From a virus (taxonomy: Duplodnaviria > Caudoviricetes): a stretch of DNA of 64,000 nucleotides. Numbering within the stretch: position 1 is the first letter of the stretch; each line of letters starts with the position of its first letter. The stretch lies in the IMG/VR virus record IMGVR_UViG_3300022660_000043. One strand, given 5' to 3'. Shown here in pieces: positions 1 through 64,000 of the stretch. The translations under genes were made by a program, and so were the position numbers. The notes beneath the pieces are model-generated. The model searched no databases. It saw only the letters and a program-made list of their open reading frames with translations, and was not told where the DNA came from.

Positions 1-172
1 TCTCCGTCAATACGTTTTGAGATAGGTGTATAATCTTCAAGAATTTTTACAAGAATAGTCTTTTCTATAAATTCTTTATACTGCTTTATAAGATCATGCT
101 GATATTTACATAGTTCCCAAAGACCCTCGTTAACATCATAAGGAACTTTAAAATTCTTGAGCTTATCCTTCA

Positions 173-691
173 TCAGTCATACCACTCCCAAATATGTTTT
201 CCAATTACGTTGTACATACCTTCAGTATATTTCTTTTCAAAATAACTCCAAGCGATACCATACATAAGCTTAGGCTTTGCCTCAATACCCGTTTTCTTTT
301 CCCATTTTTCTACGTACTTCTTAAAGCCAGGATCCTTGTCTGCAATAGCAAGCAATTCCTCTTCTTCGAGATCTTCATATGTATCAAGATCATGAGCAAA
401 GTCTAAAGCTTTTTTAGTCTGCGCAGCAACACGCTTTACACGCTGCTCCTCACTCCAGCAACAATCACCCGCTTCATAAGTCTTATTATAGAACTCTAGC
501 ATAGTGGTCATCATCTTATGCATATACCAGCCAGACCAAGGGCAAAATTCCTTAGCCTGTTTGATCATCTCCTTACGGAAGGCTTCTTGACGTATCATAT
601 AACGCTTCCACTGCTTATAATACTGCCTATCAGTAAAGAAAAGCTTAAAACCGTTGAAAAATATTTTAATTTGTCTGAACATGCTTTTCAT
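173..691 (-). CDS. hypothetical protein
   Basis: ORF 173..793; ATG at 691 with AAGGAG RBS is the likelier start. Confidence 0.7.
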   Translation of the reverse strand: MKSMFRQIKIFFNGFKLFFTDRQYYKQWKRYMIRQEAFRKEMIKQAKEFCPWSGWYMHKMMTTMLEFYNKTYEAGDCCWSEEQRVKRVAAQTKKALDFAHDLDTYEDLEEEELLAIADKDPGFKKYVEKWEKKTGIEAKPKLMYGIAWSYFEKKYTEGMYNVIGKHIWEWYD

Positions 692-899
692 ACTCCTTAA
701 TAATTTTTTGCTTCTCGCTCTCAAGTACCTCTTTGAGAGTATAACGCTCATTATTGTATAATACAGTAAAATTACGCATAATATAGTCTTCAATTGGCTC
801 TAAATCAGGAATATTTCCGTGTACAGCAGACACTATAAAATATTGAGGTTGTTCCGTTTCAAAAACCTGATTTTTAATTATATTTCCAACATTCACCAA
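666..899 (-). CDS. hypothetical protein
   Basis: tiles with neighbours. Confidence 0.55.
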   Translation of the reverse strand: MVNVGNIIKNQVFETEQPQYFIVSAVHGNIPDLEPIEDYIMRNFTVLYNNERYTLKEVLESEKQKIIKEYEKHVQTN

Positions 900-1064
900 T
901 GCTCACCTTGCTTTCTATAAGCGTCTTGAATCACAAACTCGGCCTGCTGAGCAGCAATAATATAACTATCGTATACCTCATCCCAATATATTTGGTTACC
1001 TATAGTTACAATAACTCTCCAGTCTTTATCTTGCGGTCTAATTTCTACAGAATAGTCAAACATG

Positions 1065-1523
1065 TTAGTCTCGAGGTCCTGGAGTATTTTTAATCTGCTC
1101 AGCCATAGTCAAAGAATGCTTATAACCGGCGATACATTCTTTCTGAAGCTCAATAAACTCCTCTATGGTACCAAGCTCAGGAGTACAGCCTTCAGAATAC
1201 TGTTCCTCCCAAGGAAGCCATACCCAGCCCTCAGTGAAAGTATTCCACTTCTGATAGGAGCCATCCTTAAACCAGGGTCGATAACCAAGGAAATGCCAGC
1301 TCCACTCACAAATTTCTGAAATCTCTTCTTTCTTAATATAAAAGAAATTGTGCCCATGGCCTTCACCATCTTCACAAACTCTATGTCTAGCAGAATTGCT
1401 ATATTTGTCTAACAAATATTCATATCTTAGACATTCAGCCTCACTGAGAAATTTCTTTTTATTCTTAGCAATAAAATAAACTTCCGCAGGAATTTCTACT
1501 CTTTCCATTATTGATCTCCCCAA
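1065..1523 (-). CDS. hypothetical protein
   Basis: 152 aa ORF tiling in operon. Confidence 0.7.
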   Translation of the reverse strand: MGRSIMERVEIPAEVYFIAKNKKKFLSEAECLRYEYLLDKYSNSARHRVCEDGEGHGHNFFYIKKEEISEICEWSWHFLGYRPWFKDGSYQKWNTFTEGWVWLPWEEQYSEGCTPELGTIEEFIELQKECIAGYKHSLTMAEQIKNTPGPRD

Positions 1524-2462
1524 ACATCAGTATAATTACAATTATTTGTACTTACAGTTGTGTTCCAACTAGTATCATAAATATTTTTTGCGTGGTTAAA
1601 ACCATCTGCGTAGGTCTTTTCCAACAGTTCTCTTAACTGCTTAGGTGTAAAAGTATAACAAGTTTCGCCTTGAGGCAAACAAGGAATCCAAGGTCCTACT
1701 TGTGTAATATATCCACTAGTATCCACGTGTAATTCTCTCCAAATTTATTAGTTCTCCTGCCATAGCGGCAAGGAATAGCTTAGATCTCTGATCTACAGGT
1801 AGCTTTTGCCATGCAGCATACTTAGCACATTTAGCTCTGGATACAATATCTAGAGCACCACCACAGGAAGTACTTGAGCACTTAGCACAACAAGCTGAAA
1901 TAAACATCTGCAACGCAGGGTCAATACTCATTTAACATATCCTTCTTTTCTCAGCAGTGTACAAAAAGTATGATGCTCACAAGTCGTACAGCCACAATAC
2001 TTTTCACCACGCTTATTAATGGAGCACATGAGTGCTTTTTCATATTGCCAATAAGGCTCAGAGCAATAGCCATCTCTTTCTAGACAGCGCGCAAGGTCCT
2101 GTTCATCTACGTGCTCTCTGGCTTCAGACATGCCACCAAGACTCCAGTTTAAATAATTATCAAGATAAGTACTAAGTTTTTCTTCAGTCATTGTCAAATT
2201 TACTCCTATCGTATTCATCAATTTTACGCCCACATTCAGGACAATACTTTGGAAAATATCCAGCAACTGCTAACCACTGCGGAGGATGTAAATCACTTCG
2301 CCAATGGCTAAACTCCAGTACTAACGGGCGATGCGGATCCTTAACAAACATCACTCGAAACCCAGGATCTGATATACCTGTAGTCATTGCATAAGAACAT
2401 TGCTCTTCGTCAAGCTCCCATTCAGGATTTGTTCTGTTATTAGCACAAAATTTACAGCTCAT
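1508..2462 (-). other. four small hypothetical CDSs (1508-1726, 1716-1931, 1928-2191, 2184-2462), several Cys-rich/Zn-ribbon
   Basis: overlapping start/stop tiling; YCPECG in 2184-2462. Confidence 0.65.
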
Positions 2463-2471
2463 AAATCCTCC

Positions 2472-2900
2472 TTAAAACGTCCACCATTTACGATGATAGC
2501 CACAGCAAATATAAACTACCTCACCATTTTCCCACTTGGGAGTAAGGCTCTTCTGAAACTTTACCTTAAAGTCTCTAATAAGATACTCTCGAATCCGCTT
2601 AGCATCTGTTTCATCCCACCAAGGATGATCTGCCATTACATGGTTTACAAAATTTTCCCAATTCTGCTTAACCATCTCACAAAGCTCTGCTGCAAGCTCT
2701 GGAGTGTACTTTTCGGTCATATAAAACAGATCTCTAAATCTGTCTGCTCGCAGAAATAGTTCAATCTTCTTATCTTGAGTAAGCGTATCATTCTCAGGCT
2801 TACAGACTTTCAACAAATAAGCAGAGCCTTCAGGGTCATTAGCAAACTGTTCAAGCTCTTGAGTAAAATCATTATCTCCAACAGTAATTCTTAAAATCAT
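2472..2900 (-). CDS. hypothetical protein
   Basis: 142 aa ORF, ATGA overlap. Confidence 0.7.
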   Translation of the reverse strand: MILRITVGDNDFTQELEQFANDPEGSAYLLKVCKPENDTLTQDKKIELFLRADRFRDLFYMTEKYTPELAAELCEMVKQNWENFVNHVMADHPWWDETDAKRIREYLIRDFKVKFQKSLTPKWENGEVVYICCGYHRKWWTF

Positions 2901-3097
2901 CTTCCACTATAACTCCTATTATAATGAGTTTCTCCGTTAATAACTACCTTTGTAGCATCTACTTCAATATCGATAATACCACAATCTAAGGGTAAATCAA
3001 GAAACTTAAGTAAGTCTTCAAAATCTTCTTCACATTTAAACTTGGACTTATAAAGCCTAATAAAAGACGTGCCAGGTCTGTAATCATAAATGTTCAT
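2897..3097 (-). CDS. hypothetical protein
   Basis: GAGG RBS, tiling. Confidence 0.6.
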   Translation of the reverse strand: MNIYDYRPGTSFIRLYKSKFKCEEDFEDLLKFLDLPLDCGIIDIEVDATKVVINGETHYNRSYSGR

Positions 3098-3117
3098 ACC
3101 AAATACCTCTCTTTTTA

Positions 3118-3837
3118 TTATACAGCCTTCTCTGCTTCCTTTTTAGCCAAATAATCACAAAACTCTTGACAACGTTCCTTGCTATGAAATACACTATACC
3201 ATTCATTAAGGTCTTTGAAAGGTAGGTTATCTACTGTCCGATGAGTTCCAACATCAGAAAAATCAGAAATCTGAAACTCGCACTCATTAGTAATGCTATC
3301 ACAACGAGTAGTATACCAATAATAAACTGGCTTATCAAAAGTAGAATCTCTAAATTGATTTACAATAGGAAATTTAGGATGTACCTTAAATCTAGTCAGT
3401 AATGCAGGTACAGGCTCGAAGACCGTTGTATACTTATCGCACTCACAAGGTTCAGTAAGTTCTTTGCCACGAGGTGACTTAAAATGAACTTTGCGCTCAT
3501 CATCACATTTATCACACTTAGGAACATAAACCTTACGACGTCCTACTTTCCAAGCTTCAACAACACATTCACCAAATAGCTCTTCAAGAGTAAGTCTTTT
3601 AGCATTATCTTCAGCTGCTTCAATACGACGTTCACAGTCTCGCCGTACGGTATCAAGCTCTGCCCGCATACGATCACGCTCATATTTATAAGGTCGAAGC
3701 TCTTCATTTTCCTTTCTAAGCTTCTCAAGCTCATCAAGAAATTCTTGCTTTACAGTACCAAGTAAAACTTTCTTGATCTCTTCATATACTAGATCACCTG
3801 TACTTGGCTCATCATAATCAAAAAAATTGTCGTACAT
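3118..3837 (-). CDS. hypothetical coiled-coil/Zn-finger protein
   Basis: 239 aa, GGAGG RBS, CDKC...CEC. Confidence 0.75.
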   Translation of the reverse strand: MYDNFFDYDEPSTGDLVYEEIKKVLLGTVKQEFLDELEKLRKENEELRPYKYERDRMRAELDTVRRDCERRIEAAEDNAKRLTLEELFGECVVEAWKVGRRKVYVPKCDKCDDERKVHFKSPRGKELTEPCECDKYTTVFEPVPALLTRFKVHPKFPIVNQFRDSTFDKPVYYWYTTRCDSITNECEFQISDFSDVGTHRTVDNLPFKDLNEWYSVFHSKERCQEFCDYLAKKEAEKAV

Positions 3838-3849
3838 GAAATCCTCCTA

Positions 3850-4786
3850 TTATTTATAACATGAATTAAATTCTTCCATAAACTTATCATAGTCTGCCGG
3901 GGTTCTAGGTCTAAGATCTACTTCTTCATTTGCAATGTCTTCTTTGGCTAATTTATCAAGAACCCAGAATAAATGAGATACGAGAGTGTGGGCTGGTTCT
4001 CTACGATCTGTGTACCTTGAAGCACTATAGTAAGTCTTAACTTTTGTCACAAAGCGATCAATTACTTCCTGATCCGTCATTATCTTCCTCCCACCATACA
4101 TGAATAATTTCATCTTCTGAATTACAGTTTCTCCAGCGGTGTCTGTAGCCAGCTTTCTGAAGTTCCTGCGTAATAATCTCGCGATCTTTGACCGTAAGGT
4201 AGAAGTCACCAGTGCATACAATAACATCCCCTCGACCATGTTCTGCGGCATAATCAATTTCTTTCTGAATCTTAATCGCAACCTTTTCTGTATTTGGCTT
4301 AGGTCGACGTGCCTCTCTCATAGCACTCTTGATAATAGCATAATTAGTAAACAAATTAGTCATTTACTTTTTCCTCCCCAAAAGAATTATACATCTTACC
4401 GTCCCACCAAAAACCTTGATAAGACAAGCTATAAAATTCAGTCCATTTATGTCCTTGCTCACACATCATATTGGCATGTACCCCAATACCAATACCAGCC
4501 TTTGCAAACTGACATTCTTTATAAACACCACCACATTTCGGGCATGTTCTACCAAAAAGCTTTTCTTCCATATTTAATCCTCAAAGGTAACACATTTAAG
4601 CTCATATCTACGCTGTCTATGCTCATCAACGTATACAAACTCATTTTCCCAATGCCCTGTCCCACGAAGTCTCATAACCAAGGCATCCTGAGCCTTTTGC
4701 AGAGAAGAATAGCCGTCAGAACTTACTACCGACGGCTGAGCAAAAGTATAAGTATGAACTAAACAAATCCAAATATCTTTCTTCAT
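3850..4786 (-). other. four small hypothetical CDSs (3850-4080, 4058-4363, 4356-4571, 4574-4786)
   Basis: tiling with GAGG RBSs. Confidence 0.65.
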
Positions 4787-4804
4787 ATAAATACCTCTAA
4801 AAAT

Positions 4805-4881
4805 TGGTGCCGACCGCAGGATTCGAACCTGGCTACCTCGCGATTATAAGTCGCGTGCACAGCCATATGTGCTTGACCGGC
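4805..4881 (-). tRNA. tRNA-Ile (anticodon UAU), CCA encoded
   Basis: revcomp GCCGGTC...CGCGA-CTTATAA-TCGCG...CAGG-TTCGAAT-CCTG...GGTCGGC-A-CCA; full cloverleaf. Confidence 0.9.
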
Positions 4882-4907
4882 ATAAGGCCCGGTGGGGCCT
4901 AAGTAAA

Positions 4908-5279
4908 TCAGTTAATGCCTGTGAACATTGCCTCAAGCTCTGCTTCCATGTCCTTGGCTTCACAAACACGATCAAGAGCTGCGATCTCTGCACGCTCCAT
5001 TGCCTTCTGCGCACGACGTCTCTCGATCTCAATCCACTCAAGATGCTGCTTACACATCTTAGCATAAGCTACCATACTTGCATGGCGCTTCATAGCAATC
5101 TTAATATCAAGACGCTTAAGAGCCACGTCGGTACCAAACTTAAGATCAAAGTTATCATTAGGGTCACACTTAGCAAAAGCGCTTACAGGCTTACCTGCAT
5201 ACATAGTAGTTGCCTTAACGATATGTGCGCCGGTCTTCTTGTCTACGTAATCGAAAACCTTAGTCTCATAATTTCTCAT
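4908..5279 (-). CDS. conserved phage hypothetical protein
   Basis: 123 aa; AKCDPNDNFDLKFG-type motif common in phage proteins. Confidence 0.75.
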   Translation of the reverse strand: MRNYETKVFDYVDKKTGAHIVKATTMYAGKPVSAFAKCDPNDNFDLKFGTDVALKRLDIKIAMKRHASMVAYAKMCKQHLEWIEIERRRAQKAMERAEIAALDRVCEAKDMEAELEAMFTGIN

Positions 5280-5340
5280 TTTATAATCTCCTTTTTAACG
5301 AGTCAAATTTATTTACATTATATAATACAATATACACTAC

Positions 5341-6318
5341 TTAATTTTTAGAGCTATTTTTAAAAACTTTAGTAATGTTGTCAGCTGTAAAATCTTCTTT
5401 GTTCAGAATACGAACAGGTCGACCATATTGATAGGTGCCAGGCAAAGGAATTCCAGGAATTTGAGAGCCATTTACGATACACTCAAATTTCTCTACACCT
5501 TTCTCATCAATATAAGGCATACAACCATCCATAGTAATAGCCTTCCAATAAATACCCTGCATATCCTCACAGAAATGATGCGGATTACCATGAATAGCTC
5601 TTGTTTTGACTAGAATATGATAGCCACCTGAGGTATCAATAATTAAGTAATTACCCAAACCAAATCTTTGGTTAAGGCTGTCAAGCATCTGACTATAATA
5701 GCCTTGGTACCCACAGGCATGATCCTTAAACCACGGCGGAACATCGAGATCAAAGTCAAGCCAATAAACTGAACCCTTACAATGAGCTCTTGCATGCTTT
5801 ACATTGCTTTCAATATTGCTGAAATTTTGATATGACTGCAAATTAGCGTCAAGTGTCTTACCGTTCAACATTGCTTTAACGATAGCTGTCTTAGTATCAT
5901 TAAGCTTCTGCATTACTTCATCAGCTACTTTAAGTTCATCACAAGGATTTACATAAAAGATAGTAGCAATACATTTCTCAGGAAGTGGATAGCCACCAGA
6001 AGTAAGATAAGCTCCCTTATCTACATTAAATCTCTTAAGCTTCTTTACGAAATTAGTCATGTTCCAGCCATCATCTTCGGCAAGATCGGCTGCATCATGA
6101 AACTTTCTAACTCGAAAAGTCTGAGTAGCTAAAAACTCTGCATCCTTTTTTGCAATACCTACCTCAGCTCTTTCCTCTGCAGTAAGCTTCTTAAATCTCG
6201 CTACAAAAACTGCAGCATAAGACTCATTTACTTGTGGCTTCTGAATAACGTGCTCAAAAAACCACTTGAGTTCATCTTCATCTGCAATAACTTCAAAACG
6301 ATCTAAATCTCTGATCAT
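5341..6318 (-). CDS. putative archaeo-eukaryotic primase (AEP)-fold nucleotidyltransferase
   Basis: WLDFDLD (motif I, hhDhD) and DTSGGYH (motif II). Confidence 0.55.
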   Translation of the reverse strand: MIRDLDRFEVIADEDELKWFFEHVIQKPQVNESYAAVFVARFKKLTAEERAEVGIAKKDAEFLATQTFRVRKFHDAADLAEDDGWNMTNFVKKLKRFNVDKGAYLTSGGYPLPEKCIATIFYVNPCDELKVADEVMQKLNDTKTAIVKAMLNGKTLDANLQSYQNFSNIESNVKHARAHCKGSVYWLDFDLDVPPWFKDHACGYQGYYSQMLDSLNQRFGLGNYLIIDTSGGYHILVKTRAIHGNPHHFCEDMQGIYWKAITMDGCMPYIDEKGVEKFECIVNGSQIPGIPLPGTYQYGRPVRILNKEDFTADNITKVFKNSSKN

Positions 6319-7019
6319 CGTATATCCTCCAAAAGCTCCCAGTCCATAAATAAGAAGTGCATCTTATCATGGTGTTTGTTTGTATGCCAATGTCCACAGA
6401 ACCAAGCCTTATAATCAAGTTTATCTTCAATCTCATCAAGCCAACGCTCTGTGCTATCGTCTACCTTAGACTGGTCAATACCAGAAATGAACTCCTCAAC
6501 AGGCTCATACTTAAACGGACAAGTATGCGAGAATACCGCATCTACCTTATAATTTATACTATCAAGTTTTTCGGCGACATTTGCTTTAATAGCCTCAGAA
6601 GGCTGTTCACTCTCAAACCAAGCATAACCACTTGCCAAACGATAATATTTATCTACACTATAGGCACCACCAAGAACGAGGCACTGTTTGCCGGCAAGAG
6701 TATAAACTTGGCCATCAATCGCAAACAGAAGCTTTGGATACTGTGGCTGTCTATATACTAGACCACCACCCCAAAGCATAATCTCGTACCCAGCTACATT
6801 CTGAGGTCGTTCCTCGTGATTACCATGAATACAAAGAATAGTAGCTTCAATATATTTATCCAAAGCTTCTTTTAGCCGATCATCTTTTTTATTAAGATAA
6901 TAATTTGCACCGACATCTCCGAGAAGCACAATAATATCATCTTTAGTTACACCAAGTTGCTGGGCTCTATAAATCAAGAACTCAGGATTTCCATGAATAT
7001 CTCCAGTAATATATACCAT
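6315..7019 (-). CDS. calcineurin-like metallophosphoesterase
   Basis: GDIHG, LGD, GNHE, SH, GHWH motifs; start 7019 with GGAGG. Confidence 0.9.
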   Translation of the reverse strand: MVYITGDIHGNPEFLIYRAQQLGVTKDDIIVLLGDVGANYYLNKKDDRLKEALDKYIEATILCIHGNHEERPQNVAGYEIMLWGGGLVYRQPQYPKLLFAIDGQVYTLAGKQCLVLGGAYSVDKYYRLASGYAWFESEQPSEAIKANVAEKLDSINYKVDAVFSHTCPFKYEPVEEFISGIDQSKVDDSTERWLDEIEDKLDYKAWFCGHWHTNKHHDKMHFLFMDWELLEDIR

Positions 7020-7081
7020 AATAAACCTCCGATACAGTTCTAATATATTATACAACAGGCAAAAAAGAAAAGTTGCGTATT

Positions 7082-7285
7082 TCAGCAACTTTCTTTCTGC
7101 TTTTCTTCCAAAGCTTTATCGATCATATCCCTAATTTCTAATAAGCGTTCTGCAGGGCAATCTAATACTAATTCAAAGTTTTTTGGTACGGCTATTAAAT
7201 CAACACCAACCTTATTTTGAATTACTTTAAACAGCTTCATAAGGTTTTCTTTTGGTAGAGAATCATCATAGTACAGAATGTTCAT
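7082..7285 (-). CDS. hypothetical protein
   Basis: tiling. Confidence 0.6.
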   Translation of the reverse strand: MNILYYDDSLPKENLMKLFKVIQNKVGVDLIAVPKNFELVLDCPAERLLEIRDMIDKALEEKQKESC

Positions 7286-7685
7286 AAGTTATCTCCTTAT
7301 AAAACGGATCTTCAGAGTACTCATAATAATCATCTGCCTCAGAACAGTTATACCAACAAAATTCAACAACACGAATTGCTGAAAATTCAGCTGCCGGCAT
7401 AATCTGAGCAAAAAGCCGAGCAAAAACATTAAACTCAGTTTGATAAAGCTCACGCACTTTGCCCCACTCGCCGTCATTGGCGTCATATTCACGCTCAATT
7501 ACAAAATCAATAAAAGTGCTCTCAGTAGGAGCAAACTGAAATTTGCCTACTTTACCATACTCAAATAAACTCTTAAAATTTTGTTCACAGTACTCTCTAG
7601 CAGCATCAACATCCTCAAACCTATGCTGCCAACCTGTTTTTTCATAAGGAATTCTCAATACCTTTTCTCTTACATAAGTACTCAT
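7266..7685 (-). CDS. hypothetical protein
   Basis: 139 aa, tiling. Confidence 0.7.
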   Translation of the reverse strand: MSTYVREKVLRIPYEKTGWQHRFEDVDAAREYCEQNFKSLFEYGKVGKFQFAPTESTFIDFVIEREYDANDGEWGKVRELYQTEFNVFARLFAQIMPAAEFSAIRVVEFCWYNCSEADDYYEYSEDPFYKEITYEHSVL

Positions 7686-8242
7686 GTTCTAGCCTCCTTA
7701 ACAAAAGTTGCACTTTCATCTGCTACATGAAGAAGCCAAGCCAGAGGGCAATGCTCCCAAGCAGCTGCAATTACATTATTCTCTCCGTCCCAGGTGCCCA
7801 TATGACAATTAATTGATACAGCTTCCTCTGGAAGAAGTCTAATAAAGTTCTGCAGAATAAATACAGACTTACTACCATGTCCACCGTAATGAAGCTCTTC
7901 ATTATGAACATAAGCATCATATGTCTCCCACTTACCCTGAGCATCCTTACGATACTTAACTTCCTTGCCATACATATTTACTTTACACAAATCATGAAAC
8001 AAGGAAATAATAACAAGACTCTCTTCAGAAGCATTGATCTCAGGATAAATAGCAATCAAACGCTTTAACTCATTATATACATTAAGGCTATGTTCAACAA
8101 GTCCACCTTCATAAGCACCGTGATACCGAGTGCTTGCTGGGGCAGTAAAGAAATCACTGTTCTCAAGCCAAGCAAGCAACTCTGGCATTCCTGGTCTCGT
8201 AATAGATTGACACAACGAAATAAAAGTTTCTTTATTTGTCAT
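7682..8242 (-). CDS. HD-domain phosphohydrolase
   Basis: APASTRYH..GGLVEHS, HDLCK, HG, HMG, AD. Confidence 0.9.
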   Translation of the reverse strand: MTNKETFISLCQSITRPGMPELLAWLENSDFFTAPASTRYHGAYEGGLVEHSLNVYNELKRLIAIYPEINASEESLVIISLFHDLCKVNMYGKEVKYRKDAQGKWETYDAYVHNEELHYGGHGSKSVFILQNFIRLLPEEAVSINCHMGTWDGENNVIAAAWEHCPLAWLLHVADESATFVKEART

Positions 8243-9052
8243 TTAGCTCTCCTTGGGAAGAAATCTCTCAATATAGTTTCGGTCCTGTGTAAAAATAGGA
8301 CATTCTTTATCAATATACCACTCAGATCGTGCTGCTCCATTACGCTCTACAGATCTCTTATAGCAACAAACACCACGCTTAAACTCAATAGGCATATCAT
8401 TGAAATTAATACCCTTCTGCCACAACATCTCCTGAATATCTGAAGTAGACTTCTTGTGCAGCTCCTTATGACTAAAGTGTGTTTGTCCAAGCATCTGAAT
8501 GGCATTACGAGTAGCATCTTCTTGCCTCCAGATATACACGTTACAAACTTCTGAGGTAGGAATGCTGAAGCAGCGAGCATCAAACATTGCACCCTTATCC
8601 TTGGCCTTCAGCAGTTCAATAGAATAGTTATCAAGAGTTTTGCCGGCAGTATACTCATTAACATAAGTTCTGAAAGCCTTATTGAAGTGCAAGGTAGCCA
8701 TAGAAGCAGCAATAGAGCACATCTTTTGCACACCGTATCCAAACCAAGCATCAGTATTAATAGTGTCGTAATCAGTCAACAGAAGTGAAATTTCGTCGCT
8801 CTGTGTATATCCAAACTTACAACCCTGGATATTTTTACAAAGATACTGCAAGGTAGAATTCATTGCCTTATGGAAAACCTCGTCATAAGGCTTTTGAAAA
8901 TTCTTACAAAATGAATGAAAACATTTGCCGTCGATTCGAATCACCACAGGAAGCCTTCTGGTAAGATAAGTCTTAGCTCTATTTTCATAATTATTTTTCA
9001 TTCTATCGCCGAGCGAATCTTTTTTATTTGCCATAACATAATTGCCTTTCAT
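8243..9052 (-). CDS. thg1: tRNA(His) guanylyltransferase / Thg1-like 3'-5' polymerase
   Basis: RIDGKCFH, YTQSDEISL, FDAR, WRQEDATRN; start may be 9034. Confidence 0.92.
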   Translation of the reverse strand: MKGNYVMANKKDSLGDRMKNNYENRAKTYLTRRLPVVIRIDGKCFHSFCKNFQKPYDEVFHKAMNSTLQYLCKNIQGCKFGYTQSDEISLLLTDYDTINTDAWFGYGVQKMCSIAASMATLHFNKAFRTYVNEYTAGKTLDNYSIELLKAKDKGAMFDARCFSIPTSEVCNVYIWRQEDATRNAIQMLGQTHFSHKELHKKSTSDIQEMLWQKGINFNDMPIEFKRGVCCYKRSVERNGAARSEWYIDKECPIFTQDRNYIERFLPKES

Positions 9053-9172
9053 TATTTAATTTTATTTAACTCTTTTATGATTACGTGAAGCCTCTCCAAT
9101 ATGACATTTGTGTTCTGCAGATAATGGGAGCTTTCCTCTTAGCCAACCAAGCGCCAAATATGTAAAAAATTA

Positions 9173-9409
9173 TTAATCTCGTCTTTTGTTAGCTTTACAG
9201 ATAGCTCTAACAATTCCGATAAAGACACCTACAATAAAAATTACGATACAAACCGCAACAAAAAGTGCAATAGGAATCCAAAGAGGTGCTGTTACCCACC
9301 ACCAGGACCAATTAATTATATTACAAAGTTTAAGAACCAGAAAAACAATAAAAACCAAACCACTGAGGGTAATACCACCACCAGCGCTAACTCCACTTTC
9401 TCTATTCAC
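9173..9409 (-). CDS. small membrane protein (LKL..I.WSWWWV.APLW family)
   Basis: two hydrophobic segments, characteristic motif. Confidence 0.75.
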   Translation of the reverse strand: MNRESGVSAGGGITLSGLVFIVFLVLKLCNIINWSWWWVTAPLWIPIALFVAVCIVIFIVGVFIGIVRAICKANKRRD

Positions 9410-9414
9410 AGCTA

Positions 9415-9819
9415 TTACCTCGTTCTAAATTTACCAAAAGGCAAAGTAGCCCAACGAATAATACACTGTCTGCAAGTCTCTTGGTCTGTATTCTCATCCT
9501 CAGTTGCCTGGCAAACATAATCCTTAACATCTGGCGGGCACTTATCCGCTACTGCAAGCTCAAGAGCTTCCAATAGTCTCTTAGACTTTGCAGTATCGGG
9601 TCCGGCTACCTTAGCTGCCCAGTTTCTAAAGCACTGCGCACAGATCTCTTCCTCAGAACCCTTAGCATTAGGGTCTTCACAAAGGTAATCTACATTTTCA
9701 GGTGGACAGTCTTCTCCAAGAGCAGATCTGAGTACATCATACAAATGCTCCTCTCTTGCAGTATCAAGAGAATAATCATACATTTTATCCTTAATAGGAT
9801 CAAGCTCTGATCTAATCAT
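9415..9819 (-). CDS. hypothetical protein with two CPP-x-C-x-CxxC repeats
   Basis: DCPPENVDYLC...CAQC and KCPPDVKDYVC...CRQC. Confidence 0.7.
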   Translation of the reverse strand: MIRSELDPIKDKMYDYSLDTAREEHLYDVLRSALGEDCPPENVDYLCEDPNAKGSEEEICAQCFRNWAAKVAGPDTAKSKRLLEALELAVADKCPPDVKDYVCQATEDENTDQETCRQCIIRWATLPFGKFRTR

Positions 9820-10238
9820 TCTTTATCAATCTCCTTCTTAGATTTATCACAGGTACAAAAATAGTCAGCTGGGATCTCTGCAATAGTTTCATCTGCCTTA
9901 TTTAATATCCAATAGGTATAACTATTTTTAACAGTCTCAAACTTAAGTACAGCAGTATCAGCATTTGTACTAATAATCTCAAGCTTTTCAATAGCTATCG
10001 GTCTAATATGTCTATGGTACTTACCTTTGCCGTCTACATATTCAAAACGAGTGATAGGCTTGGAATAGGGAGCACTATTAATAACCTGAACATCAGAAGT
10101 AAGTTCAACTCTATAGGTATCAGAGCTCTTAAGCAAAAACCTAAGAGCCTGATCCCTAAGATCACTTAAATTAAGTGCTTCCTGTAGATCTCTATAGTGT
10201 TGTTCACTAAGGTCCCGCCAATATTTCTTAGTTCTCAT
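9816..10238 (-). CDS. hypothetical protein
   Basis: tiling; start MRTKK. Confidence 0.65.
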   Translation of the reverse strand: MRTKKYWRDLSEQHYRDLQEALNLSDLRDQALRFLLKSSDTYRVELTSDVQVINSAPYSKPITRFEYVDGKGKYHRHIRPIAIEKLEIISTNADTAVLKFETVKNSYTYWILNKADETIAEIPADYFCTCDKSKKEIDKE

Positions 10239-10239
10239 A

Positions 10240-11658
10240 TTACATCTCCGCAAGGACATCCTCTGCTACGTCAGCAGTAGACTCGGCAAGCTTCTCGCCA
10301 ATAATTCCCTCAAGAACCTTGAAAGAGAAATTTTTATGCTTGAAAGCAGCAAACTTAGGACGGTTTACGATACGTACCACTACACCCTCACGAGTATGGG
10401 TCTTGCCAACAGGATCAGGACCATCGAAGTAGTCCTCAGCGCAACGCATAATCATATCTCCAAGCTCACCATCGCCAATAAGGTAATCATGATCATAGCC
10501 ATTAGGTGCAGTGAAATGAAGTCTATCCTCAGAAAGAGTAGCCTTACCAAATACAAGAACAGTCTTTACACCCATCTGCTCACAACGGTAACGCATGAAG
10601 TCAGGAGTATACTCTACAACCTCTCCGTCCTCGTTAGTCATAGTCATACGATATACGTAGATATCTGACTGAGGCAGTGCATTTTCAACACCAATTTGGT
10701 TATGCTCTTCATCAAGATAATACCCAACACCATTAGGAGCACAGCCATAGGAGAACACAGTCTCCTTACCATACTGCTTTACAAAGTCTTTACCAAGCTT
10801 CTCGTTATTACCATTACCCATGATAGGTGCTCCAGTGTGAGTAAAGCCTACGACCTCGTAATAAACAGTCTCACCCTTCCAAAGCTTTCCTACAAAAGTA
10901 TCATGATGCTGCTTACGGAACTCATTAGAGCCATAGAAGCCGCCATCAAAAGTATCGAGTACTACACGACGAGTACCAGATACATAGCCCCAGTCATATA
11001 CAGGCTTACCAGGTCTATGAAGAATACGATCCATAATAGATCTCTTATAACCAGTAAGTACCTTCAAATGGCCAGTACGCTGGGAAGTACCATGCATCTT
11101 AAGAGAAAGCTCAAGCTCATCGCCAACCTTGAAAGCTCCAAGATTATACGCAAGCTGCTCAGTATCTGCATGCTCTGCAAAGGTAGGTGCAATAGGTGCC
11201 TTAAACTTACGAGTATGATTACCCTCAGATACATGACCTCTACGTGCCTGAGTACGAGGGATGTACTTAGTGCAAATCTCCTCACCATTAAATACATCAA
11301 TACGGTCTCCTACTCTAAGGGTAGAGATATCACCAAAAGACTCAAGACAATGGAGAGGAAGGAAAAGACCATCAGACTTCTCGCCTCTAAGCTTAATAGC
11401 AGTTACATTTCTCTTATCAGGATCCATGTAGCCACCAATATTATTGCCATCAGCATCCTTCTTTCTAAGAAGGTTATTAGCCTCAGCAAACTTCACAGAA
11501 AGCTGGCCACCGGTAGGGAAATATACACCAAGTTGGCCCTCAGTATAATCAAGAGATACGCAAACAGTGTTACCGAACACATCAGCAAGCTGCAAACGAT
11601 CTGCATTAGGATGCTTTCTAACATCCTTCAAAGTAGTTACAATAGCATAATAACTCAT
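10240..11658 (-). CDS. RNA ligase with N-terminal tRNA-binding OB-fold (DRB0094/Rnl2-like)
   Basis: HPNADRL OB-fold motif; KMHGT (I), YEVVG (III), EGVVVR (IV), FKHKN (V). Confidence 0.85.
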   Translation of the reverse strand: MSYYAIVTTLKDVRKHPNADRLQLADVFGNTVCVSLDYTEGQLGVYFPTGGQLSVKFAEANNLLRKKDADGNNIGGYMDPDKRNVTAIKLRGEKSDGLFLPLHCLESFGDISTLRVGDRIDVFNGEEICTKYIPRTQARRGHVSEGNHTRKFKAPIAPTFAEHADTEQLAYNLGAFKVGDELELSLKMHGTSQRTGHLKVLTGYKRSIMDRILHRPGKPVYDWGYVSGTRRVVLDTFDGGFYGSNEFRKQHHDTFVGKLWKGETVYYEVVGFTHTGAPIMGNGNNEKLGKDFVKQYGKETVFSYGCAPNGVGYYLDEEHNQIGVENALPQSDIYVYRMTMTNEDGEVVEYTPDFMRYRCEQMGVKTVLVFGKATLSEDRLHFTAPNGYDHDYLIGDGELGDMIMRCAEDYFDGPDPVGKTHTREGVVVRIVNRPKFAAFKHKNFSFKVLEGIIGEKLAESTADVAEDVLAEM

Positions 11659-11690
11659 AATAATGTCTCCTTTATTTTTACTTCATTTAA

Positions 11691-12590
11691 TTATACATTG
11701 TGCCAGTGTACATTTTCAAAGTCTGCCACAAAAATAAGATGATTTCTTTCTAAATAAATATTTTTAAAGTCTTCAAAATAAGAGGTATTGAATCCAAAAG
11801 TAGAAGGCATGTCAACAAAGAATCTTGCAAGCGGGTCAATGTGCCCTTCATACGTATAAAGCTTTGCAGGACATACCTTACCAAAGCGTTCGAGGTAACT
11901 TCTACAGAAATTACGGTATTGATGCTCAGGCATGATTACATAACAGGGAAATTGCTCGGAATCCTTAATCATCTGCTGAATCCAAGCAGTTTTTCCGCAT
12001 CCTCGACCTGCACGGAATTTATGTACTCTAGCAAAAGGAGGACGACCAAAACGACCTCTTACAAGCTCTTTAACTAGAATATAAAACTCTTTCCAGGAAC
12101 CTACTCGATAATCCTGCACAGTAGAATTCTGATTATAAGGTGCATCAAAAAGAACCTTAATCCCCTGACAACCTACAAGATTGTGCTCTGCATCATCGAG
12201 AATAATGTCGCAACGAATAAGTGACTTATTATAAGTAATAATTACATTCTCTTTATCTAAAAATGGAAAATGAGCAAACAAGCACTTCTTAAGCTTATAA
12301 GGCAAAGTCTTATAATGTGAACTTGTAATGACATAGATCTCGTGACCTTCTTGCATCAAACGTGCTACCACATCTACTGCCTCTGGTTTAATCTTTACCT
12401 CATCCCAAAACTCAGGTGTGTTAAGAGGTTCAAAAAGATCTGCCTTAGACAAAAAAGGATAGCATTTAGCGAGCTCCCAATCTTTAACCTCGTCAACTGC
12501 TACCGACCTACCATGCTTTCTATTTAGCCACTCAATCCAAGTATCAAGCATGCTATTAATAGTGCTGTCAAAATCAATTCCGATAACCAT
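11691..12590 (-). CDS. 5'(3')-deoxyribonucleotidase (NT5C, HAD) with C-terminal P-loop-like extension
   Basis: GIDFDST, ITS, K, LDDAEHN, APYN; extension has GRGCGKT. Confidence 0.85.
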   Translation of the reverse strand: MVIGIDFDSTINSMLDTWIEWLNRKHGRSVAVDEVKDWELAKCYPFLSKADLFEPLNTPEFWDEVKIKPEAVDVVARLMQEGHEIYVITSSHYKTLPYKLKKCLFAHFPFLDKENVIITYNKSLIRCDIILDDAEHNLVGCQGIKVLFDAPYNQNSTVQDYRVGSWKEFYILVKELVRGRFGRPPFARVHKFRAGRGCGKTAWIQQMIKDSEQFPCYVIMPEHQYRNFCRSYLERFGKVCPAKLYTYEGHIDPLARFFVDMPSTFGFNTSYFEDFKNIYLERNHLIFVADFENVHWHNV

Positions 12591-12617
12591 TTTATATTTT
12601 TCTCCTTATTAAAGGTT

Positions 12618-12736
12618 TGGCCCAAGACCCAGGACTTGAACCTGGACGCTACCCTGATCATTGATAGCTGATCTATTCCGACCTGCGTCTACCGTGATAG
12701 GACTTACCAACCTGCCTATACTTCCGCCAGCCTTGG
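12618..12736 (-). ncRNA. tRNA-like RNA TL1 (class II scaffold, D-loop insertion, degenerate anticodon arm, CCA)
   Basis: CCAAGGC/GTCTTGG-G-CCA acceptor; CCAGG-TTCAAGT-CCTGG T arm; TGGCGGAA...GGTAGACGC D arm. Confidence 0.75.
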
Positions 12737-12746
12737 ATATAAAAAT

Positions 12747-12809
12747 TAGGGGTCATTATGAGATTTGAACTCATCAAGGCGTCCCTCGCTCACCTAAAAG
12801 CAATGACCC
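12747..12809 (-). ncRNA. minimal tRNA-like RNA TL2 (~62 nt)
   Basis: GGGTCATT/AATGACCC stem; ATGAG-TTCAAAT-CTCAT T arm; GCT/AGC D arm; GAGG-GACG-CCTT mini arm. Confidence 0.7.
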
Positions 12810-12818
12810 ATACAGCAA

Positions 12819-12926
12819 AAATTTAATAGCTGTTCGTCTAACTCCATTTACTACAGCTCCTGTACCCAAGCATGACGCATTCTCAAAGCGTTTCTTGCAT
12901 CTTGGCTTTGTGGCACTATTAAATTT
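12819..12926 (-). ncRNA. repeated structured RNA motif, copy A
   Basis: AATTTAATAG/CTATTAAATT closing stem around GTGCCACAAAGCC...AGCTGTAGTAAATGGAGTTAGACGAACAGC. Confidence 0.75.
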
Positions 12927-12936
12927 AATACAGATA

Positions 12937-13055
12937 GGGGTGAAGGAGATGGGATTTCGTTACCCACAACACACCCGATATTTACTCAGGCCGCTCTTAT
13001 TACTTATCGCTCTTTACCTCAAGCTTTATAACTTCGCAATTGGCGTACTCCTTCA
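12937..13055 (-). ncRNA. tRNA-like RNA TL3 (expanded D-loop, 9-nt T loop)
   Basis: TGAAGGAG/CTCCTTCA stem; GTGGG/CCCAT arm; CCTGA-GTAAATA-TCGGG arm. Confidence 0.55.
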
Positions 13056-13103
13056 TTTGGGTTGCATGCAAAAAACTTATTTTATTCGTTCAGAAAAAAC
13101 AAG

Positions 13104-13362
13104 CAAAAACTCCTAGCTGTCAATACTTGACAAATCGTATATAGCTGCTTCCGAGCCGCCAGAAGCACCGCTAGTACGTCTCTAAAACCCAGTCATAACC
13201 GCCTACTGACTGCTAGCGCCCACTTTTCTCTAGACCTTCCCACCTTAGTCCTACACAGTTCCTTCTCATCAATCCCAGTAGATAAGCGGATCTACTGCTG
13301 TGCCCACAAATTTAGGTTGCGCTCTCCCTACAGCTTATAAACTGTTGGGCGGAGTATCCTCA
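13104..13362 (-). ncRNA. ~255-nt multibranched structured RNA, unassigned
   Basis: ACTCC/GGAGT closing; CAGTAGAT/ATCTACTG, CACAG/CTGTG, CAGTCA/TGACTG, CGCTAG/CTAGCG, GCTTC/GAAGC, TGTCAA/TTGACA stems. Confidence 0.55.
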
Positions 13363-13411
13363 CAAAAATCAAAAATCATTAAAATAAGGTCTCCTTCCTA
13401 AATAAAAGATT

Positions 13412-13515
13412 TCAAAGAGCTGTTCATCTCACTCCATTTACTACTGCTGCTTCAGGGACACCGCTTTCCGATACAGGCTTGCCTAACGCTCAATCGGCTT
13501 CGTAGCACTCTTTGA
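13412..13515 (-). ncRNA. repeated structured RNA motif, copy B
   Basis: TCAAAGAG/CTCTTTGA closing; GTGCTACGAAGCC...AGCAGTAGTAAATGGAGTGAGATGAACAGC. Confidence 0.8.
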
Positions 13516-13583
13516 TAATAAGTCTCTTGTTTTGGCAGTCCAAGCGAAGACTACGGGGAACTTCCCACGTTCAACACCAAATC

Positions 13584-13685
13584 AGACCCGGCTGTTTAAC
13601 TCTTTCCATTACCACAGCTTCTTACAACCTCACCAAATACTTCGCTCATGATCTCCATATTCAGCGCTTCGTGGCACCCAAGTCT
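13584..13685 (-). ncRNA. repeated structured RNA motif, copy C
   Basis: AGACTTGG/CCGGGTCT closing with G-U pairs; GTGCCACGAAGC...AGCTGTGGTAATGGAAAGAGTTAAACAGC. Confidence 0.75.
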
Positions 13686-13769
13686 CAGCAACTGTCAAAG
13701 CTCGTTGCACTCTTCCCTTCTGAGTTTGTTTCTCTACGAGTCTCAGCCGGTTGGCGTATTGTTCGTAGT

Positions 13770-13846
13770 GTAGGCTGGTTTTCGCATTATCCATTTACCA
13801 CAGTTTTCCTCCGTTCATGCTTGACTTCCGGCTTCGTGGCACCTAC
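13770..13846 (-). ncRNA. repeated structured RNA motif, copy D (shortest)
   Basis: GTAGG/CCTAC closing; GTGCCACGAAGCC...AACTGTGGTAAATGGATAATGCGAAAACCAGC. Confidence 0.75.
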
Positions 13847-13847
13847 T

Positions 13848-13980
13848 TGTGAGCTGTTCATTGCACTCCATTTACCACTGCTCCAGCTTCCGTCTCTTAA
13901 TCCCATATTGGCATTGGCTTCTTAGGCCATCTCTTAACTGCCGTATCTACATTAAGTCCATAGGCTTCGTGGCACTCACA
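13848..13980 (-). ncRNA. repeated structured RNA motif, copy E (longest, promoter-proximal)
   Basis: TGTGAG/CTCACA closing; GTGCCACGAAGCC...AGCAGTGGTAAATGGAGTGCAATGAACAGC. Confidence 0.8.
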
Positions 13981-13995
13981 TTATATAATACAATA
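13981..13995 (-). promoter_or_regulatory. class II promoter (TATTGTATTATATAA) driving the ncRNA block
   Basis: same motif precedes many other transcription units. Confidence 0.7.
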
Positions 13996-14024
13996 GGGAG
14001 CTTAGAAATTTAAGCTCCCTTTTT
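13995..14024. terminator. hairpin AGGGAGCTTA-N-TAAGCTCCCT insulating the ncRNA block
   Basis: 10-bp inverted repeat at end of upstream operon. Confidence 0.6.
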
Positions 14025-14725
14025 ATAATTTTTCCAATCTTTTTTCCACTGCTTTGAGTATTTGTCAAGAATATGTTCCACAATAACAGCATTACCTTGT
14101 TCTATACCACAAGATCCAGCAAAATACCAATCATCTCCGAGTAAATAATCACAGAGTATGTGTATTGCAGTCTGAGCATTAAGTGGTGGAGGATAAATAC
14201 CATAAGTAGTATCCTCAATATTATCTCTCATTAAGTCAAAGCTCTTGTTGTAAATATAATTCTCTTTCTTTTTCACGCTCCAATACCATCGCTTTCATTT
14301 TTGCTAAATCAGCTCCATCAATATATACAGTTCCACAATTTGCACAAACCAAAGGCTCTACAGAAAAACCAAAATAGCGATTAGTTGTAAGCTTTAAGTA
14401 ACAGCAAGCATCAGTAGCGTCTGATCTAAGCTTTAAAACTTGATTATACCCACAATTAGGACAACCTCTAATATTTGTCATATTTAACTCCTTATCCTGC
14501 ATCAAACATAAGTTCAGGGATCTTAGTAGTCTTCTGTCCAGGTGTAAGATTAAACTCTGTATCAAATCTGAATCTAGGTCTAAAATCACCATCTCCATCT
14601 GCATAAAAACCAACAAGAGAAGAATGTCCTAAACTACCATTTCTTTGAATATACCTCAAAAAAGAACAAAAGTCATCAACCCAGCGCTCTTCCATAGTAA
14701 CTTCAATATTAAACGTTTTTTCCAT
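14010..14725 (-). other. three small hypothetical CDSs (14010-~14230, 14236-14481 Zn-ribbon, 14492-14725)
   Basis: tiling; CPNCG...CANCG. Confidence 0.65.
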
Positions 14726-15291
14726 TATACTATATCTCCTATATTACGTACTTCTACTTGACAAGACTGCATTACTCTAAGTGCTGCTACGTGGGCATCC
14801 GGAGTAGTACCGGCACAACAAGAAGCATCGCAGCTAATAACCGTCTTTTCACCCCAAACAGACGCCTTTAAGATAAGCGCATTAGAAACCACACAAATAT
14901 CAGTACAAAAACCAATAAGCTCAATCTCTTCAATAGGCTCTTTTTCAAGCAGCTTCTCCGGTACACACATTTCAACTCTATGATAAAGCTCAAGATCACC
15001 GAAACGGGTCTTAGTTAGCCGCCAACGACCCTCCAAAAACTCTTTAAGCTCAGGCACAATATACCAACCTTCAGTCTCATCAATACAATGCTTAACAGGC
15101 AGGTACTTTCCTTCCATAGTTTTATCATAATCGTCAAAATGTGTATCCTGCGTAAATACTACTTGCCAGCCTTCATCAATTCGCTGCTGAATCTTTTCTT
15201 TAATAACAGGGATTTTAGCCTGAGCTTCAGGATTTGCCAGAGTACCAGTCACAAAATCATTCTGAACATCAACTACCAGTAATACTTTCAT
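14725..15291 (-). CDS. pncA: nicotinamidase/isochorismatase-family cysteine hydrolase
   Basis: VDVQNDF, QDTH, HC, K, CTDICV catalytic pattern. Confidence 0.8.
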   Translation of the reverse strand: MKVLLVVDVQNDFVTGTLANPEAQAKIPVIKEKIQQRIDEGWQVVFTQDTHFDDYDKTMEGKYLPVKHCIDETEGWYIVPELKEFLEGRWRLTKTRFGDLELYHRVEMCVPEKLLEKEPIEEIELIGFCTDICVVSNALILKASVWGEKTVISCDASCCAGTTPDAHVAALRVMQSCQVEVRNIGDIV

Positions 15292-15292
15292 A

Positions 15293-15715
15293 TCACACCT
15301 GCTTTACAAGAGCTGCAATCTTAGACTTGTCAAAACGGTTACCAACTTCTTTTGCGGTAAGACCGATTACTTTGCCCGTGTTAGGCTCAGTCTCCTTGAT
15401 ACGCTTAATGATAGTAATAACTTCCTCCTCACTCATCTGCTTAGGAAGATATTGGTCAAGCTCATCAATAATGAACTGAGCTTCAGCATATTCATCATCT
15501 CCAATTGAATAAACTGAAAGAAGATCGTTTCTTTCTTTATATTCCTTTACAATAAGATTAGTAATCTGTTCATCAGTAAGAGGTAATTCAAACTGACCAG
15601 ATTTCTCTGCAACAAGGATTCGTTGTTTAAGATACTCATAACAAGTTCTTTTTTCTGTATCCCTATTCTTGAATGCTTCTTTCCATTTTTCATTAATAGT
15701 TTCTTTCAATGACAT
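15293..15715 (-). CDS. GatB/YqeY domain protein
   Basis: MSLKETI...KEAFK.RD, KE.KER, YLPKQMSEEE. Confidence 0.85.
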   Translation of the reverse strand: MSLKETINEKWKEAFKNRDTEKRTCYEYLKQRILVAEKSGQFELPLTDEQITNLIVKEYKERNDLLSVYSIGDDEYAEAQFIIDELDQYLPKQMSEEEVITIIKRIKETEPNTGKVIGLTAKEVGNRFDKSKIAALVKQV

Positions 15716-15716
15716 T

Positions 15717-16157
15717 TTAATAATCCTCTCTCAATTCCTTTGATATCTTAGGCAAAGGCTTTGCATTCTCTTTCTTTAAAATTTTATTAGGCGTAAATCT
15801 AATATTAATTGTACCAAAACTACAATCTCCCTTACGCCAACCGTCTTCTATGGTATACTTGTTTCGTAGCTCTGTCGCCCATTTATAACCCTGAGCATGA
15901 ATATAATACTCAGAGTCCTTTGAACGACAATAATAAATTTGTGCATCTCCTTCTTTTACAAGAGCAGCCTTAAAAAACCAGCTATGCCAGAGTTTTTTAA
16001 GCCAAATATAAGTATTACCTACTAGTAAAACAATACCTCCAGCAATACCTGCAGAAGCCACAATAGCATTCTCTTCATTATGCTGCCAGATATAATAAAA
16101 GATCAATGAACAAACTTGCCATATAATAATACCAATAATAATTCCAATCCAAATCAT
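15717..16157 (-). CDS. membrane protein
   Basis: two N-terminal TM segments. Confidence 0.7.
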   Translation of the reverse strand: MIWIGIIIGIIIWQVCSLIFYYIWQHNEENAIVASAGIAGGIVLLVGNTYIWLKKLWHSWFFKAALVKEGDAQIYYCRSKDSEYYIHAQGYKWATELRNKYTIEDGWRKGDCSFGTINIRFTPNKILKKENAKPLPKISKELREDY

Positions 16158-16160
16158 AAC

Positions 16161-17764
16161 TTAATCCTCAAATACAAGTCTAGGGTCAGGTTTTACATAA
16201 TGTGTATCTTTAATATCTACGTAGGACTGACTCAAAAAATCATCCTCTAGTAGCTGTTTTTCCAGAGTCTTCAGTTTCTCTCTTAAGTCAGCATTCTCCT
16301 CAAACAAAGCAGTCTCGTGTAGACCATAACGCTGTTGATCAGTCCATAGCTTTGTAAGCACAATAAGCTGAGGCAAATACTCAAGAGCTCCTTTACAATA
16401 GCCTATGAGCTCTTTATCTTGATGAACAGGTGCCTTAGAACACTCCAGGTCTAATAGATTACGCAAGTTCTCTTGCTGGTCTTTTAATCTTATAAGTGAA
16501 TACTTCCCGATCATAGATCATCTACCTTTATAAAAATATCTTTGTAAGCCTCTGCAATATTACCTTGCTCATCTAAAATTCCACAAGCTTGAAGCTTTTT
16601 AATGGCTGCTTGCTTATTAACAAGGCTTGCAGGCGGATTAATGTAGCACCAATACAAAATATTATTTGCACATAGCAGACTAGCAAATAAAGCAGTGTTA
16701 CCCTTAGAAACCCTCAGTACTTTCATTTCAAGCTTATTATATGGATCTGTATAGCAGACCATCATATAATATTCTTTATCAGTATTAATAACGGGCTGAT
16801 CTACAGACAATGCTATCCACTGGAAAGCAGGATAATATTTATTATTTGCAGACGGGCCAAAAGTAGTTTGCTCTACCTCGACGTTTTCTTCTTGTATACA
16901 AGCAGTCCGCTTATATTCATAAAAATCGCACTTACTCATATCGCCACCACAAGAACAGATCTCCGGCTCTTTAACCCCATCACAATAATCCTTACCACTA
17001 TGCAGGTTAAATACCTTACCAGAGCGAAAACAATTACATTTCGCCATTTATTTCACCTCGTCTTTGTTTAATAATTTCAGTTAAAGCATTACTTGCTGCT
17101 TCTTTAGAGAAAAATACAAGTCTGCCAAGGTCATGGCTCGTTACTACGGTTCCTTCATGCTCTCTAGAACACCAAAGTTTTTCAATCTTATCTTTTACGA
17201 ATACTACTCGATCAACTTCATACTCATAGATGTCGTAAAAGCCAGGCATATCAAAAAGAATCCAGCATTTCTCTGGAATAGCCTCTAATCTATAGCCCGG
17301 CTCCTGAGTCTTCTCAAGATACTCGAGCAAATCACCGCAGTCCGAAGAAAAGCTCATAAGATCTACATTCTGTACTTCAATAGGCTTAGTAGCCCAAAGC
17401 TCTCTGCCAGCTCTCTGGCCCTGGAAAAAATCAAATTTACGCACAATCTCAATAGCTTGCTCTTTACTGATCATCTCATAATTCTCCCTCTAAACTGATG
17501 TAGTTCCTCCGGTTTATCAAAGTACTCTTTAATAAGGTCTCTAAGCTCTCTATACAAGGAATTACCTCTCTGAGCCGTACTAGATATAATACGATATTCA
17601 ATAATATATCTATCATGCTCCGTAGTGCCACACTGAAATTCAATTTCAAATGCATTACAAAATTCACCAACTTTTTCAAGCTGCTTCATATGCTTGGCTT
17701 CCCAGGCTTCCATATCAGTTACATCCCAATCCAAACAAAATGCGCCTCTAATAAATCTATCCAT
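16161..17764 (-). other. four hypothetical CDSs (16161-16514, 16511-17047, 17034-17474, 17471-17764)
   Basis: ATGA overlaps, tiling. Confidence 0.7.
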
Positions 17765-17767
17765 AGT

Positions 17768-18181
17768 TTACCTCACAAATTCTAAATTTTCAGAATACCA
17801 CATGTCCCAATTATCTGGCGCCTTGCACTCAAATAAATCTACTGGCATAAGATCCCAGCATCTATGTTGGTCTGATTCAAACCAGATGATCTTACAAATT
17901 CGACCATACTTGGTTTTTACGCAATCTCCCTCATAAAGCTCACGACCGTTCTTATCTTTTGCGCCCACAGAACGTTTTGCAGTCTTAATAAGCTTTTCTC
18001 CACAGTAAGGACAGAACCCTATAGTGCAGTCAAGCCTATTTCTATACATAGTATTCCAATAGCTTATCACTAATTTAACTTCTTCACCATCTTTCATAAG
18101 CTCGATTTCTGTACCATTATAGTCTGCAGCCAATCTACTATGAACATGATCTTCTGTTAATCTTCTACATACGTCGCACAT
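17768..18181 (-). CDS. Zn-ribbon plus YopX-like C-terminal domain
   Basis: FCPYCG; KDKNGRELYEGDCV. Confidence 0.65.
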   Translation of the reverse strand: MCDVCRRLTEDHVHSRLAADYNGTEIELMKDGEEVKLVISYWNTMYRNRLDCTIGFCPYCGEKLIKTAKRSVGAKDKNGRELYEGDCVKTKYGRICKIIWFESDQHRCWDLMPVDLFECKAPDNWDMWYSENLEFVR

Positions 18182-18704
18182 TCGTCAAATCTCCTGTAAT
18201 CCTTCTGTTTTCTTTCCGGAAAAGATCCTCCATGGCCGTTGTCTTTATTAAAGATCTCTTCAAACCTTTCAAATTCCTTAAGAGTAAAACCAACTCTATA
18301 GTCAGTCTGGATAAAATGACCTATCTGCTCAGGAAGCATATCACAATCATCATCGATAATAACATAGTAATTAATCTCAGGATGCTCTTCAAGATAAGTC
18401 TTTATCTCAAAACCCCTGCACTGCTCCCTAATTTCTTTAGTACGTCCTAAAATCTCAATTCCAGATCTCAGACCACCATTAATAAGACACTCTTTGTAAT
18501 TCTCATCCCAGCGCCAAGTAGAAGTTACTACAATATCATAATGAAACTTCTTGCACGCTTCAGAAAGCCATTGTACAGCCTGAAAATTATTTACTTTATT
18601 ATCCTTAGGAAAATTATAAGAGCACCTTGTACCCTTCTCATTCCACATCGGAGTATTTACGACCCCATCTAATCATAGTCAAGAAAAACAACTCTTGACT
18701 TCAT
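18157..18704 (-). pseudogene. HAD phosphatase (Swiss-Army-knife RNA-repair type) interrupted by a 5-nt insertion; pseudogene or recoded gene
   Basis: GAGGTG RBS + MKSRVVFLDYD* then other frame DGVVNTP...VVTSTWR..RG.EI..IIDDD. Confidence 0.8.
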
Positions 18705-18714
18705 TTAAACCACC

Positions 18715-19569
18715 TCAATTCTTTTGTTTATATATAAAATATCGATCTAACTTTGCATACTTGTGAGAATCTCTAGTACAAGCAGTACGGATATAGCCTG
18801 AATCTAAAGACAATAGTTTTGCAGCAGCTGAAGCAGATTCATATTCTGCTATTACCTTACCATTAGAGTCTATTTCTAAAACAGGCTGTTTATATTTTCG
18901 TACTTTATGCTCTATTGGAGATAGCTTATCTAACCTTAAATAGCTCCATTGAGTCTCGGCAGCAAGTTGTCCTGGCACAGTAAGTGCAAAAAATAAGCTC
19001 TTAGTTGAAATATTCAAAGATTCTGCTGCTGTAGCCACTGAGTCATAAGTCATCAAATAAGTGCCATCTGGCGCGTACTGATAAATAGTCTTTAATCTTA
19101 AACTATGCTGATATCTATTCCCGCGGCGCCGGCTTTCTGTCTCATTATAATCTGGTAGTACCTTTAAAACACCTCGGATGCTGTATCTAGTAGCCCCAGT
19201 AATTGTACTAATTTCTGCAATACTTTTACCATCCCGCCAAAGCTGATAAATTAAATCATAATCTAATAATATAGCACCCTCTCCACCACGAGTAGCATTG
19301 TATCCCTTCCCAAGTGGAGCAAAGCTTTCATATCTAGAAATATATAGTTGTTCAGCATCTGCAACCTTATCTGCATCTACTTCTTCGACTAACTCTATTT
19401 TAAAATTTTCGATTCCATATTTACGCATTGCACTGTACAAAGGCCTTTTAAGCTTTAATGTAAAAGCAGCAATTTGATGTTGTCGAAATCTACGATCTAA
19501 AGTAGTAGAAGTCTGCCCTATATAAATCTTATTGTTTTGTAAATTAGTAATTTTATAGATAAATGCCAT
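18715..19569 (-). CDS. free-standing GIY-YIG homing endonuclease with NUMOD1-like repeats
   Basis: FIYKITN..NNKIYIGQT, R, E, GYN..GG; YDSVATAA and YESASAAA modules. Confidence 0.9.
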   Translation of the reverse strand: MAFIYKITNLQNNKIYIGQTSTTLDRRFRQHQIAAFTLKLKRPLYSAMRKYGIENFKIELVEEVDADKVADAEQLYISRYESFAPLGKGYNATRGGEGAILLDYDLIYQLWRDGKSIAEISTITGATRYSIRGVLKVLPDYNETESRRRGNRYQHSLRLKTIYQYAPDGTYLMTYDSVATAAESLNISTKSLFFALTVPGQLAAETQWSYLRLDKLSPIEHKVRKYKQPVLEIDSNGKVIAEYESASAAAKLLSLDSGYIRTACTRDSHKYAKLDRYFIYKQKN

Positions 19570-19597
19570 ATTAAACTCCTTAATAATTTATTTCATT

Positions 19598-19607
19598 TAA
19601 TTTAGCA
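19598..19607 (-). promoter_or_regulatory. class III motif TGCTAAATTA
   Basis: exact copies at 29804(+), 35941, 47142. Confidence 0.55.
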
Positions 19608-19623
19608 TTTACTTTTCTAGATT

Positions 19624-21082
19624 TTAACGTTGAGTTCCAGAAAGAGGGAGCTCGTCCTCATCTCTCTTTTTATATTTATAATTATGACATGGAGCGGTAT
19701 CTCCATAGCACAAAAATCCAGCCCAACTAACTTCATCTTCAGGCGGATTAGAACAGCAGAGATTCCAATCTCCCATACCCAAGAAGAATTCACAATTTCC
19801 ACACTTAGCGCGCATCTTTAAGCTCCTCGTCTTCTCTATAAGAATGACAATAATTAAAACTAAAGTTAAGACTTGTATCATTTATATAGGTTTGAATAAT
19901 GTCATAAAGCTCATCCATACAAGTACAAGGAAGCGCTTTCTCAGTATCCTCTCCTTGATCTACTATTACAAGCTTGGACTTACAATGTTCAGACTCGTTC
20001 CCGCAATCCTCCATATAAATAAAATGATACAAAAGCTCTTCTATCGTTTCAAGCTTAGAATCTACTATCGAATGATGGCCTTTCTCTTTTTCAAAAGTAT
20101 AATTCTCAAAAAATCCTTCAGCAATAGCAGTAATAATTTTACATGGGGCATTTACCATCCAATTATCGTCAATATGACAATTCACAGCTGCCTCAAATTT
20201 CTCAATGCCGGCCTCTATCATAGCAATTGTTTCAATAAGCTCTTTAAAAGTATGTCTCTCAATCATAATTATATCTCCATCTAGCTTTATCAGCTAATTT
20301 CTTTTCGAAATCTAACGGAATTGTAATACCTGCAAAAACTGTACTACATCTAGGACAGACTAATGGGCTTACCCGAGGCTTTCGATAACTCAACTTACCG
20401 TCAGAACAATCTAATGCAACTATCTCCACATCATCTAGTTCAAATACATACTTGCATTCAGAACAGACTGGTTTCATTTCAATATATCCAGTAGGACCAG
20501 GCTGTTTAAAATCCATTTTTGTCCTCCTGAACCCATGAAGCATAATAACTTTCCTGAAATTCAAGATCACGCTTAATTTCCGCTTCTACATCAGCAGCGA
20601 ACTCTTCTTCAGTCTTACCATGTAAATCAAGCTGTTTACGAACAAATCTCTGATATCTCTCATTAATATCCTGAGGCCACCTGCCAGCACAAGAAATGTA
20701 GAGAACCATATCTCTATAACTTTCTTTTCCAGCTTCAATACAATCTATACATACTGCGTTACTATGTGCACCAAAAGCAGAAGCTACTACAAAACCAACA
20801 GCTTCTTTCTTTCCACACACATCACAAGTATCAATAGGCCAAGGCTTACGCTTCATCTTCTTCCTCCCTATTTTCTCTACAATACTTTCCAATAGTCTTC
20901 AAAATAGGTTCTTTGCCGTCTGGTACAATAAGGTAATAAGGGTAAAGACTATAGTCGTGTCCAGCACCCCATCCGACAAACTCACATTCTACCAAAGCTT
21001 GCTCCTCTGTCATGTGTTCATCATCAAAAAACATATGATACTTCAAACCGGTATTCATTGTAAAATCAATCTGCTTTAACAT
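19624..21082 (-). other. five small hypothetical CDSs (19624-~19815, 19805-20266, 20259-~20516, 20506-~20856, 20846-21082)
   Basis: tiling, several Cys clusters. Confidence 0.65.
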
Positions 21083-21468
21083 ACAAAGCCTCCAAACACA
21101 AATACAATAAAGGTACTAGCGATCTGAAGCATATGACAAGCCTGATCTACCCAAAGGTTAATTACTTTTACGTTTGCCTTCAGATGATCGACTGCTGCGT
21201 GAAAAATGGTATTAAAGACCAAGAAGTAAAGATATCCGAAGCCAACGTTAAAATCAAGAGCAAAAGCACAGGGCAACATAATCATGCAAGACCAAGACAA
21301 AGCATGCATAATCAAAGCTACTATGTAATCATACTTATAAATCTTATCAGGTGCAGTCTTCTTCCAAAAATCACGCTGCTTTAGATTACATAGGCAAGGT
21401 GCCTGCAAAACATAGTCGTCAAGAACGTGCATAAACAACATAGCGATCAAAACAAAAATATTACTCAT
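21076..21468 (-). CDS. DUF3307-like membrane protein
   Basis: HVLDDYVLQ, H, HAAVD..K, DQACH. Confidence 0.8.
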   Translation of the reverse strand: MSNIFVLIAMLFMHVLDDYVLQAPCLCNLKQRDFWKKTAPDKIYKYDYIVALIMHALSWSCMIMLPCAFALDFNVGFGYLYFLVFNTIFHAAVDHLKANVKVINLWVDQACHMLQIASTFIVFVFGGFVC

Positions 21469-24161
21469 TTATATTTACTCCTAGTTCTTTAAATAATCTA
21501 ATACCGTCTTTACATAGCTCATCCCAAGACTTTCCCTGCAATGGGGGGATAACACAGTTATTTGAAGTTTCTCTTGCCGTAAGCTCTTCTACAATATCCC
21601 AAAGACATTCAAGCTTATAAGTATATTCGTGTTCCATAAGTTCCTCCAAAATATAAAGTGGCTACATATTATTATACAATATGTAACCACTCAGAATTAT
21701 ATCGATATTTAATTTTCTATTATTCAACTACGTAGAATTCCACAAGATATGAGATACCGCCGCCAGAAAGATAAGTTTTATATTTATCTTTCACACGATA
21801 AATAAAAGGTTCCTTAATAAATCCTGTTTCAGAATAAGGTTCCTCTACATCCCTAAGTAAAGCGACATATCCGGTATCTTCCCAAACTCTTCCATATACA
21901 GGCGAATCATTAAGATGAAATCTATTCTCTGCTTTAGGAATCAAAACCATCTTACCTTCTAGCTCAATACCCTGCTCTTTGGCTCTTTTTAGAATCTGTA
22001 AATATTCTGACATCATTTCTCTCCATATTTTACATCTTGAGGCAAAATCGTAATTTCTGCACCCTCTACGAGCTCGTCTCCAGCAATAGCATGACTCTGC
22101 ATAGACATACCATAAATATCGCCTCTAATAAAATTAATAAACGCGCACCTAGTATCATTAGGAAAATGTAAAATAAGCTTCATTATTTCTTACCTCCTTG
22201 TGCCGCTAAAGCAGCAAGATCTTTTTCTAAAGCATTAATGCAATTAAAAGCAGCACTCATAAGCTTATAAGTGCATTCTTCATGAGGCCCCTTTTCAGGC
22301 CCCATATACAAAGGGCAACCAGAACAATTTCTATAAACTGTACAGCAAATTAAACCTTGCTTAAGATCTCCAAATGAAAGTTCTACCATCAGTCTACCTC
22401 CGGAATAATATTGTCTTTAGGAAGATCTACATACATAACAATAGCTCTTCTCATATATTTAATAGCAATTTCTTTTAAATACTCTTCCAACCGAGCCTCA
22501 GCCAAACAATTAGCCGCAAACTGCTCCTCGGTATATTCCCCTCGTTCTACCGCAACAGCACAACAACGCGGCTCATAATTAAATTTCTCACAAAGTTCAT
22601 CAGAGTGCCGATCATAATAAACTTCAGTAAACTCTTCAAAGTCTGTATAATATCGCTCACCGATAAGACCTACTAACTCTACAGAAGCCGATCCACAATG
22701 ACCAAGCCAGTAGCCACAATCGTCTCCACATACCTCACCATGTACTAAGGTAATAATAGGCAAATCTGGATTTTGAGCAACAAGCTCTACAAAATCTTTA
22801 TTATTCATCTCCAGCCCTCCAATTATTTGCGATGCACTTTGCCGCCACATCATTTAGTAGCCTGTCATGGGTAGTCTTAATATTTCTTGACATATAACTT
22901 ACATTATGCCACTTACAATCCATTTCATCATAAGTAAGAAGATCTCCCATCTGATAAGTCTTTTCAATCCTATCACACTCAGATCCCATGTTGCCATAAA
23001 GCTTCGCAAACTCCCAAGCCTCTTTCCACTCTGCAGAACATGGGTGCACATTCACGACAATATAACCACATTCAGTTCTAAGTCTATTGAGCAGCCAGTC
23101 AAGGTATGCAGTATCATTAGCAAAAGTATACTCAACTAAATCAAGATTTATATACTTTGAATAATGATTCCAAAACATTACATCACCCTTATACAAGAAA
23201 GTCTTATACTTGTGGCAAAGATCTTCATAAATCTTACAAGCATCTTTATTCTGCTCAAACGGTGTACCATCATCTGCAAAATAACTTACAATCGTCTCTT
23301 CTCTCATTTCTCGTTCTCCATAATAAGTTCATATTCATGAATAGTGTCTGCCATTTCGTCTATCCAATCCCAAGGATTAGATTCATGATGTCTGCAACAA
23401 TGAGACCAAATAAAAGCAGCTTCTGCACGGCTGAAATAATGTCCATAAATAGCTTCATTCATAATATACTTATAAATAGCTTCATTAAGATTTGCATGAC
23501 TCTGTGCACACATATCTCTAGCCTGTCTCTGAAGCTCGATCTGCTTTTCATTCTGACGAGCTACCTCTTCTCTATTCCACTTCACGCTCTTATTTTCGTC
23601 AAATACATGATCGTCACGATACCGTTTTACAGGCACATAAAAATCATGATCTACTCTACAAATTGCTGCCCGAATGTCCTCTCCGCAGTGAATATCAAAA
23701 TTAGTAATAACTTCCATAATTTACCTCCAAATCAAATTTGCTCTATGAGAATAACAGCCTCTCAATAATTTTAATAAGTCTTCCCAATCATTTTTGCTAT
23801 AAGCTTGATAACGTAAGCTAATTTGAGCGAAATCCTCAATTTTGTTTACAATTAAAGACGTTAACAAATCTGCAAGCTTTTTACAAGTTTTATAATTTAC
23901 CTTGCCTTCACAATCAGACATAAACATAAACTCTGCTATATCTGCATCATTTGAAAATCTCGACTGCTCTAGAATTTCTGTAGTACGTCTATCGAAAGCT
24001 TCGAGCTCATTGAAACGAAAAGCATCCATCAATGTAGCATAATGCTCTCCAAATTCCGCATCCCAAGCTTTTGCTATTCTACTACGTATCTTAAACAACA
24101 TAAAGCTACTACCATCCAACGATGGGGCACCTTTATAATTAGCCGTAAGACTGATTCCCAT
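21461..24161 (-). other. hypothetical CDSs (21461-21649, 21720-22016, 22013-22183, 22183-22389, 22389-22808, 22801-23307, 23304-23717, 23721-24161)
   Basis: tiling with RBSs. Confidence 0.65.
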
Positions 24162-24243
24162 AGTTCCCCTCCATAAAATAATCTCATAATATTATACAAT
24201 AGTACAAAAGCTAAATTAGCCTAAAAAAAGAAAAAAGGCTGAA

Positions 24244-24573
24244 TTACTCAGCCTCAAAATGACGAATTGCAGTGTAAATATCTTTATCAGATTCACACCA
24301 GAGCTCATCAAACTCTCTTGCTGCTACCAAACCAAGAAAAGACTTAGCATTAATGCAACAGCGACCGCCATCTACTGTAATGCCTTTCTGAGTATCTCTT
24401 CTATTCCATTTCTTTATACAATCTTTGGAATCAAGGCCTCTAGGAAATTCTACCTCAACTTTGCACTTCTTGCAAATAAACCGGCATTTAATAGCTTCAC
24501 TATATTTCCAAAGCTCTACCTCACCTTTACAAAAAGGACAAGGCTTAAGCTTTACATCAGCAACTTGTACCAT
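24244..24573 (-). CDS. Lar-like Zn-finger fused to an HPr-like C-terminal segment
   Basis: LKPCPFC...CKKC...KKWNRR then INAKSFLGL. Confidence 0.6.
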   Translation of the reverse strand: MVQVADVKLKPCPFCKGEVELWKYSEAIKCRFICKKCKVEVEFPRGLDSKDCIKKWNRRDTQKGITVDGGRCCINAKSFLGLVAAREFDELWCESDKDIYTAIRHFEAE

Positions 24574-25570
24574 GTGTGCCTCTTTCTACTTTTGATCCAC
24601 AATAAGGGCAAAAATTTCCAAGCTCCACTAACTTATGACATTCTGAACAATACTCCCTAAAACCAACCTTCTGACCACCATGGCAGGTTTTGCGAGACCC
24701 TACATCCTCGGCAGGTAAACTACGAATATAGGAAGTAAAGGCACTTAAAAGCTCTTCTTGATGCGGATATTTAATTCTATAATCAAGCAAGTCTGCTAAT
24801 ACTCTACTACGTTTAATGTACATTATCAGACTCCTCTCTTGCTATTTGCGCTTCTGCAAGATAAATTAAAGGAGCAATCCAATCTGCTCTCTCTGACCAG
24901 ATTTTTCTAATACCTGCATTACTTCCACATTCACCTAAATAAATTGCAAGATGAAATTCTGCTTTTGCCTTCTCCAATGCAGTCTTTACATGCTCCATAT
25001 ATAAACTATTTTGCGGAATAGGTTTCTTCATTATTGGTAATCCTTTGCATAAATAAAATTATCTAATTTCTTTCCGTCCACATGATCTGGGCACTTTACT
25101 GTTTCGAGTCCATCAGATAGCTTTTCATACTTTTCTGCCTTTTCTGCTTGCTTTGCAGCCCACTGTTCTTGAGACTCAAAAATCGTAACCCCAAGGTCAT
25201 CAAGTGTAAAAAAGCCATTAAAAGTACACGAACCAGAACCAGTGGTTCCAGCAACAAAATGAAAAGGCTTATCAATCTTACAAGGCAGAAGCCCCCACAT
25301 AGGATCCTCTACAAAAACAATAGATCCTACAGGCGGATAAGGTATCTGCTTCCTTAGCTCTTCAAGTGTCTTAACAAGCTGCTCATTTTCCTCAACGATA
25401 CGTCTATTCTCTGCAGACAGACTACTTAACTTATCCTGCAAAACTTTAATAGTACGTTCAGGACTCTTTTGCAAGAGTGCACACTGCCCATCTTCACAGA
25501 TAGATAACATAGACTCCACAGTGCACAACCCTTTATCATTATTAACACAATCAGCTGCTGCACACTGCAT
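24557..25570 (-). other. three hypothetical CDSs (24557-24823 Zn-ribbon, 24813-25031, 25031-25570)
   Basis: tiling. Confidence 0.65.
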
Positions 25571-25572
25571 AA

Positions 25573-25875
25573 TTAAACCACCTCAGATAGCTTCTTGAAA
25601 TTCTTCTGCAAAATCTTAGCAAATGCTCTGATAGCTACTGCATCAGTCTCATCAAGATCTCTCAAAGCGTCGGGGTCAGAAACTTGATTGACAAGAGTTT
25701 CAACAGTCTGAGCAATTTCAGGAAGAGTACTATACTTTTTAAAACAAATTACATCGCCTTCGACATAAAGCTCCATTGGATCGCCTTCTTTAAGTCCAAG
25801 AGTGTGACGAATCTCCTTAGGAACTACAATACGCCCAAGATCATCAATTCTACGAACAATACCAGTTGCTTTCAT
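25573..25875 (-). CDS. AbrB/SpoVT-family transcription regulator
   Basis: MKATGIVRRIDDLGRIVVPKEIR...EGDPMEL. Confidence 0.92.
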   Translation of the reverse strand: MKATGIVRRIDDLGRIVVPKEIRHTLGLKEGDPMELYVEGDVICFKKYSTLPEIAQTVETLVNQVSDPDALRDLDETDAVAIRAFAKILQKNFKKLSEVV

Positions 25876-25878
25876 TTT

Positions 25879-26262
25879 TTATACCTCCACAATACAAGAG
25901 CCTTCATGATGCAGATAAGCAATAGTACCAGGAATAGGCTCATAAAAATCTACATGCTCAACATGCATCTTATCAGAAGTCTTCTTTACAATAAGTCCTT
26001 GATTTATAAGGCTAAGAAAGTCATCTTGATAATAATGCTCATAAGCACAGTTGTTCAAAGCTCTAAGAGTAATCTTATAATTATCATCTACCTTGTATCT
26101 AGATTCGTCCACTCTGCACTCAAACCACTCCCAAGGTGTGTCTGAGCTAGTAAATGAAATCAAACCCATAAAAGTCTCGATAGGCTGCATCAAACAAAAA
26201 TAAGTCGCATCCTTATCAATATTACGATAATTCTTCTCCATCATAGTTAAAATCCTCCTCAA
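25879..26262 (-). CDS. hypothetical protein
   Basis: tiling. Confidence 0.65.
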   Translation of the reverse strand: MRRILTMMEKNYRNIDKDATYFCLMQPIETFMGLISFTSSDTPWEWFECRVDESRYKVDDNYKITLRALNNCAYEHYYQDDFLSLINQGLIVKKTSDKMHVEHVDFYEPIPGTIAYLHHEGSCIVEV

Positions 26263-26492
26263 AAAATACCATCAGTCTCTTCAAGACGAACTTCTTTTAC
26301 CAAGCCAAACGGCAAAGCAAGTAGCTTCTGCTTGTAGCGGTCAATACGTTCACCCATGCGACCAATAAGCACACCAGGACGATCAGAGTAAATTGTAAGC
26401 ACACCACTTCTTACTCGATAAAGCATAATGTGAGTAAGACCAGACTCTTTCTTCCATTCATTAAGAACTTCCTGAATCATAAAGTTTTTCAT
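26259..26492 (-). CDS. stand-alone KH domain resembling ribosomal protein S3 KH
   Basis: IYSDRPGVLIGRMGERID (GxxG loop). Confidence 0.7.
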   Translation of the reverse strand: MKNFMIQEVLNEWKKESGLTHIMLYRVRSGVLTIYSDRPGVLIGRMGERIDRYKQKLLALPFGLVKEVRLEETDGIF

Positions 26493-26556
26493 AAAAACAC
26501 CTCCAAAGTTTTATTGTACATAATATAATACAATACCTCTGGAGGTGAATTAATAG

Positions 26557-26790
26557 TTATTCTAAAATTTTATTCCAAGCTTTTTCTGCCAGCATTCTAA
26601 ATTCTACGCTATGTTCTACCTTATGTCGAGTCAACGAGCTGTCTGGACGAATTAGCACTCTTGGTCCATAACAATGACAATTATTACAATACATTGCAAC
26701 ATACCAGGCACGTTTAAAACTAAGAGATGTAGTTTTTACTGAATATTTAATATCAGTGCAACCACAAAAAGGGCAAGAATCTAAAATCAT
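26557..26790 (-). CDS. Lar-like restriction-alleviation Zn-finger protein
   Basis: CPFCG...CNNC...AEKAWN. Confidence 0.65.
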   Translation of the reverse strand: MILDSCPFCGCTDIKYSVKTTSLSFKRAWYVAMYCNNCHCYGPRVLIRPDSSLTRHKVEHSVEFRMLAEKAWNKILE

Positions 26791-27484
26791 TTCTTCACCT
26801 CTGGAAATGGAAGCATTTCAGTATTACATGATGGACACATTCTTCCTGCCTCCTCTGTAGGCATTACTTGACCACACTCGCTACACTCAACCCACAGAGA
26901 ATTTATATCTCCCTCTGGAAATTCCCAAACACCCCAAATTTTCTTTTCCATATTAAAACTCCTTTAAAGTACAGCCATGCTCATTAAAACAGTCACAATT
27001 TAAACAACGACCATCACAATCAATGCCTAAATATAGATCACATTTAGAACAATATTTCTCAATAGCCTCTTTTGCGGGAATACCTCCCGGCTCATCAAAA
27101 GCAAGCCAAATAGGACATTCACCACAATAATTACTTGGGTACTCTCGTGACATAGGGTACCTCCTTATAGAGCTTTGCCCCACAATAAGGACAATACTCA
27201 AAACCACAGTCATAAATAAAGGACAATGACCCAAGTTGCTTATCGCAATTTCCACATTTACCTAGATCATCAAACTGTCCACAAATCACTAAGCATGCAC
27301 TTATTTTAGGTTCACCAAGCTCATAGGTATCCAATAGCTCTAATTGTACACAAGCATGATTAATAGCCTCTCTATACACGTCTGCTTTCTCTGGTTCATC
27401 CATCAAAAGCTCAAAAGTATCAGCCATGCTATTACCATGATCTCTAATTACCTTAATTGCTTTTTGTTGCTCTACTACAAACAT
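26787..27484 (-). other. three small Cys-rich CDSs (26787-26951, 26953-27153, 27131-27484)
   Basis: tiling; YCPYCG. Confidence 0.55.
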
Positions 27485-27612
27485 TGTATATCCTCCCATA
27501 AAATTGCTACATTTTATTATACGGTGTCTATGCAAAATATTTTATTATTTTTATAAAAAGAAGGCATATATTTCAATGCCTCCTTAAAGCCCAAATTTAG
27601 CTTTTATTAGTT

Positions 27613-28257
27613 TTACTTCTTGCACTTGCAATTTTTATTACCATTGCCTATTAAAGCGTCAGGATGAGAATTTTTGCCTTCTGTATTACAGTTTGAGTCA
27701 CACCTATTCAAAGCAGAACAGCCAGACGCATTATGAACCTCCTGAAGCTTCTCATTAACATAATCTCTATCTGCCTGATCTGCAACAGTAATAGCATCCA
27801 AATGAATAGTCGCAGTCGTTCCAGCGCTACACGAAGATGAAGTGGAAGAAATAGTTCTGTCAGCTAAATGAGCTTCAGGATAAGAGCCAGACTGTAAAAT
27901 CGAGCCACCAGAAGTATTACAGCTAAACTTATTCTTGGGACACCAAGTACAAGGAGTATCACCTACATAGGTACCATTCTTAAGAAGGTTCTTCATCCAA
28001 TCACACTCCGCACAAGGATCCTTAGCCTGATCTGTGCAAGGAATTGGCTCACCTGCTTTAGGCCAGTTAAGATAATCAATACCATAGCCTCCACCATTCT
28101 GAGACTTGTGATAATAATCCTTACCACAAGTAGGGCAAGCCACTTTATTGAGTGAACAACTCAAATTAAGATCACTAAGTTCATACGTAAATTCACAACC
28201 GCACATATCACAGGTAGCATAAAATTCTTTCTGTCCAGGTTTAATTACTTTTACCAT
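27613..28257 (-). CDS. Cys-rich Zn-finger protein
   Basis: CDMCGC, CPTCG, CAEC, CTWC. Confidence 0.7.
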   Translation of the reverse strand: MVKVIKPGQKEFYATCDMCGCEFTYELSDLNLSCSLNKVACPTCGKDYYHKSQNGGGYGIDYLNWPKAGEPIPCTDQAKDPCAECDWMKNLLKNGTYVGDTPCTWCPKNKFSCNTSGGSILQSGSYPEAHLADRTISSTSSSCSAGTTATIHLDAITVADQADRDYVNEKLQEVHNASGCSALNRCDSNCNTEGKNSHPDALIGNGNKNCKCKK

Positions 28258-28468
28258 CTTTATTCTCCTTATTTATTGGAAATTCTTTTTTAAATTCATA
28301 GGTAGGCACCAAATCTACAGCAAATAGTAAAAACAAAAGCCATAGACAATGTAAGCTACCTGAAAAAACAACCATAAAATATACAAAAGCTAAAATTGCA
28401 GCTAGAGCAAGAAATCTGCAAATAATTGAAGCTATAATACAAACAGTCCAATTCTTATTCATCTTCAC
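28241..28468 (-). CDS. small membrane protein
   Basis: two TM segments. Confidence 0.6.
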   Translation of the reverse strand: MKMNKNWTVCIIASIICRFLALAAILAFVYFMVVFSGSLHCLWLLFLLFAVDLVPTYEFKKEFPINKENKDGKSN

Positions 28469-29051
28469 ACTCCCGATTTAGCTTAAAATTCCTCCAGCAG
28501 CGATAGCACATTGCTTTGTACTTTTCGTCTCCACCAATATCAATCTGATTACCTGAGAGAACTAGTTTACCGTTATTAAACTTCGCAGTCAAAACTGCCT
28601 TTTTTCCACACTCACAAAAAGTCTCAAGTTCTATAAGCCTATCCGCGATCTCAAATAGCCTTTGAGAACCGATAAATGCTCTTGTCCTAAAATCTGTTCT
28701 AAGACCATAGCAAAGAACTGGAATATCAAAGTCTTTTGCAATCTCATTTAGCTCATCTACCTGCCATGACTGTAAGAACTGTGCTTCATCACAAATAATA
28801 ATATTTGTATATAGTGGAGGAGCAATATGATCATTTCTATAGATAGGCTGAGCTTCTGCCTCAATACCGACTCTAGATCGAAGCATAGGAATACGACTAC
28901 CATCTTGCATAACCTTATCATCACGAGTATCTACTGCTGGCTTAATAAGCCACACATTCTGTCGCATACTTAAGGCGTTGTGTCTAGCCATAAGGGCATT
29001 AGCAGTCTTTGAACACCCCATAGGACCATAATAGAAAGTAAGATCTGCCAT
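28455..29051 (-). CDS. tdk: thymidine kinase
   Basis: YGPMGCSKT, KPAVDTR, DEAQF, YGLRTDF, CECG...CYRC. Confidence 0.93.
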   Translation of the reverse strand: MADLTFYYGPMGCSKTANALMARHNALSMRQNVWLIKPAVDTRDDKVMQDGSRIPMLRSRVGIEAEAQPIYRNDHIAPPLYTNIIICDEAQFLQSWQVDELNEIAKDFDIPVLCYGLRTDFRTRAFIGSQRLFEIADRLIELETFCECGKKAVLTAKFNNGKLVLSGNQIDIGGDEKYKAMCYRCWRNFKLNRECEDE

Positions 29052-29290
29052 TACAGCTGCCCTGCCTCTTTACTATTTTTAATTACTTTCTCTGTAAACC
29101 CTGGCCTGACAGTGCCGTCAGCCTCCAGCTCTCTCATAAATTCAATAGCTTTTCCATACATAGCCTTCTTAAACTCTTCATAAGTATCACAAACTGCCAC
29201 TACCTGAATTACTTCAAATAAAGCCTGCTTTTTAATAAACTCTGTCTGCGCCTTCATAGCTGCGAGCATATCCTCATTATATCCAGCCAT
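29051..29290 (-). CDS. hypothetical protein
   Basis: GGAGG RBS. Confidence 0.65.
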   Translation of the reverse strand: MAGYNEDMLAAMKAQTEFIKKQALFEVIQVVAVCDTYEEFKKAMYGKAIEFMRELEADGTVRPGFTEKVIKNSKEAGQL

Positions 29291-29332
29291 TATAAGCCTC
29301 CTTTTATCTTATTCTTTATATTATACAATATA

Positions 29333-29725
29333 TTATACAATATCTTCTTGCTGTTTAAGCCATTCAAAATAAAATACTACGTTGCGTGGATGTTCTTCTA
29401 CCAAACCATAGTCTAAACCAACTTTATAAATATAATTATCTTCTCGCAGCTTCATTGGAATTTCTTCTATGTAACGCCTAAAAGTTTCTAAAGAATGAGC
29501 TCGTTTATAATGGTTGCACCTACGGCAAGAAGGCATAAAATTATTAAAATTTTCTACTTCTGATTCCAACGCCTTACCACACTTTTCTCTCTGAACTGGA
29601 ATAAGGTGATCTACTTGGAAATCTTTTCTTGTTAATTCCTTACCACAATAAGCACAATGACCATCATATTTTTTAAAAATTTCTTCTCTTAGCTTTGGTG
29701 GAATTGCTTTACGTTTTGCTGTCAT
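29333..29725 (-). CDS. HNH endonuclease
   Basis: CAYCG, VDHLIP, N..PSCRRCNHYK; start 29725. Confidence 0.9.
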   Translation of the reverse strand: MTAKRKAIPPKLREEIFKKYDGHCAYCGKELTRKDFQVDHLIPVQREKCGKALESEVENFNNFMPSCRRCNHYKRAHSLETFRRYIEEIPMKLREDNYIYKVGLDYGLVEEHPRNVVFYFEWLKQQEDIV

Positions 29726-29803
29726 AAAATTAATAAACCTCATAATAAATAATGTATTATATAATACAATCTTTATAAATAAAATATTTTTGTGCATGTA
29801 TAG

Positions 29804-29813
29804 TGCTAAATTA
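29804..29813 (+). promoter_or_regulatory. class III motif TGCTAAATTA upstream of the lone + strand gene
   Basis: orientation follows the gene. Confidence 0.6.
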
Positions 29814-29852
29814 TTTAGAAACTTATTTTAATAATTCTATAAGGAGCTTAAT

Positions 29853-30929
29853 ATGTATAATAAGTATTTTGATGTAGATTTTCCAGAAATTCAACCAAAG
29901 CTTATCAATGAAAGCTTTTCTAGAAAACTGTTAGAATCCGCTGCGTCTAATGAGTTATTTGCTTTAATTGATCGCATTGAGGCTTTAGATGCTGAATTGC
30001 GACAAATGGAAACAAAGAAAAGTAATGCATGGGATAAACGTTTTAGTACACAATTAGATAATGAAGATCGTAGAAGATTGCGTGAGCTTGAGAATCAATT
30101 AAGAGATCTTCAACGCTCTTATACATTCCGTCATTATAATGGACAGCTTGATGACTGGGACGATGATACTTACGATGAAAAAAGGAAGGCAGAAGTCGCA
30201 GAAGAAGAAGCCGCACTTAGAGCTGAAATTAAGAAGCTAAGTGATGCTTATGATGCCCTATATAGCAAAGTATCAGCTGAACACAGGGCCGAATTTACTA
30301 GCCATGATGAGATAGCTACAACCAAAGATGCTGAGAGAACTGCAGCTAAAAAAGCTAAGCCTGAAGCTATGGCTAAATTACTTGCGGAAGAAAAACCAGC
30401 TCTTGATAAAATCATGGCACAAATAGCAGCTTCATTAGAACCTGGCTTTACTGCAACACTAAATACCAAAGAAGCTACTTTTGATAGTAATACCGGTAAA
30501 TTAACTATTCCGATTTATGGAAAACCGTTCGAAATAGAACTTACTGAAGAAGACTATAAGGGAGATGGCTATGAAGCTGGTGATTATAGCTTTGATGTAG
30601 ACGATTTCCTAGACCAGTATGAGCGTGAATTTGAGGACTATGAAAAGCTTGGCGGTCTTGATCCGTATAATATTGCTGAGGGCCTAAATTTAAATCCAGA
30701 ACAGAATCACTTAGGTTATTTCCCTATAGATGACACTGGCTGGTCTATGCTATATGATATAAGCTTTGAGACAAATGATCAGCCAGAGGTGTCTTATGTT
30801 CATTATGATCCAGGCAAATATGACGGTCCTATGGAAGACAGTTATCCTTCTAGTTTTGAAATGGAATATGACACAGAATTAACTGTAACACCAATTTGTT
30901 ATTTAGTAAAAGAATTCCATCGTGAATAA
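29853..30929 (+). CDS. acidic coiled-coil protein, possibly virion-internal
   Basis: 358 aa, AAGGAG RBS; N-terminal LINES/LLES. Confidence 0.8.
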   Translation: MYNKYFDVDFPEIQPKLINESFSRKLLESAASNELFALIDRIEALDAELRQMETKKSNAWDKRFSTQLDNEDRRRLRELENQLRDLQRSYTFRHYNGQLDDWDDDTYDEKRKAEVAEEEAALRAEIKKLSDAYDALYSKVSAEHRAEFTSHDEIATTKDAERTAAKKAKPEAMAKLLAEEKPALDKIMAQIAASLEPGFTATLNTKEATFDSNTGKLTIPIYGKPFEIELTEEDYKGDGYEAGDYSFDVDDFLDQYEREFEDYEKLGGLDPYNIAEGLNLNPEQNHLGYFPIDDTGWSMLYDISFETNDQPEVSYVHYDPGKYDGPMEDSYPSSFEMEYDTELTVTPICYLVKEFHRE

Positions 30930-30967
30930 AAATAAAAGACCTTAACTTTGTTAAGGTCTTTTATTTT
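30929..30967. terminator. bidirectional terminator between convergent genes
   Basis: AAAATAAAAGACCTTAAC-TTT-GTTAAGGTCTTTTATTTT. Confidence 0.85.
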
Positions 30968-31503
30968 TAATTATTATTTGGTATTCCAGCTTTCATAACT
31001 GGTCTACCTTCGAATAAAGATTCTTGAAGATCAAGTACTCTCTGATTTCTTGAGCCTCTCCAACGATTATTATCCGTAATATCTCGAAGTCGTTCTATAT
31101 ATCTACCTGTAATTAATACATCTATGTTATTTAACATAGTCTGAGTATAAATTCCTCTCTTACAGCCATCCGGTAATAAGTCATTTAATTCATACCCAGT
31201 ATAACACCAAATACTTTTACCTGTATACTTTTTAACTTTAGCACAAAGCTTTGCAAGAGCAGGCTGGTTTTCAGGCTCGAATGGTTCACCACCACAAAGG
31301 GTTAAACCAGCAATATGAGGCTTCTGAAGATGCTCCAAAATTTTAGCCTCAACTTCTTGAGTATAGCGCTCACCAGCTGCAAAACACCAGGTCTCTGGAT
31401 TATGACATCCCGGGCAACAATTACGACAGCCTGAGACAAACAAAGTGATTCTTATTCCAGGACCTTCGTTTACTGAGCTTTTGTTTATACGTACATAATT
31501 CAT
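30967..31503 (-). CDS. nrdG: anaerobic ribonucleotide reductase activase (radical SAM)
   Basis: GPGIR.TLFVSGCRNCCPGCHN, GGEP, RGSRNQR. Confidence 0.95.
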   Translation of the reverse strand: MNYVRINKSSVNEGPGIRITLFVSGCRNCCPGCHNPETWCFAAGERYTQEVEAKILEHLQKPHIAGLTLCGGEPFEPENQPALAKLCAKVKKYTGKSIWCYTGYELNDLLPDGCKRGIYTQTMLNNIDVLITGRYIERLRDITDNNRWRGSRNQRVLDLQESLFEGRPVMKAGIPNNN

Positions 31504-32187
31504 TTAGATCTTACAAACTATCCAAGTATTAATATCAGACTTAATAGCTCTATAGCCAGGTGCAAGATAATTTACTACATCTGCACCATTATCATCAGTA
31601 TAAGCTTCTGCAGGATTGAAGCCTACAAAGGTACCACCTCTAACAATAATAGTGCCAGGCTTAGTATTGTTAGAGTTAAGAGTCCACCGAGGTGTCTCAC
31701 ATTCAAAGTAGCCACCATTAATCTCTACAATACCGCCATTCTTTACATAGATAAGATCGAAGTGAGAGGCATCATTGCCCTGAGCACCCTTATTTGTAAA
31801 AGTGCCATCATCAATAATAACATGTCCACCATCTGCCCAAATAGCCATACTATAATCATTCTTACCTACGCCATTAACGATACCTTTACCGCTGATAATA
31901 AGATAACCATTTTTCTTTACATGGAAAATACCTTCTCCAGCAGTATCCTCAGGTGCAGAAATCATTCTGCCAGCAAGATTAATAGACACAGGCTCAGAGA
32001 TAACACGCGCAGTCTCGTACACAGCATTTTCAGCAAGTTCTTCAGTAACCATAGGTGTAAGAACTTTACCGTTTACGGTCACAGTATCTGCTTCCTTATC
32101 TACTACAAACTCATACTCAGGAGCAGGTACAGGCTTATCATCCTTAAAGGTTACGCAAATGCGTCCATTTCTTTCATAAATAAACAT
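31504..32187 (-). CDS. hypothetical protein with beta-helix-like repeats
   Basis: GGHVIIDDGTF, GGIVEINGGYF, GTIIVRGGTF. Confidence 0.75.
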   Translation of the reverse strand: MFIYERNGRICVTFKDDKPVPAPEYEFVVDKEADTVTVNGKVLTPMVTEELAENAVYETARVISEPVSINLAGRMISAPEDTAGEGIFHVKKNGYLIISGKGIVNGVGKNDYSMAIWADGGHVIIDDGTFTNKGAQGNDASHFDLIYVKNGGIVEINGGYFECETPRWTLNSNNTKPGTIIVRGGTFVGFNPAEAYTDDNGADVVNYLAPGYRAIKSDINTWIVCKI

Positions 32188-32214
32188 TTTAATCTCTTCC
32201 TTTATATTATATTT

Positions 32215-34419
32215 TTATTCTCCGAGGTGGACAACGCGTTCCTTAATTTCCTGCGTCCTTCCATATCCCCATTTATTAACACCAATATAACCACAAGTTC
32301 TACGAGCTACATTAATGAGCTTTTCATCATGATTGTTACAATTTGGGCAATACCACTTCATATCATCTGTAATTTGCATTTCACCATCATACCCGCAAAC
32401 CTGACAATAATCACTCTTAGTATTTAGCTCAGCATACATAATATTCTCATAGATAAACTTCATTACCTCAAGAACAGCCTCTACATTAGAAGTAAGATTA
32501 GCTGTCTCTACATAACTAATGGCTCCGCCGGGAGCAAGCTTCTGAAATTCTGATTCAAGTGCAAGTTTTTCAAATGCGTCAATCTCTTCAAATACAGGTA
32601 CATGATAACTATTAGTAATATAGTTTCTATCCTTGCCATCAAGCTTCACAAAGACATCATTACCAAAGCGAGACTTAAGCTTTTTAGCAAACTTATAAGT
32701 AGTGGACTCAATAGGAGACCCATAAACCGAGTAATCGATATTCTCCTCAGCCTTCCACTTTGCACACATATCGTTAAGCTTCTGCATTACCTTAAGCCCA
32801 AACTCTTTACCTTCTGGATCTGTATGGCTGACGCCGGTCATATACTTAACACACTCATAAAGACCTGCAAAGCCAAGACTTGCAGTAGAGTAGCCATTGT
32901 ATACAAGATTAGTAAGTTTCTCTCCATAGTCCAATCTTGCCAAGGCACCATATCTCCAAAGAATCGGGGCTACATCAGCAGGTACCTCAAGAAGTCTATC
33001 AATACGAGCTCTTAAGCCAAGGTGACAAAGTTCACATCTCTCCTCAAGAAGCTTCCAAAACTTATCTCTATTCTTGCCTGAAGAAAGCGCTACGTCAGGA
33101 AGACTAATAGTAGTAACACCCATATTAAAACGACCATAATACTTCGGCTTTTCAGGATCATAATTAAGAGCCTTGGCATAGTTAGCAGTAGTTCTATCAG
33201 GTGTTAAAAAGCTTCTGCAACCCATGCAGGGATACACATCACCAGAAGACTGCCCTGCTCGAAGCTTATATTCTCTCATCTTCTTTGCAGATATGTAATC
33301 CGGCACAAGTCTCTTAGCTGTACATTTGGCAGCAAGCTTTGTAATTTCCCAATACTCAGAATCCTCTCGAATATTATCTTCATCTAATACATAGAGAAGC
33401 TTAGGAAAAGCAGGAGTGATATAAACACCTTGGGCATTCTTGAGACCCTTAATTCTTTGATGCAAAAACTCCTCAATAAGCATAGCAGTCTCTTTTCTGA
33501 ACTCGGGATCCTCAGAGATGTACATATTTACAGAAATAAAAGGTGCCTGCCCATTAGTACTGGACATAGAATTAATCTGATAATTAAAAGTCTGTACTGA
33601 ATCTCGTACTTCCTTCATAAGTCTCTTCTCGGCAATCTTTTTTATAAGCTCTGGTTTATTATCTATAACAAGCTCGGCAAGCTCACCGGCTACTTCATCT
33701 AGATAACTTTCATAGCTCATTCTTACGAAAGGCGCGAGATGTGTTAAAGTAATAGTTACCCCACCATACTGAGAACTACTTACAGCAGTAATAATCTGAG
33801 TAGCTACAGTAGTAGCAGTAAGAAGTCTATGCTGCGGGTCAATACGAACTCCATTAAGAACAGTACCATTCTGAAGCATGTCTTCCAGATTGACGAGACA
33901 ACAATTATTTCTAGCTTTCTCAGCCATATAATCCATATCGTGCTGATGAATAATACCTGCGTCGTGTGCCTCACAAACAGCCTTAGGAAGCAAGAATCTA
34001 CGCGCAAGATCCGTGCCTGCGATACCTGCAAGGTAGTCTCTCTGTGTAGTTACAATAGTAGCATCCTTATTTGAGTTCTCAGTATTCCAGTACTCGCTCT
34101 CACCCGAAAGAAACTCAAGAAATGTTTTATCAGTAATAGAGCCTCTCCTTTGAGTTCTCTGCTCACGATAAAGAATATAAGCTTTAGCCGTCTGATTAAA
34201 ACGGCTCTTAAGTAAAGAATCTTCTACAAGGTCCTGAATCTGCTCTACAGTGATTCGATCGGAATTTAAACGCTCACATTTATTACCTACAATTTCCGCA
34301 ATTCGATCAACATCCTGGTCAGTCATTTCCTTAGTATCTTTGGCTGCTGCTTTAAGAGCCTTACGAATTTTCTTCTCGTCAAAGTCTACAACCGCGCCGT
34401 CGCGCTTAATTACCTTCAT
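32215..34419 (-). CDS. nrdD: anaerobic (class III) ribonucleoside-triphosphate reductase with ATP cone
   Basis: VIKRDG ATP cone, NNCCL, MGCRS, YITNSYH, CQVCG/CPNC, RRTCGYIG. Confidence 0.97.
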   Translation of the reverse strand: MKVIKRDGAVVDFDEKKIRKALKAAAKDTKEMTDQDVDRIAEIVGNKCERLNSDRITVEQIQDLVEDSLLKSRFNQTAKAYILYREQRTQRRGSITDKTFLEFLSGESEYWNTENSNKDATIVTTQRDYLAGIAGTDLARRFLLPKAVCEAHDAGIIHQHDMDYMAEKARNNCCLVNLEDMLQNGTVLNGVRIDPQHRLLTATTVATQIITAVSSSQYGGVTITLTHLAPFVRMSYESYLDEVAGELAELVIDNKPELIKKIAEKRLMKEVRDSVQTFNYQINSMSSTNGQAPFISVNMYISEDPEFRKETAMLIEEFLHQRIKGLKNAQGVYITPAFPKLLYVLDEDNIREDSEYWEITKLAAKCTAKRLVPDYISAKKMREYKLRAGQSSGDVYPCMGCRSFLTPDRTTANYAKALNYDPEKPKYYGRFNMGVTTISLPDVALSSGKNRDKFWKLLEERCELCHLGLRARIDRLLEVPADVAPILWRYGALARLDYGEKLTNLVYNGYSTASLGFAGLYECVKYMTGVSHTDPEGKEFGLKVMQKLNDMCAKWKAEENIDYSVYGSPIESTTYKFAKKLKSRFGNDVFVKLDGKDRNYITNSYHVPVFEEIDAFEKLALESEFQKLAPGGAISYVETANLTSNVEAVLEVMKFIYENIMYAELNTKSDYCQVCGYDGEMQITDDMKWYCPNCNNHDEKLINVARRTCGYIGVNKWGYGRTQEIKERVVHLGE

Positions 34420-34554
34420 ATATTTTCTCCTTTCCAACTAATATATCCGGTATATATTTTAGCAAATCTAAACCTCTCTTTTCGGCCTGAATCTATACTA
34501 AAAATTAATCAGGGCAGGCCAAGAAAGCAAACTACCCTGATATATTATACAATT

Positions 34555-37500
34555 TTAATCTTCCATTTCTTGGGATAAATAAAGCTTTTTATAGAAAGAA
34601 AAATATATACCAATACCATCACAATATAGGTAATATCTCTCTTGATTGTTAGTCTCGCTTATTACTATCTGAGATTTTTCTCTGAACTTACCTAAATATA
34701 GAGCACCTACAGGTCTCTGATTAATATCTAATAACTCAATGATAGGTGGATTAGGCTGTTCAATCCACAAGGTAAAAAGCTGTGCTAAAGATTTTCCCTC
34801 TTCCATTACGGTCCCTCATTTCTATGATCCCAACAATGCCAGGATTCTCTTTCTCTGCCCCAAAAGAACTGATCCATAAAATGACCCTTACCTAAATAAG
34901 CATCATACTCATCTAACATATTCTCTGCGGTTTCAAGTTCTTTTTTATAAAACTCTCTGCACTCACCATACTGCCTGTACACGCAAAGTAGACTAAAATC
35001 ATTATTGCCTTCTCTCACTTGCTTACAATAAGCTTTATACATAGAGTCTAGTATGTTGTCGAAGAGTTTAATTACAGTTCTAAGACCTTTCCTACTAAAG
35101 CGCATTACCCTAAACTCTGCCACACTTTTAATATACTCAAAACCAGTATGTTCCTTATTAATTGCTTTCTCAACCAAAGCTTTAAATAACTCCTCTTGTT
35201 CCTCTGCTGACTGAGAAGTTGTATTTTCAAATTCAATCATAATATATAACTCCTATAAATCTTATTATATAATACAATAAAATAAAAAGAAAAGCTCCTT
35301 ATAAAAAGGAGCAAATCTTATAGCTCTACAAAGTCAAAAGGATCATTAGGTTCCCAGCGAATATCTACCTTATAGGGCATTCTAGTCTTCTGACAGCTGG
35401 TTTCCAAAAAATTAGGTCTCATCTCAATACGCTTCTGCATATAAGCAACTTCCTCTGGTGTAGCATCAAACTTACCATAGCCATCATCTTCGCCATATCC
35501 ATAAGTTTGTACTTCACACTTAATTTTAGAAGGGCCTGCACACTTGTTTAATACTTCCTCAAAGAAAGTCCAGCCAGCTAAATCATCATAGCAAATAGGT
35601 TCACCACCACATAAACCTTCGCCTACAAAATTAGTAGTATCGGAAGTAACCTTTACTTTAGAAAATATAATCATAATTACACCTCTTCATCAATTTCATT
35701 AAAAGCAGTTCTATCTAAACCGTCTGCCCACTCCCAGAATAGATCATATACCTCATCTATATCTGCGGCTGCAAAATCACCAAGCTCCACTATTGCGGCA
35801 GTAACAATATCTTCTTTTTCACTTGAGCTTGCACTTTCCCAGGAATCATAAGTCCAGCCTTGTAAACCTGCCCAGAAAAGATCAATAAGTCTATCTCTAA
35901 TTTGCTCAGTCATTACTATACTCCTTTTAGTAGGTCTACATAATTTAGCAATAAAAAGAAGCCTAAGTTAATAGGCTTCAAAAATGTTTCTTCATATACT
36001 TATTTAGCTTCTTTGTATACTTTGGCTTAACAGGTACTCCTAAAGCTTCAGTCAGTACTCTGCCTTCGTATTCACAGCCTTTAGGATATATAACTCCAAG
36101 CTTAGTATAGCCTTGCCAGACTGCCATAGGTATAGGTTTAAAAATATTTTGGTCTATTCTATCTGCCATTACCAATCTCCTTCTGCTGCAGAATCAAGAA
36201 GCCTTAGAATACCTGAGCTATTACTCGCCCCTGAGCAAGAACCGTACTCCGCTGATATATATTCACAATTAGCGAATAACCATTTAGCAAATTCTTCTTT
36301 AGACATCTTAGTTATCTTGTCCCACAAAGTTTCTGGTTTTGGTTCCAAAGGCTCTATCCCAAAAGCAAGCCCCTTGCCTATAGCTACCGGACATAGCTTC
36401 ATATAAGAAATAAACTCAAAAGCCTCAGACTCATTATTACATTTATATGCTTTATCAATATTCTCTGTAATTAAAAGATCTGTATCCACAGAAAAATGTT
36501 TCAAATTTAAGCCAGAGTAATAGTATTTCCTAGAGCCTTGGTAGATAGTAATTACATATTTAGTCATTATCTTCCTCCGGAATTACTTCAATACAAAAAG
36601 TCTTCTTAAGATTTTCTCTCTGTTCTTTGGTAGGCATTTCAAACTCCATATTATCATCTATGTAGAAAGTCAAGCCACCACCACAGAGCTTTATTGTAGC
36701 AACTCTTTTTGGTATCCTAATACTATATCCAACTGTAGCGTTTGGAAAGTTAATGGTACCTTCATTACGCTGTTCCATTAATCCACCTCCAAACCATATT
36801 TCTGTTTAAGTCTATCAAACGTCTTATGATAAGTACCAAAGTAATCAGCTACATGATCAAGCAAATCACTCTTAACATCTGCAAAGATCTTCTCAGCCAT
36901 AGCTCGCTCGACCTGCTTAATCTTATCATCAAAGTCTTTCTTAGACATACTTACCATAGGATTCATTTCTATAATCATTACTTACACATCCTTTCTTCAA
37001 GCTCTGCAAGAAAAGCACCGAAAGCTTTTTCATCCAGTGGTTTATGAGTATCACAGTAGTACAAAATCTTTGAAATTATTTCATGTGCTGCTTCACTTTT
37101 ATGACAATATCCTGCTTCTGCTAATACCTCAGCATAGCGCTCTGAATGACACTTTATTCGGTCAGCCATATACATATCATAAGCATATCTACAGGTATCA
37201 CAGTCATATGGTAAGCCGCAGAGGGTCTTGGCCATTTTTAAAGTCTTGGCATCCATTACGCTTAAATCTCCTCTAATTCACCATTAGCATTACGAATATC
37301 AATAATCTTTTGCTGCAGTTCTTCAGCTTTATCATAGAGCTTTTTATATTCGAGATAGCCCAAGCTACTTTTAGGATACTGATCCATGGCATTCTTACAA
37401 TAAGACTTATCTCCCTCACAGCAGATAATCAAATCAAAAATTTCATCCGGAGTAAAAGTAATAGAAACATCTTCTTTCAATACATAACACTTAGCCATAA

Positions 37501-38772
37501 TTTATTTATCCTCCTTAACGATAAGGTCTATCCGAATTAAAAATCAATTCGCTTACTTTAGAAGCAAGCTCAGGATCATTTCTCTTATAGGGATTATCCG
37601 GGATATGTCTCTTAGTTTCTTGCTGGGTTACAGGATTCGCTAAACGACTGTACACAAGTTTGAGCTTAGCTAAATCCTTAAGAAGCCCCTCCTCTACCTT
37701 AGAACTAAGTACGGCATATGCCAAAGTCTCACCCATATCATCAATTACTTCCGCTAAAAGGTCTATAGTAGGTTTCATTACTTATCTCCCCACTTAACTG
37801 TAACTTGTGCCTCATATCTATATCCATCAGATATATAAAACTCCGCATCAAAACCCTGAGCTTCTAAAAGCTTTACTATCTCGGGACCTACTACTTCAAC
37901 ATTAGGAAGATTCATTTTAGTATTCGTAAGATCAAGTACTACATTATATCTGCCAAGGTCAATAGCCTTACGAATTAAGGTCTCCGCATAATTTACGACA
38001 TACTCTTTAGCAAGAACCTTAAGTCTTTCCTCAGTTGCCGATCTGGCTTCTTTTGCTGTAATCATTTTCTATACCTCCATAATAAATACTATTATATAAT
38101 ACAATAGGCCTGGTCCTAAAACCAAGCCTATAAATAAAGTTATTAATTTTATTTCCTCTTAAAAGAGTCCAGCTTCTTCTGCTTCAAAAGATTTCATTAG
38201 GCATCTCATGCACATTCCAGTAAGAGTAGAGAATGGTGCCTTTTCTGGTACGGGATACTGACAAATACCATTCTCACAATAGACTCTCTTTGTGCCTTTA
38301 TCTTCTGTATGAGGACAAGTCCATGGCGTAAGTGTGGCAAGAGGTGTTTCAATCAAAGTAGCTGTAGCGGCAGTAGCCGTTCTGATTAGTACAAGAGCTA
38401 TAGCATAATCTCCATCTACCTTTTTAATTATTGCAGGATCGCCTTCAAAACTATAGACTTTATTTTTATCCATTATCGTCCCTCCTTAATTCTCTGCTTA
38501 CGTAAAGCCTTAGATTCTTGCTTATTAAGTACATGCTCTCTGGTGGCAAGTATTCTCTTCACTTGCTCCATATTAAAGTTTTGGTGATTACCACATCTAG
38601 CACACTCTTCATCTTGTTTGTCACAGCGACAGTCGGCGCAGTACTCAGATACATGATACAAATGATTGCGTTCATTTAATAGTTGTTTAGTATGCATGTT
38701 CTCCAAGGCTCGAATGTCGGCATAAGTATATTTATAATGAAAATAAAAACATGCCATCGCTGTACCCTCCAT
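34555..38772 (-). other. run of ~15 small hypothetical CDSs (34555-34806, 34806-35240, 35318-35674, 35677-35913, 35978-36175, 36169-36567, 36560-36778, 36778-36978, 36978-37256, 37262-37498, 37515-37778, 37778-38065, 38159-38473, 38473-38772)
   Basis: tiling with RBSs and TAATG/ATGA overlaps. Confidence 0.7.
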
Positions 38773-38853
38773 AAAGTTTTCTTTATAATATAATACAATA
38801 AGAGCATAATAAAAATCACAAGTTATTTTCGAATAACTGGTGATTTGTTTTAT

Positions 38854-39252
38854 TTAATCCTTATACTGTATTTCCTTACAGTCTACTGTCGGATAAGGAG
38901 TGAACATAGCATGAGTAAAAGCAACTTCAGTTACTACTGCTTTATCATCTGTATACTCTACTGCACCAGTTCCAGCCAAAGTAAATGCTGCACTGTATTT
39001 GAAATCTTTAAGTAGCTTAATATAGGTAGAGTCAAATATCTCGCCGTCTATTGCTACTACTCTCTTATCTTCAAGCATTGCCGTTCCTAAACCAATAAGC
39101 TTATTGTCTTCTGAGAGAATTGGAAGTGCTTTAGTATTACATAACTCTTTAAATGCTGGTTCATTAAACGCCTTCTCAAGAACTTCCTGTGGGTAGATTC
39201 TGCCATTCCTAGTTCCTTTTTCTGGATATGCATATTTCATAGTAACCCTCAT
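38854..39252 (-). CDS. prohead-protease-like protein (T4 gp21-type), apparently lacking catalytic residues
   Basis: TRNGRIYPQEVLEKA matches gp21-family NxNxRxYP..L.KA. Confidence 0.55.
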   Translation of the reverse strand: MRVTMKYAYPEKGTRNGRIYPQEVLEKAFNEPAFKELCNTKALPILSEDNKLIGLGTAMLEDKRVVAIDGEIFDSTYIKLLKDFKYSAAFTLAGTGAVEYTDDKAVVTEVAFTHAMFTPYPTVDCKEIQYKD

Positions 39253-39262
39253 AATCTACTCC

Positions 39263-40114
39263 TTAATAATTAGTTATAATAACTTCTTTGCCTTTTCTAT
39301 TATTACCGTTTCTATTGACACTACGACGAACGTCTATTTCATGAATATTATAATCCTTAAATAGTTCACGGATAAAGGTAGTATCATTATTACTTACAAT
39401 AAGCTTACAGCCCTTAGCAGTAAGCTTATCACAGACTGTCTTAAGTCTAATAGTATCTTCTCTGGTCCAGCCTTCTTTCTGATAACCTACAAATCCGCCA
39501 GTCTTAATCTCTTCATCTGGATCATAAGGCGGATCAAAATAAACCCAATCACCAGGCTCTATGTCTTTGATAGTCTCAGCGTAATCGCCCTCTCTAATTC
39601 TTACACCTTTAAGAAAAGCAGAGAGCTCTCTAATTGCTTCTTCTTGCACTATATCAGGACACCTGCCATTTGAAGTTCTGCCTAAAGGTGTATTGAAGTA
39701 GCCCTTTGAATTAACTCTATAAAGACCATTAAAACAAGTCTTATTAAGATATACAGTTCTTGCTGTGATCTCAGTACTCGGTCGCTGCCAAAATCCGGGT
39801 TCTCGATCCAAGTCTCTTATTGTGTAATACCATTCTCCAGTAGCAAGCTTAGGGTTACAATGCTGCTCCTGATGAATCTTAAGCTCTTGAATTAAAGACT
39901 CAGGATACTGCCTTATTACTTTATAAAGATTTACTAATTCAGGATTAAGGTCACTAATAGTAGTATACTTGTAGCCAAGGTCAAACGCCAAAGCCCCACC
40001 ACCAATAAAAGGCTCATAAAAAACATGGCCATTAAGTTTTTCTACATCTATGTATTTCTTAAGTTCTGATAAAACTTGGCCCTTTCCACCTGGCCATTTA
40101 AGTATTGGTTTCAT
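39263..40114 (-). CDS. dam: DNA adenine methyltransferase (Dam/D12 class)
   Basis: KWPGGK, EPFIGGG, YLNKTCFNGLYRVN, DPPY. Confidence 0.93.
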   Translation of the reverse strand: MKPILKWPGGKGQVLSELKKYIDVEKLNGHVFYEPFIGGGALAFDLGYKYTTISDLNPELVNLYKVIRQYPESLIQELKIHQEQHCNPKLATGEWYYTIRDLDREPGFWQRPSTEITARTVYLNKTCFNGLYRVNSKGYFNTPLGRTSNGRCPDIVQEEAIRELSAFLKGVRIREGDYAETIKDIEPGDWVYFDPPYDPDEEIKTGGFVGYQKEGWTREDTIRLKTVCDKLTAKGCKLIVSNNDTTFIRELFKDYNIHEIDVRRSVNRNGNNRKGKEVIITNY

Positions 40115-40382
40115 CTTCTGCCTCCTCGTCCTCGGGTGGTTCAGGTAAGTAAGTCCAATGAGTTACCCTATCTATACTACCTGGGATTCTCCACGAATAG
40201 CCCCAGTCACCCCACTCACAATAACCTTCTTTTACCATCTTCTTTCCACTGTACTGTTTACAAGCACAGAGTACTCTGATAGATACTTTACCATTTTTAT
40301 ATCTACTCTTCTTATCTGGGTCTATCTCTGGGAGTCTTTCATCTACGCTTATCCAATTAGTCATTTTCTTTATAACCTCCAT
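40098..40382 (-). CDS. DUF551-like protein
   Basis: WISVDERLP...VTHW..LPEPP. Confidence 0.8.
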   Translation of the reverse strand: MEVIKKMTNWISVDERLPEIDPDKKSRYKNGKVSIRVLCACKQYSGKKMVKEGYCEWGDWGYSWRIPGSIDRVTHWTYLPEPPEDEEAEDETNT

Positions 40383-43300
40383 TTAATCATGATAGAACTC
40401 ATGAAGATAGCCACAGTCAATTTGCTGACCATCTTTAGTATCAATGATTTGTAAGGCATGAAAATCGTTCATGCCGCTATCTCCATCTATCATTACTAAT
40501 AAAGAAAACAAAATGCCATCTACAATTTCTTCTGTTGTTCTAGTGCTCTGCCTAAGCCAGTAGTTCTTTATATCTTTAACCTGATTAATAAATTGTTCTT
40601 GCTTGGTCATATTACTTCTTCCTCTGTAAGTTTTTTACCGCAGTAAGGACAGTATTTAAATTCCTGAGTCAGTTCTTTATCGATAACATTTCCGCTAATC
40701 CAGCCCCAGCCTTCCCAAAGGACTTTCTCCAAAGTCTTTCCACAGCAGATAAATGTCTGCTTAAAGATCTTATCTGGTTTCATCTTGGGGTTTTCTAACG
40801 AAGGCTCTTCAAGCACCTCTAGAATTATCTTATTCATAATTGCTCCTTAAGTTCTTTCATTCTTGCTATAGCTTCAGCCTCAGTCTTAAAACTCTTTTCT
40901 ACTACATAGAAGTTAGTAGAAGGCAGCCACTGCCAACAGATAAGTTCTTCACCTGTTTTAAGCTCCTCCCCATAGACACTATATTGCACCATCTTAAGAG
41001 GCTTACCCTTACGCGCAAAGTATTCTACTACTGCATATCTAGTCTCATAAGGTGCTGAATAGATTACATTAACCTTTGCTGCCCTACGATACTTCTCTTC
41101 AAATACCTCCATAGTAGTAGGTTTCTTAATTCCTGTCATATCAAAGGGCCTCCAATTCATTAAGTACCTGATCAAGCTTAGGTTGAACTACAGCAAGAAG
41201 CTCTTCTTGAAGATTCTCTCCATAAGCCTGCGCGATCTCTTCTAAGGTCTGGAGTTCAGTAATCTCACTCATCAAAGATTCATAGGCTTCTATTTTATAA
41301 AGCAAGCTGGATGCTTGTAAAGCTTTCTCTCTTGTCATATTAAAGTGCCTCTAATTCTGCTCTAAGCTCCGCTCTCTTTTTATCACAGTAATCAGCAATA
41401 AGCTTTGCGAGCTCTTCATCTGTAATTAAAATATTAGACGTCTCATCTGACTTACAAATATAAGCTTTCTTTCTAAAGAGCTTAAATCTCTGATATGGAA
41501 ATGAGCAGATAAAAGCTATCTTATCATAACGGCCAATCTGTGCTTCAAGCTCATTAGCTTTATCTATAGTTTCTTTTTTCATACTTCCTCAAGCTCCTTA
41601 ATCATAATAGGTACAATCTTAAACTCCTCGGTAGGAGCAACCATCTTTCCGGTATAACAATCCCTACCCTTGATATAATGCCAAGCCTGTTCCTCAGCTC
41701 TCTTCTTACTTACATAGATCTGAGCTTCTCTAAGCTGTGAACTAAACTTCTTAAGGCCACAGCTGTATTGGCCATTAGAGTACTTGATTACCCAAAGTCC
41801 TTTATCTGGATTCATATTACTTCTTCTCCTTCATATTAAACTGCAGGGTCTTAAGCTTAGTAGCCACATTCAGAAGATCACGGAAAGCCTGTCCCTCGGA
41901 AGTCTCTGTATAGAGATAATCAATTACCTTATCTAACTCTTTAATAGCCATATCCAGAGCTACTGCATCAGCTCTGGTGACAAAAGGCATAGCCTTATCT
42001 GCTCCAGGTCCCCAAAGAATACAGTTCTCTCCAGGCCAGCCTGCGTAGTAAAGAGTATTAGACATCTTAGTAGGTTTACATTTAATTATATATTGATGCA
42101 TCTTATCTCTCCTTATATTCAATAACAATACAAAGCTGATTATCCTTACCTGTATTTACTGCCTGCCAACTAACTACCTCAAGAGTAGGATTCTCTTTAA
42201 GCCAGTTATTAACCAGGTTATCTGCTGAGATCCAATGCTTAGTATCCTTTACGTAATAGTAATCCGAAACAAAGTGTTTAAATCCTGTTTTCATATAGTC
42301 CTCCAATTTAAAGTACTATAATATAATACAATACAAGAGTATATAAAAATAAAGCCTATAATAAATTTAATTACTATAGACTTTATTATATTAATTCTTT
42401 GACTTGCTTTTCAACATATACTCAAGCCAGTGCTCGTAGCAATCCATGTCATGGGGACACTTATCACAACCATCTGCTGAGTACATACATACAGCGTGAT
42501 AGCATTCAGGTTTAATCATCTATGTTATCCAACCTTTCGTTAAGCTCTCTAGCTTCCTCTTTAGGTATAGCTATTGCTGCCCCCATAACAACTACGAGAA
42601 AAAGAGACATAAGGCCACACAGAAGTCCGGATACAAAGAGTCCAAGAGCAGCCCAACCTGCTGCACTGAGGAAAGCCAAGAAGGCTGAGACAGCTACACT
42701 GAGAAACATAAGAGCAAGAAAGCAAGCGGCCATTTCCGCAAGACCTAGCCCTAAGCATCTAAAAAAGGGTTTCATTTCTTATCCTCCTCTGATCTTACTT
42801 TAGAGATCTTCGACATAACCTGCCAAGAAAGACGGTAGCAGGGAATATCCATGAGACCTGCTTCCTCAAGTCTCTGCGCTTTACGAGAACATCTCTCCTG
42901 TATAAAGTCAAGCTCTTCTTGTGTAAGCTCCAGAGTATAAGTAGGCTCCTTAGCAAGATCTACTCCTAGAAGCTTATATACTTCATTAGTCTTATCCACT
43001 TTAGCTAAGCCCTTTGACATCCACTTATCTACCATAGTAGGATCTTCAAATTTGTTATACATCTTTATCCTCCCCCATTCCCTCACGCAGCTCGAGGATA
43101 AGAGTAAGCACCTCAGCATAGGTAGTACCTCTACCAAGCCAAAAGGCAAAGCCTTCCTCATCTCCAGTACCTTTATAAAAAGTTTCACGTGACTTAGACA
43201 CAGCTTCTTTCTTTTTTAAGATAATAGCAGCAAGCTCATCAGCAAAGTCTTCTTTACCCTTCTTATAAAAAGATTTATAAAAAGCTGCTTCATCAATATT

Positions 43301-46300
43301 CTGCTTATCCATAATTTATTCTCCTATATCAATATATTTTCGTACAGGCCCCTCAATCCAGATCACTTCAATCTGACGCTTCTCCAGAGCCTCATAAATC
43401 TCCGTGTACGAGGGTTCGGCTATGAGGGAGTAATCTTGCTTGGGCTCTTTCTTCTTGGCCACAGGACGAGAATATAGATGCCCTACAGTAAGATTGATAT
43501 GGGTCTTTAAATTACGTCGATCGATTTTCTTATACCTTAGCATTCTGTGCCTCCAACTTCTCTTCGAGGTATGCCTGAATCTTAAGCTTAAGTTCAAAGG
43601 AAGAAAGACCTGCGACTATGAGACCACCTCTGTTTAAGAAGCTGAGGGAGAACTGACCATTGATATCAGTATTCTCAAACCAGCAAATATGCTTCTTATC
43701 TTCCTGAGGTCTGTAGCCATGTTCCCTCTCGTACTTATCCATCTCAGCGTTATGATCGAAGTCTTCCTGAGTATAGATAAGAACCGTGTTGTCATCATTC
43801 TTAGCTGCATGGTAGCTAGGATAGAAAGCCTTGAGGCCGAGAGCCTCGCAGGCTTCTTTGATAGCTGTCTGTTGCTGAGTGTACCTGGGGTCGAGGATAG
43901 TTACTCTGTTTCTGTTGTACATAAGTCCTCCTTAGATTTTGTTCATGTAATAGATTCGAGCGGGTTCGATAGTTTCATGACTTACATCTACTTCCTTGGT
44001 TTCTGTATCATAGACATATGTACACTTCTCTACCGTAGGCAGATAGTAATGGATCTTTCCTTGCTGTGCTACAGCATACTGACAAGCTTCCTTAAGATCT
44101 AAGAACTCAGCATTGAGGACACGATACCCTTCAATATCACATCCGTAGACTTTATAAATAACAGTAGTTGTCATGCCATAAAGTATCCTTTCTTTTTCTC
44201 TTCTTCCCAAGCTGCCTTGGTTGTAGTGTGGGTTGACTTGGATATAGAACCCCAGCAGTTTGTCATGACCTTGACAGTCACAAGATTAGGATACTGAGGA
44301 GAAGTCTTTTCTTCAAGGACCTCAAGAATGTAGTGTTCTAGAAGATTCATTCTTACCCTCCAAGTTCTTAAACCTTTGTTCATTAAGCTTCTCATAAGTC
44401 TGCTGCAGTTCTCGCATAGCCTCAACCTCTTCAACAAGGGCATCGTATTTCTTAGCTTTAAGTTCGAGCTCTTCAATGCGTTCACGATCATCGCTAAACA
44501 TAGAGCCACTAAGCCAGATGTAAGCAGAGAGAAGCAAGATAGCAGCAATCGAGAAGTTAAGTACGCAGAGATAATAGATCGCAAGACCAATACTTATTAA
44601 ACCAACGAGTAATTCAAACCAGTGTTTCTTAATATAAGACATTTTACTTTACCCCCTTATCAGGTCCGAGCTTACGCATACAGGTGTAGTGATTAGGCTC
44701 TGTTTCTATTACATCTGTGATAGCACGGTTCTTGATTTGTTCTACTTCCTTCTCGAGAGCTTTGATTCTTTCTTCATTGTAATTAACATTGGCCATAATA
44801 AGCCAGACCACACAGCTCAAGGTCCAAGCCACTGCCATGAGATCATCTCCCTGCACCATATTAATAATAGCCAGAGCAAGAGCGGCGATACCAAAGAGTA
44901 TGTTCGGCCACTGCGATTTCAAAAACTTCATATATGTTATTCTCCTTTAAGCATTAAGTTTAGTATTACATTTCGGGCAGGAGAGCAAGGGATTAAATTC
45001 CTTAAAGTCCTCGGACCAAAAAGATTCTTCCGGGGTTTGGAAGCCACAGACAGGACACCAGTAGGTGCAGCCTAGGTCATCGTCATTACCCTTGAGTTCC
45101 CAATACTTTTCTTCTGCAGCAGCTTCGATCTTCTTCATCTCGCCTTGGTACTCTGCTATGAGTTCCTTAATCCTCGGGGTTTCCTTACCGCCGGAAAGCT
45201 GGGTCAGCATAGCGAGTTCCTCTTCGATAGCGTTCATTCTGTAAGTCAGCTTCATTCCTCGATCTCCTTTACTTCTGCTATCGAGAGTTGCTGCAGAAAG
45301 AAGTTACAATAATTCATTGCCTTCAGGTCTGCCCTCTCGCGAGCGAGTTCGAATTCTTTCTGTACTATATCCCACAAGGGTTTCTTTTCAACATACTGTT
45401 TCTTCATAGTTACTCCTTTAAACCGAGAGCATCGCAGAGGTTATCGAAAGCATCTGCTGCAGCATTTGAAGAACCAAAGACTACCCTCTCGCTCTTGGTA
45501 TCACCACAAGTGAAAGTAAGATAGATCTCATTGTTCAGGACCTGCGCGGTTCTGATAGTCTCAAGGTTAATAATCTTGTCTTCCTGAATCTCGTAGAACT
45601 TCATTTCAATCCTCCAAATTTCTTTGCTTCATTAATCCGTATTTCAAGTCGGGTAAGCTGATCCTCAAGTTCCTGTCTACGGATATACAGGTCAGAAATC
45701 AGGGCTTCGGCTACCTCTTCTTTGGTAAGGTAGAGCGTAAGGATTTCGTATTGAACCAGGGCCCAGTCGTAATACTCGACTGTTCCACCCTTGAGTTTGT
45801 AACCAATTCGAAAAGCAGCTTTGCGAGAAGGCTGAGCAACCCGTTCCTCATGGAAGGTGATAGAAGTAATTACTACTTCTTTAATTTTATTATTCTGAAT
45901 AGTGTAAGCTACCTGGCCTTTAACCAAAGTCTTTGCTTGTTCGTAAGTGATCATCTCAGTCTTCCTCCCAATACTTAGGATCTCTCAGGCTCTGGCCGAA
46001 GAGGTTGTACCATCTTCCACACTCGCATCTCACTGCTCCGGCGTAGTCCGAGTCAAGAACAACCTCTGCTCCGCAGATACACTTTCCAACTGCCGGCTCG
46101 ATGTAAGACAAGGTTTCTTTTCTGAACTCCGGTTCAGTAAGTCTCTCGTCCTTGAGACAAAGATTATAGTTCTCGATTGCTTCAGGAGGCATCTTATCGA
46201 AAGCCGGTGTTCCGTCTCTGTTAGCCGGGAAGCAGAAGCCACAGTCAGGATCATCCTTATAAAAAAACTCGATGTAATACTCAGTCAGAGTCGAAGGCGT

Positions 46301-46324
46301 TCTCTCTTTGATAATCTTAATCAT
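40383..46324 (-). other. run of ~22 small hypothetical CDSs, including membrane proteins 42512-42775, 44322-44642, 44644-44931
   Basis: continuous tiling with RBSs. Confidence 0.65.
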
Positions 46325-46601
46325 TTTCTTTCTACCCCAATTTCCTTTCTCTCTTCCTCAGACATGGAATCGATAATCATAGGTGTCACTGCACACGCTG
46401 CCATAACCAAGGTTACCAAACCAATAATAATATAAGCTACGATAGTCATTATGTAAGTCCTCCAGAAATATGTAAGTTTCATTCTCTATATATATTATAC
46501 TACATTTCACCAAAAAAGTAAATAGTTAAACTGCACAGACTTTAACTTTTTTTCTATATAAAATGACCGGACTCCCTTTTTGAAATCCGGTCATTTTAAT
46601 A

Positions 46602-47105
46602 TTAGTTATAGTGTGTCTGAATATAGCTCTTCAAAACTAGGTCAAAGACGGGTTCGTCGTCATATAGGATCTGTTGAAGTTCTTCCTCAAGTTCATCCTC
46701 GTCAGTAGGAATGTCAGCTTCAGTTTCCCAGTAATCGAGGGGATCAATAAATGACCTAAAGTGTTTCTGAAACCACGAAAGTACTTCGAAGTTTTCATCT
46801 CCGGTAGTACAGTAGATAACGTCATCATTGTCACAGTCTTCATGAATCGTATCTATCAAGTTCTCAAATTCAATATCGAAATCGGAAGGACTGGTAATTG
46901 CATCTTGGAGAACCTCAAGCTCAGGTTTAGAGAGGTCACACTTTATGAGGTACAACTGACTTACATCATCTGGCCCATATCCGAGGAAGTCAGGAAGGTC
47001 TTTCTCCTTTCAGTGCTTGACAGCATTTTTAAGAGATCTGTCGATATGATATACTGAGTAACTTTCACCTCGATCATATCTATAGTATGTAAGATAAATT
47101 TTCAT
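46602..47105 (-). pseudogene. acidic protein with an in-frame TGA at 47010-47012 (nonsense mutation or readthrough)
   Basis: AAGGAG RBS + MKIYLTY...AVKH*KEKDLPDF...QLYLIKC in one frame. Confidence 0.65.
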
Positions 47106-47160
47106 TATGGGAGTCTCCTTATTAAATTTATTAAGTCTGTATAATTTAGCAATAAAAAAG

Positions 47161-47193
47161 GACGAAGCCGGAGTTAAGCACGCCGGCTTCGTT
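47161..47193 (-). terminator. intrinsic terminator
   Basis: ACGAAGCCGG-N-CCGGCTTCGT followed by U-tract on minus strand. Confidence 0.7.
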
Positions 47194-47512
47194 ATTACTA
47201 CAATCACAATATTCAAAACAAACAAAATAAACTTAAGTTATAGCTACTTCCATTTCATAAGCTCTTGCTCCTCCAAAGCTACTAAAGGTCGGTGGGAATG
47301 TACGGGAACACTAGTTAATATAAATCTAATCTCCTACGTTGCTACTTCATTTTCTTAGCCCCTCCAATGGCACAACAAGTAAGGGTTGATCGGCTCACAT
47401 CAAACATAAGTCTAATAATAATCAATCTCTTAAGTTGCTACGTCATTTTCATAGTCCCTCCTCAAGACCCAAAGAAATTAAACGGTTATGTGGTACCGAA
47501 AAACATGTCAGT

Positions 47513-50500
47513 CTACATACTCATATACTCATCATCTTCGTCTTCCCAATCGTCGTCGGGCAAATCCATATCCCGGCGGCAGAGGAGAAGACCTTCGGGA
47601 ACATCCTCTTCTGTCTCCCTCTCGAACTCTTCTTTTGTTACCTCAGTAATTTCGTACTGACAATCTGCATCAAAGTGAAGAGCGAGGGCGAGGTGAGCGG
47701 GGGGTTTCGTTTTCAAGGGTTGAGGAAACATAGAACTCCCACTCATCATCCTCGTCTTTGATGTTAGTTATCTTAAAGTATTTCATTTTGGATTACCTCA
47801 CTGAATAATAATGTCGTCACCTGCTTCGGAAGCAAGAACTTCTACATAGCTCCAGTCTTCGTCAGTCGCCTTGAGAGTAAGAGTAGCAGAAGGGTCAGCC
47901 TTAGACAAAAGCTCTATAAGCTCTCTCACATTCCTCGCGTCTCCAATATATTTATACTGCATCACTAACCTCCTTGATGATCACATTCGTAAAGTCAGTC
48001 AAACTTCCGACCTCGACGGTTTTGGTTTCGAAGGGAACAATCCCTCTCTTCTTGAGAGCTTTGAGATACAGCTCTCTGCGTTCTTCCGGCGTAAGCTCAG
48101 GCTTAGACATCTCCTACCTCCTTGAGGCTCTCAACCTCTTCCCAAAGATCGGCATAGAGTTCAACATCGAATTGGGGGTTGTTGTAGAAATCAGCGTAAG
48201 TCATTTTGAAATCCTCCGTTTCGTTCGCTTGATTACATTTATATTATACCATAAAACGAAGGATTTGTAAATTGACAAAACAACCAAAGTTTAATTATTT
48301 TTCCGTGTAAATCTTACGAAGGCTCCTCCTCAGTAACCAGATCAGCTTCCTGAAGAGTAATATGAACTTCAACTAAAGTATCATCCGGCGCAGTGTAGTC
48401 GATCTCGTAAAACTCCTCTGCCTCAGAACCATAAACTCTGAGGGACTCAGAGATCAGATCCTTGTCCTCTGCATCCTCAGTGTTCTCATAGATCACAGAG
48501 ATCCACTCATCTTTGCTCTTGGTCAAAGCCTTGAGAGCTTGCTCCCGGTTAATGTAAACTCCATCACTTCCGGCGGAAGCATCAACCGGCATCCCGTCTC
48601 CACCCATAGCTCTGGCCCAACAGATTATATATACCTTTTCCATATTAGTTCTCCTTTTCTCCGATGATATAAAAGTCTCCCTCTCCGAGTTTACCGGAAA
48701 GTTTATTAGAAGCGATCCTTACTGCCTGAGGTCCAGACTCTGCCGTGACAGTAATCTGATATTCCTTACCTCCAGCTTTTCGAAAGCCTATCAACCAAGG
48801 TTTGTATTCCATTTAATCCTCCTCAATAGTAGAATTGATCATAAGCTTTCCGCAATGCGGACAGAACTTAGAATCCGTACTCTGGCCGAAGCAATCGTTC
48901 AGAGCCGAACGACCACAGTTCGAACAAGTGTAGTACAGCCCATCTTCGTGGAATATCCAGAACGCTTCATTTTCGTCCACAGACCGCGTTTCTTCCTTAG
49001 GCAGTAAAGTATCAGGGCCCACGGCTTCGTCTCGTTCTTGGGCGTTTTTGGTAGGCTGTGGCTTAAGCCACAAATCAAGTTCTTTTAACTTTCTGAATTC
49101 AGGCATTTTCAACCTCCTGCAAATTAGCTTCGTTCCACCAGCCGGAAAAGCATTCTACTTTGTATTGGGGTTCTCCTCGATAAACTCTACGGTCTGTTAC
49201 CCTGAGTCCGGGACCACGCGTAGAGTAGACGGGTGTACCACCAAAGGAAGAACTGAACATTTCTCCAAATCGGATATGAACTTTTTGACCTTTCTTAAAC
49301 TTGAAGTCCATATTAACCTCCGTGCATTTTAGCGATCTGGGCAGGGGAAGCAAGGACGAGTCTATCCTCTTCCCACCATCTATTACCCTTGAGTCTGTAG
49401 TAGGTTCCTTGTCGAGCGGTGATCTTAAAGAGCTGTCTATTTGCGGTGTGGGTAATCCATACCCAGTCACCTTTCTTAAACTTAGGCATTTTCAGTCCTC
49501 CAATCTGTGTCGCTTACATTTATATTATACTATATTTGCAAGCGATTGTAAACTGACAAAGTACACGAACTTTTATTATTTTTCCGTGTACTTTGCCAGT
49601 CTAAGCACATCAGTTGTAGGCAGTGAGCCAAGCGCAGATCCTTTTCTTCATATCCCTCTCCTGCTCTCTTGCTGCTTCCTTAGAATCGAAAGCCCACAGG
49701 AAAGTTACGCAGTCAGTGTGGAAGGTATCCACATTCGCCCACTTCTTCTGAACAAAGTCTCTGAGCTCATCCCAAAGTTCTTCATTCTGAGAAACAGCGT
49801 ACAGAGTATCCTGCATATTCTGTGGCCACTCGATCTGCCAACCAAGGTATTCGTTGTGTACTACCATCTTAAGCCTCCTCGTCAGTATAGAAACAACTTG
49901 CATCAGAATCGACTTGAATATCGAAAAAAGTTCCGCCGTTTGCAATGCAGTCATCAATCATACGACTAACTTCCTGCAAGAATTCCTCTTTCGTACCATA
50001 GCACATACCAGAGCCGTTGTCATTAAGCGTCTCAATAGTAAAAGTAAACTCCTCTTCAGGTTCTGCAGGAGCTTCGTATCTTCCGCTGAACACAGACTCA
50101 GGATAAATGGCTTCCTCACCTTCAAGGTAGTAGTGAGGTTTGTTGTCATAGGAAGGAGCAATTCCCGCGATAGTCGCGACTGTACCTCCCTTATCTGCGA
50201 GACCACAAGTAGGGTTCTTAAAAGAAACCTTAAACATTACCTGATCTCCTACTTCGTACTTATGAATAATGTTTCTCATTATGCTACCTCCACATTAGTT
50301 CCAAGACTAGGACCTGCAATCCAAATCATATCAATTTGACCAAGCTTGAGAGCATACTTAAGTTCGTCAAGCATAAAGCCATCAACTACCTGAAAGCTTT
50401 TATCTTCACGATACTTAGCAGCCTTTCTATCTCTAAAATAAAGATTACCATCTGTTCTTTTAGAGAGTCTAGTTACATTTCTCGTAGTTACATTTGTGTA

Positions 50501-52264
50501 AGTAATCATAATTATAACCTCCGTAGTTCCGTTTACATATATATTATACCACAAAATGAAATATTTGTAAATAGGTAAAGCACACAGACTTTAACTTTTT
50601 TTCTGTGTGCTTTACATAAGTATTATTAAATTCGCTGACGAACAGTAATAATCTTGAAAGTCTTACCCATATCTATGGCTCTGAAGATACGGGCATCTCG
50701 GTCAGCTTCCTCAAGCCAGTCATATCTCTTTGCCTTCCTCTTATTACATTCGAAGACTGAAGCTCCAGACTTTCCCTCTCCACAGTAGAAGTACTCGAGA
50801 TCAGGTCTGGTGTCGAGAGTCATCTGAATTACATACTTGGTTACCATCATAAGTCCTCCTTGCTCAGTACCACTGAGACCACATAGCATATTTGAAATCA
50901 GAATTTTTCGGATACTCTCCGGTATACTCCTTATAAAGCTCAGACATTTTGGAAATGAGTTCCTGATTAAGAACTCCAGCGGGCATATTGAGTTCAAAGA
51001 ACTCGTTGTTGTCTCCGAGGTTTCCACCATCGACATACTTGTCCACCTGAATGAGTCTGGCGAACTCCCCACACATGCCATCGTAGATCAGGAGAAGCTT
51101 TCCCTCTCGGTCACTGGTATGGTAGTTATATTCGTCAAGCTCCGGATACTTTTTCTCCAGAGCGTGACATTTCGCAAAACTCTTCAAAGGTTTCTCAAGC
51201 TCCAAGGTGAGACCGGTAAGTACTCTGCACTCTACACTCATCTCAGGTCCTCCCGCAATTAGACCACACCACTTCATTGGTGTCATCATCGTCTTCCGGC
51301 ATAAAGGTTACCTCCACGCACTTGTAGAGTTTGTGGTCGAGGAAGCTGTGGGCAGCACGGATAGCTTCCTCATCAGTCTTCCACGCAGACACTGGTTGAA
51401 GATTGTCTTTGGTTTCCCCGGCAAACAGAATGTAATCAAACTTCTCAGTCTTCATCTTCTACCTCCTCAAAAAGTTCATTGGCTTTTGCCATCTCGGTTA
51501 CTTCATCTTCCGACATCCACTTGAGACACATCAGAACTACGTCTCTGGGATTGAGGATACTCTCGTCGATCATCTCAAGTATCTTGTTTGTGGTTTCGCG
51601 AGAGGGTTTAAGGCCGGCCCTCCAGTGCTTAGGTCTCGTAGTCATCTTTATTCCTCCTCATCTTCTTCATCAAAATCGATCAGGTCTTCAAGATCTTCCT
51701 TACAGGTTACAGGAATAGGGGTTTCACAAGTACCCATTGAGTAATCGTATCTCCAGTCTTCTACATCAGGAAGACCATCTTCGTAGATAGCAGTAAGGAT
51801 ATGGATAGCGACATTGAAAGAGTCATCATCTATCTTATCCTTTGCAAACTGAATAAGAGTATCTTCATCTGTGAGGTCGTCGATATTCTCTCTTGCCCAC
51901 TCAAGAAATTCTTCAAATTCCATACTCTCAAATTGTTCTCTTTTCATTTTCGGCATCATAGTTTTTTCCTCCGTTGTTCTTATTGAGGGCTCAGTTAAAC
52001 ACCAAGCCCCATAGCTTTCAGAATTACGTTATAACAATATGTACAAACATCAAGCTTCGTTCTTTTCCTCAGAAGATTTCGTTTGAACTCAGGAAGCTTC
52101 TTTTTGTTGTAGAAGGCCGGGGTAATCAACTCAAAAATGTTCTGAACGAACTGGTCTCTCGTTACTGTAGGGTCTTCAAACCAAGCATTTATTTTTTGGT
52201 TGCTCTCAAACAGCTCTTTCGAATAGCATCCGTTCTCTCTCGTAAAATCCATAGTAGTCGTCAT
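47513..52264 (-). other. short acidic hypothetical CDSs in class I promoter cassettes (e.g. 47513-47749, 48314-48643, 48813-49087, 49099-49312, 49610-49866, 49869-50279, 50864-51241, 51243-51455, 51445-51645, 51648-51959, 51995-52264)
   Basis: GGAGG RBSs, tiling. Confidence 0.65.
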
Positions 52265-52418
52265 TTTTTTAATCCTCTCTTTTAATTTTATCAGGGCACT
52301 TATTCTTTAACTTACATTTATATTATAACATAAATCGCCAAAAAAGTAAACTGACAAAATAGCCAGAGTTTAACAAATTTTTTGTGCAGTCTGTTAAACT
52401 CTGGCTATTAGTATTTAA

Positions 52419-53720
52419 TTAGAAATCAGCTTCGAGCTTGTCAAATCTGAAATCCTTAAAGATCGGGAAGCGAAGACTAATGCCGCCGTCTGCATTTGTC
52501 GTTTCTTCGAAGTACTGAATCTCAGCAATCTTACCAACGAAGTCGGAAGGCTCAAGCCAGATAAGATCTCTAAGCTTATCGCTGAAGCCGGAACCAACTT
52601 TCACGATGTTACCGTTCTTGTACCTTACGTGAATGGCACCGAGAGTACCGGAGAGTCTGCCGGAACCTTCTTCGAAGCCGACGATCTCAAGGTCAAGAGT
52701 GTTCATCTTCTTCACCTTCATCAGAGACCACGTTCTGGAGAACTCATAGACAGCATCACAGATGTTGATCATCACTCCCTCTTCCTGATTGGCGATAGCT
52801 TCGTCAAGGAATTCAAGGATCTTGGAAGTGTCAGTTCCCACGTAGAGAACAGGCAGCAACTCAAAGTAGGTGGGAGCTTTTGCAGCATAGAAGAACAAAC
52901 CCTCAAGTAGCTCTCTTCTCTGTTTCCAAGTGTGAGTGCACTTCTGGTTCTTCCACTCATCGATGTACATAGCATCGAAGACTTTCATCTTGAGTCCATG
53001 CTTCTCGCCATCGGAACGAGTGATCTTCATTGCTCTCTTGTAGGCTTCCTTACTCGGAATTCCAGAGTCATCAAGGATAGTGATCTCTCCGTCAAGAACG
53101 GTTCCGTCAGGGAAAGTTTCCAGCATCTCCCTCTCCAGATCTACCAGACCCTCGTATCTCTGACCAGCTCTGGTGAAAAATGAAACCTGATCATTTTCGC
53201 GAATAGCAATGATACGACCGCCATCAATCTTGGTAGTGAGGGCAAAGGTCTTACCCTCTACCTTACTGGGCTTCTCAAAGTATTTCTGCGCGAGCTGAAC
53301 CGAGAATGTAGGAATGAGTCCCGGCATTGCAGCGTTAATCGACTTGGCATCGACTCCGATACTCAGATCCTTACAGATAAGCTTCTCAAGAAGAGCAGCA
53401 AGCTCCATGTTATAGGCAGCAACCTGACCGAGAGTTTCCTGACACATCTTGATCGCAGTATCAGTACCGGTATTATGTTTCTCCAACCAGTAGAAGAGAT
53501 CGAAGATAGAATCTGCCGGATACGGGCGAACTCCCTCGGGATGTTTACTCAACTTCTTGGTGCTTAGGCCGTAGACCGCGAAAGGATCGAAGACGATCTT
53601 GAGGTACTTCTGAATGACCTCGTCGTCCTTATACTTCTGCAGAACCTCCTGCTTAAACTTCTTAGAGTTACTTGAGGAGATCTCCTTTACGAATTCATTA
53701 AAATGCTGAAGTGTTCTCAT
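52419..53720 (-). CDS. lig: ATP-dependent DNA ligase
   Basis: KIDG (I), LDGE (III), FD, EGVM (IV), KVK (V), OB-fold VGSGF...SLRFP. Confidence 0.95.
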   Translation of the reverse strand: MRTLQHFNEFVKEISSSNSKKFKQEVLQKYKDDEVIQKYLKIVFDPFAVYGLSTKKLSKHPEGVRPYPADSIFDLFYWLEKHNTGTDTAIKMCQETLGQVAAYNMELAALLEKLICKDLSIGVDAKSINAAMPGLIPTFSVQLAQKYFEKPSKVEGKTFALTTKIDGGRIIAIRENDQVSFFTRAGQRYEGLVDLEREMLETFPDGTVLDGEITILDDSGIPSKEAYKRAMKITRSDGEKHGLKMKVFDAMYIDEWKNQKCTHTWKQRRELLEGLFFYAAKAPTYFELLPVLYVGTDTSKILEFLDEAIANQEEGVMINICDAVYEFSRTWSLMKVKKMNTLDLEIVGFEEGSGRLSGTLGAIHVRYKNGNIVKVGSGFSDKLRDLIWLEPSDFVGKIAEIQYFEETTNADGGISLRFPIFKDFRFDKLEADF

Positions 53721-53920
53721 ACTGCCTCCTTAGATGCGAAAATTAGCGTCACATTCGAACTCTCCAAGAGCTTTATACAACTGCTGAATAAAAGCAATCT
53801 TAGAGTTTAGATTGTTATTAACGATTTTCTTTACCGGACGAACAACTTCCTGATAGAAAGGACACTCGTCTGTTACCAGACACTTGTCACATACACACTT
53901 TCCAGACATATCTCTCCTCC

Positions 53921-54139
53921 TTACTTAATTCTCTTAAATGGATACTGCTCGTACACAAACTCGTTCAGATACTTTCCGACAGACGGAGCAATAATAAGTT
54001 CTTCATATACTTCTTTAGGCACATCATGGAAAGTATAGATTCTTCCATCCTTGTACTCGACGCGAAGACATTCTCCAGCAGTACCAAATTCAAGTCTCTT
54101 AATGTGAGAAGAATTAGGGGCATCAAAAACTTTAATCAT
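53921..54139 (-). CDS. KTSC domain protein
   Basis: SSHI...LRVEY..G..Y....VP...Y..L..APSVGKY. Confidence 0.85.
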   Translation of the reverse strand: MIKVFDAPNSSHIKRLEFGTAGECLRVEYKDGRIYTFHDVPKEVYEELIIAPSVGKYLNEFVYEQYPFKRIK

Positions 54140-54260
54140 ATTATGTATCCTCCATGCTCTTGTTTACATTTATATTATACCATATTTTTCATAATTTGTA
54201 AATAGGTAAAGCAGCCAGAATTTTCCTGATTTAACAAGATTTTTCTGGCTGCTTTACACA

Positions 54261-54920
54261 TCAAGTGGTCATACAATATTTTTGGAAGAGGTCTTTAAGA
54301 TATTTGAACCAATAGCTCTCTTCCATATTATAGTCGGGCTTCACAAAATCGAAGCTATAGCTCTTTCCGACAATAGTTTCAGGAAAAGCTTCCGGGTTAA
54401 AACGACATACATCTGCCTGAAGATGCTTGATGTACTCTTGAACCTGTTTCCACTCATAAGGAGAGAACTTGGCGGCTGCTTCAAGACAGTACTTACTAAG
54501 AAGCAACTCCACTCTAGAGAGCTCAAGCAAAGACTTAGCAGTAAGCTGTACAGCCTTCGCTCTAATCTCCTCGAGGGTTGGAAACACGAGAGCTGCTTCA
54601 GCTGCAAGGTATTCCTTCTCATACTCCACGCAAGCATTATAAAAGTCCTGCAGATCCTTATCCGTGAGACCGGCTGCCGGAACTCCGTTCCATCTCCACT
54701 CTGCATCATGGTAATGAGGAAGTTTGGAATATGTCTCATGAGGCAGAGTACCACGACCACAGTCAGAAGAGATACTGAGATAAGCCTGACCATCAGAGAT
54801 AAGCTTGGATACTCTTACTGCCTTACCTGCGCGATAGCATTGAAAATGGTTTCCGTCGTCTGAGAAATCTTCTTCAGGCCAACGCTCAAACCCATATTTA
54901 GTCATCACGATTCTCTTCAT
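54261..54920 (-). CDS. hypothetical protein
   Basis: 219 aa. Confidence 0.75.
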   Translation of the reverse strand: MKRIVMTKYGFERWPEEDFSDDGNHFQCYRAGKAVRVSKLISDGQAYLSISSDCGRGTLPHETYSKLPHYHDAEWRWNGVPAAGLTDKDLQDFYNACVEYEKEYLAAEAALVFPTLEEIRAKAVQLTAKSLLELSRVELLLSKYCLEAAAKFSPYEWKQVQEYIKHLQADVCRFNPEAFPETIVGKSYSFDFVKPDYNMEESYWFKYLKDLFQKYCMTT

Positions 54921-55069
54921 GCCTGAGCTCCCTTCAGCATAAATGCTTTTGCCACAAGGCTATTCTCATTCAGAACCACGGTCTCCTCTTCCTGAGAGGG
55001 ACGGAAGAAGGCGTCAACCCTCTCGCCTTTGTCGTTAGTAATAACGATAGTCATCTTTTCTTTCCTCCT

Positions 55070-55297
55070 TTAACTGTGCTTGATTTTGAAATAGCTTACT
55101 GCCGGACCATTGACGAAAGAGAACTGGACCTTGTTCTTCATCGCCTCCAGGCAATCTTCTTCGCTGAACCCGTCTACCAACTCCCAACGGTCATCATCCT
55201 GATTAAACCAGTAAAGGTTTCCGTCAGTACGGTTGTAGTAGTGATTCAGGGTCTTCGAATTAACGGCTTCGATAGTTTTCATTATTCTGTCCTCCAA
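55070..55297 (-). CDS. hypothetical protein
   Basis: follows class I promoter. Confidence 0.6.
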   Translation of the reverse strand: MEDRIMKTIEAVNSKTLNHYYNRTDGNLYWFNQDDDRWELVDGFSEEDCLEAMKNKVQFSFVNGPAVSYFKIKHS

Positions 55298-55452
55298 TAG
55301 GTTCGCTTGATTACATTATTATTATAACATATTCCAAGCCATTTGTAAACTGACAAAACTACCAGACTTTTACTATTTTTCTTATACAAAATGACCCGAC
55401 CGAAATCGGGTCATTTTCAAAAGTCCAATATCGAAATCAGACTGTTTTCAGA

Positions 55453-56274
55453 TTACATCGCGAGACCGGCTTCGAACTCAGTCAGATATGTAGCAGGCAC
55501 AAACTTTCTGATCTCATCGACATTCTGTTTCTTGCCGAACTGGAAACCGTACTTGTCAACGAGAGTCCAGAAGAATTCGACTGAGTCAATTGCCTTCTTG
55601 TTCTTTTCCGTAGCCTTGACGGTCAGTACAGAAGGAACTTCAGCATCGAAAGTGCCGTGGATACTGAGAGTATACTTCATAGGATTATTTCCAGAAGTCT
55701 TTGCTCCCTTCTCGTAGACTGTGGCACATTCAACCGGTCCGAACTTAGACTCAAACCAGCTCTTACACTCTTCGGGCATCGAGGGCTTGATAGACTTAAG
55801 ATGCTTTGCCATCCAACCGATCATCTCGTATTCAGTCTGCGGAGTCTTACAGAGCGTAGACAAATCTTCAGGCTTCAGACGATCGAGACGAGCAATAGTC
55901 TGCTCAACTTTCTTCTTTGCTTCAGCTTCCTGCTTTTCCTGTTCTTTCTGAAGACGAGCAGCTTCCTTACGAGCTCTCTCTTCTTCTCTTCGCTGCTGGT
56001 CCATTTCAAACCAGTTAGCTCCGTACTCTGCCATCAAACAGTCCAGAGTTTCCTGATCAGTCTCGTCGAAAGTGATAAGCTTACGTGCAGAGATGATAGA
56101 GAAGGCGAGAGTTACTGTCTTGACCGGGGACTCAAAGGTCATGAAAATTTCAGGCTTGCCCTGATATTCAGAGCACCTGAGGCTCGTAACCTTACCGGCA
56201 CCGTAGACCTTGTGGACGCAAGCGATTTCGCAAGCAGTTTCAGAATTGAGAGTAGTGAGCATAGTCGTATCCAT
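55453..56274 (-). CDS. hypothetical protein (SH3-like start, central coiled coil)
   Basis: VHKVYGAGKV; 273 aa; GGAGG. Confidence 0.75.
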   Translation of the reverse strand: MDTTMLTTLNSETACEIACVHKVYGAGKVTSLRCSEYQGKPEIFMTFESPVKTVTLAFSIISARKLITFDETDQETLDCLMAEYGANWFEMDQQRREEERARKEAARLQKEQEKQEAEAKKKVEQTIARLDRLKPEDLSTLCKTPQTEYEMIGWMAKHLKSIKPSMPEECKSWFESKFGPVECATVYEKGAKTSGNNPMKYTLSIHGTFDAEVPSVLTVKATEKNKKAIDSVEFFWTLVDKYGFQFGKKQNVDEIRKFVPATYLTEFEAGLAM

Positions 56275-56527
56275 AGTTGGACCTCCAAAATTTTATTTGT
56301 CAGAACTTAACTTCTTTGTTCTTACATACTAATTATAACATATTTTGACAAAAAAAGATACTGACAAAACAGCCAAAGTTTAATTATTTTTCTATGCAGA
56401 ATATAAAAAGGGAGCACAGCCCAACGACCAACTGTGCTCCAAAAAGAAAGGAGGTGAAAAATGTATGCAAGAACTACAACGCCCGCACATTATATTATAC
56501 AATGTCGAAAACCAAAATTTAACTATT

Positions 56528-57274
56528 TTAGAAAGTTTCTTCTGAAACTCCAGTAAACTGTTTCTGCTGAGTTCCGATTCTAGTGCCGACCCCGGAAGCC
56601 GGATAGGTAGGTCGGTTCTTCGGAAGCACCCAACTTACGTTAGTGTATCCACTCGCTGCTGCCTGACGAATTATAGCAACCTGAGTTGCCGGATCTTGAG
56701 TAAACTCTGTGAGAGTATCATGGAAGATCTGAATAACTCCCTTAGTCAGATTACCCTTCTTACCTTCGATAATAGCTTCGACCCAGAGCTTATAAGCTTC
56801 TTGTACTTCCGAGGTATGACTCAAGGTAGCAGTAAACCCGGTGAATGTCGCAATCTTACCCTGTCGTTTGGCGGCAGCTACATCAGTAGTCTTGGTCTTA
56901 GCTTTCTTCTGCAACTTCTCCAGAACCTTAACATCATCGTCGAGAAGATATTCCGCCATCTGCTGGACGTTGATTCCAATCTCATTAGGATTCTCAGGGT
57001 TAACCTGAAGAACTCCGATCCGAATTAATGCCTGATCCAAAGCGAGTTGCTGTTCTACCGGAATTCCGCATTCCTTTTCTACATACTCTCGCTTGAGAGG
57101 GAAGTAACCTGTGGCCACGAGAGTATCCCACTTCTTTTCTATTACCCTAGGATAAACATCGAGTAGGACGGCAAAGTAGGTGCTGAGTTCCAGACCGAAG
57201 TAACGAACCATCTTCTTATTAACAAGGAGATAAGAGTCCTTGCTCATAATATCAATAAACATAAAATCCTCCAA
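56528..57274 (-). CDS. putative winged-helix DNA-binding/replication protein
   Basis: LVNK...GL...GYFPL.REYVEKECGI...L..L...G pattern. Confidence 0.5.
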   Translation of the reverse strand: MEDFMFIDIMSKDSYLLVNKKMVRYFGLELSTYFAVLLDVYPRVIEKKWDTLVATGYFPLKREYVEKECGIPVEQQLALDQALIRIGVLQVNPENPNEIGINVQQMAEYLLDDDVKVLEKLQKKAKTKTTDVAAAKRQGKIATFTGFTATLSHTSEVQEAYKLWVEAIIEGKKGNLTKGVIQIFHDTLTEFTQDPATQVAIIRQAAASGYTNVSWVLPKNRPTYPASGVGTRIGTQQKQFTGVSEETF

Positions 57275-57389
57275 ATAAATATTCTATTTTATTATACGAT
57301 ATAAGTAACTACGAAAAAACACCCCATCCGAAAATAGGGTGTTTTGAATTTTACATATTTGAAAACCGGTGGTTTTCAAATTATATGTA

Positions 57390-58274
57390 TTAGTAGGAGA
57401 AATTACCTCGTGCATCCGCAAGAGTACGATCGAGGAAGCGATAAAGCTTCTGATTGTTGGCACTTCTGATAGCTTCGAGAGCCTTACCGAACTCTACCGG
57501 ATTGAAGTTATAGTTTTCACCGAAATACGAGGCATAATCCTGAGGAAGTTTGCTCAGAAGCTGCACGCACCGGAAAGGCCAGAACTCTTTGGATACTTGA
57601 GTGAACTTCTTGGGATTACCTTCAGGATCTCGGCCCTCAACAACCTTCTTCGAAGTCTTCATAACGTCGTTGAAGGCGATAGTGTCGAGGATGATGGCCT
57701 CAACAATCTTCTTCTTGTTGAGATAAAGCTGAACCAGAGCTCTGGCATTACCTTCCGCAGAAGACCGAGCTTGATAATCAAGGTCATCATCGTCAGCGAG
57801 AGTATCACCAAGAGTGGTCTTGCCCTCTCCGCCAAACATTTCGCTGATTTCCTCATCCATCGAGGCAGCGTAGTGATTAGCACGGCTCTTGTCGAGGTTT
57901 TCCTGATAGTTATCTCGGAGGAAGGTAGTCTTGATGCACTTCTTTACAGCCTGATCGGCATTAACACCACGAGAGGGATCCTGCCAGACCTTGTACTCAA
58001 GAGCAAGCTCAATAGCTTTCCAGCCCTTGGAGATCTTCTCGTCGTATTCTACGTTCATACCGATCTTCTCATTGATGAAGTAACTCCAGAAACGGAGCAT
58101 AAGACCGGCAGCGCAGCAATCACGAAGCTTCTCGTCTCCAGCTTCTCTTGCAGCCTCCATAGTATCGAGCATCCAAGCTGCGGTTGCAGGATCTTTGTTA
58201 GAGTACTTAACTCCATAGTCCCTCTCAAGAACCGCTGCCTGTGCCTTAAACATAGTAAAAGCGGGGTTAGTCAA
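57390..58274 (-). CDS. putative divergent sigma-factor-like protein
   Basis: ASMDEEI....GEGKTTLGDTLAD resembles sigma70 region 3.2. Confidence 0.45.
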   Translation of the reverse strand: MTNPAFTMFKAQAAVLERDYGVKYSNKDPATAAWMLDTMEAAREAGDEKLRDCCAAGLMLRFWSYFINEKIGMNVEYDEKISKGWKAIELALEYKVWQDPSRGVNADQAVKKCIKTTFLRDNYQENLDKSRANHYAASMDEEISEMFGGEGKTTLGDTLADDDDLDYQARSSAEGNARALVQLYLNKKKIVEAIILDTIAFNDVMKTSKKVVEGRDPEGNPKKFTQVSKEFWPFRCVQLLSKLPQDYASYFGENYNFNPVEFGKALEAIRSANNQKLYRFLDRTLADARGNFSY

Positions 58275-58305
58275 TATGTATCACCTTGTCCTTTCTTTCA
58301 TTGTC

Positions 58306-59907
58306 TCAGTCACAGAAACTGTAACTTACCTTATCAGTAAATGCCGGGAACAGCTGCTGCTTCTTCTGTCTTGCCACTGCCTCAACCTCAAGCAAGCCCT
58401 TACGAACTTTGAGAACCTGAGCAGCGGTCAGTCTGATCATCTTCATTGCCTTACCATCTGAAGTCAGTCGCTCCCAAATGTAATAGTACTGTCTATGACC
58501 GGCGGAGGAACATCTCACTCTCTTACCTTCTACCTTCTTGAAGGCAGGTGTAACCTTTGCTACACCGACATGAGTGCAGGTCCACTTACCAGACTTCATT
58601 CCCATATACTTACTTTTCATTTTTGTATGTACCAGTCCTTTCTTAATTGTACATAATATTATATCACGTTTTGTTATGTTTGTAAACTGACAAATCTGCC
58701 AAAATTTAGATAAATTTGTCAGTTTTTCTTATGCAGAATTTCGTTAAAGATCGCGCCGGCAAAATGATCATCTCCCTCTACCTTGACAACTGTCTCAACC
58801 CACACATGCAAAGCAGCAAGAGGTTTGCCGTACCAGTTAGAACCCTTGAAATCGAGCAAAGCATGAAGACTTGGGATCTTATCCCTCGCAATAAGGATTG
58901 CCTCATCTGGGTCAGCTCCGGCCCAGAGCAAGAGAATACCTTCAAGCTGTTCTCCCTCTACCCCAATGCCCTGAACCAGAACCCGGTACTCACAGGGTTC
59001 GAGCTCAAAGTCCTCAAGGTCATTCACACATTCCATGTTCTTGTCGTCCATCCCTCTCCTCCATCCTTAAGATACCAGTCGCCGTCTTCGCCGTGGAAGA
59101 TCTCACCTTCAGATTCCAGAACAGCGTAGACTGCTTCGCAAGCTGCGTCGAAGTTATCACAGTCTTCTTGAAATGCCTTACGCTCCTGATCATCTGAGTC
59201 AGAGTTCCAGAAGATATACTGGTTCCACTCTACCTCAAGCTCATGGTACTGCTCATCAAGACCGACATCCAGCCAGTATCTTCGCTTCGAGTCTTTGTGG
59301 TAAAGACAAACAGACCAGCAACCTTTTGTTTTGTTTTTTACAACAGTCAATGGTGTAAACATCAGTCATCCTCCCCTACTTGAATATGAAGTCGAATGCT
59401 TTCCATCATCATATCCTGCTGGTCTTCGTCCCACCATTGATTAGTGACCTCAAGCTCATCAGAGTTGATCACGTCACACCACCATTCTCCAAGCTTACGC
59501 GGAACATTGTCCAGAACTTCTTCTACCTGCTTCATAGTCTCACAACTATCAAGAGCTTCCCAGACATCATTTACATGATTAAACGTTTTCATAGCTTACC
59601 TCCAGTCGTTTACTCATCATCTATATTATAACATATTTTCAAGGATTTGTAAACTGACAATCTGCACGAAGTTTTAGGTGGCTTCCTGTTAGTCCTTTAC
59701 TGGTTCTATAACACAGTTCAGCACTGATGACCTAGATAAGAGCATGGACCTCCAAAGCTCTGCTTTCTCAAAATCCATTACCCAAGCCTCTTCTTTCCGT
59801 GTATCCCACTTGATAGCTCCTTCCTCATCGAGACCACTGAGATAATAAATCTCGGGTGCGATCTGACCTTTGCGATTAGCTAAACGAAAGCTGAGAATGT
59901 ATTTCAT
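58306..59907 (-). other. hypothetical CDSs (58306-58620 basic, 58719-59051, 59024-59362, 59362-59592, 59689-59907)
   Basis: tiling. Confidence 0.65.
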
Positions 59908-59917
59908 GTCCCTCTCC

Positions 59918-60241
59918 TTACTCTACATTATTTTCAACCAAAGCTCTGGATACATAGATCCTGTCGATGTATCCAGCAATTCGGTCGACCTCCTCATTCC
60001 AATAAATCTTGGCTCTTTCTCTTGCATCTTCGGGGGTGCTGTAGATGTCTTGAGTCTCTACTCCCTTTACCAGACCACAGCACTCACACTTGTACTGATA
60101 AGAAGAGTGACCGGGATAGCCATGACCTCCAGGTCTTCCGAGATCGCACTCTTCACGATGAGGATGCTCCCCGCAGATAGGGCAAGCTTTTGCAGAAATG
60201 AACTGAACTTTCGGCGTTATATTTCTGTAGTAGGTGCTCAT
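59918..60241 (-). CDS. Lar-like Zn-finger protein
   Basis: CPICG...CECCG...AKIYWN. Confidence 0.6.
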   Translation of the reverse strand: MSTYYRNITPKVQFISAKACPICGEHPHREECDLGRPGGHGYPGHSSYQYKCECCGLVKGVETQDIYSTPEDARERAKIYWNEEVDRIAGYIDRIYVSRALVENNVE

Positions 60242-60243
60242 GA

Positions 60244-60978
60244 TTAGTCCTCCTTAATTTTGAGAATAAAGTTATTGATTTCGACTCTGCCGCGGTTCTC
60301 ACCGAAGAGCCTAAGAAGAGCTTCTACCAGACAGTCGAGCTGCTGGATAGAAGAAATGTCTACGCCCTCCTTACCCACAGTGAGAGGGGCAAACTCAAGG
60401 TACTCCAAGTCCTCGCTGTAACGATCGTTGAAGTGGTCAATAACTTCAGCAAGAATGAAGTTGTCGTAGTCCAATTTGGAATACTCATTAACCAGATCTC
60501 TGAGATCGTCACAGAGTCTGTCGAAGTCTCTTACCAACTGAGTCCATACTCTAAGGTCGTGGATGAAGTCCTTTACTGTATTACCATAGTAGCTGCGGGT
60601 ATCGTCCTTGAAGTCCTTATAGGTCTGATAATCCCAGATCCAGTCAGGAAGCACATGATCATTGTTATCTCGGTTGTAGAGAACGAGGTAACCACCCTGA
60701 CGACCGTTAAAGTGGACTCTGTACACCGGATGCTCTGCTACGAAGTCATCAATCTTTTCCTGAATAAGGAACTGAAGATCTCCAATGTCTTGTTCATCAA
60801 AAAGGAAACGAGCTGCAGTAGTCCAGTCACCTTCGAGCTTCAGGTTGTAGAGCTTTACGTTATGTGCAATCGATCTTCCACCATTCCAAGAATGGCAGGT
60901 GGAATAAGTAAAGTGATCATGCAGGAATTCCCACATAGACTTGGGGTTAGAAATGTCAACACCAGTTTTATAGAACAT
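60244..60978 (-). CDS. hypothetical protein
   Basis: 244 aa; FNGRQGGYLVL. Confidence 0.75.
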   Translation of the reverse strand: MFYKTGVDISNPKSMWEFLHDHFTYSTCHSWNGGRSIAHNVKLYNLKLEGDWTTAARFLFDEQDIGDLQFLIQEKIDDFVAEHPVYRVHFNGRQGGYLVLYNRDNNDHVLPDWIWDYQTYKDFKDDTRSYYGNTVKDFIHDLRVWTQLVRDFDRLCDDLRDLVNEYSKLDYDNFILAEVIDHFNDRYSEDLEYLEFAPLTVGKEGVDISSIQQLDCLVEALLRLFGENRGRVEINNFILKIKED

Positions 60979-61110
60979 CTTTTTTCCTCCTCAAATTTTA
61001 TCGGTTCTCTGAATATACAACGGAATAAAGCCAAACAGGAAAATTCCCTTGTAATCATAACGATCTCTGAAACGATTGTATGTATGCCACTTCTTGTAAA
61101 CGATCATTTC

Positions 61111-63020
61111 TTATTCCTCCTCGTTGTTTGCAGAATTAGGCCAGTAAAGATTTTTGAGTTCATCATAGTTTTCAATCCAGCTGAGAAGAACATCTTTTGC
61201 CAGACTCTTCGTAATGCCTGCAAGCTCAGCAAGATAAGGGGAAGCTCCCCACATATTACATATACCCGACTGTCTGATTGCTTCGAGCATGATGTAGTAT
61301 TCTTTCCACTTATGATTGATGGGATATTCCATAAGAAGTCCTCCGTTCTTTAACTTACATATATATTATATCATAAAACGGCTTTGTTGTAAACTGACAA
61401 AATAACCAAAGTTTAGATAATTTTTTATCTATTTTATAGTAAAAGCACCCAAGATCCCTCTCAGGTGCTTTTATCATGTACTTTACTTATTTATTAGTCG
61501 TCGATCGATACGAGGTCACACTCGTACAGCACATCAACACACTCAGTGTAGCCCTCTTCAGGATCAAGCTCATCCTCAGGCTCCATCTCAATACACTGCT
61601 CCACTCTGAGAGTCAAGAAGTCGCCGCGCTCGGGATGAAAGCCATAGATAGTATCCATAGTTTCACCGGCGAACTCAAGGCAATCTTCTACTGTCCGGAT
61701 TTGGCGAGCATACTCAAGAGCAGCCTTCGGAACCTCAAATTCTTCCAGAAAGATTTCGGTGTCGGTGGGGTCACCGTCCTTGTTGTAGCCGAGAGCACAA
61801 ACAACGTAAATGTAATTTTCCATAGTATATTCCTCCGTAGTTTCATTTGATTACATATATATTATATCACAACCGGTAAGATTTGTAAATCGACAAAGTG
61901 CACAGACTTTTATTATTTTTCTATGCACTTAGCCGGCACCCACACAGCAGTCGAGCTTGAGCTTCGTCTTCAGAGCCTGAAAACAAGTGATCTGCCCAAT
62001 GTCTCCGAGTCTCTCCCCTTCGATAAAGAGTTCAAGTTCTTCGAACTCATAGGGCTGGATATACTCAGACTCCATCTTCTTCTGCACTCTGTAGAGCTTG
62101 TAACCCTTAAGCTCGGGATACTTGAAAATCTGATCCTTTTCCCAAGGAATTGCTTTGCCGTGAGCATCCCAATAAGATTTTACATCAACTCTCTTGGTGT
62201 ATCCCATCTGAACAAGCTCTCTGGAAATCTCAGTAACCTTCATCTTAAACTCCTTTCAGGGTTTCAAGCATGTCTGCAAATCCAGAACACTCTTCTGCAT
62301 TCTCAAGGTGCATCTGAGCCTGCTCTGCATCCTTAGCTCCCTTAGCCCAAAGTCTCTCATTACTTGCTGCGCCTCTGTAATCAGAGATCAGTTCATCAAG
62401 CCACAGTTTCTGGTTTTCAGTCATAGTTAATGCTCCTCCTTAACTTCACAAATTTCTGCAGGGAAAGAACGTCCATCGCCATACCAGCAATCAGTGTCCG
62501 GCTTATAGAGCCAGTCCTTATCGCAGATATAAAAAGGCGGATAGAGAGCGTTTTTAGGGACAATCTTCATGTCACCATGAAAGGCTTTATAGCCTTCAAC
62601 CTTAATCATAAGTCTTATCCTCCGTGCTCTTGATTACAATATTATTATATCACATTTTGATTGATTTGTAAACTGACAAAGCTACCAGACTTTTACAATC
62701 TTTTCTGGTAGCTTTGTATGTTTTCATATTTCACATTTTGCTGCGAGCTCTTTCACAATCTCAAGAACCTGAGCTTCATGGTAAATAGAACCGTAGTCCC
62801 TCTCCCACTCTCCGGTACGTCTATCTACCCGGAAGATTCCCCAGCTCTCTCCGAGACTGATCTCTACTCTGGGTCCGTATTGGTCTTCGCTTATAGTAGC
62901 TTGAAAGATATCATAGTTTCCGTATTTCTTCTGCTGGTTAATCTTTCTGGTCATGAAAGCTTTGTTCTTTCCTCTGACAATAGAAAGCATTTCATCCTGA
63001 GTTAAACGTTTCATATCCAA
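61111..63020 (-). other. small hypothetical CDSs (61111-61332, 61494-61823, 61929-62243, 62245-62424, 62427-62609, 62724-63020)
   Basis: RBSs, promoter cassettes. Confidence 0.65.
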
Positions 63021-63029
63021 CCTCCAAAC

Positions 63030-63698
63030 TTATTTCAAAAGCTCTACTACATCTTTAGGGTTTCGAGCATCGTAGCAGTTACGACACTCTACACATCTCC
63101 TCTTACCACAGTTGATAGCAGGATTAGTCTTGTCTCTCGTCACAGTGAAAGTAATAACTCTTCTGTGATACTGTTTGATGTTCTCAACAAAGGACTCGTG
63201 AAGAACATGGTCTATGTAAGGACTGGAGAGGATCAAGGTTACGTTATCAGGAAATCTCTTTCCACTTTCGAAATACTTTCTGATAATACCGTACTGTTTA
63301 GTAAACAGTGCGAATTTCGTATGTCTTGCTGCTCTTGCAATTCTTATGTAGTTGAGAAGCTGTGTTTCATTAGTCAGATCTCCGAAAGATTCGAATCTCG
63401 CAATCGCAGTGTTCAGAAAGAACTTCGCAATCTCCTTAAGCTCGGAGGTAGTAAGTTCCCTCTCTGCAAGGATGTGAGTGTTGTTCGTGAGAGCACCCTC
63501 AAGTCTCGGATACATTGCCATTGTCCTGTCTACATAGCAGTGAGTACAAATGCAATCAGGATTATCAGAGCAGGCTCTTTGCATGCACTGGGGGTTAAGT
63601 TTCTTGTTCGTGCTAAGACTGGGGATCATGGTCATCTTACCCTGATGCTCAGAGAGAGTGATATGTTCTTGATCGTTGATTTGAATTTTGAAGCTCAT
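63030..63698 (-). CDS. Gp88-like Cys-rich phage protein
   Basis: C..ICTHCY, RFESFGD, FALFTK, NCG...CVECRNCY. Confidence 0.6.
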   Translation of the reverse strand: MSFKIQINDQEHITLSEHQGKMTMIPSLSTNKKLNPQCMQRACSDNPDCICTHCYVDRTMAMYPRLEGALTNNTHILAERELTTSELKEIAKFFLNTAIARFESFGDLTNETQLLNYIRIARAARHTKFALFTKQYGIIRKYFESGKRFPDNVTLILSSPYIDHVLHESFVENIKQYHRRVITFTVTRDKTNPAINCGKRRCVECRNCYDARNPKDVVELLK

Positions 63699-64000
63699 GG
63701 TCTTTACCTCTCCACTTGTTCGTTACAATAATATTATAACATATTTTGCCGAAAAAGTAAATAGGTAAACTAACCAGAGTTTACTTACTTTTCTTGTGCA
63801 TCTTGATAAATGCCTGTGAACATATCTCTCACGTTATTTGCCTTGAAGACACCAACGTAGTTTCCGAGAGTATCAATAGTCCATCTAATTCCACCGTACT
63901 CCGCAGCATTCTTTGCTTTCGCAATCATGTTGTCGCTGGACATATTAACTCTCGCTTTCTGAGACCAGAGATCTACAAACTCTGCGAGTCTATCAGGTGT

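Follow-up and report, generated by a model that had tools for sequence, protein, structure and literature searches.

Directly upstream of a set of predicted RNA-repair genes, the phage genome studied here carries a stretch of about 1.4 kb that is occupied by RNA-like elements. The window, a 64,000-nt stretch of DNA from a Caudoviricetes virus (IMG/VR record IMGVR_UViG_3300022660_000043), raises the question of whether these RNAs are partners of the neighbouring enzymes, as a sequence-only reading of the same DNA had proposed.

A repeated structured RNA in the 1.4-kb block

No ORF of at least 60 aa is present on the coding (minus) strand between 12591 and 14009, a stretch of 1,419 nt. The block, described earlier as ORF-free over ~1.37 kb, is indeed devoid of frames of this length, but it contains a conserved micro-ORF of 14 codons. 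The elements, from 5′ to 3′ on this strand, are:

13843–13986, minus: motif copy E (Model R1, 75.7 bits)
13764–13853, minus: motif copy D, a minimal form (Model R1, 63.4 bits)
13686–13772, minus: spacer hairpins separating copies D and C (predicted fold; conserved in G003 too)
13581–13688, minus: motif copy C (Model R1, 69.4 bits)
13516–13592, minus: conserved small hairpin element with a GGGAAGUUCCCC core (predicted fold; common to the G030 lineage)
13409–13519, minus: motif copy B (Model R1, 82.1 bits)
13335–13399, minus: invariant Shine-Dalgarno sequence (13399–13390) and 14-codon micro-ORF (13379–13335; MIFDFCEDTPPNSL), kept in six lineages
13110–13334, minus: structured RNA 3′ of the micro-ORF
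12935–13058, minus: TL3, composed of an acceptor-like stem, a T-arm-like hairpin and additional hairpins (predicted fold)
12819–12927, minus: motif copy A (Model R1, 82.5 bits)
12750–12809, minus: TL2, a mini-cloverleaf (predicted fold; conserved in G003)
12618–12736, minus: TL1, a conserved tRNA-shaped RNA, class II tRNA mimic with a tRNA-Leu-like D arm

The five repeats noticed earlier (E, D, C, B and A) are real and represent one motif, always on the minus strand. The motif RNA is 90–200 nt long. A covarying closing stem (P1) is stacked directly on a conserved GCCAC/GUGGU helix (P2a), which is found in copy B as the compensatory variant GCUAC/GUAGU. This helix is followed by a purine-rich internal loop, with GAAG opposite ..AGNAGCW, and by a hypervariable distal arm of 18–140 nt, different in every copy. 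On the 3′ side, a near-invariant 20-nt strand (AAAUGGARUGNGAURAACA) returns to P1. About 18 unpaired positions are invariant among very different phages. The five copies share the core alone, their arms and P1 stems being different, and copy D is 97% identical to a copy located within the tRNA array of G008.

The structure of the motif is far beyond chance. In the alignment, 98.1% of the cells of P1 and P2a are paired, and compensatory changes were counted in 69 cells versus 19.5 in shuffles, none of the 500 shuffles reaching the observed score. The structure score is 0.376, versus at most 0.095 in slid controls. None of the 4227 models of Rfam 15 matches the motif at its gathering threshold, and the sole Rfam match in the window is a tRNA-Ile at 4808–4881. 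With E values up to 10, six matches were obtained between 12400 and 14300, all far under their thresholds and unrelated to the elements of the block. The motif is a previously unclassified structured RNA family.

The micro-ORF is preceded by a strong Shine-Dalgarno sequence, and its product keeps the residues xCE(D/E)TPPx in six lineages, with third-position changes and 3-nt indels. The structured RNA that follows it makes up most of what had been described as a 255-nt RNA. By eye, its nested helices change in step between lineages (CACAG/CUGUG versus CGCAG/CUGCG), and it carries a lineage-specific extension of ~115 nt that is missing in G003.

tRNA-like elements and transcription signals

Two stacked helices, a 7–8-bp acceptor stem and a 5-bp T stem closed by a UUCAAAU/UUCAAGU loop, were taken to define a tRNA mimic, with or without a 3′ CCA. 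TL1 and TL2 have this organization, and TL3, with its 9-nt T-like loop, is a poorer fit. TL1 possesses a D-loop insert and an encoded CCA (GCCA), and its “anticodon” loop, on a 4-bp stem, is 6 nt long. Pairing is complete (100%) in all four of its tRNA-type helices, eight of its pairs show compensatory changes across four lineages, and its 3′ end lies 15–20 nt ahead of the NT5C ribosome-binding site. The third arm of TL2 consists of 4 bp and a 4-nt loop, with no anticodon; its fold has a z-score of −2.37, and 4 of 200 shuffles fold equally well. TL3 is 90% identical in G003. The earlier description of three tRNA-like elements holds for the conserved tRNA shape of TL1 and for the mini-cloverleaf of TL2, but none of the three is called as a tRNA by ARAGORN or Rfam RF00005. 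A canonical tRNA identity was rejected for TL1–TL3, as they are uncalled; in TL1 and TL2, the loop at the anticodon position has 6 and 4 nt, respectively, in place of 7.

The transcription signals first described around the array were not confirmed. The array had been credited with its own promoter, but a consensus scan of 13980–14030 found none, and the TATAAT at 13985–13980 overlaps the P1 stem of copy E. The next promoter motif had been placed at ~7045, but a promoter-like site (11-of-12 match) is located at 11719–11690, just ahead of the ligase start. At the site of the proposed upstream terminator there is a hairpin, followed by a poor U-tract when read on the minus strand. Two terminator-like hairpins delimit the region:

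13995–14020, minus: terminator-like hairpin separating the array from the Tad8-like gene
7068–7093, minus: terminator-like hairpin closing the unit

The passage from the array into the downstream genes contains no predicted intrinsic terminator; judging from the sequence, the two are probably co-transcribed in one clade. In gut RNA-seq contigs from two studies, the array is covered 25–240x versus 0–5x for the flanking genes, in data that consist of contigs, give neither RNA ends nor strand, and derive in many cases from other members of the motif family.

Gene neighbourhood and distribution of the motif

The array is framed by the following genes:

14010–14276, minus: Tad8-like gene (88 aa; PF25189), directly upstream of the array
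11691–12590, minus: NT5C-type HAD phosphatase (DFDST; PF06941) with a fused C-terminal P-loop domain (AGRGCGKT)
10240–11658, minus: ATP-dependent RNA ligase with N-terminal OB domain (phrog_968), putatively DraRnl/Rnl5-like
9173–10259, minus: three small genes (147, 134 and 78 aa)
8243–9052, minus: Thg1-like 3′-5′ polymerase (PF04446, phrog_4717)
7682–8242, minus: HD phosphohydrolase (phrog_28876, E 2e-53; PF01966 weak)
6315–7088, minus: calcineurin-like metallophosphoesterase (PF00149, E 3e-11; DxH and GNHE motifs)

All enzymes named earlier (NT5C/HAD, RNA ligase with an N-terminal OB domain, Thg1, HD and metallophosphoesterase) are present, with the exception of the “AEP-like” gene, since 5341–6318 has no match in Pfam, PHROG or NCBIfam. 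The gene upstream of the array matches Pfam PF25189 Tad8 (E 4.2e-20, 71.7 bits versus a gathering score of 27) and is a predicted Tad8-like (type II Thoeris) inhibitor. It occupies the same position in G003, G010, the G030 group and L315; other genes found upstream of the array encode an isochorismatase, YqeY and HAD_SAK_2. The gene at 8243–9052 belongs, from its match to PF04446 (E 2.6e-32, 111.9 bits versus a gathering score of 29.2) and phrog_4717 (E 3e-93), to the Thg1/Thg1-like family, with the corresponding predicted activity. The three small genes have no Pfam match above cut-off, and the 78-aa product matches phrog_1374.

Enzymes of the T4 Pnkp type combine a P-loop 5′-kinase with a DxDxT 3′-phosphatase acting on polynucleotides. 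The HAD domain of NT5C (PF06941, E 1e-27; related structure PDB 3bwv) is, unlike that of T4, nearest to deoxyribonucleotidases, and for the C-terminal domain of the protein no fold more specific than a generic P-loop was recognised (best Foldseek E 0.009). The ligase is likewise not of the T4 Rnl1 type. Nick-sealing RNA ligases of the Rnl5 family (DraRnl, NgrRnl) consist of an N-terminal OB and a nucleotidyltransferase domain (PMC4408790). The phage ligase is predicted to have the same two domains, with a KMHG motif near residue 186, and matches phrog_968 (E 4e-65) and TIGR02306, the latter at a score far below cut-off (E 4e-13, 48.9 bits versus 151). Its OB domain matches PF21189 below cut-off (E 8e-5, 23.5 bits versus 27), and no solved relative of the ligase was found by sequence.

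The motif was found in ~45 distinct copies in ~40 uncultivated phage or MAG contigs. It is widespread in large uncultivated gut phages and absent from the cultured phages searched. Outside this clade, nearly all copies are located within tRNA gene arrays, at their start, interior or end, on the tRNA strand and sometimes just 4–12 nt from the next tRNA. A genome holds up to seven copies, with copy-specific and conserved distal arms; G003 combines five copies in the array ahead of NT5C with two in its tRNA array.

Within the clade, six related lineages keep the order Tad8-like gene or isochorismatase, RNA array, NT5C, (ligase), Thg1 and HD, and the part from the array through NT5C and Thg1 to HD is maintained over 54–75% protein identity. 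TL1 always adjoins the NT5C start. The P-loop extension of NT5C and the ligase occur together; two lineages, G010 and the G030 group, retain the array and Thg1 and have no ligase. Co-occurrence of the motif with the repair genes, which the sequence-only reading had set as its own test, breaks down beyond the clade: ~30 further phage lineages carry the motif inside ordinary tRNA arrays, where Thg1 and the ligase are often far off or missing. The RNA does not depend on phage Thg1 or ligases, because four motif-bearing genomes that are 93–100% complete (G017, G027, G028 and G032) encode no Thg1, phrog_968 ligase, PF09414 ligase or RtcB, an argument drawn from these four genomes, since many other carrier contigs are fragments in which absence is a partly weak indication.

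Explanations of the array

These observations bear directly on the proposal that the RNAs serve the adjacent ligase, Thg1 and phosphatases as substrates, splints or decoys, and that RNAs and enzymes together make up a single repair or anti-defence system. The synteny in six lineages, the probable co-transcription, the invariable contact of TL1 with NT5C and the joint appearance of the P-loop extension and the ligase are in its favour. They are outweighed by the motif-bearing tRNA arrays of the other lineages, the four near-complete carriers and the ligase-free arrays, and only 2 of 84 distal-arm loops resemble anticodon loops. We regard this proposal as quite unlikely, and the motif RNA is probably not a dedicated partner of the RNA-repair enzymes. 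The proposal is supported in part, by the tRNA-repair and counter-defence setting, the maintained gene order and the lack of a predicted intrinsic terminator ahead of the downstream genes, but the RNA does not depend on these phage enzymes, and no role as their substrate, splint or decoy has to be assumed. The conserved order could still reflect a functional coupling beyond shared transcription, and a host-encoded ligase or Thg1-like enzyme could act on the motif RNA.

The constant tRNA-strand orientation, the short distances to the next tRNA and the occurrence at all positions of an array would also suit a cis-acting element that organizes the long tRNA/RNA transcript, for instance by admitting or halting a nuclease, by stabilising the transcript or by signalling antitermination, with no role once released. 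This is unlikely, as the ~18 invariant unpaired positions exceed the needs of a spacer or stem, and the multiple copies with conserved individual arms and the high representation in RNA-seq contigs point in the same direction. A catalytic or ligand-binding RNA, either a new self-cleaving ribozyme cutting the array transcript or an aptamer that sequesters a small molecule, for example an immune signal of the host, is suggested by the typical architecture (closing stem, invariant junction core, freely variable peripheral arm), the tandem copies and the adjacent genes for a Tad8-like, predicted Thoeris inhibitor and for NAD salvage. No Rfam ribozyme or riboswitch family is matched, however, and most copies lie in tRNA arrays away from anti-defence genes, which makes this reading very unlikely. 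We give equally little credence to the motif being a new self-contained functional RNA from tRNA islands (a small ribozyme, or else a sponge or aptamer that binds either a host immune signal or a defence protein with affinity for tRNA), with tandem copies raising the dose and the array, next to Tad8, NAD-salvage and tRNA-repair genes, serving as an RNA-based counter-defence weapon. Type III toxin-antitoxin repeats (ToxI-like) or pseudo-ToxI decoys, which are short, nearly identical tandem repeats cleaved by a cognate toxin, were rejected, as the copies have only their core in common and no toxin gene is adjacent.

We lean, with modest confidence, towards a stable-RNA array that is an offshoot of a tRNA island, located in a counter-defence neighbourhood, from which the motif RNA is released and acts in trans. 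The 1.4-kb gap would be a polycistronic array of small stable RNAs with the motif RNA as its main product, derived from the phage tRNA-gene system and not made as RNA partners for the neighbouring enzymes. The motif RNA would be transcribed together with tRNAs or tRNA mimics and freed by tRNA-processing nucleases, with TL1–TL3 as punctuation and P1 shielding its ends. Its invariant core may act on a target common to the hosts of all carrier phages, possibly a host protein or RNA of the translation/tRNA machinery, or a small ligand. The HAD-P-loop protein, Rnl5-like ligase, Thg1-like protein, HD protein and metallophosphoesterase would constitute a tRNA repair module and, with the upstream Tad8-like and NAD-salvage genes, a counter-defence island. 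The link between RNA and enzymes would consist of a shared neighbourhood and probable shared transcription in one clade, without obligatory partnership.

Several known systems are comparable. The tRNA cluster of phage T4 contains the small stable RNAs C and D (species 1 and 2; rnaC, rnaD), which are encoded on the same strand as the tRNA genes and released from the tRNA precursor transcript. Genes for the motif RNA likewise lie between phage tRNA genes and share their strand; unlike RNAs C and D, to which it has no known sequence or structure relation, the motif RNA has its own conserved core and hypervariable arm, can be repeated in tandem up to five times and is restricted to gut phages that are uncultivated. 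GOLLD and ROOL are structured phage/prophage RNAs of 500–800+ nt, “often near tRNA islands”, that form homo-oligomeric cages (Kretsch et al. 2025, PMC12286853). The motif RNA is far smaller and is not recognised by either of these two Rfam models. Phage tRNA healing and sealing is represented by T4 Pnkp and Rnl1, directed against PrrC, and by the RNA-repair repertoires of jumbo phages (Iyer et al. 2021, PMC7824862). The present locus is similar in that tRNA genes are accompanied by genes for an ATP-dependent RNA ligase, for phosphoesterases, for a Thg1-type enzyme of 5′-end repair and for NAD salvage, a set that would counter attacks of the host on translation. To our knowledge, no RNA component is known in the T4 or jumbo-phage repair systems. 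Bacterial Y RNA (YrlA), with Ro60/Rsr and RtcB, is an ncRNA with a tRNA-like module beside RNA-repair enzymes, an arrangement also seen here. A Ro60-Y RNA ribonucleoprotein was rejected: no TROVE/Ro60 gene is present in five genomes of the group, there is no RtcB, and no Rfam YrlA match.

Phage tRNA islands are now viewed as counter-measures to host attacks on translation, and we know of no explanation for their non-tRNA RNAs, such as T4 RNAs C and D, GOLLD and ROOL. The motif RNA is encoded by single genes within tRNA arrays in some genomes and by tandem arrays beside anti-defence and tRNA-repair genes in others, and it appears abundant in gut metatranscriptomes. Its small size, near-invariant core, apparent abundance and two genomic settings make it a tractable candidate for structural studies, for probing and for the pull-down of ligands or proteins. 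Proximity to the ligase and Thg1 genes is not enough to turn these RNAs into partners of the two enzymes, an over-reading that is corrected here; with the motif RNA it can be tested concretely whether phages deploy structured RNAs, beyond proteins and tRNAs, against host defences.

A structured RNA family in a gene-free block

The window is taken from an 88-kb IMG/VR viral contig, of which it shows the minus strand; the contig is ~38% complete and originates from animal gut or faeces. All genes around the block lie on the window's minus strand. The block, 1,419 nt long, extends from the stop of an 88-aa gene (14010) to the NT5C start (12590), and on the coding strand none of its ORFs reaches 60 aa.

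18715-19569, minus strand: GIY-YIG/NUMOD homing endonuclease gene, in the same gene row
18157-18648: gene with a HAD_SAK_2 "Swiss Army Knife" RNA-repair domain
15293-15715: YqeY gene
14725-15291: isochorismatase (nicotinamidase-like) gene
14010-14276, minus strand: Tad8-like gene, directly upstream of the array
13771-13845, minus strand: copy D of the motif (stretch compared with G008)
13399-13335, minus strand: micro-ORF, including its Shine-Dalgarno sequence
12618-12736, minus strand: tRNA-like element TL1
11691-12083, minus strand: C-terminal P-loop domain of NT5C (residues 170-299)
11719-11690, minus strand: sigma-70-like site
4805-4881: tRNA-Ile(UAU), the sole canonical tRNA within the window

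The block contains five units (E, D, C, B and A), with GUGCCACGAAGC as the shared 5' box and GUGGUAAAUGGA..GAACAGC as the shared 3' box. The flanks of each unit pair into a closing stem, P1, of which the sequences differ from copy to copy. The helix P2a is formed by GCCAC paired with GUGGU, with a compensatory GCUAC/GUAGU in copy B. The family, collected from two IMG/VR pattern scans, one GTDB genome scan and two protein look-ups, comprises ~45 distinct copies on ~40 contigs. The matches of the genome-collection scan were mostly due to chance, and 13 true copies were retained by requiring both conserved boxes. The carriers are mostly phage contigs of 60-220 kb; MAGs of Clostridia, Christensenellaceae or Bacteroidales contain some of them. 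Rfam 15 gave no relevant match, neither at the gathering threshold nor at E-values up to 10, and BLAST searches of 50,697 cultured-phage records, with the block and with the conserved 3' box as queries, returned only chance matches.

In an alignment of 44 copies, pairing in the two helices reaches 98.1%, and double changes occur in 69 cells compared to 19.5 expected, a value reached by none of 500 shuffles. Slid controls scored at most one quarter of the observed value. Single-sequence folding energies do not reach significance (z between -1.5 and +0.6); structural support for the motif is given by covariation, not by folding energy. About 18 unpaired positions are invariant, and the 3' strand contains a 2-bp mini-helix with three compensatory cases. 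The distal arm, 18 to ~140 nt long, is distinct in each paralogue and retained between orthologues. An alternative hairpin in the 3' half (AGCUGU/ACAGCU) was dismissed, as it carries an A-A mismatch in half of the copies and is contradicted by the covariation of P2a.

Expression and genomic association

In contigs of four metatranscriptome runs (two studies), positions 12742-14081 are covered at a word depth of 25-240, a measure that gives no RNA ends, strand or true levels and to which many contigs from other family members contribute. The flanking genes at 11804-12339 and 14082-14617 have zero depth in the same contigs, and the other flanks 0-5. This contrast favours abundant RNA over contaminating DNA as the explanation. 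The contig break points fall at the conserved box of the family and thus reflect limits of homology or assembly.

Outside the clade of the window, almost all copies are located within phage tRNA arrays. Every tRNA of those loci is on the strand of the motif, and the nearest one lies 4 to ~1,100 nt away. The closest relative (G003) carries five copies in an array ahead of NT5C and two more within its own tRNA array. The primary association of the family is therefore with tRNA genes. In the window's own phage, further tRNAs are present past the window start. A copy in the tRNA array of another carrier, G008 (L026, 7951-8025), shares 97% identity with copy D, although the rest of the 1.9-kb query is unmatched and the contig is otherwise dissimilar. 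This suggests that either the entire copy is very strongly constrained or a transfer took place recently. Some motif-bearing relatives (L018, 1932-2104; L043) encode tRNAs with a CUA anticodon, labelled "tRNA-Pyl" by ARAGORN. These may be amber suppressors, which hints that some of these phages recode a stop codon.

tRNA-like elements and the micro-ORF

TL1 combines an acceptor stem with a D stem that bears the class II tRNA-Leu signature GCGG..GGUAGACGC; a hairpin is inserted in the D loop. A 4-bp arm closed by a 6-nt loop occupies the anticodon-arm position. The variable arm is long, a T arm is present, and CCA is encoded. Eight pairs show compensatory changes across four lineages. The IMG/VR scan with the pattern TAAGTCC..GTAGACGCA was unspecific; among the matches listed, filtering left three real tRNA-Leu genes, which indicates that the D arm of TL1 is tRNA-Leu-like. 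TL2 is a mini-cloverleaf without anticodon loop, and TL3 combines acceptor-like and T-like arms with extra hairpins. No tRNA call covers any of the three. The 3' end of TL1 is invariably situated 15-20 nt ahead of the NT5C ribosome-binding site, a position from which it may signal where the array is separated from the mRNA during processing. Past the window start (~87617-87809 of the contig), a tRNA-Gln(UUG) gene contains a tRNA-shaped insert that ends in CCA and is laid out like TL1, with acceptor stem, extra hairpins and T arm, although the two sequences are unalike by eye.

The "255-nt RNA" opens with an invariant Shine-Dalgarno sequence, GGAAGGAGACCUUAUUU, followed by an ORF of 14-19 codons with the core xCE(D/E)TPPx. 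This micro-ORF is also found in relatives (L020 ~10110-10165; L027 ~11741-11691; L062 ~1275-1334; L312 5636-5706; L315 3158-3228). Its variation among six lineages consists of third-position changes or 3-nt indels, and it may be a small protein or leader peptide. In the structured RNA 3' of it, nested helices covary between lineages (by eye), and ~115 nt are unique to the window's phage. A role of the micro-ORF as attenuator was kept as a lead only, the U-tracts after the hairpins being inconsistent among lineages.

Repair genes and the function of the array

The NT5C-type HAD, Thg1, HD and metallophosphoesterase genes proposed in the sequence-only reading were all confirmed, and the gene it had called AEP-like encodes a 325-aa product without any Pfam, PHROG or NCBIfam match. 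The HAD domain of NT5C has a DFDST motif and a deoxyribonucleotidase as closest solved relative. The ligase is DraRnl/Rnl5-like, based on a PHROG match, with weak TIGR02306 and OB-domain matches. The C-terminal P-loop domain of NT5C (AGRGCGKT) occurs exactly in the four lineages in which the ligase is the next gene; it is absent in the two ligase-less lineages, where NT5C has a short 176-aa form. This distribution would fit a kinase-plus-ligase pair. In a search for polynucleotide kinase identity, the domain had no sequence relative in the PDB, and its predicted fold gave weak, generic P-loop NTPase matches only (Foldseek, best E 0.009).

The stretch from the array to the downstream genes contains no predicted terminator. 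A TATAAT at 13985-13980 was excluded as array promoter because it belongs to P1 of copy E, and likewise in the G030 lineage. The end of the NT5C gene, directly before the ligase start, carries a strong sigma-70-like site (TTGAAA, 18 nt, TATAAT; 11 of 12 positions), and the ligase gene may therefore have its own promoter.

Tad8 is an inhibitor of type II Thoeris that blocks the ThsA effector (PMC13728456). Together with the isochorismatase, YqeY and HAD_SAK_2 genes located farther upstream, and with the additional NAPRTase, NAD synthase and NMNAT-like genes of two relatives (L312, L313), the Tad8-like gene looks like part of an NAD-salvage and anti-defence island. This neighbourhood agrees with the counter-defence repertoire reported for large phages (PMC7824862).

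The sequence-only reading proposed the RNAs as substrates, splints or decoys of the nearby enzymes, the ligase and Thg1 among them. Among the first ten carriers searched, the window's own ligase was found in G003 only. The PHROG profile detects a ligase of its family in 15 of 33 carrier contigs, and Thg1 occurs in 16 of 39. Four carriers that are at least 90% complete (G017, G027, G028, G032) encode neither Thg1 nor a window-family ligase, PF09414 ligase or RtcB. The motif and the repair genes are thus largely independently distributed, which counts against that reading. However, the order Tad8-like/isochorismatase gene, motif array, micro-ORF, structured RNA, TL1, NT5C, (ligase), Thg1, HD is conserved in six lineages (G000, the window's own phage; G003; G010; the G030/34/35/39 group; L312-314; L315).

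The motif RNA may alternatively be a ribozyme, an aptamer-sponge, a protein decoy or a cis-processing element. By eye, its invariant letters fit no kink-turn, sarcin-ricin loop, tetraloop receptor, double T-loop or CsrA site. Mimicry of an anticodon loop by the variable arm was dismissed, anticodon-like hairpin loops being present in 2 of 84 cases, and a Ro60/Y RNA system was dismissed, as no TROVE gene was found in five genomes of this group. The closest known counterparts are T4 RNAs C and D, which are not known to be related to the motif RNA in sequence or structure, and GOLLD and ROOL. The latter two are likewise phage RNAs near tRNA islands (PMC12286853); they show no relation to the motif RNA in sequence or structure.

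The surrounding phage genes vary among carriers, whereas the motif core does not. The most plausible reading of the block is a stable-RNA array that goes with the phage's tRNA island and is located within a counter-defence and tRNA-repair island. The motif RNA most likely acts in trans, with a host factor or ligand as the target of its invariant core.

What the first reader, a model, noticed from the sequence alone, without database searches (positions are those of the whole stretch)
12618..12736. TL1: CCA-ended tRNA mimic with a 28-nt hairpin in the D-loop and no proper anticodon loop
Seen: intact 7-bp acceptor stem + G-CCA, perfect T arm, long variable arm (GCTATC/GGTAGC) and Leu-like D arm (GCGGAA...GGTAGACGC). 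The D-loop contains GTATAGG-CAGGTTGGTAAGT-CCTATCAC. The anticodon arm is only GGTC-GGAATA-GATC (6-nt loop, no U33). The inserted loop contains TTGGTAA, which resembles a Thr(GGU) anticodon loop, but its flanking pairing is weak. Intact elbow and acceptor with an altered decoding arm suggests selection as a mimic rather than random decay (inference).
Basis: partly seen in the sequence, partly recalled or inferred. Interest (0 to 1): 0.7.

Follow-up and report, generated by a model that had tools for sequence, protein, structure and literature searches.

The report
Anticodon-less phage tRNA look-alike RNA
A large gut phage carries a conserved gene for an RNA that keeps the upper body and CCA tail of a leucine tRNA, cannot read codons, and has an extra hairpin grafted into its D-loop. 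It is a new variant of the phage 'tRNA-like stable RNAs', whose function is still unknown, and it sits just ahead of a block of RNA-repair genes.

Summary
TL1 is a 119-nt element on the minus strand (12736 to 12618). It has a 7-bp acceptor stem, G73-CCA, a normal T arm, a long variable arm and a leucine-type D arm. A 28-nt hairpin sits in the D-loop, and a 4-bp stem with a 6-nt loop stands where the anticodon arm should be.

It is not a decaying tRNA. Ten distinct versions exist, one per genome, in related ~220-233 kb gut or rumen phages and in one metagenome assembly. All 27 tested pairs are kept (99.6% of cells paired). Eight pairs carry changes on both sides. No relative has a normal tRNA at this place, and most carry two D-loop hairpins rather than one.

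The anticodon-position loop (GGARWA) and the base of the hairpin (GGCR...UAAGYCC) are conserved.

TL1 closes a non-coding RNA array and lies 22-27 nt upstream of a phosphatase, RNA ligase and Thg1-like repair operon. It is an offshoot of the widespread anticodon-less tRNA-Leu shell RNAs. This scan has met that class before on other DNA, and its only described relatives are the T5 and T4 stable RNAs of unknown function.

Its function is unproven. My best guess is a tRNA-processed stable scaffold or decoy RNA. TL1's expression was not shown.

The parts
12737..12741 (-). 5' leader UAUAU directly before the first base of TL1; U at -1
   Evidence: Identical in all 10 family members (contexts printed). 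U(-1) is the preferred RNase P leader base (established knowledge). That it serves processing is inference.
12730..12736 (-). Acceptor stem, 5' strand (pairs with 12622-12628)
   Evidence: 7 bp, 100% paired in 10 sequences, 3 pairs with changes on both sides.
12724..12729 (-). U8 G9 and D-stem 5' strand GCG(G), leucine type
   Evidence: Invariant. Same D arm as the phage's own tRNA-Leu(UAA) and as the widespread phage Leu-shell RNAs.
12694..12721 (-). 28-nt hairpin inserted in the D-loop at the variable 16/17 pocket; conserved base GGCR...UAAGYCC, variable tip
   Evidence: Present once here. Eight relatives carry two such hairpins; L157 carries one plus an unrelated hairpin. The stems differ between relatives but still pair (UAUAGG/CCUAUC, CAGG/CCUG, AAAGG/CCUUU, GUAGG/CCUAC). 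Found nowhere else in five phage genomes.
12685..12693 (-). G18 G19 UAGA and D-stem 3' strand CGC
   Evidence: Invariant. G18G19 are the partners of the T-loop in the tRNA elbow (established knowledge).
12670..12683 (-). Mini-hairpin in the anticodon position: 4-bp stem, 6-nt loop GGAAUA (family GGARWA)
   Evidence: 3 of the 4 pairs change on both sides between the two clades while the loop stays. There is no 7-nt loop and no U33 in any member.
12648..12668 (-). Long variable arm (6 bp, 9-nt loop)
   Evidence: The outer 4 pairs are 100% paired with one double change. The other clade has a 7-bp arm with loop UGACGA.
12629..12645 (-). T arm (5 bp, loop UUCAAGU)
   Evidence: 100% paired. The T-loop consensus U54 U55 C56 R57 A58 is kept in all members.
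12618..12628 (-). Acceptor 3' strand, discriminator G73, encoded CCA
   Evidence: CCA is invariant. G73 in 9 members, A73 in one (L007).
12588..12617 (-). 27-nt spacer with AAGGAG ribosome-binding site, then the ATG of the HAD phosphatase (NT5C) gene 11691-12590
   Evidence: A spacer of 22-27 nt before an ORF with an RBS is seen in the relatives.
8243..12590 (-). Downstream same-strand genes: NT5C/HAD phosphatase with a weak P-loop match, RNA ligase, two unknown genes, Thg1-like 3'-5' polymerase (HD and metallophosphoesterase genes follow at 6315-8242)
   Evidence: Pfam and PHROGs hits: NT5C 1e-27, phrog_968 RNA ligase 4e-65, Thg1 3e-32 / phrog_4717 3e-93, HD, Metallophos.
12747..13990 (-). 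Upstream ORF-free RNA array (five repeated scaffold motifs, a ~255-nt RNA, tRNA-like TL3 and TL2) that TL1 closes
   Evidence: Sequence. No sigma-70 promoter or terminator was called between 13990 and 12590 on this strand. RNA contigs from 4 metatranscriptomes cover the array.

Best explanation
TL1 is a working, non-decoding RNA derived from a leucine tRNA.

Shown:
- Its tRNA upper half is under purifying selection: acceptor stem, CCA end, T arm, and a D arm with G18G19.
- Its anticodon arm is replaced in every member by a conserved 4-bp/6-nt mini-hairpin.
- One or two hairpins with a conserved base motif sit in the D-loop, at the pocket where tRNAs naturally tolerate extra bases.

Inferred:
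- It is transcribed as the last unit of the RNA array, together with the repair genes behind it.
- The host's tRNA machinery cuts it out (RNase P at the U(-1)/C1 junction, 3' trimming to the encoded CCA).
- It then persists as a stable L-shaped ~119-nt RNA. The same cuts would also free the upstream RNAs and the downstream mRNA.
- The tRNA shell serves as a chassis for processing and stability. The conserved non-tRNA surfaces (D-loop hairpin, GGARWA loop) are the working parts.
- Most likely they hold a protein that reads tRNA upper halves. TL1 would then act as a decoy or adaptor in the conflict over tRNA damage and repair, which is what its neighbouring genes serve.

My odds: selected functional RNA 0.9; matured like a tRNA 0.7; decoy or adaptor role 0.35.
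For: - Ten distinct homologues, one copy per genome, in 135-233 kb phage contigs and one metagenome assembly.
- 27 pairs are 99.6% paired, 8 have double changes, 0 of 500 shuffles reach that, and slid controls give 34-47%.
- The loop GGARWA and the motif GGCR...UAAGYCC stay constant while their stems and the hairpin tips change.
- CCA, G18G19, the T-loop and the UAUAU leader are invariant (contexts).
- With the insert removed, ARAGORN sees a full long-arm cloverleaf with a 6-nt loop in all ten.
- Position is fixed in the six family members with enough upstream and downstream sequence to check: last element of the RNA array and 22-27 nt before the NT5C gene, which in the window is followed by RNA ligase and Thg1-like genes.
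- The model built from TL1 aligns end to end with anticodon-less Leu-shell RNAs of unrelated phages (41 bits, E 4e-10). That class has over 120 loci and 86 different centres.
- Phage T5's record annotates such molecules as stable tRNA-like RNAs.
Against: - No RNA evidence for TL1 itself.
- The covariation rests mainly on two clades. cmbuild's effective sequence number is 1.23, so independent events are few.
- Single-sequence folding is no better than shuffles.
- No partner protein is identified, and the hairpin motif matches no motif I could name.
- Three relatives (L180, L184, L185) have other genes behind TL1, so the link to the repair genes is not strict.
- C1-G72 with G73 matches no identity set I could recognise, so charging is open.
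Confidence: 0.5

Rival explanations
1. Pure processing punctuation. TL1 exists only as an RNase P / 3'-end signal that separates the upstream RNAs from the repair-operon mRNA, like mitochondrial tRNA punctuation or the MALAT1-mascRNA junction. The released RNA would have no job of its own.
For: - It sits exactly at the RNA-array/mRNA junction in the six members where both flanks could be checked, and directly before an ORF with an RBS in all relatives.
- Other tRNA-like pieces (TL2, TL3) are interspersed in the same array.
- The parts RNase P needs (acceptor/T stack, elbow, RCCA, U-1) are the most conserved.
- One RNA contig (12405-12624) ends within 7 nt of the CCA end, which is a very weak hint.
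Against: RNase P needs none of the following, yet all are conserved or kept by compensatory change: the GGARWA loop, the long variable arm, and the D-loop hairpin motif. A minimal TL2-like element would be enough.
Confidence: 0.2
2. A chargeable tRNA-like amino-acid carrier. TL1 would be aminoacylated by a synthetase that ignores the anticodon (LeuRS or SerRS both read long-arm tRNAs). It would then donate or sequester the amino acid outside the ribosome, or soak up the synthetase.
For: The CCA is invariant, and the discriminator, long variable arm, elbow and Leu-type D arm are all conserved. It is established that LeuRS and SerRS do not need the anticodon.
Against: - G73, not the A73 that bacterial LeuRS requires, in 9 of 10 members.
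- C1-G72 and C2-G71 differ from the usual bacterial Ser acceptor set (from memory).
- The large insert just before G18G19 changes the D-loop geometry that LeuRS reads (from memory).
- I found no transferase gene nearby.
Confidence: 0.12
3. A decaying tRNA-Leu pseudogene with a chance insertion and no function.
For: tRNA detectors fail on it. Its folding energy is ordinary. The phage has a proper tRNA-Leu(UAA) elsewhere.
Against: Compensatory changes occur in acceptor, mini-hairpin, variable arm and hairpin stems across relatives whose flanking protein is 57-70% identical. It is single-copy with fixed synteny, and its loops are invariant.
Confidence: 0.04
4. A true decoding tRNA that becomes normal after removal of the D-loop insert (an intron).
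For: An RNA ligase gene lies next door.
Against: With the insert removed, all ten still have a 4-bp stem and 6-nt loop, with no U33 and no constant anticodon. Reading the variable arm as the anticodon arm fails in the second clade, which has the 6-nt loop UGACGA.
Confidence: 0.03

Closest known systems
Phage T5 RNA1 and RNA2 (record AY543070, annotated 'tRNA-like stable RNA with unknown functions')
   Same: Both are phage-encoded, tRNA-sized or larger RNAs with acceptor and T arms and no normal anticodon arm. RNA1 has the same leucine-type D arm (..GGAAUUGGUAGACGG).
   Different: - T5's RNAs lie inside the tRNA cluster and carry their extra RNA in the anticodon/variable-arm position.
- TL1 keeps a variable arm, has a fixed mini-hairpin, puts the extra hairpin in the D-loop, encodes CCA, and heads an RNA-repair operon.
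- TL1's model does not hit them.
- RNA2 contains the octamer GUAAGUCC, but the MFE fold puts it inside a long helix, so it is not the same module.
Widespread anticodon-less tRNA-Leu 'shell' RNAs of uncultured phages (constant acceptor/D/T frame, hypervariable centre), met repeatedly in this scan on other genomes
   Same: Same D arm, same overall frame, and a short purine-rich mini-hairpin right after the D arm in some members. TL1's model aligns end to end with one at 41 bits, E 4e-10. At least two members (L051, L082) carry the same GGCA...UAAGUCC hairpin.
   Different: - The shells have one near-invariant acceptor (GUCAGG..), A73, no encoded CCA, a centre that differs in almost every copy, and often several copies per genome.
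- TL1 has its own covarying acceptor, G73-CCA, a conserved centre and a single copy.
- In TL1 the added module is in the D-loop.
Phage T4 RNAC and RNAD (species 1 and 2 RNAs)
   Same: Small stable RNAs encoded with phage tRNAs and processed with them. Their function is still unknown (PMC9697503).
   Different: I made no sequence or model comparison here. Their tRNA-like ends are recalled from memory only.
tRNA-like processing elements such as mascRNA at the MALAT1 3' end, and mitochondrial tRNA punctuation
   Same: A tRNA-shaped, non-decoding element at the border between transcripts. tRNA-processing enzymes could use it to define ends.
   Different: Those are eukaryotic or organellar. Processing of TL1 is not shown, and TL1 has extra conserved surfaces that punctuation does not need.
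Engineered 'tRNA scaffold' for expressing recombinant RNAs (Ponchon and Dardel; from memory)
   Same: A tRNA body is used so that cell enzymes process and protect an inserted RNA.
   Different: That scaffold is artificial and takes its insert in the anticodon stem. TL1 is natural and takes its insert in the D-loop.

Membership tests
Canonical decoding tRNA (long-arm, Leu type) | 7-bp acceptor, T arm with U54 U55 C56 R57 A58, D arm with G18G19 | tested here: met
   Direct reading. Conserved in 10 sequences.
Canonical decoding tRNA (long-arm, Leu type) | 5-bp anticodon stem with a 7-nt loop, U33 and an anticodon | tested here: not met
   4-bp stem and 6-nt loop GGARWA in all ten. ARAGORN reports a two-base anticodon after the insert is removed.
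Canonical decoding tRNA (long-arm, Leu type) | Recognised by tRNA detectors and covariance models | tested here: not met
   ARAGORN default and Rfam RF00005 are silent, even at E up to 10.
Canonical decoding tRNA (long-arm, Leu type) | A73 discriminator of bacterial tRNA-Leu | tested here: not met
   G73 in 9 of 10 members, A73 only in L007.
Intron-bearing tRNA (Lak-phage type or archaeal type) | Removing the insert restores a normal tRNA | tested here: not met
   In-silico removal still leaves an abnormal anticodon arm. ARAGORN's intron model needs mispaired stems.
Phage anticodon-less tRNA-Leu shell RNAs (T5 RNA1-like) | Leucine-type D arm plus acceptor and T arm, with no anticodon arm | tested here: met
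   The model R1 hits shell RNAs at 25-41 bits.
Phage anticodon-less tRNA-Leu shell RNAs (T5 RNA1-like) | Variable cargo replaces the anticodon arm and variable arm; the frame sequence is near-constant | tested here: not met
   TL1 keeps a variable arm and a conserved mini-hairpin. Its added RNA is in the D-loop, and its acceptor covaries.
Phage anticodon-less tRNA-Leu shell RNAs (T5 RNA1-like) | Accumulates as a stable small RNA | not testable with these tools
   The RNA runs were contigs only, and no listed piece lies on TL1.
Bacterial Y-RNA-like YrlA | Match to the family model; closed acceptor-like stem; Ro-binding helix formed by the two ends | tested here: not met
   No Rfam match at E up to 10. 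TL1 has an open acceptor with a free CCA.
tmRNA tRNA-like domain | G3.U70 alanine identity and a tag reading frame | tested here: not met
   A3-U70 is invariant. ARAGORN finds no tmRNA.
tRNA-type punctuation / RNase P processing signal | Cleavage by RNase P at the 5' end of the acceptor stem | not testable with these tools
   Only the sequence prerequisites are present: 12-bp acceptor/T stack, U(-1), RCCA.

The most novel reading that the evidence does not exclude
The D-loop hairpins may be T-loop-type modules. Their last seven loop bases, (U/G)(G/A)UAAGU followed by CC, parallel TL1's own T-loop UUCAAGU-CC. Two such hairpins stand side by side in most relatives, much like the paired T-loops that RNase P, T-box leaders and the ribosome use to dock on tRNA elbows. 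TL1 would then be a tRNA-shaped RNA that grips other tRNAs or tRNA-binding proteins. That would make it an RNA-only counter-defence, encoded with the heal-and-seal enzymes, that shields or sequesters targets of host tRNA-attacking immunity.
Probability: 0.15. Interest if true: 0.85.

Novelty: new variant of a known kind. Interest (0 to 1): 0.58.

Why it matters
Phage 'tRNA-like stable RNAs' have been known in T4 and T5 for decades without a function. Metagenomes now show that they are very common.

TL1 is informative because its whole body is conserved, unlike the shells with hypervariable centres. Its working surfaces can therefore be read from the alignment: a 6-nt loop and a D-loop hairpin base. 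It is also tied by position to an RNA end-healing, ligation and 5'-repair gene block. That gives a concrete hypothesis, a role in the conflict over tRNA damage, and concrete mutations to test.

It also shows that the D-loop 16/17 pocket can carry whole hairpins in a natural tRNA-shaped RNA. That is useful for tRNA gene finders, which miss it, and for RNA scaffold design.

Tried and rejected
- **RNA evidence.** Four metatranscriptome runs from two studies, available as contigs only, were laid on 10000-15000. The upstream array is covered at depths up to ~240. No listed piece lies on TL1, so nothing can be said about its expression. One contig (12405-12624) stops 7 nt inside TL1's 3' end, which is too weak to use.
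- **Thr(GGU) anticodon-loop reading of UUGGUAA.** Not conserved in any relative.
- **ARAGORN intron call, tRNA-Pro(cgg).** It needs mispaired D and anticodon stems.
- **Variable arm as the true anticodon arm** (loop AUGAUCA, GAU, C37). It needs an A.G closing pair and fails in the other clade.
- **Kinship with the 115-nt tRNA-shaped insert in this phage's split tRNA.** The arm sequences printed look different by eye; no alignment was run.
- **Is the hairpin a dispersed module in these phages?** No. It occurs only inside TL1 in five genomes.
- **T5 RNA2 shares the octamer GUAAGUCC.** The MFE fold buries it in a long helix, so it was not counted.
- **Reading the hairpin motif by eye** as an 11-nt tetraloop receptor, K-turn, loop E, UAA/GAN or GNRA. 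None fits all members.
- **blastn against 50,697 GenBank phages.** No match for the 801-nt region or for TL1 alone. The shell RNA also has no match.
- **Pattern scan of 185,579 prokaryote genomes.** 15 matches, none inside a TL1-like element: no T-loop motif follows and none shows a TL1-like frame.
- **A distant NT5C relative (L344, 28% identity).** It has neither TL1 nor a tRNA upstream.
- **Sigma-70 promoter and terminator scan.** Nothing between the array start and the NT5C gene on the minus strand.
- **Literature.** Four full-text searches found no description of this family.

Full report
**What is there.** TL1 lies on the minus strand, from 12736 (5') to 12618 (CCA end), and is 119 nt long.
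- a 7-bp acceptor stem with one G.U;
- U8 G9 and a 3-bp D stem with leucine-type flanks;
- a 28-nt hairpin inside the D-loop, just before G18G19;
- a 4-bp stem with a 6-nt loop where the anticodon arm should be;
- a 6-bp variable arm;
- a standard T arm, then G73 and an encoded CCA.

Standard detectors miss it: ARAGORN at default settings and Rfam's tRNA model, even at E up to 10. ARAGORN's intron mode forces it into a 'tRNA-Pro(cgg) with a 24-nt intron' whose D and anticodon stems are mispaired, and I reject that call. When I cut the D-loop insert out in silico, ARAGORN recognises the element and all nine relatives as complete long-arm cloverleaves with an undetermined two-base anticodon. The insert is therefore what blinds the detectors, and the anticodon loop is abnormal in its own right. 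Thermodynamics alone says nothing (z = -0.75).

**Where it comes from.** The window is part of an 88-kb IMG/VR virus record estimated to be 38% complete. Pattern scans and a search with the neighbouring protein recovered nine further distinct versions. They come from viral contigs of 135, 146, 220 and 233 kb, plus several short contigs of one metagenome assembly. The 220-kb and 233-kb contigs are 96-100% complete. DNA of this phage is found in animal faeces and gut metagenomes.

A covariance model built from the ten sequences finds exactly one strong copy per genome (99-174 bits). Below that it finds only weak hits of 12-36 bits and tRNA length. I checked one of them, which is the annotated tRNA-Ile(UAU); the others are presumably the phages' ordinary tRNAs. 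blastn finds nothing in GenBank phages. A pattern scan of one genome per prokaryote species finds no TL1-like element.

**Selection.** I counted 27 pairs of the cloverleaf on the alignment, including the closing pairs of the second D-loop hairpin.
- 99.6% of 262 cells form standard pairs.
- Eight pairs have changes on both sides.
- No shuffle out of 500 reaches the observed values.
- Sliding the partners by 1-3 columns drops pairing to 34-47%.

The acceptor changes at three pairs. The mini-hairpin changes at three of its four pairs (GGUC/GAUC against CCGC/GCGG) while its loop stays GGARWA. The variable arm has a different sequence and length in the two clades but pairs in both.

Two cautions apply. 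The sample is essentially two clades with many near-identical members (effective number 1.23), so the number of independent events is small. I also derived the structure from these same sequences. Even so, the flanking NT5C protein is only 57-70% identical between members. Neutral decay is therefore not a tenable reading.

**The unusual parts.**
- The insert sits between position 15/16 and G18G19. That is the D-loop pocket where tRNAs naturally vary in length (established knowledge), so it should not disturb the elbow.
- Eight relatives carry two such hairpins. One (L157) carries one of this type plus an unrelated hairpin.
- The stems differ but pair. The hairpin tips vary in sequence and length (13-17 nt loops).
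- The base is constant: GGCR on the 5' side and UAAGYCC on the 3' side.
- The Thr-like UUGGUAA of the window's copy is not conserved.
- The last seven loop bases plus CC parallel the element's own T-loop. I take this as a hint of a T-loop-like fold or of an origin by partial T-arm duplication. This is inference.
- The hairpin occurs nowhere else in five of these phage genomes.

**Context.** TL1 is the last element of a ~1.4-kb ORF-free stretch. That stretch holds five copies of a scaffold RNA motif, a ~255-nt RNA and two further tRNA-like pieces (earlier notes e1-5674237 and e1-5674238). No sigma-70 promoter or terminator is called between the start of that stretch and the next gene.

TL1's CCA lies 27 nt upstream of an ATG preceded by AAGGAG. 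The gene encodes a HAD/NT5C phosphatase with a weak P-loop match. It is followed on the same strand by an RNA ligase (phrog_968, 4e-65), two unknown genes, a Thg1-like enzyme (phrog_4717, 3e-93), an HD phosphohydrolase and a metallophosphoesterase. This is a plausible RNA end-healing, sealing and 5'-repair set.

The five relatives with enough upstream sequence (L003, L007/L013, L015, L157, L163) keep TL1 at the end of the array or of its last structured element. Six (those five plus L173) have the NT5C gene directly behind it. Three short metagenome contigs have other genes behind it. All ten share a UAUAU leader directly before C1.

**Expression.** Only contigs of four metatranscriptomes could be laid. 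They cover the upstream array strongly, partly through relatives' copies. No listed piece lies on TL1, so expression of TL1 is neither shown nor excluded.

**The wider family.** While looking for relatives I ran into a much larger class. More than 120 IMG/VR loci share an almost invariant leucine-tRNA frame. The acceptor is GUCAGG.., the D arm is the same as TL1's, the T arm is standard, the discriminator is A73, and no CCA is encoded. This frame encloses a centre of 23-112 nt that is different in 86 of 92 parsed cases. Only one case is a real tRNA-Leu. Up to six copies lie in one 2.3-kb stretch.

TL1's model aligns end to end with one of them at 41 bits. At least two (L051, L082) carry the same GGCA...UAAGUCC hairpin, but in the variable-arm position. 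This scan has reported that class several times on other genomes, with phage T5 RNA1 and RNA2 as the closest described relatives. I checked that lead. The T5 record annotates RNA1 and RNA2 as 'tRNA-like stable RNA with unknown functions', and RNA1 has the Leu-type D arm. TL1's model does not hit either. T4's RNAC and RNAD are likewise still without a function (PMC9697503).

**Interpretation.** TL1 is best seen as a lineage-specific, fully conserved offshoot of the phage anticodon-less tRNA-Leu RNAs. It has three differences from them. The added RNA is in the D-loop rather than in place of the anticodon arm. The centre is fixed rather than hypervariable. It heads a repair operon rather than sitting in a tRNA cluster.

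The parts that RNase P, the CCA end and the elbow need are all intact, so maturation by the host's tRNA enzymes is the natural expectation (inferred). The further conserved surfaces argue that the released RNA does something itself. I rate a decoy or adaptor role for a factor that reads tRNA upper halves as most likely (0.35). Pure punctuation follows at 0.2, and a chargeable carrier at 0.12. Pseudogene and 'real tRNA after splicing' are close to excluded.

**Verdict.**
- Observation: confirmed.
- Novelty: a new variant of a known but functionally unexplained kind.
- Interest: moderate to high for tRNA and phage RNA biology, limited by the lack of expression data and of a partner.

Noticed in passing
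L144:6721-8998 (six copies), L051:3843-3931, L032, L082, L099, L141 and loci L204-L320: A very widespread phage RNA class. It has a near-invariant tRNA-Leu frame (acceptor GUCAGG.., Leu D arm, T arm, A73, no CCA) around a hypervariable 23-112 nt centre. More than 120 IMG/VR loci match, and 86 of 92 parsed centres are distinct. Only one (L264) is a true tRNA-Leu(GAG). ARAGORN miscalls some, for example Val(aac) and Ala(ggc).
   Followed up: partly
window 12747-12809 (-): TL2, directly upstream of TL1. It can be drawn with an 8-bp acceptor whose extra first G pairs with C73, which is the tRNA-His hallmark, and a Thg1-like (tRNA-His guanylyltransferase family) gene lies 3.7 kb downstream. It is conserved in L157's contig but absent from the other clade.
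   Followed up: no
window 12937-13055 (-): TL3, another tRNA-like piece with a large D-loop insert, is conserved in L195. RNA contigs from two runs of one study (X21 record 3, X22 record 10) align up to 13055, its proposed 5' end.
   Followed up: partly
window 6315-12590 (-): A same-strand block: HAD/NT5C phosphatase with a weak P-loop match, RNA ligase, two unknown genes, Thg1-like enzyme, HD phosphohydrolase, an unknown gene and a calcineurin-type phosphoesterase. It looks like an RNA end-healing, sealing and 5'-repair module.
   Followed up: partly
window 14010-14276 (-): An 88-aa ORF matches Pfam Tad8, a type II Thoeris inhibitor (4e-20). It lies just upstream of the RNA array, next to an isochorismatase-domain gene (14725-15291).
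   Followed up: no
G000:C1:87617-87808 (about 6.8 kb before the window start): ARAGORN's intron mode reports a tRNA split by a 115-nt insert that itself ends in a T arm and ACCA. By eye its printed arm sequences differ from TL1's; no alignment was run.
   Followed up: partly
window 12737-12741 (-) and the same place in L003, L007, L015, L157, L163, L173, L180, L184, L185: The five bases before TL1's first nucleotide are UAUAU in all ten members. That is more conserved than an RNase P leader needs. In the second clade a GC-rich hairpin followed by a U-run, which looks like a terminator, stands directly before it.
   Followed up: no
L345:6960-7084 (-) (phage T5 RNA2): T5 RNA2 contains the octamer GUAAGUCC that marks TL1's D-loop hairpin. 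The MFE fold puts it inside a 12-bp helix, so the likeness may be chance.
   Followed up: partly
window 13405-13451 (-) versus 12817-12861 (-): The 3' halves of two scaffold-motif copies are 83% identical. Metatranscriptome contigs pile up on these motif cores with loose ends on both sides. This shows that many related phages express RNAs sharing the core.
   Followed up: no

Follow-up and report, generated by a model that had tools for sequence, protein, structure and literature searches.

Five repeats in a phage genome fragment appear to encode small folded RNAs of a family widespread in large gut phages

The array and its surroundings

The window, meaning the whole stretch of 64,000 nucleotides that was analysed, is part of a Caudoviricetes record (IMGVR_UViG_3300022660_000043) of 88,373 bases with an estimated completeness of 38%. 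Sequence inspection located five repeat units on its minus strand, as a preliminary description of the window had reported. The array occupies a stretch of about 1.4 kb without a convincing minus-strand gene and is flanked by an 88-aa ORF (14010–14276) and by a run of NT5C, RNA ligase, Thg1, HD and metallophosphoesterase genes. Features of the region are given below. Positions within a unit follow a core numbering from G14 to C67, bit scores are those of a covariance model, and G004 denotes a close relative of the window's phage.

13848–13980, minus strand: unit E, scaffold with a 78-nt arm; 65 bits
13770–13846, minus strand: unit D, 22-nt arm on a scaffold whose degenerate P3 has two extra bases (G52-C63); about 37 bits
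13584–13685, minus strand: unit C, two-A linker and an A..U T-loop variant; 50 bits
13412–13515, minus strand: unit B, U-A form of the covarying P2 pair; 75 bits
12819–12926, minus strand: unit A, C·A mismatch in P2, arm tip formed by a loop with a second UUUGA; 71 bits
13853–13873, minus strand: most invariant element, unit E as the example; A-rich linker, P3 hairpin (U50-A65, G51-C64, purine-purine stack), G66 and C67
13865–13861, minus strand: T-loop pattern of unit E, inside the P3 hairpin
13980–13990, minus strand: overlapping −10-like hexamers, AT-rich, kept in relatives
13995–14020, minus strand: terminator-like hairpin 3' of the upstream 88-aa ORF; stem preserved with altered bases in G004
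13686–13769, minus strand: spacer D–C, folded, 94% identical in G004, without Rfam match
13516–13583, minus strand: spacer C–B, folded, 96% identical in G004, without Rfam match
12618–12736, minus strand: CCA-ended tRNA-like RNA adjoining the array, with an insert in its D-loop

The covariance model was trained on 60 units, 58 from other genomes together with copies A and B, so that units E, D and C lay outside its training set. Run on the window and on the 88-kb genome fragment, it returned five copies and no more (36–75 bits, E-values from 1e-18 to 4e-8), and the best match other than these copies scored 14 bits. A count of seven copies in this genome was rejected on that result. P1 paired in all five copies, and P2 carried a compensatory change in copy B and a C·A mismatch in copy A, both as previously described. 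In terms of folding energy, single units were no more stable than shuffled sequences (z from −1.55 to +0.56), and the case for structure consequently rests on covariation rather than on energy.

A promoter had been proposed at 13981–13995. It was missed by a sigma-70 scan, which left the AT-rich −10-like hexamers at 13990–13980 as the only such signal seen. If the upstream one of these were used, transcription would start near 13979, at the fifth P1 pair. The folded spacers D–C and C–B are possibly further small RNAs. The long spacer between units B and A (12927–13411, minus strand) aligned with G004 in its downstream part, its upstream part being swapped there for other sequence. The tRNA-like RNA at 12618–12736 kept its frame in G004 (L559, about 1660–1790) with an unrelated D-loop insert, the same exchange pattern as that of the units described below.

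ARAGORN and Rfam called no tRNA among the five units. Elsewhere the record contains other tRNA genes, including a tRNA-Ile with a UAU anticodon, rare in bacteria, at window positions 4805–4881 (minus strand), at the end of the repair-gene run. Two YrlA-like matches below the gathering threshold (L557, 4476–4609 and 5268–5367) were also found in this genome outside the window, 3' of the gene for a 661-aa protein that has no match in Pfam.

Homologues and a common core

None of the units in the window matched Rfam at gathering level, and the only hits were chance matches at E > 0.4, in line with the expectation that the motif was unrecognised. When the Rfam 15 search covered the window and 20 homologous loci, units remained unmatched and only neighbouring tRNAs, YrlA-like RNAs and tmRNA fragments were reported. 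BLAST against 50,697 cultured-phage records found nothing above chance.

A search for homologues collected about 280–320 distinct units. Scanning viral, metagenome and genome collections for exact patterns provided 284 of these; two gapped-pattern scans returned mostly chance matches, which were reused as negative control loci. Nearly all homologous units were located on phage-like contigs of 100–400 kb, and the visible sources were gut or rumen. In 50 carrier genomes of 121–410 kb the covariance model found one to seven matches per genome. Matches from the genome collection were contigs within gut metagenome bins, most of which bear the label Clostridia; this hints at Clostridia as hosts of the carrier phages without establishing it. 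The five repeats thus appear to encode members of a real family of small structured RNAs that is widespread among large gut phages. A description of the family was absent from the searchable literature, queried by topic and by core sequence, with most subscription journals outside this coverage. The family appears uncatalogued, although it could sit among the 10,006 unnamed viral candidates of Fremin et al. 2023 (PMC10690425).

Covariation in homologues bore out the preliminary description of a structured phage non-coding RNA family whose scaffold is conserved and whose inserts vary. Among 60 sequences, 93.5% of the cells were paired and 11 of 17 pairs showed two-sided changes. The covariation score was 0.369; in the same 60 sequences shuffles scored 0.116 and slid partners no more than 0.087. 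Kinship inflates these figures, and the slid-partner control carries the same kinship. Covariation in P1 was strong: five of its pairs were well kept, and a sixth and a seventh were weaker. In P2 it was seen at 18-44 (U-A in 76 units, C-G in 72) and, in rare cases, at 19-43 and 20-42.

On this evidence, the core is a three-way junction of P1, P2 and a T-loop-capped hairpin, P3. The last of these had been taken for a 3' bulge; it is in fact a T-arm-like hairpin closed by U50-A65 and G51-C64. Position 50-65 was pairable in 318 of 319 units (U-A 309, C-G 5, U·G 3, A-U 1) and 51-64 was G-C. The G52·A63 apposition became G-C in three units, and 54·61 was G·G in 237 units or A·A in 61. Positions 55 and 59 (n = 314) were occupied by U..A in 289 units, A..U in 11 and C..A in 10, which by sequence pattern corresponds to the closure of a T-loop pentaloop; the definition used for positions 55–59 was that of PMC4810234. 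Position 58 was a purine in 313 of 314 units, and U15 and G66 were invariant across units. The proposed T-loop pattern therefore held for the four copies in which it had been noticed, and copy C, which had been omitted, also fits as the A..U variant (11 of 314 units). Unit C was short of one linker A, as were eight other units.

Units that the seed patterns had missed and the model recovered had the same P3 pairs, and their linkers were two to four bases long, which tempers the seed bias without removing it. A second subclass carried one extra base ahead of the linker and different distal P2 loops. Since this subclass differs in distal P2, the universal core consists of P1, the first part of P2, the A-rich linker and P3. 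We had also taken the P2 words to resemble 16S helix 18 and RNase P P11; this presumed likeness was dropped because the central pair is U-A in half of the units.

Setting among tRNA genes and protein neighbours

A same-strand tRNA gene was present within 1 kb of 140 of the 170 units with enough flank (82%), compared with 4 of 1020 control positions (0.4%). Spacing between unit and tRNA went down to 0–1 nt. Units may begin right after a tRNA CCA or stop 4–10 nt ahead of the next tRNA, and the distance was not fixed: a tRNA end lay within 25 nt upstream in only 21 of 277 units, at distances scattered from 3 to 22. CCA was encoded by 1113 of 1266 neighbouring tRNA genes (88%), and no CCA peak was found 3' of P1 in the 277 units. 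The array in the window is atypical in this respect, standing apart from true tRNAs and next to tRNA-like RNAs.

The location of the family among tRNA genes, together with near-invariant unpaired purines and tandem copies, is what would be expected if the core were a new self-cleaving or processing ribozyme for polycistronic tRNA-cluster transcripts, with the arm as a peripheral element. Theta ribozymes likewise are small RNAs beside gut-phage tRNA genes (PMC10879173), where they sit at most 5 nt from the tRNA 3' end. The units, in contrast, had neither an HDV-type match nor a fixed register to tRNA 3' ends, as the scattered distances above demonstrate. No hammerhead core was found among them and no Rfam ribozyme matched in the window and 20 loci.

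The internal loop GAAG / GCWG presumably recalls loop A of the hairpin ribozyme. The consensus of that ribozyme has unpaired G+1/U+2 in loop A plus a loop B; in the units the equivalents of G+1/U+2 covary as Watson-Crick pairs 19-43 and 20-42, and the internal loop is missing from a subclass, so the hairpin ribozyme was rejected. Arms were, moreover, conserved across phages, which also weighs against a ribozyme with a peripheral arm. We consider this reading unlikely.

No neighbouring protein family occurred at more than about 10% of 235 loci. A genome-wide search for partners covered seven families in 36 near-complete carriers: Ro60-like DUF2828 and Thg1 were each present in 13, a reverse transcriptase (RVT_1) in eight, YqeY in five, the local 661-aa ring-like protein in four, and the adjacent RNA ligase and the upstream 88-aa ORF in two each. 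With a maximum of 13 of 36 carriers, an obligate partner among these seven was rejected. The repair genes beside the array are thus neighbours rather than required partners. RVT_1 was found in none of G000, G004, G013 and G015, of which G000 is only 38% complete. The reverse transcriptase matches in G007 (41719–42135) and G026 (81745–82347; L564) contained five in-frame TAG codons each, and these two carriers may be TAG-recoded phages. A 79-aa cysteine-rich ORF was located 130–640 nt upstream of a unit in 14 loci (including L074, L076, L095, L098, L105 and L106), which look like one phage clade.

Exchangeable arms and their possible roles

The arms were structured and 20–170 nt long, within whole units of 75–200 nt. 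The 277 arms fell into 168 families, inside which stems were kept through compensatory changes. Arms folded modestly better than shuffles (median z −0.5).

Exchange was most apparent in comparison with G004, whose RNA ligase is 89% identical to that of the window and which has the same five slots. Short spacers were 90–96% identical and the arms of slots 3 and 4 were nearly or fully conserved (C 95%, B 100%), whereas the arms of the other three slots (E, D and A) were 29–42% identical, which is the level of shuffles. Arm B was common to at least four other loci. Arm E was unrelated to slot E of G004 and similar to slot 3 of G015 (69%), and slot 1 of G004 matched slot 1 of G015 (98%). As judged from these alignments, arms are replaced in a cassette-like manner between conserved ends among close relatives; recombination would be the route of replacement. 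Arm E also contained a 7-nt anticodon-type loop (Leu AAG; 13900–13930, minus strand), retained on an altered stem in slot 3 of G013 and G015.

Arms showed no excess complementarity to their own genome, to Clostridia 16S and partial 23S rRNA, or to 1209 phage tRNAs. Antisense or mimicry directed at Clostridia 16S/23S rRNA or at these tRNAs was rejected on average, as were the occurrence of arms without the chassis, arm matches in the own genome, a bias of the arms towards Shine-Dalgarno or anti-SD sequences or reading frames, and anticodon decoys as a general rule (5 anticodon-type loops against 4.4 expected). An 11-nt tetraloop receptor in unit E was likewise rejected, being better read as a covarying hairpin loop. 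Two individual arms showed local resemblances: that of L154 (311–407, minus strand) contained a 15-nt exact match to Clostridia 23S rRNA in a hairpin, a single case borderline against chance, and an arm hairpin of L075 (5569–5662, plus strand) equalled a phage tRNA T arm over 15 nt.

Constant ends, a variable middle and unit turnover in arrays are features that the family shares with UG27 arrays (10.64898/2026.09.22.753630), and they would suit a guide, antisense or template RNA for a nuclease, a modifying enzyme or a reverse transcriptase (CRISPR-, TIGR-, C4- or UG27-like). The non-coding RNA arrays of UG27 reverse transcriptases are also phage arrays with variable central hairpins and conserved structure. 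The units differ from them in having no linked reverse transcriptase, a core of highly conserved primary sequence and a tRNA-cluster location, and the UG27 motif AUC-N7-UANAG occurred in 0 of 319 units. Arms of 20–170 nt that are paired and conserved by structure, the lack of excess matches in the own genome, rRNA and tRNA, and a reverse transcriptase in only 8 of 36 near-complete genomes and in none of the closest relatives make such a role very unlikely. A CRISPR or guide array in particular was rejected on account of the uneven structured arms, the lack of excess matches and the finding that no neighbour family occurs at more than about 10% of 235 loci.

Two subtypes of arm, both defined post hoc and covering a minority of arms, had recurrent loop features. 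In the short-arm subtype, GC-rich palindromic hexamers of the kissing type occupied the apical loop in 5 of 16 families (0.58 ± 0.71 in shuffles), and one arm family alternated between the palindromes CAGCUG and CCAUGG; over all arms the enrichment was weak (14 vs. 8.2 ± 2.7). In the non-GAAG subclass, 29 of 63 arms carried a second UUUGA (8.1 ± 2.7 in shuffles), often on a T-arm-like hairpin. The main subclass was not enriched in a second T-loop (13 vs. 9.3 ± 2.9).

The covarying palindromic loops of the one subtype, the paired T-loops of the other and the absence of an obligate protein among those tested point towards RNA-only self-assembly, in which the core would be a rigid joint and the arms oligomerisation modules for dimers or cages, as in ROOL, GOLLD and manA. 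These are also phage RNAs, found near tRNA islands or in phage genomes, with loop-loop contacts and no known protein partner; the location of ROOL and GOLLD near phage tRNA islands (10.1101/2024.12.08.627333) and the possibility of cages from RNAs under 200 nt (10.64898/2026.07.01.735769) count in the same direction. However, neither loop feature occurs in most arms, the palindrome is lost in one orthologue pair (L131 vs. L139), and complementary pairs between different arms were not found among the 277 arms. ROOL, GOLLD and manA are Rfam families of fixed architecture, which the units do not match; the units are 75–200 nt long with exchangeable arms. Self-assembly seems to us improbable, although it is compatible with the explanation preferred below and the two are not exclusive.

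The second T-loop bears on the suggestion that the RNAs bind tRNA elbows. Here the core T-loop and a second one would intermesh in the manner of T-box Stem I, RNase P (L11/12) and the L1 stalk, with the arm selecting a tRNA that is shielded or sequestered. The T-loop motif is common to all of these RNAs, and the interdigitated double-T-loop motif is required for elbow binding (PMC4810234). The core pattern, the tRNA-cluster location and the enrichment of a second UUUGA loop in one subclass, where the core loop is mostly UUUGA too, agree with the suggestion. Against it, the known elbow binders have two interdigitated T-loops, and in the units the second is at best a sequence pattern in one subclass; the main subclass has no such enrichment, complementarity to tRNAs is not in excess and single T-loops are common folding motifs. 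The part of the earlier proposal that concerned the core loop pattern was confirmed; elbow binding as a whole is a decidedly doubtful reading.

Of the three functions initially suggested, a guide-like role found no excess complementarity and a processing ribozyme no fixed tRNA-end register; a decoy or binding role would fit best. The explanation that we prefer, to which we give an even chance, is that a stable scaffold released from tRNA-type transcripts displays interchangeable structural arms. Covariation, the tRNA-cluster location, arm exchange, the loop features of the two arm subtypes and the absence of tested partner proteins are the reasons for this preference. The RNAs would be small, stable and trans-acting, combining a constant chassis with an interchangeable structural arm. 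They would be transcribed together with tRNAs and released when the neighbouring RNAs are processed. P1 may stack on P3 in the way of tRNA acceptor and T arms, possibly through U15·G66, and the T-loop may dock an adenine of the P2 arm to give a nuclease-resistant RNA-only fold. The arm would be the business end, acting by shape through kissing loops, T-arm mimics or other folds, most likely as a ligand or decoy of host factors that bind RNA, cut RNA or act in translation, and its repertoire would turn over as in a host-phage arms race. Several observations count against the scaffold explanation: invariance of the core exceeds what a passive scaffold would require, seed bias explaining part of it; arms fold only modestly better than shuffles; anticodon-type loops are not enriched; and the palindrome and T-loop subtypes are in the minority.

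More tentatively, the family may be a modular protein-free RNA display, in which a chassis resembling the top half of tRNA carries hundreds of arms that neutralise host RNA-targeting defences or grip tRNAs or ribosomes and are reprogrammed by recombination at the conserved ends. That the arms of such a display comprise kissing loops, T-arm mimics and rRNA-like pieces is a conjecture we put forward jointly with it and hold just as loosely.

In outline, the arrangement of a constant handle and a variable domain resembles Y RNAs or the stable RNAs of T4. Y RNAs (YrlA, RF02553) with Ro60 share this plan and are found in the same clusters; the units differ in having no YrlA match, and Ro60-like DUF2828 is encoded by just 13 of the 36 near-complete carriers and the local ring-like protein by 4. 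The T4 rnaC and rnaD (species 1 and 2) RNAs are likewise small stable RNAs in a phage tRNA cluster, 120–140 nt in length. They keep a tRNA-type T arm and 3' end, whereas the family described here has its own core and no encoded CCA, and the covariance model did not match T4 rnaC/rnaD.

Phage tRNA clusters have harboured small stable RNAs of unexplained role since T4 species 1 and 2. The RNA class described here appears to be real and uncatalogued. If its core proved catalytic, it would represent a new class of ribozyme. For RNA structure and engineering, a compact scaffold from nature able to hold arms of 20–170 nt is of interest, and a constant, recognisable core in hundreds of phage sequences, together with a natural series of arm swaps between nearly identical relatives, makes the function of these RNAs directly testable.
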